Of a DNA stretch of 64,000 nucleotides, positions 1 to 64,000 are shown in pieces (position 1 is the stretch's first letter; each line of letters starts with the position of its first letter). The notes beneath the pieces were generated by a model. That model was not told where the DNA came from. It was given only the letters and a program-made list of their open reading frames with translations, and searched no databases. Both the position numbers and the translations under genes were made by a program. Source of the stretch: Eutreptiella sp. 'Long Island Sound 2002' (taxonomy: Eukaryota > Protista > Euglenida); NCBI GenBank assembly GCA_964036045.1, contig OZ038378.1, forward strand, positions 22,382,001-22,446,000. The letters run 5' to 3'.

Positions 1-779
1 ACAGGGTGTTATTTTTACGTTTCGCCCAACAAAAAAATACTGTCGCTCCAAGAAGTGCCAGTCTCCTTCCTTGTACTCCTACCTTGTTTGCGACACACCT
101 GCGGAGAGCGGAACCCCAACTTGGTGAAGAATGATATACTTTGTACATTGTGACTCCAAATGCTGTGAACAGAGACATGGTCCCACGAGCACCAAAAGAC
201 CCCGCACCGACCAATCACCCCTCGTCCCGACGCACGCACGCACGGGCCAAATACCGAAAAAACCCTTCCTCGTTCATGTCAATTCGGCCCACTAGACGCC
301 AATTGCATATGTCGAACGGAAGGCTGGTTGTCGCCAATGTCAATGAGTGTCAATGAGGCAAGGTTCACTCGGTTGCGCCATTTGAGTGTCCTTGCTTTAC
401 GACCGCACGGGCATTCTATCCCCTAGCTCGCTCGCAGCGCGATGAGACCTGGCATACAAAGCCGCTGCATCGTCTGCCACCTCCAAAACATCGAAGTACA
501 GTTTCAACGCAGCAGCCATGGCCTGCTTCCCATACCCTACGCCATGATACCGCGGGTCAATAAATAGGGACACAAGGACCTAAAGAATGCACAATGGGGC
601 AACAAGGGCACAAGGCAAACTTAGGTGCGTCAAAACAGGCAAACAGGAACTAGCGTCACAGGCTTATGCAATTGCATATCACTAATTGCGTTGGTGGTGT
701 GCATCTCACGTAGGTTAATCATGAATTGTGAGTTTCCGTCTCACTAGCAGTTGTAGGTTCAAGTAATGTCTGCGTCAAT

Positions 780-3700
780 TTATATGCATTGGTGCGTAAA
801 CGTTTCGTTGGCGGACATGCTTACACCACAAACAACGTGCAAGCCGTCTTCCAAGGGCCACACCTTTCCCACAAACAACACGTGCTTGTCATCAGATTTA
901 AACTCGACTCTACCCACAACATCTCCACTGTTTCTCTGCACCACGACCCATTTGGTTGGATGCGCCTCTCGTACCACTTCGGCTAGCAATTGCTTCATCT
1001 GCAGCAGCGGACGTAGAGATGATGGCATATCACTATGTCTCACAAAACGACCCCTCCCCCTCCCCCGACCACCACCCGCCGCCGCCAGGGGTTACATTTC
1101 ATGTGCTACATTTTCAGTTTTGGTACAAGAGGCCTACCCCGCAAGCTTCATACTCTAGCATGCTCTTATCCTGACGCCAGTTCCCATTAATTGCCTCAAC
1201 TCTAATTTCGCTACGAAGAACCATTTTTGCATTGAATTTTTGTTGTGGTTTTTTCTCCGACGCCTTTGTATTCCATTCTTGATTGTTTGATTCTACCTCA
1301 TGCTTTGACTTGCATGGTTGTATCGATAATTAGAGGAAACAGTATGCGCTTTGCTCGAATTGGTAATGAGGTGATACATGAAAGCCAGATCTATGAAGTT
1401 CCCAATGTACTTAAGACAGCACCGTTGATTGGAACGCATTTGTCGGACTTGGTTCTTCATAGTTTAATGGCCATCTGAAGATTGTTTCTCCCTCTTGTGC
1501 CCGTCACGCCACCTTTGTTGAGTGTAATTGCATTTCGACTTTAGTGCGAGGGTTACCCTTGCAGGGTTACCCTGGCCTCATGAGTTTACCCCTGCCTAGG
1601 CAGGGCGCTCCTAGCAGTACCATATGTGGACCATCCGGGACCATCCAGGACATTCACGGGACATACACTCTTATCGTATTATATGCGTGTAAGTTTGTTT
1701 GCTCCGCAATAGATGATATTCAATGAAGCTCAATACGCAAGGGTGACACATATTCCTGCACTTTCTCTCACAGAAACTGTGTTGTGGTCTTTCTTTCTTT
1801 TGTTGACGTCTGTGTTCACTGAGGAAAGCAGTCCCCCACCAGCCAAAGTGTGAGTTTGTTTGAGCTTTTCAATTTTGTTACGGGCCGCCATGGTAAATCC
1901 GAATTCCGATTTACTTTATGAAACTTTAGGAGACACCTTGGCCGATTGAGCATTTGTGAACGGCTTTTTTTTGAAGCATGGTGGTTTTTTTGTATAGCCG
2001 CCTTCGTAGAGGGATACTTATTGCCGCTTGCAAGGGAATGACGCCGAGGTAGAACGAATGAGTGACCACTTTGTCGGCATACCACGGGTACAAATGGAGG
2101 TAGGAAAGAAAGAACATTCGACCGCATCATGCCAAGAGAGGTCAAACCCTCCACAGCGGTGGATAGGTTCGTGGGATTCAAGCTTTTATGCATGCAAAAC
2201 ACCATGATAGAGGAAGATGTGAACCTCTCCCAAAGTCTTAACTTGGGCATTGTTGGCAAAGTTTTTTCGGATGACGGGATGCTCTTGGAGAGTAAATAAC
2301 GTGGAAGCATCATGGATAGTGATCCGCCGCAAGTACACGTCTTGAGTTCCCAAAGTTGGAGGGTCCTTAGGACTGCTCGCAGCTCCTTCTTGGCAAGAGG
2401 TGCCCCCATGCTGCTCGAAAACCCCTTTTGCTTGGTCGGTGCGCAAGTGCCTTGGCCTCCATGGTTCCGAAGCTCTTTGACCTTTCATACCTAAGCCATC
2501 GGCGTAGCTTTGTGAACGTTGAACCAACCAAAACATCAAAGTGCAACACACAGCAAGGCACAAAGGGCAAGCGTTCTCACAACCATAACCATAACCATAA
2601 CCATTTGAGGCAAATTGCGTCCGAACGTCCGTCAGTGAAGGCAAACTGTTGTACGAATACGAACTTGCCTAGCACATAGGCACACTAACGCCGAAGCTAC
2701 GCTCGTTACGCACAACAATGTACTCAATTCTCTAAAACACCCGCACTCACCACTCTCACACGCATAACATCGGAAGGAACCTTGTACTTTATTGTTCCCA
2801 AGTACAAGATATGTCATGTGTGTTGCTCATGGGTAAAACACCCACGAAGTGTGTCAACATGCGAGTATGACATTTTCTTGTGCCCACAAGAACATTACAC
2901 AAGAAAAGCCGGGACATCGCCGGGGTGAATGGAGGACCTCAGCACCGATTCAATCGACGGCGGGAAAAATAGAGGAACCGGGAAATGCGGGTGGAGCGGT
3001 GTTGGTTGGCGTTTGAAACACGAAGATACCAAGTTCCCGCACACAAAAGACGTGAAATACGCAGAACCAAAAGCATACCCCCAAATTCCCCGTTATCTGC
3101 CCGCTTAACTACATGGTGCTTTTTAGGAGGTGATGTATCATCGTCGCTGTCTGATGCCCATTTGTATCGGTCTGTGAATCTTCGTTTCATGGCTTCGTGA
3201 TAGGCGATCTGCAACAAAGCGGCATGTGACTTCGTGGATTGACGACCGCTTGGCGGCAAGGCTTGTTAACTATGCTTTGCACCAACGGAACTTGCTTAAT
3301 TCCGTGTTTCCATTGCATGCTAAATGTGCCCCCGTTGGATCCTTGGAAACAACCTACACCTTGAAGTACCAAACCACGTCTTCAAAGGCATTAAACAAGA
3401 ACCCAAAGCAAACAAATGAAACCAAGAAGGTTTACATGGGCGACAATCTCTCTATTGCTTTGCCATAACAGTGACAAGTTACGTTGCAATATGCCCATTT
3501 CTTTGGAGAAATGTGTAGCTCAAGGCACCTCGGCTTTTGTGCATATGGCATTAGGGCACCGACAACATTGGTGTCATCTATTAGGGAGCATCCACGAACG
3601 GATACGTTGGCTTCCGATGGTAGCCAGTCCAGGCATGGAATCAAGTATCAAACCACCGCAACGCAAGAGGCTTGGAAACTTGGGCGGCCTTGGGCTTAGG

Positions 3701-4300
3701 ACCGGGACATATGTCCTTCGCTGGACCAATGGATGATTTGTGCCTCAAAGGCAAAGGGTGGTCTGGGCAGGGTATTTTGTCGGAGACAGGGGAGGAGGTC
3801 TAGCAAGCCCACGGTTGGCTCGCACGCTTCTCTTAGTGGGGTATTTCACGGAAACCATTGCATGCTTGTGAGCCATGATTCGTTTGTGGATGGGGGCGGC
3901 TTAGATGCACATGCTTCAATTTGTTTTTATGTTGCATCATCAAAACCAATTGCAAGCCCGTTGTGCCTCACATGGACATGCTTGCGTTTCTTACACACAC
4001 GCACCCCCCCCCGCAATCGATGCCAACTTACATTGTGCCGGGCTTGGGGTTGTTTTGCTTGCATCCAAGCGCTTATGACACTGTAGTGAATCCCATTCGA
4101 TATGAAGTATTTTTCTGCAAGCCCGAAGTGAGACGTAGTTTTGTGGTAATTTGCCGAAGGACGTACAAAAAAGCGCGCCGCTCACCCCAAGGCAAAGTTA
4201 TAGCTCCATAACCTTCCCAAAGGGTGCAAAGACACACTATCCGCCATTGAACTGAGTGATGACCACAGGCTCCACAGAATGTGCGTGATGTGTGCTTCGG
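780..4300. pseudogene. Tract of decayed, coding-like sequence of unknown family (probably old TE cargo)
   Basis: Short protein-like frames broken by stops, e.g. minus 780..1043, a plus frame at ~2120-2494 (TFDRIMPREVKP...ESK*RGSIMDSDPP), and plus 3226..3699. No recognisable motif. Confidence 0.3.
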
Positions 4301-4797
4301 CCAATTGGTTGCTGAGGCCTTCTTCATGGTGTGAATCGCCCTTCTTTTCCGGGGCTCGTTCTAATAACATTGTATCATCACAACGGTTGTTTGACCTTTG
4401 CTACACTATCAAACGGATTACATGTTTCGCCTAGCCCCGCGAAGCTCCAATTTTCCGCTATTGAGCTCCGGTGGGGGGGGGGGATACGCAGCATAGCACA
4501 GGGCTGTACTCCAGCACGACACTGTGAAATCAGAGAAACGTCACGTGGGATTCCACAACATGCACCACGGGCAGTGCAATGTTGAATAACGCTGCACAAA
4601 ATTTGGATGTCAGCACATTTGTGAAATGACCATGCTCCCGGCGGCCATTCAATCCTTGGATTGGAGGCTGCCAGGGATCGATTTTCATACGAAACCATTA
4701 GATTGAGGAATCGCAACCCAAACCCTGCACCATCTACATACCTCGCCTACCACGCAAAACGATACACTAGATACCATCACTGCGGAAAAGGCACTGA

Positions 4798-5021
4798 GTT
4801 CACTGTGGTAGGGGATTATCCATGGTAGGAAAGTACCAGCTGGGTAGCTGGGTGGTTAACCCTCCTGGAATCAGGCTGTTTTTAGGATCTGCAGACAATA
4901 TTTATTGTGACAGGGTTGGCGAGTTATGGTCAGTAACCCTAACTATTCCCTCTGATAATGGGGTGAATCCTGGGCAGTTATGCGGTAAAGTACTTCAAAG
5001 TACTTCCCTACCACAGTGAAT
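4798..5021. mobile_element. Small MITE-like element with 16-bp TIRs; its right end is hit by a later insertion
   Basis: GTTCACTGTGGTAGGG at 4798 is the reverse complement of CCCTACCACAGTGAA(C/T) ending at 5021. No own TSD found. Confidence 0.55.
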
Positions 5022-6546
5022 GGGGATGGTTAAGCAGATATGACCTCTTAAGCAGTCGGTCAGATACGAGCCGCGCGCTGAGCATCTGGCGCCGCAACTG
5101 TGCGCGACCACTGTGAAACTGCTCGCTGCTGCAATTAAAATCAGTGAAATGCTTGATTTTGTGGGATTTGCAGCAGCTCACTAATTTCTTTTACCTGTCG
5201 TAGTCGCTCCTTGCAATATTTCAGGTAATGCTTGAACCATGACCTCCAACAGTGTGTATTTACTTTATGGAGTAAGATTAGATTGCAGAAAAAGACAAGA
5301 ACAAAATCAAATGGAAAGTATGTACGTCATATGCAAGCTATTGCAGAATGCTCTATGCAGTAAAGAACATGCCTTTGTTCCTCCTTCACTATTATTTTTT
5401 TACACTCTATGAGATACGATCGGATGAGAAAGAAGGAAAGAATTCAATCAAATGGATACTACGTATGTCATGTTGCATAAATGCTATTGTCGAGCGATGT
5501 AAGAGGTAAAGATCATGCCTTTGTTCCTTGCCCAACCGTGTGAATATTATCGGATTGAGAAAAAAGAAAGGAATTTCACCAAATAGGGGGTAAATGTGTC
5601 CCCTAGCATGAATGGTAATGCAGAGGGCTGTAAGGACTAAGGAACATGCCTTTGTTCCTCTTCTAACAGCGTGTTTCTATAACCTTTCTGGAATATGACC
5701 GGATTGGAGGGAAAAACAGAGATTCCGCAAATGGATCCCTCCGACTCAATTTCAACTCGCTCTAAATGAAAAACATGGCCGTCCTACTCAATTTCAACTC
5801 CCTCCTATCCAATTTCAACTCTCTCGTACTCAATTTTCACTTCCTCCCTCTCAATTTGAACTCTCTCCAAATGAAAATCAACTCTCTCAATTTTAAATCC
5901 CTCCTACTCAATTTCAACTCCCTTCTCGTCAATTTCAACTCCTTCCTACTCAGCTTTGACTCCCCTAAACAAGATGCATATGTTCCTTCTATTAAAAATG
6001 TATTTTAGACAAGAAAAAGGGCGTGAAGAAAAATGGAAATGGATGGTTTTCATGTAGCAGGCATGTAACAAAAGCATGTCCTTTACTCTTTAAAACACTT
6101 TACAATAGCATTCATACAAGGTGACATACATACTCTCCATTTGCGGAATCTCTGTCTTTCCCTCCAATCCGATCATATTCCAGGAAGGTTATAGAAACAC
6201 GCTGTTGGAAGAGGAACAAAGGCATGTTCCTTAATCCTTGTGACGTACATACTCTCCATTTCATTGAGTTTCTGTCTTTTTCTGCAATCTAAGTGTTGGA
6301 GGTCATGGTTCAAGCATTACCTGAAATATTGCAAGCAGCTACCACGACAGGTAAAAGAAATCAGTCAGCTGCTGCAGATCCCACAAAATCAAGCATTTCA
6401 CTGATTTTAATTGCAGCAGCGAGCAGTTTCACAGTGGCTGCCGGTAGTTGCGGCGCCAGATGCTCAGCGCGCGGCTCGTATCTGACCGATCTGCTCAGCC
6501 GATCTGACGGATCTGCTTAAGAGGTCATATCTGCTTAACCATCCCC
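5022..6546. mobile_element. Non-autonomous foldback-type DNA transposon (1525 bp) with long TIRs and an 8-bp TSD
   Basis: Starts GGGGATGGTTAAGCAGATATGACC and ends with the exact reverse complement. The ~300-bp arms (5022-~5330 vs ~6240-6546) pair, as does an inner pair (5638-5735 vs 6136-6233). Flanks are CAGTGAAT (5014-5021) and CAGTGAAC (6547-6554). Confidence 0.85.
5742..5965. repeat. 21-bp tandem repeat (CTCAATTTCAACTCCCTCCTA-like, ~10 copies) at the centre of the foldback element
   Basis: Direct reading. It produces the 7-aa periodic ORF 5766..6008 (LNFNSLL). Confidence 0.85.
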
Positions 6547-8999
6547 CAGTGAACGGCTTGCTGCGGAAAACTATTCCCTTGTAGGTCAATCACACGCGAC
6601 TTGGTTAGTGCCGCCTTCCGCCCCTCACTGATATTGTCAAGAGGGTGCCGCGTGTAAAAGAATTTTGGAGTATTTGCGAAATGTTACATGTTGCATGAAT
6701 TCCTTCACCCAATTCTCTGATGATCCAATGAACGAAGTGTTGCACTCAGAATTTTTGTCGCCCAATTCATATGTTGTGTCATGTGCCTTTTGCCGCCTGA
6801 GGAGTTTCATTTAGATCACATTTGGGTCGAGAACCATATGAGACAGCGTTCCTTGCTACAACCATAGCTAAGAAATCAATGCGTGTGGTACTGGAAACAC
6901 TGTGATGAAACTAGATGCTTGTCATCGTTGACAAAGCATCAATGCAATGGTCCAAAGCAAAATAGTTCCGTGCCTCCGTTTTTGCGCTCTCGATAGCTAA
7001 TGGTTTCATATTCACTCTTGAGTGCGTGCTGAGATTGAAATTCTTAAACAACATCCTTGTCCCAAACCTGTGTGCCATGCTACATGTAGTGTGCAAAGGG
7101 TAGTTGGCGATACAGGGCTATTTTTTTCCGTCTCTGGGCATGGTGTTTTGTGCTATTGCGTGCAAGCCCAACGAACAAGTCTATTGCAAATTTGGGGAAA
7201 TTGGTCCGGGGAAGATGCGGGTACGGGGCAAAACATGACACACGGATTCCCGCGTAGCACATAGCAAGGAGCGTACAACGGTCACACGTGTTATGCAATC
7301 TCTTTGCAATGTTTTACTCATGCCCAACTTAGGAGTGCTCGTATCAAGTGTGGGATTTGGATTTGGGAAGGGATGTCGAGGCACACAAGGGGGGGCAGGT
7401 TTGCAACAGGTGCTCATTGGGTTGGTCAAGAGGCTTAGGGTACTGTGATGAGTCAATTTTCAGGCTAACACTCCGTCATTGTAGCTAATTTATATTGTTT
7501 AAGTGGCTTCAAAATTTCCACCTATCGAGTCCTAATTGAGTGGGGTGCTACTTACCTTGACTCCACAATTGGTGGAGGAACATTTTCGGGGACTAGTAGA
7601 GAGCTTCGATAACATTCGTAGAGTGAGATGAAAAGAAAACAGCTCCATGCAAAATACCTGGTAAGTGCACTCGCAGTCTTCACTTAAGGGGCTTATCACT
7701 TAAGGGGCCGTTCGATCTCACCCTGGTCACCCAACTCACCCTCATTGTGGTGGGATGAGACAAAGCACCGGTGAAGAGTTTTTTGTGCTTTGCTTCCTAA
7801 ACACACACTACGATGTACCCGCCCGTCAGCTGTACCACCTTGCACGAGTGCATATCTCACACTAGGGCGGGCATTTTGGTTGTCTTTTGCACGAAAATGT
7901 GCAAAATACACACCCTTGTGCACATATCACCCTTTTTGTTGCATTTTGCAAGAGCAAAAAGCACCACCCTTATGCAAAAGACACCTCCCCTAGTGCAAAT
8001 GACATCATGTTTTTGTGCAAAACCCAAGTTGACGGGCGGGTACAGATGGACTCCCTGTGTCAGATTTGTTTCAGGCAGGGCTTGCTTTGGCAAAGGAGCG
8101 GAGGAGGTTTTGGCAATTTTTCAAATGATGTGGAGTTTTGGCTTGCCACCCTTGTGGACCTCCCACCTTGCAACCACCAGAAGGGTAGCCCTTGCAAGCC
8201 CTGGTTGCAATTTTTTCAACCCACATGGCCTCCATCAAAGTTCTCAAATTGGGTTTGCTTGGTACTTGCACTATGGCTTGTTGTGCTCATGGCGCTGCAA
8301 CTTTTAAAATATTGGACCATCTTGAAATCACGGCCGTTGGGAGCGAACCGGACGATGACGCTGTTGAGCCTCGGGGCAAAAAGAGGACGAGGACTTGATC
8401 ATATTTGCTTGGGAGTTCTTACACTTGTGAAATTGCCCTTTGCAGCCGGTGCTCAATACTCATAAAATGCCGGTAGCAACACCCTCTGGTCTATTCGTAG
8501 GGTTTTACATGCACTAATTGTGTTTGCACGGATTTGCGTGATGACCTCCGATGTGGACAACATCCTTGTGCGACCAACATATTACGGGCCCAGAGATTCA
8601 CTCATCGCCAACAATCTTCATTCGGGGGCGACATGCAATGCCATAAGCCTCTACGTCATTGCGTCTTGTGTTCTCCTTGGCTCAATATGGGGCTATGCGT
8701 CTTCTGGCCTGTCGCCAACGCAACATTTGGCAAACCCTCGAACAGTTTTCTCTCGCACCCTCAACGACAGGTTTGTCTTCGTTCTTGACTTGTGCACCAC
8801 ATGAACAAATGCCTTGCTTTAAGGGTCGAGGAAATCATGGTTGACAATCGATTATTTCAAGGCGACTTGCTTTCTGTAGGTTGGTGGCAAGTCCAAAAAT
8901 CATCCAAAGTCCGCGTGCATGGGTGCAATCCCGTGGTATGCATTGCATTGTCACACTCCTCGTAGTTCATTTTGCTTCCAGTTTACAATCCCAAGAAGT

Positions 9000-11520
9000 T
9001 CCAGGATTGACCTCCACGACTTGTCGTCTGTGATTCCTTTGAGGAGGCAGGGCGTCTTGTCATCTTGGAGGGTGCCTTCCCCGCGTCCCCCCCGTGTCCT
9101 CCCCCCCACTTCCCGTTGTACCAGTACGGTAAAGCGATGATTTGCCTTGATTACAACCCACAGGGAGGAGCCCCAAGAGATGGTTTAGTGATGCTTGAAT
9201 TTGAGTGTCTATTTGAGTGTCTACATCTTAAAGCTTTCGCTCAAGCCACTTGGCTCTTTTGCATGTGCTTTGTTTGCGTTGTTCTCGAGCTGTGGTGACG
9301 TGAACCTCCGTTGAAGCAAAGACGGTTTGAACTGGCCAAGAAGGTTTGGTGAGTGGATTTATTGCCCAAAAGATCCTTGTGAACAATGTGCTCACTTTTT
9401 GTTCTTTCGTCACTGCTTGGTGCACATCAATTTTTGGGCAATTATTTTGCAAGAAAACTACAGCACTGGTTGGGCTCCCAACAATTTTTTTCCGACCTGC
9501 ATGATAGGATCATGTATTTCTTTCCTTTTGCATGCCACACTATGTTACCGGTTGGGCCTTGATTGATTTTTTGTACCCATGCCTTTCGCTCAGAATGCTA
9601 AAGCTTTTGTTTTTGTGACTATTTGTTGTTGCCGAAGGACATGTGTACACACATGTCCAGAACACTACCAATGTGTCTATGCCGTGGTTGCCTCCCCACT
9701 TTCTACACACGGATGATTGATCCAATATTGACCGAACCCACCGCCACATGCATGTTTCCATGTATTGCACCGTGTGGCATGGAGTACGATGAGTGCATGT
9801 TGAAAATTACCCTTCCAAATGCTTACAAACATGCTTCCACTGGTTACTGGTAGGATTCGAACGAAATTTACAAGCGAAATTTTCAAGGTAACTTTCAACG
9901 AAATTTTCAACGAAATTTAAGTTTATCTTTCAAACGAAAATTTCAATGAAAATTTGCCGTTCCTTCTTTTTTTATAGACAACATGAAAAACAAGAACTTG
10001 AGCACCTGGGGACACTTTACCATAGTGGAGTACATGGGGGAGTTGTGGTGGGAGGGGTGTGCTGACGAGGAGATCCTACTGTCCAGTTGTGGGTTGAGCC
10101 CCCCCCGGCAGCCCCCGCAGCACCTCCCCAGCAAAGCCCCCCCCCCGCCGAGAAACCCAAACCCCCTGCCCTGCCCCCCCCCAAACCCACACAACCCAAA
10201 AAGCCCCCCCGTCCGAAGCGCGGGTCCTTCGAATCGGGATCGGGCACACCCCCGTGGCTCAAACAAGTTCCTTTGCTGAGAGTCATGCCTTCGTGTGCCA
10301 TCCTTTTCATTTTTGGAATGCCCTCCATGCTTCCTCTCCAGCAGCTGCATTGGGCAAGGTTGTGGCTTGTCTTCCAGCCAGCCAAGCCCCGACAGAGCGA
10401 GTGTTTACCTTAGCCGACTAGCAATGTGCTAATCGGGAGCGCCTGAGTTTTTCCATGTTGGCAACTAAAGTCTTCATTCGTGTCAACTACATGAAGTTGT
10501 GCCACGCATGAGTATATCATTGCCATTGGCATCCATCATATTGTTTGTGGACTTCGCCATTTCAATTGTGATGCGTCCATCAATGTCTTTCATCAAGGGC
10601 TTGGTTATAGGTGCCAGGATTCAGTGCTATGATGTTATAGAACCCCCGCCTTCCCATTGGGGCCATAAATTTCATAATTTTCATACTTTTCAAAAAAATC
10701 GAAAATTTCACGAAATTTTCACGTTATATTTCACCTGAAATTTAAAATCCTCATTTTTCACGAAATTTTTAAATCCTAGTTACTGGAGACGGGCCGTGTT
10801 GTGGCATGGGGTTCCGGTGGATGGTTGTGATCCAAAGGGCCATCCTGTGCTGTTGTGTGGTGTTGAAGGACACGAGGGCATGGGAGGGCATAAGCGATTT
10901 CAAACACGCCAAAAGAGTTGCATATCTATGTCCCTCGAAAACGGCCAATTCCTTACCCTCCCCATCCCCCCCCCCCCGCGTCCCTCCCCCACTTCCCCCC
11001 CACGTCTAGGGCACAATAGCTTGTCGCTATTGTCAAACACTTTGAGTAATTGTGCCACGCATACTCTCGCCTGGAGCGCAAACCTTAGGCCAGCGGTTGA
11101 TGCTCCAATTTGTTCTTTGGGAATCCATGCATACATTTTGTGGACCGCTGCCTCCGCTTTCGTTAGGAGATGGACCTAAGGAGGTGGCCTCTCCGTCACA
11201 TGAAGTTCGCTTCATAACCTCAAATTTGCCCTCTACAACCCCCGTTGGTATCACACGCGGTGCTCTCTCTTCCGCGACGGGGCTTTTTTGCGGGCTTGGA
11301 CTTGTGTTCCTCGCCTCATGGCGGCGGTACTCTTGTGGAAAATCTGATGAAACATCAATGAGACGACAGCCTTGGTGCATGGCTTCCCAAACCGGCTCCA
11401 CTGACAAGGTATGTAGCATGTCCGGCGCAAGTGCTACTCGCCTCGTGTTGCCGTCCATCCATCGCCGCGGGCCACGTGCATTAAAGAGGTCCTACGCAAG
11501 GAGGCGTGACCCATCCATTT
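9000..11520 (-). pseudogene. Decayed multi-exon minus-strand coding region with CGAAATTT-rich intron-like segments
   Basis: Protein-like frames with many stops flank an AT-rich block with donor GTAACT (10783) and a candidate acceptor CATAG (10627). A second CGAAATTTTCAA cluster lies at ~9870-9960. Confidence 0.3.
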
Positions 11521-11831
11521 GTGGTTTTATGAAGTGGCAGGGGTAAGTAGAGACCGCAGAGCAGGTGAGAGGGGGGACCTTGGGCTCGAGGGGTTAAGCG
11601 CAGGGGGCTGCGGCTGGGAAGGGCTTGGCATGGAAGCGCGTTGCAGAGCACGCAAGCCCTCCGATCAGGGTTGAAGATTTACGCCTTTCCAGCTAAAGAG
11701 GGCGCCCAGAGCACATCGACTCCCACCAACGAAGTATGGGTGGCTTCAGATGCGGAGAAATTTCTCCGCAACTGAGGACGCCAGGCTCTACTGCATGACC
11801 CATACAAAGATCGAATGGATGCGGCGTTGCA

Positions 11832-13238
11832 TTGGATGTCGATCAACCAATCGCTCAGACTTGCGTGGTGTGGCTCTCAAACACAGAGCTTCACCCAAGG
11901 GACAGGTCCATGTCAGTTCAGCCCCCTGTATCTCAAAGCCCTGTGCCGTTTCCCGCCGATGTTCACTCAATCCCCCGGCGCCCCCTCTGCCTCTTTCAGG
12001 CCCCCTCCCCGGGCCCTGCCCCTGGCCCCTCGGGCCCCGCTGCATCCTCGGGTGCAGGGGGGCGTGAGGACGCCCTTTTCCAGCGGCTGTGCGCCGAAGG
12101 CGGTGTGGTCACCGCCGTTGGGCTGCGCCCGATCCCCGGACCCAGTGTCCGCGGGCTGGTGGCCCTGCGCCCCGTCCCGGCGGGGGATGTGGTGCTGAAG
12201 ATCCCACTGGAGCACTGCCTCCGGGAGCCACGGTTTCTGCCACCGGAGCTCGTGGAGGAGATCGGGGGGGTGCCCGACAGCTTCACGTGGGACATTCGCT
12301 TGGGCATCAAAGTGCTGGAGGCCGTGAAGGGCCGCGAGAGCGCGCTGTGGTCCGGGTACGCGCAGCTGCTGCCCCGGCCGGAGACCGTGGCCTGCCCCAT
12401 GCTCCTGCCCCCGGCGCTGCTGACGGAGCTGCAGCACCCGTCGATGGCCGCGGCGGCGGAGGCCCAGCAGGAGCGGCTACGGGACCTGTTCCCGGACATG
12501 GTCCCGCCGGCGGACGCGCCGCCGGAGATGTTCCCGTCGCCGCTGATGTGGGCGTGGGCGATGGTGCGCAGCCGCGGGTTCGCGGCGGGGTCGGAGGCGT
12601 TTGCGTTCGTGCCGTTCTTGGACATGGCCAACCACGCGGACATCCCGAGCTGCAATTTCGAGTACGCCCCGGCGGACGGGTGCTTCTACCTGCGGGCGCT
12701 GCGGGCGCTGCCGCCCGGGGCCGAGGCGACCATCTCGTACGGCGAGGGGTACGACAACCAGCGGCTCTTCGCGCAATACGGCTTCGTGGAGCCCGGCGGC
12801 AACCCGCAAGACCGCCTCCCCGGGCTTGAGGGGTTAGCGAGCGAGGGCGTGGCGCTCTCGCGCGCGCGGCTGCAGGACACGCTGCGGGAGAAGGGGGTAG
12901 ACGTCGCGGATTTGGACGCGATGCAGCCGGGCGTGCGCGCGACGCTGGATTCCCTGCCCCTGACGGAGGACGCCGCGCTGCCGGTCGCGGCGGAGCTGCA
13001 GGCGGTCGCGCGGCTGCAGGCGACGCTGGAGGCGGTGTCAAAGGCCGATTTCACGACGCCGATGCAGGAGGATGTCGAGCTGGCGCAGCGCCTGTTGACT
13101 GAGGAGCGGGAGGGCAAGGGGGGCGACCCGCGGCTCGTGGCGTTGGTGTTGTACCGCGTGGAGCGGAAGTACCTGGTCAACGTGGCCCGCAGTATTTTGG
13201 AGGACCACAAAGCGGCCCTGGAGGCCCTCCAGGGCTAA
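11832..13238 (+). CDS. SET-domain protein-lysine methyltransferase, Rubisco LSMT/SETD3-like
   Basis: GC-rich ORF with GLVALRPV...LKIP, WAWAMVRSR, PFLDMANH, ISYG and LFAQYGF motifs, plus an LSMT substrate-binding-like C-terminus. The in-frame acceptor CTCTTTCAG (ending 11999) suggests the real exon starts at 12000 and the N-terminal exon lies elsewhere. Confidence 0.9.
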   Translation: MDVDQPIAQTCVVWLSNTELHPRDRSMSVQPPVSQSPVPFPADVHSIPRRPLCLFQAPSPGPAPGPSGPAASSGAGGREDALFQRLCAEGGVVTAVGLRPIPGPSVRGLVALRPVPAGDVVLKIPLEHCLREPRFLPPELVEEIGGVPDSFTWDIRLGIKVLEAVKGRESALWSGYAQLLPRPETVACPMLLPPALLTELQHPSMAAAAEAQQERLRDLFPDMVPPADAPPEMFPSPLMWAWAMVRSRGFAAGSEAFAFVPFLDMANHADIPSCNFEYAPADGCFYLRALRALPPGAEATISYGEGYDNQRLFAQYGFVEPGGNPQDRLPGLEGLASEGVALSRARLQDTLREKGVDVADLDAMQPGVRATLDSLPLTEDAALPVAAELQAVARLQATLEAVSKADFTTPMQEDVELAQRLLTEEREGKGGDPRLVALVLYRVERKYLVNVARSILEDHKAALEALQG

Positions 13239-13862
13239 GGGCTAGGCCTTCGGACCAGAAGGAGGGTGGGGCCCATGCCTAGGGGCGGTGGCGGCATTCT
13301 GGAGCCGGTTGACTGCGATTTGTGCCACGGAGGCGCTTCACGTAGCAACTCCGCACTCTCATGTCGTAGGCGGGAACTGCGACGGTCCGATTGGCAACCG
13401 TGACGTCACAATGATGGAGTGTGCCGCCATGATCGGCCGTTGTGGCATCGCAATTTGGGCCCTGTAAAGTTGTGCTCGGGGGCTGCGATTCACGACCCCC
13501 TGTGACCCCCTGTGGCGGGTAATATCTTGGGCGTGGGGCGGGGAGTGGGCGCCACAGGTGCAGTGAGATGTGGTACCGCGCCTCCACGCACACCCACGAA
13601 ACCCTCTTTTTCGAAATGGTTCGAGACCCTCAGCACGAAATGATATATCCCAATGGGGATGTTTTTTGTTGGTTTTGGGAGGCAATTTCTCGCCTCCCCT
13701 CGCTCCCCCCGCCCTCCAAAGGCGCACGCCCCGTCCTCACCCCGCGCCACAAACGACCTCATCAACAAAAGCAGGTCATGCAAAAGACATGGCACTGGAC
13801 ACCGGTGTATTTGACAATACCCAACCCGCTTCTCCCCCTCTGCCCCCCTCCCCTGCACTCAG

Positions 13863-14855
13863 TTGCGCCTTTGGGGTATCCTGGTCCCGTGGCTCGCCAA
13901 CAGTGAAGGCCGGGGCAGCACGGCGGAACAGGGGCGTGTCAGAATGACACCGGCGTGGACCGTTACCCTGACCCCAAAATCCTCTTGCGCTTGCTCTCCC
14001 AGTGCCACAGGGCAGTCCCTGCCCCATCCCCAGCCCCCGGCTCCCCCACGCCAGACCCTCCTCTACTCTCAGTCCTGGGCGCCAGTGCCACCGCAGCAGC
14101 GGTGCGCTGTCCACACCGCCGCAGCGCTTCGGTCCGATCTGGGCCCCGACCCAAGCCCCCGTGGCCCTTCAAGGCTGGACCCACGCGCCCTCGGGGCCCT
14201 ATTTGCCTTCGGGGCCGTCGTGGGACCGCTGGTAGACGGGATCCACAACCAGGCCATCCTGGTGTACGAGACCCTCCCGGTGGCCCTGGGCCCGGAAGGG
14301 GGCCCCGGTCTGCGCACCTCCCTCCTCATCCCCCCGCTCCTGGGCGTTGCGTATGCGGTCATCGGTGGCGCGCTGCCGGCCCTGGTCTCCAGCGTCATCC
14401 CCGGCGCCCTGGTCCCGCGTCCGACGCCCTTCCTCCCGCGCGCGCTGGCGCCGCTGCCGCGCGCGGTCGCGGCGGTGCTCAGCACGTGCGCGATCATCAA
14501 ACTCAGCGAGCTTCTGGTGGTGGCCGCGCTCCCGGCGCCGTCCCCGCTGCTGATCCTGTTTGCTGCGGCTGTGGCTCAGTGGTATCTACTGGACGGCCGC
14601 CCCGCGATCCTGGCGCTTGCGCTGGTGGTGGCGATCGGGGGGCCGCTGTGTGAGCTGCCGCTGATGGCGGCGGGGTGCTGGCATTACCTCAGCCCCGACT
14701 ATTGGCCCCTGGCCGCAGTCGGATTTGGGCCCGAGCAGCTGCCAGGCAGTGCATGGGCCGGGCTGTTGTCGCTGACGGCCCCGTGCTATTTCGCGGTGAC
14801 CACTGATGCGGTGGCACTGGGAGACTATTTCGCAAGGCAGGTCGAGGAGGAGTGA
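13863..14855 (+). CDS. INSIG-like multi-pass membrane protein (plant/algal type, probably plastid)
   Basis: LFAFGAVVGPLVDGIH...SLLIPPLLGVAY and GGPLCELPL..GCWHY..PDY motifs with several hydrophobic helices. An in-frame acceptor CTACTCTCAG (ending 14072) precedes SWAPV. Confidence 0.75.
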   Translation: MRLWGILVPWLANSEGRGSTAEQGRVRMTPAWTVTLTPKSSCACSPSATGQSLPHPQPPAPPRQTLLYSQSWAPVPPQQRCAVHTAAALRSDLGPDPSPRGPSRLDPRALGALFAFGAVVGPLVDGIHNQAILVYETLPVALGPEGGPGLRTSLLIPPLLGVAYAVIGGALPALVSSVIPGALVPRPTPFLPRALAPLPRAVAAVLSTCAIIKLSELLVVAALPAPSPLLILFAAAVAQWYLLDGRPAILALALVVAIGGPLCELPLMAAGCWHYLSPDYWPLAAVGFGPEQLPGSAWAGLLSLTAPCYFAVTTDAVALGDYFARQVEEE

Positions 14856-17639
14856 AGGCTGTGGGCAGCACCGTTGTTAAGGAATGAGGCGTTTTTGTTT
14901 TCCACAACGGACTGCCGAAATTTTTGTGTGCTGCGTTGTAGTTAACGGACCCCCGGTTGGTGGCTGACCGACGGCGGATGGGGGCTGTCGGTGTACTGAC
15001 GGTGGATGATGGTCGACCAATGCTGACTGAGCAGTGGGGGGCTGGGCGGTGCTCTGTTGAGGTCCAGGCGCACTGGAGCCTCGCGCCTTTTTCTACGGCG
15101 TTATGGACAGCCTGTGTTCAGGGCAGGATGACGTGTGGGAGTCGCTCTCAGTGAAACGGTCGGCCCTCAGGCCCCTGATCTTACGTCTCTTGACTCGGAA
15201 TGTGAATCGTATGCCGTCTTTCTGAACGTGTGGCGCCCCCCCTCCCTTGCTGCCCACCCACTGTTGAGGCCTGCATGGATCAGCCCCCTTCTTTCAGGTT
15301 GTCAGGTATTCAGGCCCGCGTTGTGCCAGTCATTTGCGATGGCGTTTGGGCCGTTGAAAGCCTGTGGATGTGGTCGCTGCTTTGATGGCGACCATGAACA
15401 CAATGCCCTTGCACAGCTGCGGTATGGTATGCAAGAACGCCGGGGGAGGTTCAACATGAATTGCGGCCCGGCTTCCAGGCTGCCTTCATCGCTGTAATGC
15501 TATAGCCCCCTTTGTTGGGTGCCTCAGCCACTGGTAACTGCTGTCTGCCATCCAGCAGCCACGGTCAAATATGGACGACGCAGGATCTCATGAAAGATTA
15601 CAAAATGGTCAGGGAAGCCGCAGGTTGAACAACCCGACACTTGGTCGGCACTGTCGCCAGAGAGCACCGAACGCTCTCCATAATGAAGCGCTCTCCGTAG
15701 TCAGCCGCAGCGCGGTTCAAGTGTGCACCTGCAGGGGGCCGCCACTAGTGCGGCTAGTGAAAACCCCGGGGTCAAGGGCCATACCGCTACTAGGGTTTGC
15801 AAGTACACCAGTAGCCGCTTGTGTTGGGGTACATCGAATGGGCTGGGGTGCGTCGTGCAGTGCTGGGCTGATCCAAGACGGACCGTGGGACTGTGCTGTT
15901 TGCGTTTCAGTCCTGAGATGGGCCCGTTTCCAGGCCTTTGGAACTTTCTGGGGCCCAAATGGACCGAGCGAGGGGGGCATGGTCTGACAACACCATCATG
16001 CCATCTGGAAGGGCTGTCAGCTGGAATACCACACATGGTATGTGCGGCCGTCCTTCGGAGCTAAGGTGTTGACGGTTGCCTGGAGCAGCCCGGTCCTGCG
16101 GCTGGGGGTCGCCTCCAGGAACTTGAATTGGGATGCAATTTTTTTTTAACTACCGTTGCAGGTACATGCAGCAGCAGCTTCGGGGATAAGCATTGGCGCA
16201 TTTGATGTGCTTATTGCAGGCGTGCACACCTGCCATTCAAAAAGCCTCGGCCACCGCAGAAGGAGGAACAGAAAGTTTTTAACTGCATTTTCTGGTTTGT
16301 TGAAGTTGAAGTTTGCTGGACATTTTCGATGTGCACCAGGATGCAAAGAAGTCTCCTTTTTCCCTGTTAAGCACCACTCGCCATCTGCTTTGCAGACACT
16401 GAAATTATCTGTGAAATGTCCGCCGCTACCAGAAGTGGACTCTTATATATGACCAACATACAATGTGGCTTCTATTGCGGCAGTGCATGCACAGTTGGGT
16501 TGCGGGCCGAATACAAATGAGGTGATTTGTGCCAACATACACGTACACAGCCGCTTAGCCCAGCTTCCCACAGCTGAAGGCCTGTGGTACTTAGCAGTTG
16601 ATTTCATGTGCTCTGATGATTCATCAAATTCTATGGATTAATGGCTGGAAGCGTCTACAGGCAGGGACATCCAGTCTATCAAGACCGACCTAGGTGTCAC
16701 GAACACAGCCACAACCAACATCACACACATCATGGCAAAGGAAATTACGATAGCAACGACTAGAAAAACCACACCAAGCTCAAAACGGTGGTGTGTAAAA
16801 CACAATCGTTCACAGCCTGCAGCGTGCAAGTTTAACCCCAAGAACTTGCCACCTCCTTCAAGGAATCATGCAGCTTTGGCAAATTGCATAGGTGTATCTA
16901 GCAAGAAGTGAGACCCTCCCCCCTCTCATGTGAGCATATTCTCCTGCTCCACACAGGGAAGTAATGGGAGAAGAGTTGGGGACAGCAAAGCTGCATGATG
17001 TATGGGGAATGATCTACTCTCCTCAGTGTGGGAACATTATGCAGTGCCACACTGTTTTTTCTACTCAAGTCAGCAACCATGCACACAAGTATGGACAATA
17101 TGCATGCTGCACCGCGACACCCGGATGGTTGCACTAAGGTAACCCCACTAAAATAAACCTATTGCTACTTGCTGCCATTCATCAAGGCACCACGGAGCTC
17201 ACCCGAAACATATTGGGCACCACAACCCAGAAAAGGAAGTCTACAGACCATTGTCAAAGCAATAAGAAAGGGTGCAAACACAAGGGAGCGTACATACAGG
17301 CCCCTGCAGATGAGGTCAAGGTTTCAACGGAAGATTAGACATTTATTTATTTATCTGACATCCAAAAACAAAGGGTATGCATGTACAAAATTAGAAAAAA
17401 CATTCAATTGGAAGATCAAATTATAGTGCTGCGGTGGATCACGTATCCAGAATCTTCACATGAATCGCTGTAGCTGTTATTTGTGTCCCATTTTCCTGCT
17501 GCACCAAGGTAAATCAATCAGCCATTGGAACGCAGACCAGGTGTTGGACCTCTCTTGGTTTTCCAGAAAATTGCTTTAGAAAGAAAGAAAATTAGAATCA
17601 TTAAGAGGGCAAATGTGGGATTGTTCAAAGTCATCTCCA

Positions 17640-19100
17640 AGCCCATGTGCATGTTGTATGGTGGTACCTTTGCTATGCTCTAGAAGGACAAGGAAGAGCT
17701 GTTGCAGACAATCTCACCATAAATGCCCCCCCCCCTTTTTCTGAACCTCCCAACTGCCCTTCTTGCAAGCCTCTCAAAGGATGGCTATTGGGCTCCAAAA
17801 CGGAACCGGCGAATGCCCAAGCCTTCATCAAGTAAAGGAGTGCAGAGAAGGCCTGTGAACATGGTAGCCTTCAACCATGCATGCGCATATACAAGGAGGC
17901 CTTTTCACCTACCGACCTTGCTAGCCATGACTTTGTGCTCTTTTTTTTGACCAGGCTTGCAAAATTGACTGTGAAGAGTGCCATTCGCGTGCAGGTGGTT
18001 TGTTGAAGCCAACGGGTGCCCAACACTTCCTAACGCACCCCAATCTCGAATTGTGAGTAATAGTGATATGTTGTTTTGGCTCTTTCTGGCTTTATGCTCA
18101 TATCATGCGGCTAAATGTAGAAGAATCCGTGACATTTTGCTTCTGAGCTCTATGGTGCAAAGATGTAGCTCTCTAGGGTACTGTTTTTTCCTTTTCCCTC
18201 GTATTCCCCTGTGTGAGGCATGACATGTGTGAGGCGATGACTTGTGGTTGTTTGTAGTGCAAGTACCAAGGCAAGACGTGCCCCACAACACTTCAATACA
18301 TGCCAACAATCGATGCTTTGGACACGATGGCATTGACACTACTCCGGCGGAGATGTCCGAGTTTTTGAGTGTGGCCAGTGCTAAAGCACCGATGGAGATT
18401 GCTGCGATTCAGAAGTATTGTGCCCATTTTGGTGATTGCCTTCTTGCAGAGTTGAGGGAGGACCTACAGAAGCTAGAGATGCGAGTCCAAATGCGGGGTG
18501 AGTGGGAGAAAGAGATGTGTGACATGGGCAAGCTTGGCAACATGCACTTAGCTCTAGGAACAGATAAGGAGGATGCTGAGCTTTACGAGTTGATGGTGAA
18601 GGACAGGCTTTTTTTATTTGCTTGAATGACAGGAAGCTCCAGAAGCACGACTTGTGCTGACCAGACCTTGCAAGCATTGCCGGTGTCGAGAAGCAATTCT
18701 TTATCTACACCACACACAGGCAAGGTGTTGATTCCACAAACGGCCAGGCTGATGTTGTGGGGATGAAGAACAGGTTGATTGGGCCCCTCAAGGGTTGCAT
18801 GGAAGGGGGTACCACCATGTACGTGCTCCCATTGTGGATGGGAGCCCTCTATTGGCCACTCCAAGAATGTTATCGAGACGACTGCCCTTCATTGTTGGGA
18901 GAAAGGTGTATGGTCCCAAAAGGTCCCACCAGACTCAAGCACTGTTGTATGGTGGCCATGGTGTGCCCTAGGGTCGAGTGCCATGCAACATACTCTCTGC
19001 AGCAGTTCGAAATCCGCCCCTTGCAGCAGAGGTTGATGCCTTTTTTCCAACCCTCATGCTGGTGTGCATTGCTGTGGTGTGATGCACATGTGTCCTGATG
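17640..19100 (+). pseudogene. Decayed multi-exon coding region, unknown family (TE-like)
   Basis: Frames read across stops (LKGWLLGSKTEPANAQAFIK*RSAEKACEH...HDFVLFFDQACKIDCEEC), with a GTGAGT donor near 18054, then ORF 18242..18625 and frameshifted continuations. Confidence 0.35.
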
Positions 19101-22100
19101 CAATACTGCACCTGCTCTTGTTCTGGGTTCATTCAATTGGTCTACATGCAATATTTCTGTTTTTGAGTAGTTGCTCATTTTCTTCTGGCTTTTGCATTTA
19201 ATTGGTGGAGCAGAGTTTTCTTCCTCCCCAAGGAACCACATCCGTGGGTTCTCCAAAACTAGGAATGTTGATGGGTTCCTCAGAGGTTTCACAGGCTGTA
19301 GTCTGCTTCAAACATCAGTCAACACGCACCCGAGCAGTCTGTACTGCATTGAGAGGAGGAAAAGGATGCGTTGGGCTTTCTATGGGCTGGCTCCGGAGAC
19401 ATGTTGCTGGGCCCTTGCTGGTCTCTGTCCCCTTCCCACCCATTGTATTGATCAGGCAGCACTGCTCCAGCTAGGGACCTACGTGTGTTAGTGGATTAGT
19501 GGACGCCACTTGGGCAACATGGGTGCAATCTCATGCCACAGACAACACATGGTCCAAATACTGCACCACTACTGCCAAATACTGCACCACTACCACCGCA
19601 TTATGGTCAATTGAATCTAAACGCCACGCAATGAAGTGCTACACTAGGCCAAGACATTGGTGTCAACCAAATGGGACACAAATGATTGCATAGGGGTAAC
19701 ATAATCATCTCACCTGGCCACAAGCAGGGGCTGGAGAGTGGCCAGGATCCAGAGAATTTTGAAAATCTGCACCCGAAGCCCGGTAGGGGGAGACGCCTGC
19801 ACCTCCTCCTCCTCCCGTGTATGAGGTTGCAATGCGTGATGGTGTGCTAGTCACAGATAGTGATGAGGTTGTGGTGCGCATGACGGTGGTGGTTGAAGTT
19901 GGTGTTGGGTTGGCGCTTGCACTTGAGGATAGTGTTGCAGATAGCATTGCTGATGATGGGCAGGAGATGGCGTTCCCATGGACGTTGAGCTCGACGTCAC
20001 CGTCATGGTGTGGTATGCTGTCGAGGTGGTGCAGAGGGTTGAGCTTGGATTGCTGCTGTGATGATGGCGACGTCAAAAGATGATGCCCTTGGGATGGTAC
20101 AGTATTGTCAGGTAAATGAGAACACTGATGCTGTCTCAATATTACGTGATGCCTCCTCCAAATATGAGAATAGGCTGACTGGCCCAATTAAAGTTGGGTG
20201 GGCCCATACTGGGCACAAGGGTGAAGGCCCTGCTGATTCCAAGCTTGGTGTGGCTAGCAAGGGCACTTGCATCTTTGCCCCACCATTTGGGCATTTTTCA
20301 CACCCTGCGGCTGCTTGTCGGCCTCAGTGTGCCTAGCTCATTGCAGCCCAAAACCAGCCAGGTTGGTCAGGGCCCTCACAGAGTCCCTACACCAGTCCAA
20401 TGCATTTGGTTTGGTTTTGCGAACCTCAGGTTTATGTGGGCAGTAGGTCATTTTTGAGTTTTTCGGCCCAAACCAGAGAGGAAGATTTTTGAACCCCCTT
20501 GGGACCCTGCACCCCCCAGGGGGAGTTGTGGGTATATCTCTCCTAGGGGTATTCAATTACCATTCAGAGCAGCATTTGATGGTGCCGCAGCCTGTACAAT
20601 GACAGGTCAGATTTTGCTCAGTCTGTATTGATGTCTACATATGATGAGCTCTGCTGGAAGCTGGGGTGATTCCAGAGGGTGGCACCCACCATCGACCACA
20701 GACACTCAATGCTTCTCATAGGGTTTCAACACAACAGAATGCAAGCAGCTGTGGTTGATCAAGCACCGTCATTTGCCGTTCAATCAGTCCGTTCGGATCG
20801 AAAGGGTGAGCGGCTTGAATCCTTTGCATTTGGAGCCCTTTCTGCAGGTGCACCCACCATTTACCCGCTATGTACTGCTAAGGTCGACAGGCGTGTGCCC
20901 TGGCTCATGCCTACAGCTGGACGTGGATTACGCTCGCCGAACCTCCCACACCCTTTTGTACAAGCACGACCTTGTCTAAGTTCTGTGGTTGAGATTGTCA
21001 GATCACACAGAATTGAGACCATTGTAGTGGAAATAGGGACTGGGTAATGCATGTAAGAGCTGTTTCTGCTCATAACAACGTTGTAACATGGAGTGCAACC
21101 AAGGTCTCTGATTCAGCTTGGAACCTGCGGTTCAATCCGTGCTGAGTAAGCACGGCCTCATTGAATCAAGTCATCCCCGTGTGACCCTCGTTTCCTTGAC
21201 ATTGGGTTCTTAATCTCTGTGGATTGGGACGAAACATGTGCTCCGCTGCAATGCTCTGCAGAGATGCACCGGTGAGTGTGACACCACTTGTGCGCTCTGC
21301 ACACAGTGCTCAAGCCTCTGTGACAGCTGCCGAAGCTGAGGGAAGGTGGCAGAGCTCCGGAAAGTGGGAGCAACTGACTGGGAAAATGGAGCATGAATTC
21401 CAGTTTCTTGCATGTTCGTCAGGAGGTCCTGAGCATGTATTACATCCCAGAGGCGGGAGGACCGGCGACACCCTTTGACCCTTCGCCGGTTGGGAGCGCC
21501 CCGGGCCGCGCCGGGTGTTGGGCACCTTTATGTCCTTTTTTTTTTTTTGAGGCCTACTTGGACGGCACAATGCGCACACGGGTGTGTGAGGCGGGGGAAG
21601 GGGGGAGGGTTATCATTTGTACCCACCTCGGCACTTTGTTCAATGGGTTGGCGGGGTGCACCAAGATGCCCCCGGTGCATTTTTGGATTTGCCCGCCTAG
21701 GAGGGAAACGAAGTTGACGGTGGGGAGCAAGGGGAGTAGCGGGGTTCGCCCGGTGTTCGTTGCTGCTGGCACGCATCATGTCCATTGCCCTCCCTTTTTT
21801 GGACCGATTGTTGTGCAGTTTTCTCCCACCCTTGAAGCATCTACCCTCCCCCCTCCGGCTCCGCCCCTTCCCCCTCGCAGTTTCTGCTGTGGGGACCTGT
21901 GCCAGAGGCCCTTACTGGACGGCTTTGTCTAACGTGTGAAGACATGCGGGGATGCTCCCACACCGATCCATACAACCAGCACCGCCTGGTAACACGTGAA
22001 CAGCCAATACGTTGGCTCGCTCAACGAAGATAGTCCACAATGTGGAGGATTTACTCCCAAAACCTCGAGCAAGTGTACATACTCGGAAGTACCAACCGGC

Positions 22101-22303
22101 ATTTATATGGAGCCTTTACGGCACCACCACCCAAGTCTCAGTCAAGCCTTACCCCCACTGCAGGCTCCCAGATGGTGCGGGTGGGGTTCTTGGGCATGCA
22201 CCTGCTGAGGGTGGCCTCTGTTTCATATCCCACTCTTTGGATACGCTTCGGATAGACATGGTATGAAGAATGAACAGATTCAGGGTGTGGGACCTGCAGA
22301 AGC

Positions 22304-22348
22304 GAAGGCCCCTTCCCTTCCAATGCATCCCTGCCCCCCCCCCCCCCA
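22304..22348 (-). repeat. Short interspersed repeat end (GGGATGCATTGGAAGGGAAGGGGCC)
   Basis: Reads RDALEGKG. I recall this repeat as abundant in Eutreptiella sequences; not verified. Confidence 0.4.
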
Positions 22349-22472
22349 CTTACAGGTTGCGGACACCTGCATGCATCAATATGCCGTGACAGGCCAGGCT
22401 TGAGCAGTGACCAGTTCTGACCTGATTGCAGTTTGCCTCTCCAGGGCTGTGGGTTGTCCTTTCCCTTCACAG

Positions 22473-22706
22473 TGTGCGCAACGATCCTCACGCACCCGGT
22501 GGACACCCTTGTCGTCCATCGCCAAACCGGCAAGCCGAGGCCCACCAACCTCCGTGGGATGTACCGTGGCGGAGCGATGGCCTGCCTTCAGAATGGACTG
22601 ACTTTCGGGATCCTATTTGGCAGCTACGACTTCTTCCGGGCCCCCAGCGAGCATGGGGGATTGGGAATGGCACTTGTCCCTGGTGCTGCCATGGCGGCCT
22701 TTCCAG
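22473..22706 (+). CDS. Mitochondrial carrier family (SLC25) protein, internal exon
   Basis: THPVDTLVVHRQTG (Px[DE]xx[KR]-like) and RGMYRG...FGSYD. Acceptor TTCACAG ends at 22472 and the phase-1 donor GTGCTC starts at 22707. The first exon was not located. Confidence 0.8.
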
Positions 22707-23728
22707 GTGCTCCCCCTCCCACCTCTCTCATCCCACCTACTGACCAGGAGTTGCCCTTGGGGACTGACAGTGACCGTGGCAGTGACAGTGACAGTGACAG
22801 TGGGGCGATCCCGCTGTGTGCGCACTTTCGACAACGCTGAGCGCGAGGGTGGCCGAGGCTGCAGCACCTCCTGGGGCCCACAGCAGGATGACCACTTCAT
22901 GGCGTGCCCAGAGGCGCCAGCTGTGTTGTTGGGGTAGTTCCTCACAGAGGGGTGCGTCCCTGCATGGGTCCTGAAAATCTGTGTTCCTGCGTAGTCCCTA
23001 CCCTATTGCACTTGCAGCACTGCGTTCATGTCTCTCGGTGTGTACCTCCCCTGTTTTGTAGACACGTCAGAAAACATTCTTGTGCCATTATGTCTGCCAT
23101 GACGCATGTCTGCCACGTTTGCACGGATTGCTGTACAAAACTGTCCATGCACCGCCTGAGAATCTGTGCGCAGTTCGTGCATATTTCGGAACCCCCCGGG
23201 GGGTGGGAGGCGCTTGCCCCAAAAGTCCACGGCGCCGGAGGAAAAAATTTCCCGTACTTATGACGTAGCTGTAGTGGACAGGTCAGGTTGGGGTCCTCGC
23301 GCATAGTCCCCCTGGGGAGTGGAGGGTGTTGGTGACCGTTCCTCCCGGAGGTGGGGGGGGGGGGGCTTCGCGCGTGCTGGGTGGACTGTTTGGGAGGGGG
23401 GGGGGGGCGACAGCTGAGAGGCAAGCATCAGCGGTCGTACAGGGGGGGGGGGGATTTCGCGACGGGAATATTTCGCTGTGGGAAATTTCGTATTTCAAAT
23501 GTGTGCGAAATTTCCCGCTCAATTTTCAGGCCACTGTGCGAAATAAACCCGGCGCGAAATTTAGCCGCGATGCTTGATCTAGAATCATTTGAAATGCGAA
23601 AAGGACTAGTTGCCGCACAAAACAGAGAGGAACTTTGGGCACGAAATGCCAGTACTTGTCTGCCAGGAGGATGTGGTGCAATGTATGGCTCAAACAGTCA
23701 AAAAAAGCGCCAGAAAAAGCGAACAAAA

Positions 23729-23797
23729 CCCTCCGGGAATCGAACCCACGCCCTTTTGAACATCAGTGTAGGTGCATACCACTAAGGTAGGACAGGC
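23729..23797 (-). pseudogene. Degenerate tRNA-like sequence or tRNA-derived SINE head
   Basis: Minus strand has the A-box-like TAGTGGTA and B-box GGGTTCGATTCCCGG. Acceptor and anticodon stems do not pair well. Confidence 0.5.
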
Positions 23798-25070
23798 CTC
23801 TGCTCACATTGTGTTTATGGGCAGCATACACTCCAGATAGCCTTCCAAAAAAAAAGGAACATACTTTGGATTTGGGGTCACTTTGCAAAGCCCTGGTGAT
23901 GGGGTTTTTTACCAAAGATGGTCCGCCCGGTACAGTGGCCTGTACAGTGAACAATCCTGGAAGGTGCGAAATTTCCCGCTCAATTTTCATGCCACTGTGC
24001 GAAATAATCCCGGCGCGAAATTTTCTCATGCGAAAAATTCCCGGTGCAAAAAATTTCCCCCCCTGTAGGCAAGGTAGACACTTGCGAACCACTGGACTAC
24101 AGCCCAAGTCACGGCACACAACCCGCAGACCATCTCTAACCCCCCCCCCCCCCCGGGGGCCACCGGAAAAAAATTTGCGCCATTTTTTTGCGTACCCCCC
24201 CCCCCCCTCCGGGGGCAGCCCCCGAAAAAAAAATGAAACGCACTTGTTGGCTTTTTTATTCGCAAGCACGACCCTTGCTGTGCATTTGCATGTGCGTGAA
24301 TTTGCATGTGAACATTACAATGTTGCATTGTACAAAATTTGCACTTGAACTCCACTTCAGTTAAGAGTAGTCACTTGTGCATTTGCAAGTGTGGGGTTCT
24401 AGGGGCAAGAGGAAGAGGGCAATTAGCGAGGTAGTGCAAGGAGAAGGACACAACGGAAACGGTGAGAGGTAGAAGGTCAACGCAAGAATCATTATGTAGG
24501 ACAGTCAAGTCAAGAGTCCCTTTATCTCCATTTATACATTTTTGTTGCTCCCACTTCTCACATACTTTTTGCATGTCGTCAGCGATCAACATTGCATGGG
24601 ACAAGCGGGTCGCCCATGGGTGGACATGTCCCTGCGGAGAGCGGTTATCAATTATGGCCGCCCCAGACACCAGCCCTATGAGTTACATTGCAAGGGCAAG
24701 AAGCACCGCGCAGGCATTGCCCCCCTGCAAAGGGACATCAAACTTCAATGATGAGGTTTTTTAGTCAATCCTCCCAAGGGTCACAGCCATCGCAGCACGA
24801 ATCGTCAGCTGCATCGCAACCATCTAATGACCCCAGTGGCCCACACGGTGGTGCTTCCATTGAACCGCTGGTTGAACTCCCGGTCTCGTGTCCTATTCCG
24901 ACCAAGTGTATGGGTGTTCTGCCATTGGGGGTATCAAGTGCTCTCGTTCTTCGCGGGTGCTATCCCCTGTTGCGCCACGCCCACGAGAAGGTCCACCGGT
25001 TCTATGTTGATGGGGTTGGTTGATTCTCACGTGACCCTCCGTGTACCCGTGAGGCTCGGGTTGATGAATC

Positions 25071-26444
25071 ATGCATGCCCCTCTCGTAGCGTTGCGCCCG
25101 TATGTTGGAATGCAACCCACGCCTGCAGTGCCCACCATGAAAGAAGGCCAACATGAGTGCCGGTATTGCCATATGTCCGTGAAAGGAAAGGACTTGATCC
25201 GACATATGGCATTTCATATTGGCCGAGGTGAGGCGAAGGGGCCATGTCCTCCATGCCTCTTTTGTGGACACACGGATGGTGCATGCCGTCTCCACATGCA
25301 AAAGGCTAAAACGGCTGACGCATGCTGGCAACCTGTCCCACGATCATGTGCCCATCATTGCTTCCGAAAAGCTAGTATGGTAGCCTTGGCAAAGCAAGTT
25401 GTGCATAATGAGCCCATCCAATGTGTTGTTCCCGGGTGCGGCCGTTGGCAATACAGGTACAATATGCCTGGTCACCTTCTGGTGGATGACACGCATAAGG
25501 ATTTCCTCTTCACAGAGGAGCATCGGCCGCTTTGGGAGGTCTCCGAGGTGGAGAGGGCCATCTTGGATCAAGGAATGACTGCCTGGCAGAAGGACTTAGC
25601 CGCACAGAAGAAGGAACACGAGAAGACGCGCGTAAAAGGGAAAGTCCAGAAATTGAAAGGCGAAACCCAACTACAACAGGAAATCCTCGCCAATGCGGAT
25701 CAGGTGGAGGAGGAAGGAGCAACGGCAAAGGCCCTGAGAGCAGGGGACAAAGTAGCAGCTGCAGTTATGAAGGAACAGGAGTAGCATGATGATGACTATG
25801 ACCCGAACGAGGAGCACGAGGATAACACTAGTCAGAGCAACACCGGCAACAGCAACAGTAGTAGCAGCGGCAGCAGCAGCAGCAGCAGTAGCAGCAGCAG
25901 CACAACCAATACTAGTAGTAGTAGCACGGACGAGAAGAAGAAGAAGAAAAGGAACAACAAGAAGAAGTTGAAAAGCAGTAGCCAAAGGCAACACAAGGCA
26001 AAAGCGACCCGCAGCTTCCCAAGGTGGGAGGCCCAAAAAGCAGCAACCACCTGCAGTGATGGGGTGACCGCATGGTGCCACTCGAAACACGAAACGACTC
26101 GAAACGGCCTCACGGGACCCGGCACCCCGTTGGGCAGGCGAAACGATGGCAAGCCTTTCGAGGTCAGTAGGACGCGTGGCTACGGTGAGGGTGGATCCGG
26201 ATGGCAATGTGCGCACGGTGCAGGAATATTGTCGCGGTTCGTGATGCGTGATTTGCAAGAAATTAGACCGTGTAACTTTTTTTTTCTGCGTTGTGCGTGC
26301 AAGCGCTGCGTAGTGCGACAATGTGCAACATCCACATACACACATACATACCATCACACTAACACACAAACCGTAGTCCCACTGAGAACCACCCTTCTTT
26401 GGCAAGCAAATGTGGCACAACGGTCATCAACCAGCATGCTTTGA
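25071..26444 (+). pseudogene. Cys/His-rich zinc-finger protein of TE-associated type, with one in-frame TAG at 25782
   Basis: CRYC...HMAFHIG, PCLFCG...C, NEPIQCVVPGC..WQYRYNMPGH, followed by a coiled coil. The frame continues past TAG (KEQE*HDDDYD) into ORF 25968..26444. It lies inside the carrier intron. Confidence 0.55.
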
Positions 26445-27004
26445 GGGAACGGGGACATGACATTGTGGGGTCCACTATAGGCTTGGGCAACCTATGGAAC
26501 GGCCAGAATGGACATTCGTCACCCTTGTCCTTCAATGTTGCTGGTTTGGTTTCTCGCCCCCAAATGAGTTGCATTGGCTCATTTGGGGACTCTTTCCTGC
26601 CGATAAGAGGCCAGGGGGGGGGGTGCTGCAGTGCAGCCGGAACAGACCGGGGGTCTTCGTGCCCTTAAAGACAAAATCGGCTAAAATATGAATGAATACC
26701 TTGAAAGGTATCCTCCTTGCACCTTCCACATTCAAAAAATTACTATAAAAGTCAAAAATTTTCAGTTTTTGGGCCCGGAAAAAATTTTCGCGCGAATTTT
26801 TTTTCGTACTCCCCTCCCCCTCTTGGGGTACCCCCCCAAAAAAAAATGCCAGGGTGGTACCAGGAATTTTTTTTCTGGGCCCCCCCTGCCCCCCACCCCC
26901 CCTCCCAAGAACGCACCCAAGGCCTCTGGGCAGGCCGCACTCACACACCCAAACCGTGGACCCCTCGATCCCTGACCACAGGACCGCATCAGCCAAGTCG
27001 CGCG

Positions 27005-27126
<122 letters not shown>

Positions 27127-28436
27127 TGGCCCGAGAAGCAGAAGGCCCAGGCGCAGGTCGATGCCACACTGACGGCAGACGAACATAACAACGACCGGGA
27201 GGGCTCGGCGCTGGCCGGGCGCCCAGCAGCAGCCCGGCAGATGGGCGTATTGAGGCGGTGGCCCCCATTGCCGACACGCGCGCCGCCGCACCGATACCCA
27301 CAGCCCATGGGCGCGAGGCCCGCAGCAACGGGCCCGTGCCGAGCAGTGCGTGCACTACACCCAGGGCCACAGGCGTGCGGAGGTCCACCGGCATTGCCCC
27401 GGCCAGACCGTTGCCCCGGCAGTGGCAGGCCCAAAGCGGTGCCGGCCGCAGGCTGGCAGCCTGTGTGTGTTCCCCGACAGCGGAAGAGAACCGGCCGTGG
27501 AGGAACCGAGTACCGGGGGCCGGTGGGTCCAAACGCTGCACCACAGCGCAGCCCGAACCGATGGGGGGGGGGGTGGGCGATGCAGCGGAGGGGGGCTGAG
27601 TGAGCAAGGAAGCCTCGAGGGAGGGAAGGAGACGAGGACGGCACGAAGGAGTGAGAGGGAGGGGACAGTGCAGAGGTGGAGACGGAATATGGCAGCACAC
27701 AGGACGAGGGACGTACAGGCGTACCTGTGGGGGGGGGGGGGCGGGCATCAAAAGAGATCAGAAGTGAGCTTCTCAGGTGCTGCTTGGGATGCCGGATGCC
27801 GGGTGCTCAGGGAAACGGAAGTGTATTTGAGCCACTGCCATTGAAGCCACTACCCGGGGCGACTGCAGCATAGTTCCCGGCTGTGGGCGGCAGTGAGGGG
27901 GCTGGCAGGGCTGAGGGCGCCCCGAGTGGTAGTGGCCTGGTGTCGGAATGCATTATGCACGGCCTGCAATGGAGAAGTGCGCACATTGGAGAGGAAGGGG
28001 GGTAAGTGGGCACGCATAGCCCGCGGACCAAAGTGGAGTGGCCAGACGCCCCAGGCAGCCCCAAATGGCGGTCCCAACGTGAACGGGGAGAGGCACAACG
28101 TTCCTGCCCCATGCGCAATGGATAATCTCAGCGAACGCGACGAGTTGCGCGACACACCCCGAACAAGGGAAACAAAGAGGGGGCCAGGGCATGCAGAAGC
28201 GTACTCTCAAGCTGCGGGCGGGGGGGGGGGGGGGGATGGCTTGGGTTCACAAAGTGTGCTCCGCCGGTCGGTCTTGTGGTGCCCGTCAATCTGTAAGTGG
28301 TGCCGGTCCATCAGTGGGTTGGTGCCAGGCGATCGGTCGACGGGCACCACGGGACTGAGCGGCACAGGAGATGTAGTCCCCCGAGTGCATTCGGCAACGA
28401 GTAGCAGCCCAGCCCTGACCCCCAACGGTGTTGCAG

Positions 28437-28825
28437 AGACGATCGCTCGCGGTCCCTTGGAGGCGGTCAAGAACATGGTGCAGCTGCAGCAGAGGATCAA
28501 CCTTCGCCGGGTGGCCAAAGCCTCAGGGGTCATGCTCTGCCGCGAAGTCCCCGGGAACATTGCGTACTTCACGACGTATGAGATGGCCCGGGCCCATGGG
28601 GCCGGGGCTCTTGTGTCCGGGGCCCTGGCGGGGGTCACCTTTGCGTTCCTCACGTTCCCCATTGATACCATCCGCACGCAGGTGGCGGCGGGGCAGCGGC
28701 CCCGGCCCAGCTACCGCGGCGTGTCGGGGTTCGCGCTGCGGATCGGCGGCTACGGGGCTCTCATGTTTGCCTTTAATGAGTTTCTGTGGGAGCGCGTGGC
28801 CGGCCATGTGTGGGAGGACAAATGA
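28437..28825 (+). CDS. Mitochondrial carrier family (SLC25) protein, last exon
   Basis: Acceptor TTGCAG ends at 28436. Splicing to 22706 gives AAMAAFPETIARGPLEAVK. Further signatures are REVPGNIAYFTTYE, FPIDTIRTQ and YRG. Ends at TGA. Confidence 0.85.
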
Positions 28826-30141
28826 GGACGTGAGCGATCACAATGCCGTGCGGGATGTGTTGTTCGGAGGTGCTAGCGGTGCCCCAGGGCCGTCCTTGGG
28901 ACTCACACATTTCTTTCTTTCTTCCCCACAATGGACGGCCTGTGGCTTTAGGTGGCAGTTCGTGATCAACCGACAGCGGTTGGCGAGCCAAACGCGCTTG
29001 CGAATCGACTGGTGCCCTGTTGATGCCTTAGTCATATTTTTGTGCATTAAGTGCAACCGCTGAGGCATTCACAGACCTTCCGAAGTCTGGCCTTGAAAGG
29101 GTAACCGCGTGGTAGAGGGCATTTCTTTGGGTCCACACCAACGCAAATGCAAGGCGCCGCTTCAAGCCAAACCCGGGAGCTGCGAGCGACTGCCCCACAG
29201 CAGTACGCAGTGCACAAGCAATACAAAGACACTGCGAATGCAGGTGCACACCCGCGTTGCCTTGGCGTTGTCCCACTGGACATGTGCGTGTCCGATTGAG
29301 TTCGCATGGTGTGTGTCATTCCCTGCGGATGCACTAGGACCTTGAGCGCTAATGCTCGGTACAGCGCTCGGTCGGCTATCAGTGGCCTTGTTCACATTTA
29401 TCAGCCTTTGCCGCACCTTCTTCTGGGAGCAGGTATGTGCTGTGTGAAGCTCTTCATGCAGCACACGCGAATGAGGCATTGCCCGCCCACCCCCCCCCTC
29501 CCCGCCCGCCCCCTGTATGCACCATGTTGGCGGTGCCATTGTCATCCTTGAAACGCTCGTCCACAGTCCACAGCTTGCCTGTACAGGGCTGGTTTGCCCC
29601 TCTTGAGCTGATCCGACCATCCTTGTACATAATTTGGTCATTGCTACAGATTTCATTTTTGTCTGCACACGAAAGAGCGTGATCTGAGGTTCACAGTAGC
29701 GTGCATGGTCTCCTGTAATATAGAGAGAGCTCGGACAAACCCCGCCGTGCCGCCGCAGAGGGGCGGGCCGGACGGGCCTTGCTAGCCCAACCCAGCAATG
29801 ATATGATCCAGTTGACGTCTGTTGCACTGTAAGGGTGTTTCTTTTGTGCCCGAGTGACATGAACTGCAGTTTTTGCAGGGCTTGTAGTGTTGAGGGTACG
29901 ACGTAGAGAGGTAAGCGGACGATGAAGTTCCGTTACCGCCTGTAAACGGCGGTTTCACCCTCTCTACCAATTTTGTACATAACTTAAGGTTACTACACAG
30001 GGAGCTCCCTGGAGGTTTCGGTTATGTTTTCGCGATTTTCGAGATTGGCTAGCAGGCCTATACCGTACCTACCATACCCCTCCCCTGTGCTGCCTACACA
30101 CAGGCCACCATGGAGGACCCCTGCTTCATGGACCATGGGGT

Positions 30142-30307
30142 TCCATCAGAGATTGTTGTTTTGGGTCTCAGACTGTCTACACTGTCGAGATTGGAGCAGG
30201 ATTCTCTTCTTTTCCGGATCCTCTGCCCCACCCTGTACTGGGGGATGGCGAGGTAATGCAAGCACCACACGCCGACTCTTTCTTAGAAACGGTCAGAAAC
30301 GATTCAT
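30142..30307 (+). repeat. 166-bp perfect direct repeat, copy 1 (copy 2 at 32744..32909)
   Basis: TCCATCAGAGATTG...AAACGATTCAT appears identical at both sites. Confidence 0.9.
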
Positions 30308-32743
30308 ATTCACTGAACAGGGAGCTGAATCCAACTGAGCTGAGCTGAATTGTGATGCATTGCCTTGCTTTGCATTGCAGTGGGTTGCACTGCTTTGCGT
30401 TGTGTTGCCTGCAGTGCACTGCACTGCACTTGCACTGCATTGCACTGCACTGCACGGCCGTGCATTGCATTGCTATGCATTACAGTGGGGTGCAATGAAT
30501 GCAAGCTGACCTGATTGAGTTGAGTTGAGCCCAGTTGAGTTGATGTTGTGGATTGCCTTGAATCGAATTGAATGCGGGGCGAGCGGCAGCGCCCAGCGAT
30601 TTGTCTCAGCGCGTAGATGCGCTAACTCTCCCGGATGCACCTCTAGGATGGGCTCCGCCGTCGCCGTCGCCCCCGGTGCAGATGGAATACACCTCGGAGG
30701 AAGGGCCCTCTACCCCGGAGGTCTTCTCCTCGTCGTCCTCGTGGGAATCTGAGCCCATCAACACCGGGGGAAGCTACCGACGAGCGACAGCGGGGCCCCG
30801 AAGCGGCCCAGCGCGGTCCTCACCGCCACACGCAGTGCCCCGCACACGCGCTCCCAGGGCCCGGTCCGTTCACCGGTCAGGGAACCCGGCGCTGAGGAAG
30901 TCACGGCGTAGGGCACCACCTGCGAGGGTGCCCCGAGGGGTCAAAAGGCGGCAGTCGGTCACAGCACAGCCGGGGAGCCCACGGCGCAAGCGACCCCAGC
31001 TACAGCAAGGGGATGCGCGGTCACACACGGCCCTGGAGGCCCCAGACCGCCACGGGAGCCCAGCCGGAGCCCCCCTCCCCATGTCCAGGCATGCGCTCTC
31101 ATACCTACAGCTCACAGGAGCTATCACTCCTGAGCGTGCGTCACGCATAGTGGTGGTAAGCACCCCAGAGGGGCAGCGCACCCCACTACCGACACGCAGC
31201 TCGGAGCAGCCTCCACACGAAAAGGGACGCGACATCCCCCCGGGGATAGCAAGGATGTTGCAGCAGATCCGTATGCCCCCAGCAAGGCCACAACCGCTAC
31301 AGCCCCGAAGGGAACCACGGCCCAACGAGCGGACTTCACGCACCGCCGTCCTGCCCCCCGGCCCTCCAATGGGGTTCAATGTAACCAGCACCCCGTCTCC
31401 GCGGGTGCTGAGCAGGCCAGGGCAATTCTCGCCATCTCCGGCATGGTCGCCGGCTGTGACTTCCAGTTGGCACTCCGTGCGGCACGTGACCCCGGAGCAT
31501 TGGTCGCCCGCATGCACACCAGGGGGGGGGTCTAACCGACAGCAGGATTCACCTCACCTGCCCCCTGTCCTGCTGGCGCCCCTATTTGCGAGCGCAATGT
31601 CTACCCCGCGAAGGGACAGCACTCAGAGTGCGTCTGATGAGGACGTGCAACAGTATGCCGTCCGGTGTTCAACCCCCCCCGATCTGCCCCCCACCCTGCT
31701 GGCTCCACTTTTTGAGAGCGTGATGTCTGCCTCGCGAGCGGGCAGCACTCATCGTGAGTGCGATGAAGACATGGGTCAGTATGAGGTCCAGTACTCTACC
31801 CCACCCTCCGTGGGGGAGTGGCCCCCTAACCCCTTTACCTTTCCCTCTCTTCGCGGAGCACAGCGTCTCTGCACGGAATTGCCTGGCATGGCCCGACAGG
31901 GCCAGGGATGGGTTCGTGACCCCCATGCACGACACTCCACCATGCTGTACAGCATGCAGGAAGGTGCTCTGTCTTCCAGCAGCGCGGAGGGGCTCATGAA
32001 GCATGGACGGGCCTCACGTGAGGCAACCTAAAGGACGGAGGGGGGAGCCTCTTGTCATACAGGGCGGCAGCTCTCCAGAAACCCGCGCGACTTGCCCCTT
32101 GGGTGAGTCTGGGGGCTGGAATGGGTAGAAGCCCCATGGACTATTGCTCCTTAATATGATTTCCTTCCTTGAATCGAATTGAATCAAGTCAATTTCTATA
32201 GACTGGAATGGAATGAAACCGAATGGAACGAGGTTACTTCAAGATCCGTACATGGTTGTGACCCCAGTCTGTGGACCCCCCCCCCCCCTTGCTCCCACGC
32301 CCTCTTCACACCCCGGGGTCGGTGACCTTGACGTGGTGTGGGGGCCCGCCAGTTCCCTAAACTGCGCGAACAACCCGGAAAAGGGGAGCAGAATATAAAT
32401 CTTATCCTCAATCGACATCAAACAACAGTAAATATTGGACCCGTTGTGCACGCTATTCGTAGAACGACACTCTCAACCGATGGCAGTACAAATATCGGAG
32501 GCATGGGTCCACTATTACCGATGTCACTCAGGGGGGCCAACACAATGACATAGCAGTCCCTGGGTAATGTTGATAATACAGTACACAAGTACACAGTGGA
32601 ACTGCCAAACCCATGTGCACTACCTTGCAAGGAGTATGTACCACTCTTGCAACCAGATCAGACCAGAGCGGCACTGCACTCAGTGTAACCCGTGCGGTCA
32701 TTTCATGTTTCTGCCACAGTGGCTCTGTGTTCCTCTTTGAACA
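30308..32743 (+). mobile_element. Retroposon-like unit (pentamer tract plus unique 3' block), 5'-truncated copy, interrupted by a 1.6-kb insert
   Basis: 30311-30573 plus 32185-32742 match the contiguous 40975-41768. Both copies end at TTGAACA, while the 5' extents differ. Confidence 0.6.
30574..32166 (+). mobile_element. 1593-bp insertion with an 18-bp TSD, carrying a 5'-truncated Pro/Ser/Arg-rich ORF (30568..32031)
   Basis: CCTTGAATCGAATTGAAT occurs at 30556-30573 and 32167-32184, and only once in the uninterrupted copy at ~41196-41213. The ORF contains an internal ~45-aa duplication (LPPxLLAPLFxSxMS...DED..QY.V..STPP). Confidence 0.75.
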
Positions 32744-34036
32744 TCCATCAGAGATTGTTGTTTTGGGTCTCAGACTGTCTACACTGTCGAGATTGGAGCA
32801 GGATTCTCTTCTTTTCCGGATCCTCTGCCCCACCCTGTACTGGGGGATGGCGAGGTAATGCAAGCACCACACGCCGACTCTTTCTTAGAAACGGTCAGAA
32901 ACGATTCATTTCTGGTCCATTCCCCGTCCATTTCCCCTCCCTTTCCCCGCATTTGCCGCCCATTACCCCTCCATCCCTTCTCCCAATTAATCCCCCCACC
33001 CATTCCCCCCTCCCATTGCCCCTCCATTTCGCTCCAGTTCCTCTCAATTTGTCTTTCATGGCCCCTTCATTTCCCCTTCATTCCCCTCCTTTCCCTCCAC
33101 CACCCCTCCCTTTCTTCTCCACCCCCCCTCCCCCTCCAGCCGCCCCCCCTTTCCCTGCATTTGCCGTCCATTTTCCCTCCATTTCCTGCCCCATTTCCAA
33201 TCACTTTCTTGTGGGGTATCTTGTATCTTGCGGTGTTGAAGCTAACTGTTACAGACACACTGGCCCGTATTGGACACATGACTGCTTGTGCCTCATGTGC
33301 CACAGTCACAGGATCTCCATGTGATGCCTGTCACATTTTGTGTACCACTACCTCCCCACAATGCCCTGGACGCTGCATCCCTTGGCCACATGCAGCATCT
33401 GTGGGGTCCGGGGGTGCCATCCCCCCCCCCCCCCCCGGTGCGAGGCTATGCCTGCTCACCCACTGTCCCCTGTTACCCAATCTTGCGGAGTTGCGTTGTC
33501 CAAGCCGCTCCGTTGTCTATACTGCACAAGCTCTCCGCAATGTTTGGATTTGCTAAGGGACAAAGATTGCATCCTGATACCGGGGTATCGAGAAGTTGCC
33601 AGTTGGGTGACAACTGTGGTTTCCAGAATTGCAGATGACGCAGTGCGTCAAGCATTCACCCGGGCACTTTCCCACAACGCCGAAGTTGTCCCAACTGCTG
33701 GATGTGGAACACTTCGACGAAATCACGCCATGGCTTGTAAATTTGAGGCCAACTCAGCGTCAGATCCTGATTTGGTGGATGATGCCCATGTCCCTGCAAC
33801 CCTTGCTGTGCCACTGCCAGCCCACGATGCTGCCCGCAAGCCTGCAAGGCTAGCCCCCAACACTGCCCCCGAGCATGTGCAGAGGTTTCGCTTGCGGCAT
33901 GAGGGGTACCCACCTATTCAACAGTGAAGTGCATGTGCTTCCAGGCTGTAAAAAGGATTACGATTGCACGTACTGCACTGTTGTCCCTTACAGTTCCAAG
34001 GTGCAAAAATTACTCGTAACTGTCCACAGCCCACTA

Positions 34037-34128
34037 GGAAGTTACAGCAACCATCCAGAGCCCAGCAGGAAATAACACAACCATCCAGAGCCCGCCAGGA
34101 AGTAACAGCAACCGTCCAGAAGTAACAA
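34037..34128. repeat. ~30-bp tandem repeat (GAAGTAACAGCAACCATCCAGAGCCC-like, x3)
   Basis: Direct reading. Confidence 0.7.
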
Positions 34129-36680
34129 TGAGCAACCTCAAAGCCTGCATGGTGCACCATTTTTAGGGGTCCGAAGGAATGACCTCCCCATAATTTGTTC
34201 CAACACATTGCGCAGTGTGGGCACGGTGTGTGCGTGGTGTTTGCTTGTGTCTTCTCAGGTTGACGCACATGGTGCCCTTGTCTAAACCGTGCGAGGTGCA
34301 GGTTCTGCAATTTTCAGTACCTTTATCCCAGGACAGGGGCAGGGGTCAGTAACTATGCCGGTTGGCGCTTCAAACAGGGTATACACACTTGTTTGAGTTT
34401 TGGGGAGGAACTTTTCCTTGTTGTGGACGTTCTTTGATGAAGAAGCCAACATATTGACTGTTTATTCTACCGGGCGGTACCATAAGCGGTGTTGTTGGGT
34501 CCATGTGGACGTAGCCCCAGATGTCTTACCTTTTTAAACAGAGCCGTCTAGCGAGGGCCAGAGGCTGCCTGTGCATGCAGGCCAGGTGTGGGTTGCGACT
34601 GAGGCCCTGTTGGTGTAGAACACCAGTACCTATTAAGGGGGGATTTCGGCAGGGGAAGAGTTTGTGGGGACAATTTCGGTTTTCAGATTGGTGCCAGAGT
34701 GGACATGCAAGAGAAAAAAGCGGTATCCAATGTAGAACTCAGCCTTCTGGTTATGAATACAAATTCTTGCACTGGATGCTGGGGACAAGCCTGCAAGCGA
34801 GCCGTCAATGCAACGTTTTGCACGTGATGAACAATGCTACATGGGTTACGCGTAGGAGTGTAGCATACATATACTGATGAAGTGAAAAGGCACACTGAAT
34901 ATTAAGGATTCTGCAGATCGGGAGAGCAACCAAACTTGGTGGTGGTTAATGGGATCGCGGTGAAGCGAAAGCCAAGTACTAGAATATTGAACCACTGGGA
35001 ATGATGCATGATATCTGAATGCGGAGTGCTGTAAGCCATGGTGGATTTTGGAGCGCACCATGGCGATGGAACTCTAGTTGCTGGGATTATGTCGACACTT
35101 TTTGCTGATATGCTTGTCATCCCATCAATGTTTGTTGACTGGTTTGTAATGACACCATTTTTTATGCCCCCCCCTTACTCTTTTTGACCAAAGTTTTTTG
35201 TGTTGGCAAGTGGGTGGTGGCAACTGCCAAAGTGGCAATGCAATGACGGCCCCCAAGTGTTCCCCTTCGGAGGGTCAAATCTGCCACGCCGACCGGGTAT
35301 GGCTACCCTTTTCAATCGCATGCGGCATTACCCTGCCAACGCCATTTTTCGCAATGTCTTCCTTTCCCCTACCGCAGCAATGCGTCCCCGCGTGGATCAG
35401 AATTGCTTTGTGACAAACCCTCATTCACTTTGGTGACCCGATTCCCTTCCAATGGGATAACTTGACAATAGACGTCCGGCATTGTGGTATTTATGCTTTT
35501 GATTCATCCAAAAAGCATGGCCTTCCAGGTTGGCCAAGCTTTAGTATCTCCTTGCGTTCTTGGGACAACAATGATGTAATGCCTCACGAGGTCGCGGTGA
35601 AACGAAAGCCACTTGCCAACACAAAAAGACATAGTCAAAAAAATGAGGAAGGGGGAGGTATCCAGTGCATCCGAGTGAACCTGCGTAGACCATGAAGGGT
35701 GGTTTGTGCAGGGAATCCCATAAGGACAGTCACAGTTTTTGTTTATAACCGCAATGTACATTGCATGCCGCTTTTATCTCTTGCATGTCCACGCTGCAAT
35801 AAGGGTATAGGAGGGGTTATCTTATGGTCTCAAAGCAAAGCAAAGTGACAAAGCACAGTGCCTTCCCCACCAGCTCGGTCCCAATATTCAGTCTTGATTA
35901 GAGGGAGGGCAAGGGGAGGTAAGGGGAGTGATTGACCAACGCTTGGCCTTGGGGGCATGTGCGCCCCGAAATTGCCCCACCTAGACCCCCCAACCCAACC
36001 CTCCTGTACCCCCCCCCCCCTGCAAAAGACCCCCCTCTAGCCCCCCCCCCCCCATCGCCACTCCCAGACCCCCCCCCCCCCCAAGGGGCCAAGGGGCACT
36101 TATGCCTGACTGTGGAGTGCATTACCTCTGGTTTGCTTTTGTCTGTTTTTTAATTAGGTCACACCCCCCAAGGGGCCTTCGGCCAACAGTTAGTTGGGAG
36201 GGTTGACAGTGTCAGATATGTTTACTGCTTACAAGACGTGCATAGGGCAGGATTCAAGGACGAGCGGGGTGCCCTTTGGTTTAACCTCCTGGCTTGTGAT
36301 GTGTTGCTTGTGTACTAGTCTGGTGGACTTGAGACACCTTGCCATGATGATTCGGTGAGGAAATACATCCTGCTTGCATGGGAAACGCCAGCAAAAGATC
36401 TTACTCAGAATGGAACAATCAAGCCCGGTCGACACAAAAGGATGCATCACACCTGACGTAGCAACCGCTCAGCCTTGCAAATGGCCAGCCTGCCCATTTG
36501 TATGCTGTGGTGCAAGAAGTGGCTGTTGGGCGGGGTCATTGGGCCCAACTTTTTCAAGCCCCAAGCAGCAACAGGCCTTAGTCATTGCTGTTGCACAACC
36601 GGCCATCATGGCGATGAATATGCATCATATGCCACATAGGCTTAAATGGTGGAGCAGAGCACAGGTCACCACCACGAGAC

Positions 36681-36719
<39 letters not shown>
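36681..36719. repeat. (GA)n microsatellite
   Basis: Direct reading. Confidence 0.95.
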
Positions 36720-39700
36720 GCTCAGGGCGGTGGCGGAAGAGACATGCGAAAGCCCGTGTGCCCACATCCATGCGCGGTCTGCCATTTGCTTTCTTCAGCA
36801 ATTTTCTCTTAATTCCGCCGGGCAACGCTCAGGAAGCGGCGGCTTGACGCGGGGTATGCACCTTCATCTGCTGCATCAGGCGATGTGCAATAAGCCTGCT
36901 CTTTCTGTGCTGTGTGGACCAAAGTACCGACCGTCATCTTTATGCCCCCTCCTTGCCATTGTGCAGCCTTGTTCACTCGAGGCAGACGTGACAAACTTGC
37001 GGTCATTGGCGTCTCATTTTCTCTACGCAGTCGGGCAATTTGTGGGCGACCGCTTCATTTGTCGGCCCCAGTGAGAGCGTGAAGTTGGTTGGCATTGGTT
37101 CCTGCAAAATGTCATTACCTCAAACTGCAAGCTTTTGTTACGCTTCGATACACGGTGTATGCCTACTGTGCTTGGTATTTCGTGCCAATTGGTGGTACGT
37201 ATTGCTGGAGATTCCGCTCTTCCTGTTGATGGTCCTGCAGGTGTGCGCTTGTGCCTTGTCATCCTCGGTCTTTCTGTGCTTTTGTGTGAGACAAAGAGAA
37301 CCCATGGAGGTGTGGAATTTGTGTAATTTGTGGAGACCCACTGCATCACCCTGCACTCCCACTCGATGCCGCACTTCGGAGAAACCAATGGCATCGGAGA
37401 CCGGCCCTTGTTCCGCCTGTGGGTTTGGGGTACGACCGTGCTTCTGATCATGATTCTGAGGGTCAACATGACAAGGGATGTCTCTGCACCTCCTGTGCTC
37501 CGACCACGCCTTTGTATGTCACCATCGGCCTGGCTAGCCCACGAAGTGGGCTCAGGTTGCGGCATCCAAGGCATTCATTCTCTGGTTTGCTTTTTCATTC
37601 AATACCTTGGCAGCTGAGCCCCGTCAGGTGTCTGGGATTGTGGGTTCTCGTGACGGCCAACCCCTGAAGGCACTGACACTGAAGAACGTTGCTATGCATT
37701 GAAGCATGTATGGAATCATTGTGAACATGGCCACAACGCACCATTCCCGTTGCCAAAACCCAGCATGTCGAGGATTGCTGCTGCGTGCTTTTGATAATGC
37801 AGGGACAAAGCAAACAACAAGCAGAACGCCTGCGTTGCATGCATTTCTCTTGCCCTCGGATGTTTGCTGCAACGTGGCTTGGCGCAGAGCCTTTCATGCT
37901 CACCATGCACACGTGACAGCCGATGACCTGCCCCACGATATTCACGATAATGTGGAAATGACGGCCTCCCGAGGAGGAGATGTGAGCTGAGACTGTGCTA
38001 CAGAGTAGCGCCCCGACTTCATTTTGGGGGTGGCAAGAACCTTTTTTCGGGTTTGCCCAGTGATGAGGAGCAGAGCCCAATCCTCGTTCGCAATGCCACA
38101 TATTTTTATGCAGTACCAGTTATGGGAACATGCCTCTGACAAAATGGACGTTTGCTCTGGGGCCAACAAGAGGCTGTCTTTCTGCATCCTCCTCGTCGTG
38201 AATGCCCTGGTCATAGTGTTTCCCGCTTGGTCTCGATCGAGTCATGCCAAATCACAAACTCTACCTCGTGAAGACGCTGCACAGGTATTGGCTGCATGAT
38301 GATGACCGGTGGGCTGTTGACTATTGCATCCTCGTTTCAACCATCTCCGTCCATCAGCCATCGTTCGAGGTCGAGAAACCGTTGGGATGGCTCTTGATCT
38401 GCAAAGGCCTGTCAAACCTTTGGGTGCACATTGTTCGGGCACTTTGAATGTGCGTTGGGTCCACAGTTCATCACCCGTTGCAATCCCCGTGAAGGCGACG
38501 TGCGTATGTCGTTGGGCACCCGTTTCCTTCAGGCGTCAACGGAGGCCGAGGCGGATTCTGCAATGCACAAAAGGCAAGGTGCAGCCCGGGAGAGTGAGAC
38601 CAGGGAGGGCGAGGACCATTTGCTGCAGGTGCTTCCATACCCTGGAAGGCATTGCTGCACCCCCTTCGGCGCACAAACCGCGCCGCTGGTAGCGTTACGT
38701 GTGCCTGTTGGTGGTCGCCGGCCAACTACGTCTGTTATTCTTCAACGGCCGTTGGTTGACCGCTGTGCAACCCTATTCTGCCAACCAAACCCTTCGGTCG
38801 TCCTTCGTGGAAGAAAACAAAACGAGCAGTGTCATTGCCGAAAGACAGCACCGAGGACCCTGCGGAATTGCCCGTTCTTTGGCCAGTGGGGAGGATGCCC
38901 GCAGACGGCCCCCAACAACGACGCCACTGGGTGTCTTTGCAATGGACAGGCCAAGGAGGACACTGTGCAAGAAGGCAATGCAGCAACAGAATCAGACGAA
39001 CCTGAGGAAGATGGTCAGGAGCTGACCTCGTCTGCTTCTACAATTTGCAAACTTCGCTTCTGTCTGTGTCACATAATCTTCAGAGCCACGCCATTGATTG
39101 CTGAGTGGGTCAGAGGCCAAAAAAATCACTTTTTTGGACCCAAAATCGGCCTCCAATTTACGGCCGCGTTGATATTTTGCATGTTTCAAATGAGAAAAAT
39201 TGTCCGTTTTGAGTGGGTTGGTCGGTTGGGGTTGGCCAGGGGCCCAGATGGGCAGGACCCCGTTTCCCCTCGTTCTCCTTGAGCAATGGCCTGCCCAGGA
39301 CAGCAGGGGCACATGCTTTGCCCCTCGGTGCATCGCTACGAACATCCACTTGGCCGGGCTTAGTATCCGGAGTTGATGCCCCGGATACCCCAGCCTGTCC
39401 TTTTGGCGGGCGTTGTGCGTGTTCTGCGACAGCACAAGGGAGTCCAGGACAGCGGGGTCAGGCAGGGGTAAGGGGTCAGGTAGTGGGGCAGAGAATCATT
39501 CGAAGCGCTGTCTACCCTTGATAGACCCCCGCACCTGCTCCTTTTTCATGCGCAGTCCAGATCAGCAAAGTTCTAAAGGCTGAAACGTTTTTCCCTTGCG
39601 GATTGAGGTGTGGTGTTGCGTTTTGCCGCACCGTGGCAAACTCATTGTCTTTCTGAATGCGGTCCAAACCAATCAGCGGGCAGTTGGTAAGGAAGTGCAG

Positions 39701-40654
39701 CACGAAAGGACAGTTTGGTTGTCTCCAGCCGTCTGCAGCGCCAGATTCAACCAACGGTGCCTGCTGCTGAATCGACGGCTATTGGCGGGTGGCCGACGGC
39801 ATGCTGTCGCCACAGGTACTGCGGATAGTGCACACTCATTGCCTTGACCAGAGTGGTAAGCATGCAAAGTGTCCGCTGTGGCGTGTTCTATGCAGAATGA
39901 TGGGGTCAGCCAGAATTGCACAAGGTGGTTATTTCATGTGTTTGTGACGAAGGGTTGTTGGCGATGCTGCTGTTCTGCTGTATCAGGAATTGAACCCAGA
40001 GGAAGACAGCAGTAAAGCTGAGAAAGAACGCAGAAGTCTGGAACAGATCATGACCTTCCTTATGATTCTTGGTGTTCTGTGGTGCATAGGAACTGTTTCA
40101 TACACTTTGGTTGGCTACTGGATTGGATGGTATGTCTGTGCTGTTGTTCATTTCCATGTCTTGGATGGTTGGTTGCATCAGTTTCAGTCTTCCGATTGCC
40201 GTTCACATCCGAGAAACATGGTTGAGAAGCTGCTGGTGTCAGTATTGTATGTGGCATTGAATTTTTTTGGGGGGACCTGATGCGGGGCGAAGATTTGGCC
40301 ATTTGGCCCGACCAAGTAGCAGTAGATGAACTGATGGCTAGGCCGGAAGAGCTGTACTTCCCTCCGCTATTAGGATAAATGTGGAATAATCCACAATCCA
40401 GGAGGGAGACCCCAAACCAGGGTGATGGTTGCACCCAAGGGGCCATCTTATGTATTTTCACCTTAGGAGGCGCCGGATAGGGCAAGACGGAGGGATGTTT
40501 CCACAGGTATTGTGCCCAAGGGTTTGTTCTCCTGAGGCGGCATTTTGTGAGGGGGTAAAAGCCAACCCATTCCGGCTAAACCTGCCGTAAAAGTAGCAGC
40601 GCTGCGCACGCGGTGCAGATACTCCCCTTTGAGCAGACTGGAGTGTCGACTTGA

Positions 40655-41772
40655 AGTTGATGAAAGTGAATTGTGTTGGGTTGATTGCGACTGACAGCCG
40701 GTTGAATTAAGCTGAATAGAAATTAACTGAATTCACGTGAGCTGAATTGATTCTCACTGAGCTGGCGCGAGCTGGATTGGAACCGGGCCAACCCCAACCC
40801 AAATCCCAACCAAATTGAAGGGCAATGAGCTGAGCTGGCTTGTTGACAGCAAGTTGACATGAGCTGAATTGAATTGCGTTGTTGATTTCGATTGACCTGA
40901 ACCTTTGAAAGGAATGAAATTAGGCAATTTGAAATGAATTGACATAAAATGAACGGAAGTGTGGTGAAGTGAACTGAACAGGGAGCTGAATCCTACTGAG
41001 CTGAGCTGAATTGTGATGCATTGCCTTGCTTTGCATTGCAGTGGGTTGCACTGCTTTGCGTTGTGTTGCCTGCAGTGCACTGCACTGCACTGCACGGCCG
41101 TGCATAGCATTTCTATGCATTACAGTGGGGTGCAATGAATGCAAGCTGACCTGATTGAGTTGAGTTGAGCCCAGTTGAGTTGATGTTGTGGATTGCCTTG
41201 AATCGAATTGAATCAAGTCAATTTCTATAGACTGGAATGGAATGAAACCGAATGGAACGAGGTTACTTCAAGATCCGTACATGGTTGTGACCCCAGTCTG
41301 TGGACCCCCCCCCCTTGCTCCCACGCCCTCTTCACACCCCGGGGTCGGTGACCTTGACGTGGTGTGGGGGCCCGCCAGTTCCCTAAACTGCGCGAACAAC
41401 CCGGAAAAGGGGAGCAGAATATAAATCTTATCCTCAATCGATACCAAATAACAGTAAATATTGGACCCGTTGTGCACGCTATTCGTAGAACGACACTCTC
41501 AACCGATGGCAGTACAAATATCGGAGGCATGGGTCCACTATTACCGATGTCACTCAGGGGGGCCAACACAATGACATAGCAGTCCCTGGGTAATGTTGAT
41601 AATACAGTACACAAGTACACAGTGGAGCCGCCAAAGCCATGTGCACTACCTTGCAAGGAGTATGTACCACTCTTGCAACCAGATCAGACCACAACGGCAC
41701 TGCACTTAGTGTAACCCGTGCGGTCATTTCATGTTTCTGCCACAGTGGCTCTGTGTTCCTCGTTGAACAAAA
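40655..41772 (+). mobile_element. Longer copy of the retroposon-like unit, with a degenerate pentamer-period 5' tract and a short A tail
   Basis: TGAAT/TGAGC/TGCAC/GGAAT pentamers, then a ~560-bp block shared with 32185-32742, ending TTGAACAAAA. Confidence 0.6.
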
Positions 41773-42871
41773 CCCATGTGGCCATGCTTCTCATCCTTCT
41801 TAATCCCAGACAAAGAACACAAATGTCATCATATGTTGATCAAGTTGATCAATAGAAGCGAACAAACCTTTTTCAGTACATCATGCGTATACTTCTTATA
41901 CACGCAGACATGGAACATGTTCTTTATCATCCTACACTACTGCAATTGCTGTCGGAGTCACCCAATCGTGAGCTACAACGATTATTCACATCGTACACTG
42001 ACATGATCCCACTCCATGTATACAAAGAGGCCGAAGATGCGATGCCAGCAGCTTTCATGCCAGGACTACAATCACAGTCTCCGTGAGATGCCTTACGATG
42101 GATCACATCAGTGGGAAAGATCACGTACCTTTCCAGTGTGAATGTGTTAATGGCGCCACAAGGATACTTATTGATAGTCACGGCAGAGATCACACATGAG
42201 AAGAAGAAGGAACAAGTCGAGCATGTTCTAATAGCTCTTGCCCGGTCACCTGCTTTACTGGCGCACTTACATCTGCAGCTACCCTCGATGAGACACATAG
42301 TGGGTATGTGGGACTCGGTGTACCGGAAAAGTGAGGTCAAGAACATGTTTGGAAGGCTTTTGCAAGTCAATGGGCAAGATTTCAAAAAAGGTGAAGACGA
42401 CACTTCTAAAGAACATTTTGTTGACCCATGTGGAAAAGACACTTCCAGCGTCACTGAAAACATGTTGGTTTGAACTCCACAAGTCAAGACTACATCGCAT
42501 ACAAGAGCAGTTGTTCCGATTCCCAGAAACAATGCTCATCATAGCCAAAGCCACAATCACACGTGCGGATTACCTACAATTATATCATCACTTACTAGCA
42601 TGGGTGAGTGATACGATTTCAACGCCACACAAGCAAGCAGCTCTGAGATACACGGGAGTCATTTAGGCAATGGACAGAAGCAAAGTGCAAGAGATCATCT
42701 GCCACTCTGTTTTGGAGGTGAAGTCTGAAAATACATTTCAGGGAGCCTGGCTTGGTGAAAAGCCATCGTGGGTTACAGCCCCGGCAGTGGTTCTGCTTGG
42801 GCCGGATGTACAACACGTGGAAGTGGTGGACTGTGATAAGCCGATTGACGAAATAAAACTGAACGGAACAA
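41773..42871 (+). pseudogene. Decayed gene of unknown function, 5' part (continues at 53854 after the transposon)
   Basis: Consecutive ORFs 41883, 42111, 42331 and 42670 are joined by single stops and one frameshift. The frame runs into the transposon's left end. Confidence 0.6.
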
Positions 42872-44009
42872 CCCTTGGTACACACTAGAAGACCCAATTC
42901 CGTTCTAGCCTAGATGGCGCTAGAAGGCTAGAACAGAAAAAAGGGGCGGTTAGTCGTAAGTGGTGGGTACTTTGAAGGTTGCAACCTGGACCCCCGTATC
43001 CGTACTCGCGGGCCCATGGTTTGTTTTTCACAATTTTGCTGTTTTCACCTGAATTCGGAGTGGAAAAAAGATTCATTCTAGCGGCGTTCTAACGACGTTC
43101 TCGCGAGCGCCGCTAGACTCGCTAGATTGTCGCTAGAACGCTTCGCTAGAGCGACGCTAGAACGATATATATTATTGCTCTGCGACTCCTCAAAGAGAAG
43201 CTACCCCGGCTACCATGGCAGGCCGCGGCCAATCACAGGGTCGCCATGCTAGACCTGACTCACAGAGCGCCGGGTCCCCCCCCCCCCCCCCCGGTTAGCC
43301 CGGTTAGCCCCCCACCCCATAGGTCACTTGGAAGGTCCCTTGGTGGGCTAGTGCCGGGTCAATTGGTGGTGGGTTAGCCCGTTGGGCCCGGTTATCCGCA
43401 GTAGCCCCGCAGCTCCCAGGCCTCCCTACCAGGCCCCCTACCAGGTCAGCCCAGGGCCCGTCCCTGCCACCCCCCGAGGGCACCCCCCGAGGGAGACGGT
43501 GCTGTGCTGTGAGGGACAGGACGCCTCCCTTGTCGTGCACCCCCTCCCCCCCCCCCACCGGGGGCTTTCAGGTGCAGTGTTGCATGCTGGGTTTGCGTCA
43601 TAGCGCCCTAAGACCGCCCCGCACAGGGCCCCGACGCCCGTGCTCCTTGGAGCTCGCCGTCAATCGCTGCTTCGGCTATGCGTTGCTGGCCATGGTGATG
43701 GTCATGCTCAGCTGGCTGTGTTGTTGCTGCTGCATGCAGCAAGAACAGGAATGCCGACGTGGTTGTTGCCGGCCTAGGCAGCATGCAGGCGTGCCAGGCC
43801 GGACCTTGGTCGTCGTGCGGAGCGAGTGTTGTAGCTGCGCCTAGGTGCAGACCTGTTTTGGTGCCGCAACCGGATGTGCTCCTCAACTGTGTAGAGGGTG
43901 TCGCTAACCTCGCCACCATGTTGACGTGCAGGGCTGGGCCCTCGTCCTATCGCTGGCCTGGTCCGGGTTCCACCGATGCTTGTGCTGCTACTTCGTGTGG
44001 GGCTTGGCC

Positions 44010-47000
44010 CCTCACGCCCTTGGCCCGTGAAGTCGCCATGGGGCTGGGCCCCTGCAAAGTGCCGTGGGGCTAGGCCCTTGAATTCGCCGTGGGGCTAGGC
44101 CCCTGAAGTTGCCGTGAGGTTGGGCCCCTGAAATTGCCGAGGGGGTGGGCCCCTGAAGTCGCCGAGGGGCTTGCCCCCTAAAGTTGCGGTGGGGCTGGGA
44201 CCGTGAAGTCACTGTGGGGCTGGGCCCTTCAAATCGCCGTGGGGCTGGGCTCGTGAAGTCGCCGTGGGGCTAGGCCCCTGAATTCGCCGTGGGGCTGGGC
44301 CCCAAAAGTTGCCGTGGGGCTTCGCCTGTGAAGTCGCTGTGGGGCTAGGCCCTTGAAGTCACCGTGGGGCTAGGCCCTTGAAATGGCCGAGGGGGTGGGC
44401 CCCCGAAGTCGCCGAGGGGGTGGGCCCTTGAAGTTGCCGTGGGGGTGGGCCCCGAAATTCGCCGTGGGGCTGGGCCCCTGAAGTTGCTGTGGGGCTGGGA
44501 CCGTGAAGTCACTGTGGGGCTGGGCCCTTGAAATCGCCGTGGGGCTGGGCTCGTGAAGTCGCCGTGGGGCTAGGCCCCCGAACTCGCCGTGGGGCTCGGC
44601 CCCAAAAGTTGCCGTGGGGCTTCGCCTGTGAAGTCGCCGTGGGGCTAGGCCCCTGAAGTCACTGTGGGGCTAGGCCACTGAAATCACCGAGGGGGTGGGC
44701 CCCCGAAGTCGCCAAGGGGGTGGACCCTTGAAGTTGCCGTGGGGCTTGGAACGTGAAGTCACTGTGGGGCTGGGCCCTTGAAATCGCCGTGGGGCTGGGC
44801 TCGTGAAGTCGCCGTGGGGCTAGGCCCCTGAATTCGCCGTGGGGCTCGGCCCCAAAAGTTGCCGTGGGGCTTCCCCTGTGAAGTCGCCGTGGGGCTAGGC
44901 CCCTGAAGTCACTGTGGGGCTAGGCCACTGAAATCACTGACGGGGTGGGCCCCCGAAGTCGCCGAGGGGGTGGGCCCTTGAAGTTGCCGTGGGGGTGGGC
45001 CCCTGAATTCGTCGTGGGGCTGCTCCCCTGAAGTTACCATGGGGCTGGGACCGTGAAGTCACTGTGGGGCTGGGCCCTTGAAATCGCCGTGGGGCTAGGC
45101 TCGTGAAGTCGCCGTGGGGATAGGCCCCTGAAGTCGCCGTGGGGCTAGGCCCCTGAAGTCACCGTGGGGCTGGGCCCCTGAAATCGCCGAGTGGGTGGGC
45201 CCTTGAAGTCGCCGAGGGGGTGGGCCCTTGAAGTTGCCGTGGGGGTGGGCCCCTGAATTCGCCGTGGGGCTGGGCCCCTGAAGTTGCCGTGGGGCTGGGC
45301 CCTCGAAATTGCCGTGGGGCTGGGCCCTTGAAATCGCCGTGGGGCTAGGCACATGAAGTCGCCGTGGGGCTACGCCCCTAAATTAGCCGTGAGGCTGGGC
45401 CCCGGAAGTTGCCGTGGGGTTTGGCCCCTACAGTCGCCGTGTGGCTGGGCCCTTGAAATTGTCGTGGGGCTCGGCCCCTGAAGTCACCATGGGGCTAGGC
45501 CCCCGTAGGTGTCGTGGGGCCGGGCCCCTGAAATCGCCGTGGGGCTAGGGCCCTGAAATGGCCATTGGGCTGGCCCCTTGAAGTCGCCGTGGGGTTGGGC
45601 CCGTGAAGTCGCCGTGGGGCTAGCCCCCTGAATTCGCCGTCGGGCTGGGGCCCTGAAATCACCGTGGGGCTGGTCCCCTGAAGTAGCCGCGGGGCCGGGC
45701 TCCTGAAGTCGCCCCGGGGTTGGGCCCCTGAAATTGCCTTGGGGCTGAGCCCCTGAAGTTGCCGCGGGGCCGGGCTCCTGAAGTCGCCGCGGGGTTGGGC
45801 CCCTCGAATTGCCGTGGGCCTAGGCCCCTGCAGTCGCCGTGGGGCTGGCCCCTAAAGTCGCCGTGGGGCAGGGCTCCTAATGTCGCCGCGGGGCTAGGCC
45901 CCGACAATCGCCGTGGGGCTAGGCCCTTGAAGTCGCTGCGGGGCGGGGCCCCTGAATTCGCCGCGGGGCTGGGCCCCTGAAGTCGCCGCGGGGCCGGGCC
46001 CTCGAAATCGCCGAGGGGCTGGGCCCCCGAAGTCGCCGCGGGGCTGGGCCCCCTAAAGTCCGCGCAGGGTGGGTCTCTCACATTGCCGTGGGTCCGGGCC
46101 CCTACAGTCGCCGCGGGGCTGACCTCTGAAGTCGTCGTGGGGCCGGGCCACTGAAGTTGCCGTGGGGTTTGGCCCCTGAAGTCGCCACAAGGCCGGGCCC
46201 TTGAAATCGCCGCGGGGCTGGGCCCCTGAAGTTGCCGTGGGGCTGGGCCCCTGAAGTCGGCGCAGGGCTGGGTCTCTGAAATTGCCGTGGGCCTGGGCCG
46301 CTGCGGTCGCCCCGGGGCAGGCCCTTGAAGTCGTCGTGGGGCTAGGCCACTGAAGTCGCCATGGGGCTGGGCCCCCGAAGTTGCCGCGGGGCTAGGCCCC
46401 TAAATTCGATGTGGGGCTGGGCCCCTAAAGTCGCTCTAGGGCTTGGCCCTTGAAGTCGCCTTGGGGCTGGCCCATGAATTCGCCGCGGGGCCGGGCCCCC
46501 GAAGTCATCGCGGGGCCAGGCCATTGAAATCGCCGCGGGGCTGGGCCCTTGAAATTGCCGTGGGGCTGGGCCACCGAAGTCGCCATGGGGCCGGGCCCCT
46601 GAAGTCGCCGCGGGGCTGGGCCCCTAAAATTACCGTGGGCTTGGACCCTTGCAGCTACCGTGGGGTGGCCCCTGAAGTCGCCGTGGGGCTGGGACTCTAC
46701 AGTCGCCTTGGGGCTGGCCCCTAAAGTCACCGTGGGGTTCGGCCCCTCCAGTCGTCGCGGAGCTTGGCCCGTGAAATTGCCGCGGGGCTGGGCCCCAGCA
46801 GTTGCCATGGGGCTAGGCCCCTCAATTCGCCGTGGGGCCGGGCCCCTGAAATCGTTCGGCGTCCTATCGTCAGCCTGGTCTGGGGGCCGCCAATGCTGAA
46901 GTTGCTCCGGGGCTGGGCACGTGAGGTTGCCGTGTGGCTGGGCCCCTGAAGTGGCCGCATGTCCGGGCCCTTGTCGTTGGGCTCGTCCGGGTGCCGGAGA

Positions 47001-49470
47001 TGCTCTACTGCTGCTTTGTGAAGTCGCTGTGGGGTTGGGCCCTTGAAAACGCCGCGGGGATGGCCCCCTGAAACTGCCCTCGGGCTGGGCCCTTGAAATC
47101 GCCGCGGGGATGGCCCCCTGAAACTGCCCTGGGGCTAGCCCTTGAAGTCGCCGTGGGGCTAGACCCCTAAAATTGCCATGGAGCTGGGCCCCTGAAATCG
47201 CTGTGGGGCTGGGCCCTGGAAATTGCCGTGGGGTTGGGCCCTTGCAGTTGCCGTGGGGCTGGGCCCCTGAAGTTGCCATGGGGCTGGGCCCCTGAAATCA
47301 CCGTGGGGCTGGGCCCCGGAATTTGCCGTGGGGCTAGGCCCGTGAATTACCGTGGGCCGGGCCCTTGAAGTTGCCCTGGGGATGGCCCCCTAAAAATTGC
47401 CGTGGGGCTGGGCCCGTGAAATTGCCATGGGGCTGGGCCCCTGAAATTGCTTTGGGGCTGAGCCCCGGAAATTGCCGTGGGGTTGGGCCCTTGAAGTTGC
47501 CATGGGGCTGGGCCCCTGAAATCGCCGTGCGGCTAGGCCCCGGAAATTGCCGTGGGGCTAGGCCCGTGAATTTACCGTGGGGCCGGGCCCTTGAAGTTGC
47601 CGTGGGGATGGCCCCCTAAAAATTGCCGTGGGGCTGGGCCCCTGAAATGGCCGTGGGGCCGGGCCCCTGAAATTGCCCTGGGGCTAGGCCCTTGAAGTCG
47701 ACATGGTGTTGGGCCCCTGAAATTGTCGTGGGGTTGGGCCCTTGCAGTTGCCCTGGGGCTGGGCCCGTGAAGTTGCCATGGGGCTGGGCCCCTGAAATCA
47801 CCGTGGGGCTGGGCCCCGGAATTTGCCGTGGGGCTAGGTCCGTGAATCACCGTGGGGCTGGGCCCTTGAAGTTGCCGTGGGGATGGCCCCCTAAAAATTG
47901 CCGTGGGGCTTGGCCCGTGAAATTGCCATGGGGCTGGGCCCCTGAAATCGCTTTGGGGCTGGGCCCCGGAAATTGCCGTGGGGTTGGGCCCTTGAAGTTG
48001 CCATGGGGCTGGGCCCCTGAAATCGCCGTGCGGCTAGGCCCCGGAAATTGCCGTGGGGCTAGGCCCGTGAATTTACCGTGGGGCCGGGCCCTTGAAGTTG
48101 CCGTGGGGCTAGACCCCTGAAATTGCCATGGAGCTGGGCCCCTGAAATCGCTGTGAGGCTGGGCCCTGGAAATTGCCGTGGGGTTGGGCCCTTGCAGTTG
48201 CCGTGGGGCTGGGCCCCTGAAGTTGCCATGGGGCTGGGCCCCTGAAATCACCGTGGGGCTGGGCCCCTAAAATCACCGTGGGGCTGGGCCCCGGAATTAC
48301 CGTGGGGCTAGGCCCGTGAATTACCGTGGGGCTGGGCCCTTGAAGTTGCCGTGGGGATGGCCCCCTAAAAATTGCCGTGGGGCTGGGCCCGTGAAATTGC
48401 CATGGGGCTGGGCCCCTGAAATCGCTTTGGGGCTGGGCCCCGGAAATTGCCGTGGGGTTGGGCCCTTGAAGTTGCCATGGGGCTGGGCCCCTGAAATCGC
48501 CGTGCGGCTAGGCCCCGGAAATTGCCGTGGGGCTAGGCCCGTGAATTTACCGTGGGGCCGGGCCCTTGAAGTTGCCGTGGGGCTAGACCCCTGAAATTGC
48601 CATGGAGCTGGGCCCCTGAAAATCGCTGTGGGGCTGGGCCTTGGAAATTGCCGTGGGGTTGGGCCTTTGCAGTTGCCGTGGGGCTGGGCCCCTGAAGTTG
48701 CCATGGGGCTGGGCCCCTGAAATCACCGTGGGGCTGGGCCCCGGAATTTGCCGTGGGGCTAGGCCCGTGAATTACCGTGGGGCTGGGCCCTTGAAGTTGC
48801 CGTGGGGATGGCCCCCTAAAAACTGCCGTGGGGCTGGGCCCGTGAAATTGCCATGGGGCTGGGCCCCTGAAATCGCTGTGGGTCTGGGCCCCGGAAATTG
48901 CCGTGGGGTTGGGCCCTTGCAGTTGCCGTGGGGATGGGCCCCTGAAGCTGCCATGGGGCTGGGCCCCTGAAATCGTTGTGGGGATGGCCCCCTAAAATTG
49001 GCGTGGGGCTGGGCCCCTGAAATCGCCGTGGGGATGGCCCCCTCAAATTGCCCTAGGGCTAGGCCCTTGAAGTTGCCGTGGGGCTGGGCCCCTGAAATTG
49101 CCATCGGGCTGGGCCCCTGAAGTCGCCGCGGGCTGGGCCCTTAAAGTTGCCGTTGGGTTGCGCCCCTGAAATTGTTGTGCGGCCTCCTATCGTCGGCCTG
49201 GTCTGGGTCCTGCGGATGTTGTGCTGCTGCTTTGTGAAGTTGCCATGGGGCCGGGCACCTGAGGTCGTGTGGCTGGGTCCCTGAAGTGGCTGCGTGGCCG
49301 GGCCCCTGATGTTGGCCTGGTCTGGATGCCGGAGATACTCTGCTGCTGCTTTGTGAGGCTGTTGTGGGGCTGGCCCCTGCAGGCGCCGTGGGGCGGGGCC
49401 CCCGAAATCGCCGCGGGGTTGGGCCCCTGATGTTGCCGCGGGGCTAGGGCCCCGGAAGCCGTTGTGGCTT
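44010..49470. repeat. 25-bp minisatellite (consensus ~GTCGCCGTGGGGCTGGGCCCCTGAA), ~200 copies with higher-order blocks, inside the transposon
   Basis: Direct reading. Higher-order periods are ~250-300 bp (44.2-45.1 kb) and ~450-500 bp (47.4-48.8 kb). Confidence 0.95.
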
Positions 49471-50559
49471 TTGGCCTCTGACATCGTGTTGGCGGCAGGT
49501 GCATCAAGCGGGCCTGCTTAGACTGCTCCAATCAGTGTGCAGCTCCCGGAGGACCTAAACGGATGTGTTTTGTTTTCAAGCAGATCGTGCGTCGTGTAGT
49601 GTTTTCTGGCCGGCGCGGCACACATGACTTCATTAATGGATGCGCCGCTTCCGGAGGACCCGCCCCACCCAGGGTCCGTCGCACTAAAGCTAGGAGAGTC
49701 CAACCCAACCCAAGTCAACCCCGAGCCCCAATTTCGCGAGTCGTGACACGCAAGCTACGCCTCTTGTGTGGTGGGGCGCATCCTTGCTCCCAGCACCCCC
49801 CTTTTGACCCCCTGTGTCTCCTTCCTACTAACCCTAACCTTCCCGAACCGCTTTTGTCACCCCCCTCCCCACCCCCTTGTCACCCCCCTCCCTCTTGTCG
49901 CCCCCCTCCTCCAAGGCCTCCCGGAGGTGGGCCTCCGCCTCCACCCGGGTGCGGAAGAGGAGCTCCGCCGGCACTCGGAAGGTGCCCCCCTCTTTCCGTA
50001 TCTTCCTCTTCTTCCCCTTTTTCCCCTTCTCCCCCCCCGCGCCCCAGTGGACCGCTGCGACACCACCCACCAGTCCCTTGGGTCCAGCTCCTCATCCCAA
50101 TCCCTCGACAGCGTCCCTTGGCTGACGGTCCCCCGGTTGCCCTCCTCCACGCAAGGGACATGCCGGGTGTTCCCCACACCCGGCACATTCCCATGGGGGT
50201 CACGGCCCCTATTTTCCAAGGGTTCGGCTTGGGTGGGGCGGGGGGCTTGGCCTTGGCCTTGGGCTTGGGATGTGGTTCGGGGGGGGGATTGGGGGGGGCT
50301 CCTTCCCCACTACTCTCGAAGTGGCGGGGCTTCTTGGGCTTTCTCGGCGCCTTTGGGGGGGGGGCTTGGGGAACTTAGGCGGGGGGGGGGGGGGGGCTTC
50401 CCACCGCTGCTGGTCCTGCATCTGCTGCTAGTGCTGCTGGTGCTGCTGGTGCTGCTGCTACTCCGCCTGCTGCTGCTATTGCTGCTGGTGCCCCCCCCCT
50501 CCCCCACCTTAACCCAACCCCTGCGCTACGGTTTCATCTCCCTCCCCCCCCCGCTCCTG

Positions 50560-51728
50560 CCCAACTCCCACCTACCCAACGTGTACAGCAGTGAGAGGGC
50601 CATATTGGGTCACTCCTCAACATGCGGCCCAGCTCGGTGACCCCCATGTGGTGCGTCCGGCCCTCTCCATCGCGCCACTCGACCCGCACCCCGCGGGGGT
50701 CCCCACCGCACGATTGCAGGCCGATGACATGTGAGAAGAGAAACAAAAGGTAGATGTGTTCTAGCAACGTTCTAGGCAACTATTCTAGCGACGTTCTAGC
50801 GACGTTCTAGCGGCAGCGGCGGCGGTTTGGCTAGATCAACGCTAGAACGCTTCCGTAGATCAACTCTAGAACGCACACAGCATACGGTGCCTTGTGTGTC
50901 GAGGGTGGTGCGGATTGCCTCCAGGGCATTGGTGAAGGCATCCAGGGGGTTGGGGGGGGTGCGGCTGCGGGGATCCCCCGGCTTCGGGGTTGCTGGGGGT
51001 CTTGGGCTTGGGCTTGGGGCGGGAGGCGGTGCCGTGCACCAAGGAGGCATACGCCCCCTTGTTGGCTGCCGACGGGTCGAAGCCCCCAACCCCCATGATA
51101 TCCGACCACGTCGGAGAGCACTCCCACGTCCTCCCAGCTACCTGCATACCCCCAGCCCTATGGCCCCCCAGCAATGACCCAGGAACCAGAAATGCCCTCC
51201 CCCCCCCTTTTCGATGTGGGGGTGAAGACGTTGAATTGGGCCATTCCAAAAATCTTCACCCCATTGTCGGAACGGGGGGCCACTGGTCCGCGTTCCCCTT
51301 CCCGGTCCAGTTCCCTTCCCTTTCCCTTCCCCTCGCCCCCCACCTCCACCTCCACCACCTTCGCCACCTCCTCCGTGTCCTCTTTTACCGCCGCAGCGGA
51401 TTTCTTGGCGGAGCGGGGGTGAGGGGGTGGCAAGAGACGAGGAGGAAGCTGGCCTTGGGGTTGGGGCTCGGGCTGGGGCTGGGGTTGGGATTGCATGCTG
51501 GAGCAGCTGTGCCAGCAAGTCGGCGGTATGGTGTTCCTAAGCAAAAACACGCGGCACCGTTCGAGCGACGTTGTAGGCAACTGTTCCAGTGGCATTCTAG
51601 CGACGTTCTAGCGACCGATTGCGCTGCCTAGATCAACACTACAACGCTTCCGTACATCAGCGCTAAAACACAAGGCAAAATACTTGCTCAATGATGTGCT
51701 CGATGAGCTCGGCATTTGAACTGGCCAT
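50560..51728 (-). pseudogene. Second (accessory) gene of the CMC-like element, spliced and decayed
   Basis: ATG at 51728 gives MASSNAELIEHIIEQ. A GT-AG intron at 51683..51537 joins it in phase 0 to EHHTADLLAQ. A further GTATGC donor lies near 50885. The 3' end is uncertain. Confidence 0.5.
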
Positions 51729-51744
51729 GATGATGAGGAGCGCT

Positions 51745-53639
51745 CTATCCAAGGGAAGCCTGCATGTGGCCCTGGCTCCTCCTCACCTTCATGGCATCCC
51801 TACCCGAGCATGGAACTTGCGGCCGTGGCCCCCCGTGCGCATCCCAAGACACATTGAAATATGCAAAAAGCCAAGTAATACATTTTGCTTGCACACTGGC
51901 CCCCCTTGTGGATGGCCGACCATTTCCGCCCTGAAACCTCATCCACATCCTTCCCCCTAACCCCCCCCCCCCCGATTGTGCTCGTTATGCCCACATTTCA
52001 GAAAGCGGTTGATACTTTCTAAAAATGTCGCCACAAAACATGGCCAACCCAAATGGCCAAATGTTGTGCAACATGGCCTCTACATCATGCTCACGGCTGA
52101 GTAGATACCATGATGCCGTACCATGGGTGCAGTGACGGCAAAAATCCTGTGCCTGTGGCACATTTCACCAGGTTGGGACCCTGATATGTACAATAGAGGG
52201 CCTGCAGCAGGTCCCACATGTTCGCGGCGGCCTTGTACTTGGCCGCGCCTCGCCTAATGCCAAGGCACCTAGCAATATCACGCCATGCTTCAAAAAATTG
52301 GCCGTTTCTTCCCCATCTTGGGAAGCTGCCCCGTAAATTTTCCAACCCGCACGCCTCTTCGACAGGAGGACTTGGGGGTCTTGCCGGAGCGAAGGGGTGA
52401 CCCCCCTAGCCTCCTGGTCAACAAACTCCCCCAACAAGTGGCCCATGGCCATCATCAAGTGCAAAATGCACAACACGACGAGGCACGTGACAATTTCGAA
52501 ATCGGTTCCATGCTGCAACCGGCAGCTTGCAAAGAAGGGGTCCCAAGGAGGAAGGCCATGTAAGGGGCCTCATCACCCTCCCTGGTCCGCGGGATAGCAC
52601 TACCCTCCCAAGTCTTCTTTTGGGTGTTCCATGTCCCCTTGTTGAACATGTAGACCACTTGGGGGCATGTGGACACCCTGATCACCCTCCGTGTTCACGG
52701 TTGATCCCTCCCGAGGATCACCTTTGCCTCCTCTTTGGAGGCCCCCCATAGGACGAGGCCCGTGTCGATGATCTCTTTAATCACCTAAACACGAGACATT
52801 GCCGGTGGTGCATTTCGTTGTACTCTAGTCTAGCCAAGCTTGTAGCGACCGGTGTCCGAGGCTAACTAGAACAAAACTAGAATGAGTGAAAGGCACTAGA
52901 TGAGAAGAACCTCCCAATTGCTCTTCCACAACGTCCCAAGGGTGTCCATCGCCTTGTCATCGCAATTGGCCATGCTCAACACCCAAAGGCCCGCTGGGGA
53001 GCAGGCCAAGCGGTCGAAATTGTCCAAGGAGATGGTGAGTCGGGTCCAATTGCCCCCGGCCACGGGGTAGGCACCCCCCCGGAAGATGAATGTCAATGGC
53101 AAGGAAACGATGGATTGACCCCACCAAACCCGGCCGGGAGTGGATGTACTTGACCCATGAGGCGAAGGGCCATGAGATCCCGGTGGCCTTGTGTCATCCA
53201 ATTGCACGGGGACGACCAAATCCTTCCAACGAGCTTGGAAGTCCGGCTCGGTGCAAATCCGCCGGGAGTAGGGGCCACGGGGGACGGTGCGGTGGTACTC
53301 CAACTTGCGGTGCCTCCACGAGGACTCGGGGGCCCTCAAGTTGACCACAAGTTCACACATGGCAGTGGGGAGCAGTAGGGAGGCGGTGTATGCCTCAACG
53401 GCGGCCTTGCATGCCTCACCCGTAGTTTGGATGGAAGTGGCGTTGTTCGCATGTTGGACGGTGTTGTTGAATTGCTGCTGTGCTAAGGGGCATGATAGCG
53501 CCCACCTGGCCAAGTAATGGCCCACCCGCTCATCCTTGAGGCCAGAAGCCCCACTCAAGTCCCGTCGTGCCTTAGACAATAGGGAAGTATCCTCCCCGGT
53601 TGGGGAGGGAGCAAGGGGGGAAGTGGAGGGACATTTCAT
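51745..53639 (-). pseudogene. DDE transposase, Chapaev/Transib/RAG-like, frameshifted
   Basis: Exon 1 (53639-52911) is followed by GT-AG intron 52910..52785 and exon 2. Motifs are CILHLMM (CxxH) and GLAMFCGDI[fs]ESINRFLK...HNRGGG (catalytic E region). There are several frameshifts. Confidence 0.7.
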
Positions 53640-53853
53640 TGCAAAGAAATACGAAATATCTAAGTGTGTGAGAGATGAACACGGGAGAATGCACTATGGG
53701 CAATAGCAAGCATGCACGGCGCGGCAAGGAAGAAAATGGCACTTGTCGGTGGGCATTATATCGTTCTAGTGTTGATCTAGTCTAGCCTAGAACATCTAGG
53801 CTAGAAGTTCTAGGCTAGAACAAAATTGGGTGTTTTAGCGTGTACGAAGGGAA

Positions 53854-54449
53854 CCGCGGATCTGTTGCTGGCACGAGGTGATGATCTATTGGAGGAGGAT
53901 AACCCCCCTCACATTGCGGAACACTTCATGAAAATATGAAGCAATCGAGCATTGGAAGCAACAAAGGCGGATGTGGCTCACATCAAGGATCAATATGGAC
54001 AAGCGCAACATACGATACAAGCACAGAAAAGGCAAACCAAACACATGCAGACCAAGATAGGCATGGAGCAAGCACAACTCCAAGAGTTGAAGAAGACAAC
54101 GAACACGACCGGCTTGCCTATCTCTCATCTCACAGAAAGTCTTGGCCGTGCATTTGTTGTGCTAATTCAAATACGCCATAGAGCTAGCGATTGGACTCGA
54201 CCTCCCTCTTCGAATTTGGTGAGTATCCTCACATGTCACCGTAGTGCTCGTCCTGCAACAAAAATCTTGTTTCGCATTTTTGCCCGCGGAGGGGGGGTTC
54301 GGAACCTGTGTGAAACACACCGTAAAACACACCGTAAGATTCCACGGTGCTTTGACCCGGTATTTGCTTCGCACGACTCGTCAAGGGTGCCCATAATTTT
54401 ACCCGCAGCCTGTGTAGGCTTCCCTTGCACGGACAACCAGCTCATGTAG
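53854..54449 (+). pseudogene. 3' part of the gene interrupted by the 11-kb transposon (coiled-coil-like)
   Basis: In frame with 42670..42871 after one AA is removed. One TGA at ~53937, then ORF 53952..54449. Confidence 0.65.
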
Positions 54450-54570
54450 GCTTCCCCTTCACGGACAACCCGTTAAGGGTGCCCTCAATTTTACCCGCAG
54501 CTCGTGTAGGCTTCCCCTGCACGGACAACCCGTCAAGGGTGCCCTTAATTTTACCCGCAGCTCGTGTCTC
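54372..54570. repeat. ~60-bp tandem repeat (x3 plus a partial copy)
   Basis: AAGGGTGCCC..AATTTTACCCGCAGC..GTGTAGGCTTCCC..GCACGGACAAC recurs. Confidence 0.85.
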
Positions 54571-56653
54571 TAGGGAATTTGTTATGTCCTCTTGTGTTCT
54601 ACTTGCTTGCCGTTGTCCCCCAGCCCATGCAACCCCACCCTGCCAGCTTTCAAAAGCGAGGAAAACTGAATTTTTGTGTTCTGACCGGCATGCCCCTTTT
54701 CTCCAATTGAATGTCACCTCCGGTGGCGCGGGATCTTTTCACTGTTCTGCCCGATAAAATTCTGACAGATACACCATGCACCATGCAACCCCTTCCCCGG
54801 AACCCCCTTGAATGGAGATGGCAAAACATTAGGTTCCGTTTTTTGGTAGCTTTTTTTTTTGGCTCACCACCAACCCACCTCTCTTCTTTCACAAAAGCAG
54901 TCCGCGGAGCCCCGGCGGCGCCGCTTACCTCCTTGGATGCCAAGAGGGAAGAGCGACACTCGGACTGGTGTGGTCAGCCAGGGGCATGGATGACAGCCGC
55001 TTTTCTGTGCAAAATGAACCTATTTTAATCAAGTTATCTTTTGGTTGTGACATGTTGTGATACATTCGGATACACCACTCTTTTCTTGCCTTTTTTTCTG
55101 CCCGCCATGCCTGACGCCGCACCCGATGGCAGCACCCGCACCCATGAGGTGCGGTATGAGTACAAGGGTCCAAGACCAGCGGAGCCGCCGGAGTGGCATG
55201 GCACCGGGGTAGTTGTGCGGGGTTTTTCTTCGACCCGGACGAGGCCCTCCCAACCTCTTGTCCGGGTCATCGTGCCGCCGCAACCAGCCCCCAGCCAATA
55301 GGTAACGAACCCATGACCCTCCTTGCCTTGTCCTTTCCTATCAGACCTTTCGCCCCCTTCATCTCTCAACGGGACAATGACGGATCATTTTTTTAATCTG
55401 TCGCAATCATTGCCTTTTCTGCCGTATGCTCCAGCGTCCCCCCCCTCGGCTGGATGGGGGGATGTGCCTCAATTGCTGCAGTACGGCGATGAGGGGGACC
55501 ACTCACCATGCGACTCGTACACTGCCAAACCTCTATCACAGTTGGCTTCGCCGCAACCACCCATGCTAACTCCCCCACCAACCCCGCCATCACCATGCAA
55601 CACTCCCCCCTCACCCATAGCCCCGCCACTAGGAAATCCTCCATCACCACCCTGCCTCAGCCCCCCCCGCCAAAGATCGTCCCAGCTCAACAGAAACCCC
55701 CCCCCCCCTCCCCAAGGCCACCAACCCCATCACCCCAAGGACCGAGCAGTGGCTGTCCCGGCCCCTAGCAACACTCGATGGCTGGTTTGATTTTGGGTGG
55801 ACAAGGTACGCCTTTGCCTCGAGGCGCTGGGGCCATGTATCCCTATGGAGGGACAACGGGTATCTAGGTCCCGCTTCCTAGAAAGATGCCTAGAGCGGCC
55901 CACATGATCCTCGCCCGTTCCATTCCCCGTCCACCCCGCTCCGCCGTCCCCAACGTCTCCAACTTCCCACGAGCAAGGAGGCCCCTGCCAACGGGTCAAG
56001 CCAGCCTACTAGGGCTGATCTCACACCAACGGACCTCGTTGTTGGGCCTTTGCCCCCCCCCACCCCTGCCCCTGCCCATAGACGCCGCTGGTGCTAGGGC
56101 ACCCACAATCACCACAATCCCGCCGTGTCAAGGGGCACCTTCGTCTCAACCCCGAGAGCACACCTTCTTAGGAGGCCTGAATTGCCCGCCCTGGTGACCC
56201 TCAAGAAGTCGAATTTGTTACCCCGAACTGGGGTGTTTTTTTAGGGTATGAAATGCAGGGGGGGGGGGGGGGTCACTGTTTCAGTTTATGGTTTAAAAGC
56301 CCTTTTCTGCACCATACCAATGTTCCAATTCTAAACAGCCAATTTCAACCCCCAAATCAGCCAAATTCCAAAAATGAAGCGAAATTTCGCCACTCTTTTG
56401 AAATTGGCCGATATCATACCCCTTTTTCATGCATTTTTTCACTCATGAGACGCGAAATTTCGCCACTCCTTCATTATTTGATGTTTTGATACCCTCATTG
56501 TGTCTTTGTATATTTGTGTGCTAATTTGATTTCATTTGTCCCGAAATTTGTGCCTTTGATGAATTTTATGAACATTCCGACAATCTTGACATGGAGTATG
56601 TTCCCTGTTCTGAGGCAAATATGTGAGTATTTCCTTTGAGGTGACCACATGAC

Positions 56654-58910
56654 ATGGATCCGGCACTGCTAAGGGTGGTTGTCGCGAGTCGTGAGTTTCT
56701 GAACGTTGATGACCTCATGACGGATGTTGCCAATGGGGGCTCTGCAAGGTTATTGGCTGTCGGGGCCCTGGCAATGCGGACAAATCGACGATCACGGAAG
56801 GACTTTACACGGTTGCTGTTTGCCCATGGAACACGGAAGAAGCCCTGTTGGTACACTGTTTTCTCAAATCAATTGCTATGCTTGTGGCGACTTCTGAGAA
56901 AGATGGCAGCCCCTCATGCACAGTCCGAGGATGTACCAATACCTATTTCATTGAGCCGATTGTTGGCTCCCAGAGGACTTGTGCATGCAGCTATGCCCTC
57001 ACTTGCTGCCAATGCGCGACAACAAGCAACTTGGCTTTGGCAAAACATGCAGAACCACCAGATGGCGCTCTGGTATGACAACTGGGTGAAAAAGAATTAT
57101 GGGGTGGACCCGCTTCATCTTGACCACTCCATAAATTGCACAGCTGTGGCCGTGTTACATTTGCCAGCCCTACCACCATTTCCGGGTCATGTCTCACTAC
57201 TTGATGCCGTTCAGACAATTGGGGCACATGTTGATGCTCTACAACTTCGTCATGCGGATCTGTTTCGGCGTGTTAATGCCCTTCCTGACATGATTCAGCG
57301 TACCTTTGTCAGAGTCCCCCTGGACATTGTGCGGCAAAATGTGCTATCTGTCCGCTGGCAACCGATGATGCTGTCTGAGCTACGGTGTGGAACCAAACTG
57401 GATCACTTGAAACTGCTAAATACAATCCGGCATGTGCAGCAGGCAACTCGTCATGATTTACCTTTGTGTGTGGATATGAAGATTCACTATGAGCTCTTGA
57501 AATACCTCTATGGGCAGAGTTACACTTCATGGAATTTCCAATTGCACTTGTCAAGCCTCCCACTCATCTACGGGGTTTGGCACCCGTACAAGCATATGAT
57601 CACCATGCTTTACCGCAACTTTATGCCCATTATATGTGTGATGGAGAGAGTACACACCGATTTCAAGGAAGGGGATGCAGTACCAACAAAGGTTAAGCTC
57701 CTTCATATGGAGAAGACAATACTGGCGCTTTGTCTGAATGCTGGCACTTACCTACCAAGAGTTCAGGCAAAACTTGATGCATATGCCGTTGCGGCGCAGA
57801 ATGGACCATTGACGGACATGCAGTCTAAAAGCAAGGAGCTAATTTTGGGGTTGAAGGTGTTGTTGAAGGAGTATTGTCCTGTTGCATTTAGGATTGGTGT
57901 CCTTGTGAGAGACTGCAATAGGGCTGCTAGAGATCCCGGAAGTGGGAAGAATGCCTTGGCACTGCTGGAGTCTTGTTTGTTGGTTATGCTTTCTTTGGTG
58001 GGGAATCAATAGGAGAATGTGGAGTACATCAAGACATTGGTGGCTGCTCTGGTCACATGGCAGCGTTGGCACTCTCGGGTGCCCGGTTGTATTCACAGTG
58101 AGGAATATGGGGAGGCTATGTTGAGCAGGTTGTGTGCACAGTGCCGGATATGGACTACCATCACATCCCTGAGTGGCCCCTCCGAAATTTTTGTAACGTT
58201 GAGTCAGACCTTGACAGGGAGGAAGAACGTGCGGTTCTCACTGACAGAGGAGTGTGTGAAGCGGTATGGGTCCAATTTGAGGAGGTTTATTCTGAGTGTG
58301 TCTGTTGCATCCTTGCCCATTGTACAATGGAAGCCGCCACCCCTTTGGGTAGTAGAAGCAGTTGTGTTGCGTACTGTAGATGACCTTCAGTTTCCTAGTA
58401 CATTTGCAGCCGTTCCACCACGTAGCGTTCCTTTTAGTGTGTTCCACAAATATATTAGGACCCTTCTTCGTAAGAATCCCCCAAGCGATGACCATCTTAC
58501 GGTTCTACAGCAAACGGTGCCTCCATCAACGATTGCCGGGCAACGGAATGTGGGTATCCAGAGAGTGATGCAAATTACCCGCCCGCCCGAGCCCAAACCC
58601 AAGCCCAAACCCAAACCAGGGAAAACGGTTGCACAACGAGGTGCCCCTCACCCCAGCCCCCCCCCCAAGACACGGTGCACCCATCGCCAAATCTGCCCCA
58701 AGGAATCCAAAACCATCAGCCAAACCTGGCCCTCAGCAACCGCAGAATAGGGTACAGCATTCGAATGGGGGGGGGGGGGGGATGATGGCCCCCAGGTGGC
58801 CTTGTTTTCCACAGTGACAGTGATAACAGTAGTGTCTCGGATGATGACGACATAGTAGCTATTCTGGATGAAGAGGAGGTTTTTGGACAGGATACTTCAC
58901 AATGGGACTG
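56654..58910 (+). CDS. DUF6589-like putative DDE (RNase H-fold) transposase, with one in-frame TAG and a frameshifted tail
   Basis: ORFs 56654..58012 and 58019..58750 are in the same frame. Ordered motifs: WYDNW...NCTAVAVL, LPLCVDMK, YGVWHPYKH, EY (after the TAG), PGCIHSEEYGEAMLS. An acidic tail ends at ~58910 after G/C-run frameshifts. A possible upstream intron is 56623..56673. Confidence 0.65.
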
Positions 58911-59284
58911 ACATACCTGTTGTCTTCACAATGTACCAGATACTGTTTTTAGCACATTTTGGTTTGAGACGCGAAATTTCGCTTGCTTTTGGGTTTTGTG
59001 TGTTTTGAGCCTGTGTCCCACAGGGTGCTGTTACACTGCTGCCACTTGTACCACTAATGTGCTATTCATTTTTGTGTGTGATCCCGACTCTCATGGTTTT
59101 ACGTATTACATGTTGCTGAGGCTGTCATGATGTGTGATTTCAGCTGCTCTGTGCAGCATTCCTTGATGTCCCCTTGCAAAGGCTATAATTGAGGAATAAG
59201 TGGTCCGGAAACAACCAAATCACCACTGTCTGTCAATGTGATCCATGCCCAGAGCACCCTGATTTCCTCCAAGCCCCCACTGTC

Positions 59285-61999
59285 ATGTCATCCGTACCCA
59301 CAAAACCAAACACCAATGTGCCTGTGGCCCCAGAGCCATCCTCTTTATCACAACCCTCGCAGGGGTCCTCCGAGGGCCCCAGTCAACGGAATCCGGTCAG
59401 CCGGGGGAACAAGAAGGCCACTCCGAAAACGGACACCCTAGCAGATGCCGTCCAGAAGACAATGGTGTTATCCCACAAGGTCCTGCGGGTGGATGTTAAC
59501 CGCGAGCATGGGCAAATCCGGACGGTCAGCGAGACCAGACCAAAGCTGCGGCTGGAGGATTTGGCAAGGGTACCTCCCGTGGGGATCATCAAAGGATTAC
59601 TGGTCTAGCCTGGCAATTGTATGTTGCTGCACTTGCTTCTACACGTCTGTCGTTTGCATACTGGCCTGGGGACGAATTTTCTTCTGTTATTGCCTCAGTG
59701 GGTAGCTTCTGGATCATTGGTGGCGAACATGTCTTTTGTGCGGCGAGGAGACTGGCCAATGAACGTGAGAAAAAGAATCTGGACCCTTTGAGATGGCAGC
59801 TGGAGTTTGAGTCTATGGTTCTGAAGTGGGATACTCCCGTGCGCCAGAGGAGACGTCTAGCCGGCCACCAGCAGACAGCGCAGCTGTCAGGCACAGGAGC
59901 ATGCATGAGTGAGAGGGCTGTGCTGCTGATGGAGAACTTGGAGGAGCCTGAGAATGCTGATCTCGGTCTCACTAACGTGTGCCGCCAGATATTGGAGGAG
60001 GCTGGACTGACAGCTGATGAAGGAAGCCTGGTGTGTGACTGTCGCTCTCATGCGCATTGTTGTCCCAAAAAAGTTTGGTTGTATGCACTGTAGGATTCTG
60101 TGGCACGACGCTGGCTACCCTTGGCTAGAATGATTGATGCAACTGGCTATACAGCAATTGATGGAATTCGCAATTTCGAGAACAGGAGGATCCCCTTGGC
60201 ACTTGCATCATTCAAACCATTGGAGGAGCTCATTGGACCACACTTTGCACAGTGTGCCAAATACATGGAGACTCCACGAGCCACTGTTGCAGGAGTGGCT
60301 AAAGTGTTATGTGAATGCCAACGGGAAATGCGATGTGACTGGATTGTTATGCATCCTGACTGTCCAGAGGAGTTGGTTCACCCATCCCGCAGTATGTTGT
60401 GCAGGCATCCTGAATTGCACTATTAAATCATCGAATTCTGTTGATAGTGGCGAAATTTCGCGTCTCAGGTGGAAACATGGTCTGGACACCCAGTTTTTCT
60501 CTATAACAGGAAATACATCCGAGATTGCTACCCTACAGCGTCATATCAAGGGGATTGGTGCATTGAAGTTCCGCTGTGCATGCTGGGTGTACACTGATGA
60601 CATGCCTATGCCTCCCTGGGACTCTGTGTGCAAGGCCGAATTCTGGACATCCTCAAAATATGTAGACTTCAGGAGCCACCTGGCCAGACCTCGGAATACC
60701 TTTGACATTGCCAGCTCCGAAGGGAATGTGGTTCACTTGAAGACAGTCTCTGGTTCTGGTGCAGATGCTCTTGGCGGTGAGTCCCCCTTTCAGCTTTGTC
60801 TTCTGAATCCTACTGCCATTTTGAATGCTACTGTCGTTGGGTGGCCGTTCATACTGGCTGTCATTGAGGTTCCAAAGGGCTGGTCCACGGGTCTACCACC
60901 TCTTGCTGTGCGACATGTTTCAATGGGGAAACCACTGGTGGTTGCTGGTGAGTTGGCGGACGTACGAATCATCATGAGCCAGCTGCAGACTGACCTAGCT
61001 GAGGAGGGAGTGCATCAAGTGAGTGTCATGGTGTACAACACTGGCAGCCGCAGTCCGAATTTCACTATGATGCAATCAATGATGACAATTGTCACGTTGA
61101 CTCAGATTCCAAGGAAGGTACATTGCCCCCTGTGAATTGATACCCCAAATCAGCCAAATTCGAAAAATGAAGCGAAATTTCGCCACTCCCGCCATTTTGC
61201 CCAATTTGCACCATCTGTTTAGCTGCCGATGTACGTTACGTTCCGTGAAGGCCCATTACCCAGTATCCTGTGTCCTAAGGCTGTTCAATGGGTGCTGGAT
61301 GTTCTGAAAGTCCCGATGAATCTTACAAACTGGGTGCTGGTGGGGTCTTGCTCTCCAAAGCTGGCTGTCCAGCTTCAAATTCGTCTCAAGTCGGAAATTT
61401 TGGTTGTATTTGGTTTTCTCAAAGCTGCGGTTGATGAACTACCGAAAGAAACTGTTGAGCTTACAACCGGCACTTTAAGAGGGGCTAACTCTCTTGCCCC
61501 AATCTACTGGGAGTTTGTGTTGTCACAACTGGACTAGGGTGTGCCCGTCGACACCACTGGAATGGCTTATGTACCTGATGACCCTGATGAACAGCACTGC
61601 ATGGATAGTATGCCGGACGTGGATGCCAAGCCCAAGGGAACCCCAAAGCCGAAGGCATCTAAGCGAAAGCCCCAGAAGGGGGCAGCCAGCAATCCCCCCG
61701 GTGTCGATGCAGGTGGCAGTGCCGAGCCCCAAGCAACGCCTGCGAAAAGGGCTCAATCACCCTCTGTTGAGGCTCCAGCGGCGCAACATGATGAGGAGCA
61801 CACACAGCAGCAGAGTCTGCAGTTGGTCACGCCACACAAAGGCACTACACATCCACTGTGTGAGCCGAAAGGACCGTCACCGTCACCACAGGGATTGGAG
61901 AACTTTGCGAGTTTGGTGAGTGGTGGGACGGCACCAGCAGCCCAACCACAGCAGCAACCTCAAAAAGGAACGCGTTTGGGGAACAAACGACGACGGTGA
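59285..61999 (+). CDS. Spliced gene: ParB/Srx-like domain, helical region, possible degenerate methyltransferase-like fold, disordered tail; two in-frame TAGs
   Basis: GT-AG introns 59619-59698, 60031-60093, 60392-60509 and 61118-61222 each keep or restore the frame. Motifs are GQIRTV, GSFWIIGGEHVFCAARRL and LAGHQQ. TAGs at 59606 and 61535. Confidence 0.65.
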
Positions 62000-62659
62000 T
62001 TTGGTGTTGACTGCTATGATGAGATGATGGTGACTGCAGAAGCACCATCCTCTGAGCAGTCATTTTGAATTTTAATTTGTGTCTGACTTTATTTGATTTG
62101 TTATTCTGACACACCCTTTGTGGGTATTGGCACATGGAATTGCCTTTTGTAGGCAACATTTGGTAATTTCTTTGATGTATGTTTGTGTATTGATTGATTG
62201 TAAAGAGTTCCTTATGGTTCGAATCGTATGCCTGTGATATTTTGTATCAATCTTGTACTGTGGCAAGCAGGCAATGCACTGACAGTATTTCATACCTCAA
62301 TATACTGCATTTTGCCAAATGTGGCGAAATTTCGCATCTCATTGAAATTCCCTGAAAATGGGGGTCTGTTTCAACATACATCAGTGTACTGTTTCACAGT
62401 GTGTCATCTGTACACAACAGAACCCCTTTAGTGGACAATGCAATTTGTCCTTGAGTGCTATTTCTTTGAATTTTAATGCCTGTTTTGGATGGTTTGCAGT
62501 GTCCTCAATTGGAGGCAAAATGGTCCAATTGGACAATATGGGGCATGATTTCAGTTCAAAACTTCATACGTTGTGCGCTGTGTGCAATTAGGGGGTAGTA
62601 ATTCACCATTTTTTTCACACCATGAATGGCCTTCATTTCGCAGACCCCCCCCCCCCCCA

Positions 62660-64000
62660 GGCAATTAAGGCCTCCTGAGACCTTGAAGAAGATGGCACGT
62701 GGTGACCCGCCCAACCAATCCAAACCCAAGCTTGCCCCCGCACCCGGGAACGGTGCCACCCCTATCGCCGCGGTCAACCGCACCCAAGAGCCATGCTGCA
62801 TCGTACCCACCCAGCAGTGGCGCCGAAACCCGTCCGTACGTATTTCAAAACATAAACAAGGTTCCATTCCTATGTCCATTGCTTGCCACGGCCGCCGTAG
62901 CATCTCTGTAGTGTCTATCGATCCATGTCCCAGAAGTCTGCCTCGGATTGCGCCTCAAGTGTGTGGCAGTGCGCTGTGGACATTGTAGACAGGAATGTCT
63001 GCCCCGCCATAGAGGTTGGGGTGAATGCCGTACCATGAGTGATGAGGAGGATATAGCGGGTACGTTGAAGTGGGATTTGCTTCGTCCAATTGCAAGACTC
63101 TGCTTCGCGCCAAAGCCGCCGTGCTTCATCTCCACTGTCGACCGCGCCATTTTTTTGCGAACTATCGTGCCGAGCTAGTATCTACCAGCAAAGTATGACA
63201 CCACGCTTGAAAGGATGGTCAACAAAAAGAATTGAAAATGGAGGAAATCAGGGCAGTTCAGGCCCAGCTTTGGAATACGCCTTCTCGGCACCGCATGGCA
63301 CCGGGGATGATCTGGCGCCATGTTTGACTCTGTTGCCCCCCACCCGTGGCGCAGTTATTCCTTAGGGATTCCGATACTCCGCGGGACGCAAAAAGCAACA
63401 GGATGTGGCAGCTACTCAAGTCCGTGCTCAGGGAACCTTACGGCGAAAAAGCCGCGTGGACGCACGACCAGGTGAAAGATTGGACAAAGAACGCGAGCAC
63501 GTGCGCGGTGGAAAACGGTGGCTCATCCAATATCCACCAATCGTCATCATAGTTGAACCCGCCGAGGGATGACAAGCCTGGTGTGCCCCGTCTGCTGGTG
63601 AATGATGTGTGTTCCGACGATATTACGGGAACCATCCTGAACGCCCATACAATTGACATTGAGGGAGTCCACACCCCTCTCGGGGGCTGCAGCAGTGCTG
63701 TGCGCGGCGACGATGATTTCCCTAGGGGAGCGCGGAAGCGCGTCCTGCAGATGGCAGAGCAAATTGATCGGTCGATCCGCCCCGTACCACATGATTGCAA
63801 CGGCCTGGGAGGAATGGAGGTCCGTTTAGCAGTTGCTGGTGCCAAAAATGCCCCCTTGCGACTGTCGCACCCGCAAGCAAAACTGGCCAACTGGTTGGTG
63901 CGTGGGAGGGCCCGCGAGGTGGACAGGGAGGAAATCTGCATGACATGGCATAGGGGCTGCAGACCCCACTTGAGCCGTGGATGTTGTGATTCACAGCACT
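62660..64000 (+). pseudogene. Decayed Cys-rich coding-like region running off the window
   Basis: CVAVRCGHCRQEC and ...WHRGC fragments in shifting frames with many stops. Confidence 0.3.

Follow-up and report, generated by a model that had tools for sequence, protein, structure and literature searches.

Transposons of the hAT superfamily generate target site duplications (TSDs) of 8 bp (5-7 bp in some subgroups), and they are characterized by the hAT dimerisation domain and a BED finger. Elements of the P superfamily show an 8-bp TSD as well and possess a THAP DNA-binding domain. Proteins of the DUF6589 family (PF20231) occur in fungi, molluscs, rotifers and cnidarians. In 2025, ParB-like accessory proteins were described beside inverted-repeat arrays in algal transposons, and self-binding has been proposed for these proteins (PMC12477816; bioRxiv 10.1101/2025.02.11.637652). 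One of them, encoded by Sola1-1_Ec32 of Ectocarpus, combines a ParB-like part with a DNA methyltransferase, while PAG3 of red-algal Plavaka elements combines a ParB-like part with a putative 2OG oxygenase and adjoins inverted-repeat arrays (PMC12477816; bioRxiv 10.1101/2025.02.11.637652). For PAG3 the domain databases returned nothing, and the ParB call originated from a weak HHpred match with an E value of 0.29 (PMC12477816; bioRxiv 10.1101/2025.02.11.637652).

The DNA analyzed here is a stretch of 64,000 nucleotides from Eutreptiella sp. 'Long Island Sound 2002' (the window). At positions 56167-62679 it contains an element of 6.5 kb, whose edges are common to other copies. A sequence-only reading of this DNA had proposed a DNA transposon of the autonomous type belonging to an unnamed DDE lineage, a proposal that our data support, but had set its extent too small (56340-62400) and had been unable to define terminal inverted repeats (TIRs) or a TSD. 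Both have now been found. The left TIR (56167-56186, + strand) comprises 20 bp, starts with CTTAGG and exhibits one mismatch to the TIR consensus, and the right TIR (62660-62679, - strand), its inverted partner of 20 bp, ends with CCTAAG. These two sites are the only matches to the consensus within the 64-kb window. Outside the TIRs the identical 5-mer ACCTT is located on the left (56162-56166) and on the right (62680-62684), and inside them a subterminal G run (56258-56272) is mirrored by a C run (62645-62658), an inverted repeat that was also detected in other copies.

Comparison of the flanks of other copies, which had been suggested as a check, revealed common ends and 5-bp TSDs, and showed that the two genes of the element are multicopy and co-occur. 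Same-genome copies are about 90% identical to the window element. Four of them (L001, L003, L004 and L005) gave identities of 85-93% and begin to align at the left TIR, their alignments starting at 56163-56167; the alignments of L001, L003 and L005 ended at 62680-62685, while that of L004 stopped at 60650. Among the five copies, the TIR arms coincide with the start and stop of the alignment. In a sister family the arms measure 25 bp. Perfect 5-bp TSDs were found at five out of seven insertions (ACCTT at the window copy, CCCAT at L003, TCGTT at L005, ATATG at L015 and CTAGG at L002), and at the other two (L001 and L009) the TSD was one base off. L003 and L005 are internal-deletion derivatives, in which both ends have been retained. 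Dozens of copies are spread over different contigs. Further deletion joints and a high summed depth for the element were seen in contigs of four public sequencing runs, which are DNA-like with short contigs and an even cover over introns and spacers; these runs disclosed copy abundance and deletion variants only, and no splicing. A locus scan of metagenomes by family alignment yielded five short contigs.

The element thus exhibits the properties of class II transposons of the TIR order, namely TIRs at the limits of the unit, a TSD of fixed length but varying sequence, and dispersed copies together with non-autonomous derivatives. We also considered an ordinary, immobile pair of host genes sharing a regulatory motif, a reading to which the conservation of both genes and their predicted introns would be well suited. 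It is contradicted by the TIRs, by the 5-bp TSDs at seven insertions and by the dozens of copies, and because of the shared ends, the internal-deletion derivatives and the TSDs we regard it as refuted, with a negligible probability. Very probably, positions 56167-62679 represent a decayed copy of an autonomous-type class II cut-and-paste element, the family of which is abundant in the host genome and widespread in environmental eukaryotes.

Gene 1 (56654-58911, + strand) is a DDE transposase pseudogene, which was delimited on the basis of its open reading frames (ORFs), its homologues, the fold of an intact relative and the comparison of its tail with the intact sister protein P0225. Two ORFs of the same frame (56654-58012 and 58019-58750) are separated by a single TAG (58010-58012), and a conserved acidic tail (58815-58911) is reached only via a frame change upstream of about position 58650. 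A GT-AG intron of 63 nt is predicted at 58752-58814. The possibility that the TAG at 58010 belongs to an intron was rejected, since intact relatives read straight through this position. The translation contains LWYDNW, CVDMKIH, YGVWHPYK and HSEEYGEAMLS in this order, in agreement with the motif series YDN/VDM/GVWHPYK/SEEYGExxLS listed in the sequence-only reading, and these motifs coincide with the columns of highest conservation in the family alignments. A profile search identified 1,225 cluster representatives related to gene 1 at E<=1e-3; those looked up were all devoid of Pfam domains and named nothing more than "hypothetical protein". A word search with a profile of 97 sequences recovered euglenid paralogues only and no Pfam-annotated relative, and a sequence-profile search of the PDB with gene 1 gave no match.

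The fold was studied using a model of an intact gene 1 relative (pLDDT 90.3, pTM 0.88); an earlier model of gene 1 based on an alignment of 10 sequences (pLDDT 47) was discarded. The predicted structure comprises an RNase H-like core, an all-helical insertion domain and a glutamate-rich helix following the insertion. In this model the first aspartate terminates strand 1 and the second one follows strand 4; as a matter of topology only, D150, D282 and E489/E490/E493 map onto strands 145-154 and 279-281 and onto helix 490-505. The top 14 matches among 48,161 representative solved chains were without exception DDE transposases, integrases or RAG1. Best were the P element transposase (6p5a; Z 9.9, 291 residues, rmsd 5.8) and the hAT transposase Hermes (6dww, 8edg and 4d1q; Z 8.6-9.8, 264-266 residues, rmsd 5.3), which have the RNase H-like DDE core and a large helical insertion before the catalytic glutamate in common with the gene 1 model. 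This modelled shape confirmed the expectation of an RNase H-type DDE fold and characterizes gene 1 as a DDE transposase with an RNase H-like core.

Over the whole length, the modelled relative most resembled a cluster of DUF6589 proteins (TM 0.63 in both directions, 539 residues), and 29 of the 30 nearest clusters by language-model features carry DUF6589. The order of the conserved motifs is common to gene 1 and DUF6589, as stated in the sequence-only reading. The PF20231 model itself did not match any of 16 translated gene 1 pieces (three examined at E up to 1, six at E up to 5 and seven at E up to 10), among which were the window pieces, P0020 and the proteins of L006, L007 and L015. Hence, the designation "DUF6589-like" holds for predicted shape and language-model features, but not for the family model. 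Judged by the models, the transposase is closest in shape to P-element and hAT transposases among solved structures and to DUF6589 proteins over its whole length.

Since Hermes and the P element were the best solved matches, the transposase might be a very divergent member of either the P superfamily or hAT, in the latter case of the hAT5 type with 5-bp duplications. The glutamate motif EExxEAxLS recalls the hAT C-terminal motif, and hAT groups with 5-bp duplications do exist (PMC12730594). At the sequence level, Hermes and the P element were 8-11% identical to it, the Pfam hAT dimerisation, BED and THAP domains were found in no scanned member, and the whole-length shape matches were DUF6589 clusters. 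What the element shares with hAT is the Hermes-like fold alone, the TSD being 5 bp long and matches to PF05699 or BED being absent; likewise, the fold resembles 6p5a, while the 5-bp TSD and the lack of a THAP match do not agree with the P superfamily. Moreover, neither superfamily is favored, because their Z scores are tied. We rate such a membership as rather improbable and treat the family as a separate, unclassified lineage of DDE transposons.

Gene 2 (59285-61999, + strand), which is spread over several ORFs, was identified by exon-by-exon tblastn to L002, L008 and L009 and by tblastx. Its predicted exons are located at about 59285-59602, about 59653-60030, 60094-60398, 60469-61117 and 61223-61999. 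For the first intron, no GT-AG boundaries could be resolved. The position of intron 60399-60468 is common to all lineages, and in the window as in L006, L008 and L009 the ORF breaks at one and the same point after a motif ending with RSM. The last intron, predicted as GT-AG (61118-61222, 105 nt), is absent from the sister-family copy L002. A read-contig joint connecting 61129 with 61216 was considered as an intron-less variant and dismissed, as L001 and L005 in direct alignments keep the intron with a variant left half. Gene 2 is interrupted by an in-frame TAG (61535-61537) at a position where the reading frame of the sister family continues, and this TAG was not accepted as part of an intron either, because intact relatives read straight through it. 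Thus, of the "almost intact" genes noted earlier, both are present and co-oriented on the + strand, but both contain a TAG and gene 1 additionally a frame change. Neither protein can be made by the window copy.

Downstream of gene 1 and in the same orientation, gene 2 was found in the window, L001, L002, L015, L006, L007, L008 and L009. The order of the two genes was kept in all six lineages examined, distant metagenome relatives included, and intron positions are shared. The constant pairing of the two genes, together with the common intron positions, makes gene 2 a core partner of the element and not captured cargo, as which it had been interpreted. The term "ParB-like", given to it at the same time, was confirmed by none of our searches. 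Using exon-level alignments and an L015 ORF reading through the intron, we obtained no match to ParB/Srx (PF02195 and relatives) or to any other family in Pfam, NCBIfam, PHROGs, PADLOC and PDB profiles, and an atlas feature search with gene 2 was blank. The likeness suggested for the N-terminus is based on two short conserved motifs. The conserved loop has GGQH and then V, S, K or L, lacking the arginine of the GxxR nucleotide-binding loop, and the candidate ParB/Srx domain is divided by an intron. A PPW-like stretch is not kept as (D/N/S)PP(Y/F/W) across the lineages. Pfam revealed neither an N6/N4 DNA methyltransferase domain (PF01555) nor an oxygenase domain in the proteins of the element.

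The private palindromic motif that had been noticed in both genes proved to be confined to the element. GCGAAATTTCGC occurs in six exact copies (56379, 56452, 58971, 60450, 61172 and 62324) and nowhere else in the 64 kb; allowing up to one mismatch, nine copies were counted in the window, where about 0.1 would be expected by chance. The palindrome spans about 22 bp, is asymmetric beyond the 12-mer and was found in both orientations. Site 1 (56376-56395, + strand) lies within a 46-bp unit that is repeated at 61143-61188. Site 2 (56446-56467, + strand) represents the 22-bp form, being complementary by 100% to site 4 and by 95% to site 6. Site 3 (58965-58986, + strand) is situated in the spacer between the genes, site 4 (60446-60467, - strand) within the gene 2 intron 60399-60468, site 5 (61169-61188, + strand) within the GT-AG intron 61118-61222, and site 6 (62321-62342, - strand) in the right subterminal region. 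The window element contains six palindromes, L002 contains 12, L008 eight and L009 13, compared to 0-0.2 in shuffled sequences. The palindrome, of 16-22 bp, is a different one in each of the four lineages examined, but it is found at the same kinds of places, namely close to either end, in the spacer separating the genes and within introns, and the palindromes of the euglenid families have a common core. No palindrome with the GAAATTTC core was present in L006 and L007, which are partial metagenome contigs and in which only that core was sought. Among dead copies the palindromes and the sequences flanking them are conserved to the same degree (95-97%), an observation that points in neither direction.

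Two other readings of the palindromes were weighed. They may be additional sites of the transposase, like the subterminal repeats of Ac/Ds or En/Spm, in which case gene 2 would act elsewhere, for instance by countering silencing or modifying chromatin. Two sites are 200-300 bp distant from the left end, and a third, inverted relative to site 2, is about 340 bp away from the right end, which is the usual subterminal layout; they are retained in deletion derivatives, and gene 2 is without a demonstrated DNA-binding fold, while the transposase has a conserved, helical N-terminal part (about 120 residues) that could, according to the model, bind DNA. Sites are also located deep inside the element, in the introns of gene 2 and in the transposase coding sequence of L009, which is unusual for end recognition, and the published algal inverted-repeat arrays adjoin the ParB-like gene. 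We consider this possible, though not probable. Alternatively, the palindromes may not be protein sites at all but hairpins of DNA or RNA (terminators, intron definition, triggers of small RNAs), or tiny mobile inserts spreading within the element. In euglenids they are found in introns and spacers, and those of L009 that lie within the transposase coding sequence fall into loops. Furthermore, the palindrome-bearing intron 61118-61222 is missing from the sister family, and its left half is a duplicate, with 98% identity, of the subterminal unit at the left end. The four lineages exhibit different palindromes in the same position classes, and the euglenid families share a core, which is more easily explained by co-evolution with a sequence-specific protein than by structure alone. 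To us, hairpins or inserts seem unlikely.

We prefer a mechanism in which the transposase would bind the ends, excise the element and reintegrate it at a target cut with a stagger of 5 bp. The palindromes would be putative sites of a dimeric protein encoded by the element, most likely the gene 2 product, whose N-terminal motifs appear to resemble ParB/Srx proteins, and the protein bound to them might mark, bridge or modify the element's own DNA. Binding of the palindromes by an element-encoded protein is our inference. That the gene 2 protein is a transposon-borne eukaryotic relative of ParB, which loads on lineage-specific parS-like palindromes and thereby bridges, protects or modifies transposon DNA, is a tentative suggestion; if true, a whole superfamily of cut-and-paste elements would possess a self-recognition module co-evolving with its sites.

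Through this element the DUF6589-like family, hitherto unassigned, gains a concrete role, namely that of transposase in an element with defined ends, a defined TSD length and non-autonomous derivatives. The eukaryotic transposons concerned form a large group without a name, whose constant companions are a second protein and a private palindrome, and should the gene 2 protein bind the palindromes, a clean system would be available to study how a transposon recognizes and handles its own DNA, an idea recently raised for the algal giant transposons. Intact copies of the sister family in the same genome are candidates for activity assays.

Compared to the P element and Hermes, the window family differs by its 5-bp instead of 8-bp TSD, its CTTAGG termini and its conserved partner gene. 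With Transib it shares the 5-bp TSD and a DDE core with an insertion domain; yet the structural matches of HzTransib (Z 5.0-7.4) and RAG1 (Z 5.6-6.7) to the gene 1 relative were weaker than those of the P element and hAT, their termini are CAC heptamers instead of CTTAGG, and there is no sequence similarity. The algal elements resemble the window element in being DNA transposons with element-specific inverted repeats and a second gene whose N-terminus looks ParB-like, and PAG3 and gene 2 are also alike in that the domain databases returned nothing for either. Their transposases belong to the Sola1 and EnSpm/Plavaka superfamilies and are thus different from that of the window family, and with 17-21 kb they are giant compared to the 6.5 kb of the window element. 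Moreover, the accessory gene of the algal elements is a mobile cassette accompanied by tandem arrays of repeats, whereas in the window family the partner gene is constant and the repeats are single palindromes dispersed over the element, introns included.

A word search with the first piece of gene 1 returned 34 relatives, mostly fragments of 75-94% identity on megabase contigs of one assembly. Four loci (L001, L003, L004 and L005) were fetched and aligned with the window, to which they were 85-93% identical. All four alignments started at window 56163-56167; those of L001, L003 and L005 ended at 62680-62685, and that of L004, a copy lacking the 3′ part, stopped at 60650. These shared limits coincided with an inverted repeat found within the window. 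Lining up the ends gave a terminal inverted repeat of 20 bp with the consensus CTTAGGAGGCCTTAATTGCC, which matched the window only at 56167-56186 (+) and 62660-62679 (-). The element is flanked by a 5-bp target-site duplication (ACCTT), as are L003 (CCCAT), L005 (TCGTT) and L001 (AATGC/AGTGC), and both L003 and L005 are internally deleted copies that have kept their two ends. Thus, the DNA transposon proposed by the sequence-only reading, which had left ends and duplication undefined, was borne out by shared copy limits, terminal repeats, duplications and deletion copies; the alignment of copy flanks that it had suggested supplied the common ends and the 5-bp duplications. Contigs from four public runs, which behave like DNA, covered the element evenly, with summed depths in the thousands versus ~40 for single joints, and disclosed further deletion joints (e.g., 57113>62135 and 58139>62028). 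L003 also carries an inversion: its segment 12327-12524, equivalent to window 58900-59021, runs opposite to the remainder of the element. On either side of the insertion, the window sequence (55300-56160 and 62690-62990) is rich in C and in proline codons and contains long runs of C or G. Flanks of other copies harbor a gene with a zf-C17orf113 Pfam match (L001, 3596-4324) and a reverse-transcriptase fragment (L002, 21611-21917); therefore, the element sits among other repeats.

Gene 1 comprises two ORFs on the + strand (56654-58012 and 58019-58750), which lie in the same frame and are split by a single TAG at 58010-58012. The motifs YDN, VDM, GVWHPYK and SEEYGE..LS reported earlier were all recovered in its translation. 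A profile built from ten family members and searched against 1.84 billion representatives retrieved 1,225 proteins at E<=1e-3 (263 at E<=1e-30), typically of 600-840 aa; the ten relatives looked up all resided on short metagenome contigs and were labelled at most "hypothetical protein". For the intact transposase of L002 (9839-11914), a fold was predicted from a 97-sequence alignment with pLDDT 90.3 and pTM 0.88. Foldseek matched this model in the PDB to Hermes, the P element, ISCth4, Transib and RAG1, and re-comparison of these matches by VIA gave Z scores of 9.9 for the P element, 9.8 for Hermes, 7.4 for HzTransib and 6.7 for RAG1. An independent VIA search of 48,161 representative chains again placed the P element first (Z 9.9), followed by Hermes (8.6), Tn5 (7.3), ISCth4 (7.1) and then retroviral integrases and RAG1, all of the first 14 rows being DDE enzymes. 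On the model, the invariant residues lie as expected for a DDE fold: the D of W-x-D-N at the end of strand 1, the D of LLVD after strand 4, and the EE..E helix behind a helical insertion domain of ~130 residues. Another conserved D, within PLD, and the W-H pair of GVWH are close in sequence to the predicted catalytic residues. With the P element and Hermes as top structural matches and the invariant residues mapped, the earlier DDE call was upheld, and gene 1 is a predicted DDE transposase of an unclassified group. Its placement with DUF6589 held in part. A shape search of the ESM Atlas hit a DUF6589 cluster (TM 0.63 in both directions over 539 residues) besides two unnamed eukaryotic clusters (0.62-0.67), and by language-model features 29 of the 30 nearest Atlas clusters were DUF6589; but a Pfam scan of family members gave no match, PF20231 included. 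The placement is thus right for fold and features, not for membership in DUF6589 as Pfam defines it.

Judged from its reading frames, the window's own gene 1 copy is dead. Relatives read through at the position of the TAG. Furthermore, a conserved acidic tail, in frame in the intact sister-family protein P0225, lies at 58815-58911 in a frame different from that of gene 1 and could be reached only if the reading frame changed upstream of ~58650 and a candidate GT-AG intron of 63 nt (58752-58814) were spliced out. The sister family (L002 and L015, which share 92% identity over 6.55 kb) resides in the same assembly as the copies of the window family. Its proteins show 35-45% identity to those of the window, its gene order is the same, its terminal repeats of 25 bp likewise start with CTTAGG, and its 5-bp duplications are perfect (CTAGG in L002, ATATG in L015). 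Intact transposase ORFs encode 722 aa (P0224) and 747 aa (P0225), the ORF in L015 being located at 7001-9169. The sister family looks young because the 90% cluster of P0224 holds 267 member sequences; this cluster also suggests recent or ongoing activity in the genome. The metagenome contig L009 looks like a complete element of 6.5 kb: its transposase (762 aa) is intact, its 23-bp terminal repeats are perfect, and its flanks read GTAAG/GTATG.

Gene 2 (59285-61999, +) was called as several ORF pieces. By our reading of the sequence, its predicted exons are 59285-59602, ~59653-60030, 60094-60398, 60469-61117 and 61223-61999, with predicted GT-AG introns at 60031-60093, 60399-60468 and 61118-61222; the first intron did not resolve as GT-AG in the window, and the last is missing in the sister family. 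The ORF breaks after a motif ending in RSM at the same position in the window, L006, L008 and L009. The window copy contains an in-frame TAG (61535-61537) and reads GGEH where L001 reads GGQH. A gene 2 homologue was found downstream of the transposase, in the same orientation, in the window, L001, L002 and L015, and in the metagenome contigs L006, L007, L008 and L009, each from a different sample. Exon-by-exon tblastn with the window gene gave E values of 7e-18 to 3e-21 for L002, 1e-11 and 3e-5 for L009, and 2e-5 for L008. Gene 2 is thus a core partner, and the former label of cargo was wrong.

Exon 1 has the short motif HGQ.R and exon 2 the short motif FWVLGGQH..AA, both conserved in every lineage; their order and spacing are reminiscent of the ParB/Srx N-terminal domain, which we take as a lead only. 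No match was obtained with the exon pieces in Pfam, NCBIfam, PHROGs and PADLOC, with both exon alignments in PDB sequence profiles, with the L015 ORF (intron read through without a stop) in Pfam and the PDB, or in the Atlas feature search. The arginine of the ParB GxxR loop is absent, the C-terminal 450 residues showed no methyltransferase or oxygenase domain, and a PPW-like stretch is not kept as a methyltransferase motif. Hence, the designation ParB-like is unproven.

The 12-mer GCGAAATTTCGC occurs in six exact copies from 56379 to 62335, all inside the element and nowhere else in the 64 kb, confirming the private palindrome described before; allowing one mismatch, nine matches were counted in the window versus ~0.1 expected by chance. 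The site as a whole extends beyond the 12-mer to ~22 bp; it is asymmetric and was found in either orientation. All four lineages examined possess a palindrome of their own, at counts well above the 0-0.2 of shuffled sequences: core GGCGAAATTTCGCC in the window family (six in the window, seven in L001), CTGGCCGAAATTTCGGCCAG in L002/L015 (12 inside the L002 element, one degenerate match outside), TTCGCTCCATGGAGCGAA in L008 (8) and GCGCGCC..GGCGCGC in L009 (13). A core, CGAAATTTCG, is common to the window and sister families, with changed flanks. In all four lineages, sites lie near both ends, in the intergenic spacer and in gene 2 introns, and in L009 additionally within the transposase coding sequence, at variable loops. 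This pattern fits putative binding sites co-evolving with a dimeric element-encoded protein. Among dead copies, palindrome sites and flanks are alike ~95-97% identical, so that their conservation is neutral evidence. In L009 (1239-1935), the palindrome within the intact transposase ORF is translated as LRAQARN three times, partly in stretches absent from other homologues. In the last intron of gene 2, the left half (61143-61188) duplicates the 46-bp left subterminal unit (56350-56395) at 98% identity, whereas the intron of L001 and L005 carries a more diverged version at this place, suggesting conversion between sites within one copy. Elsewhere in the window, a short structure (23340-24230) has G runs at its left side (at 23353 and 23442) and C runs at its right side (at 24137 and 24193). 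Within it, a 60-nt unit recurs at a distance of 461 bp and includes near-matches to the palindrome (GCGAAATTTCCC); the structure may represent a small non-autonomous relative from a related family.

The observation of two genes sharing a palindrome is thus confirmed and extended. In the literature searched, a single paper mentioned DUF6589, once and in passing. The 5-bp duplication is as in Transib and the hAT5 subgroup (PMC12730594), and no signature domain or terminus of hAT, P or Transib was found in this element family. In Ectocarpus, an accessory gene combining ParB-like and DNA methyltransferase parts lies within a 21.5-kb Sola1 element (PMC12477816). PAG3 of the giant Plavaka elements of red algae is ParB-like by a weak HHpred match, has a putative 2OG oxygenase domain and adjoins tandem arrays of inverted repeats, with self-binding proposed (bioRxiv 10.1101/2025.02.11.637652). 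The general idea has therefore already been published. Unlike the algal Sola1 and Plavaka cases, the transposase family described here is unclassified, the element is compact, the whole family has the same partner gene, and the palindromes are dispersed and reside in introns.
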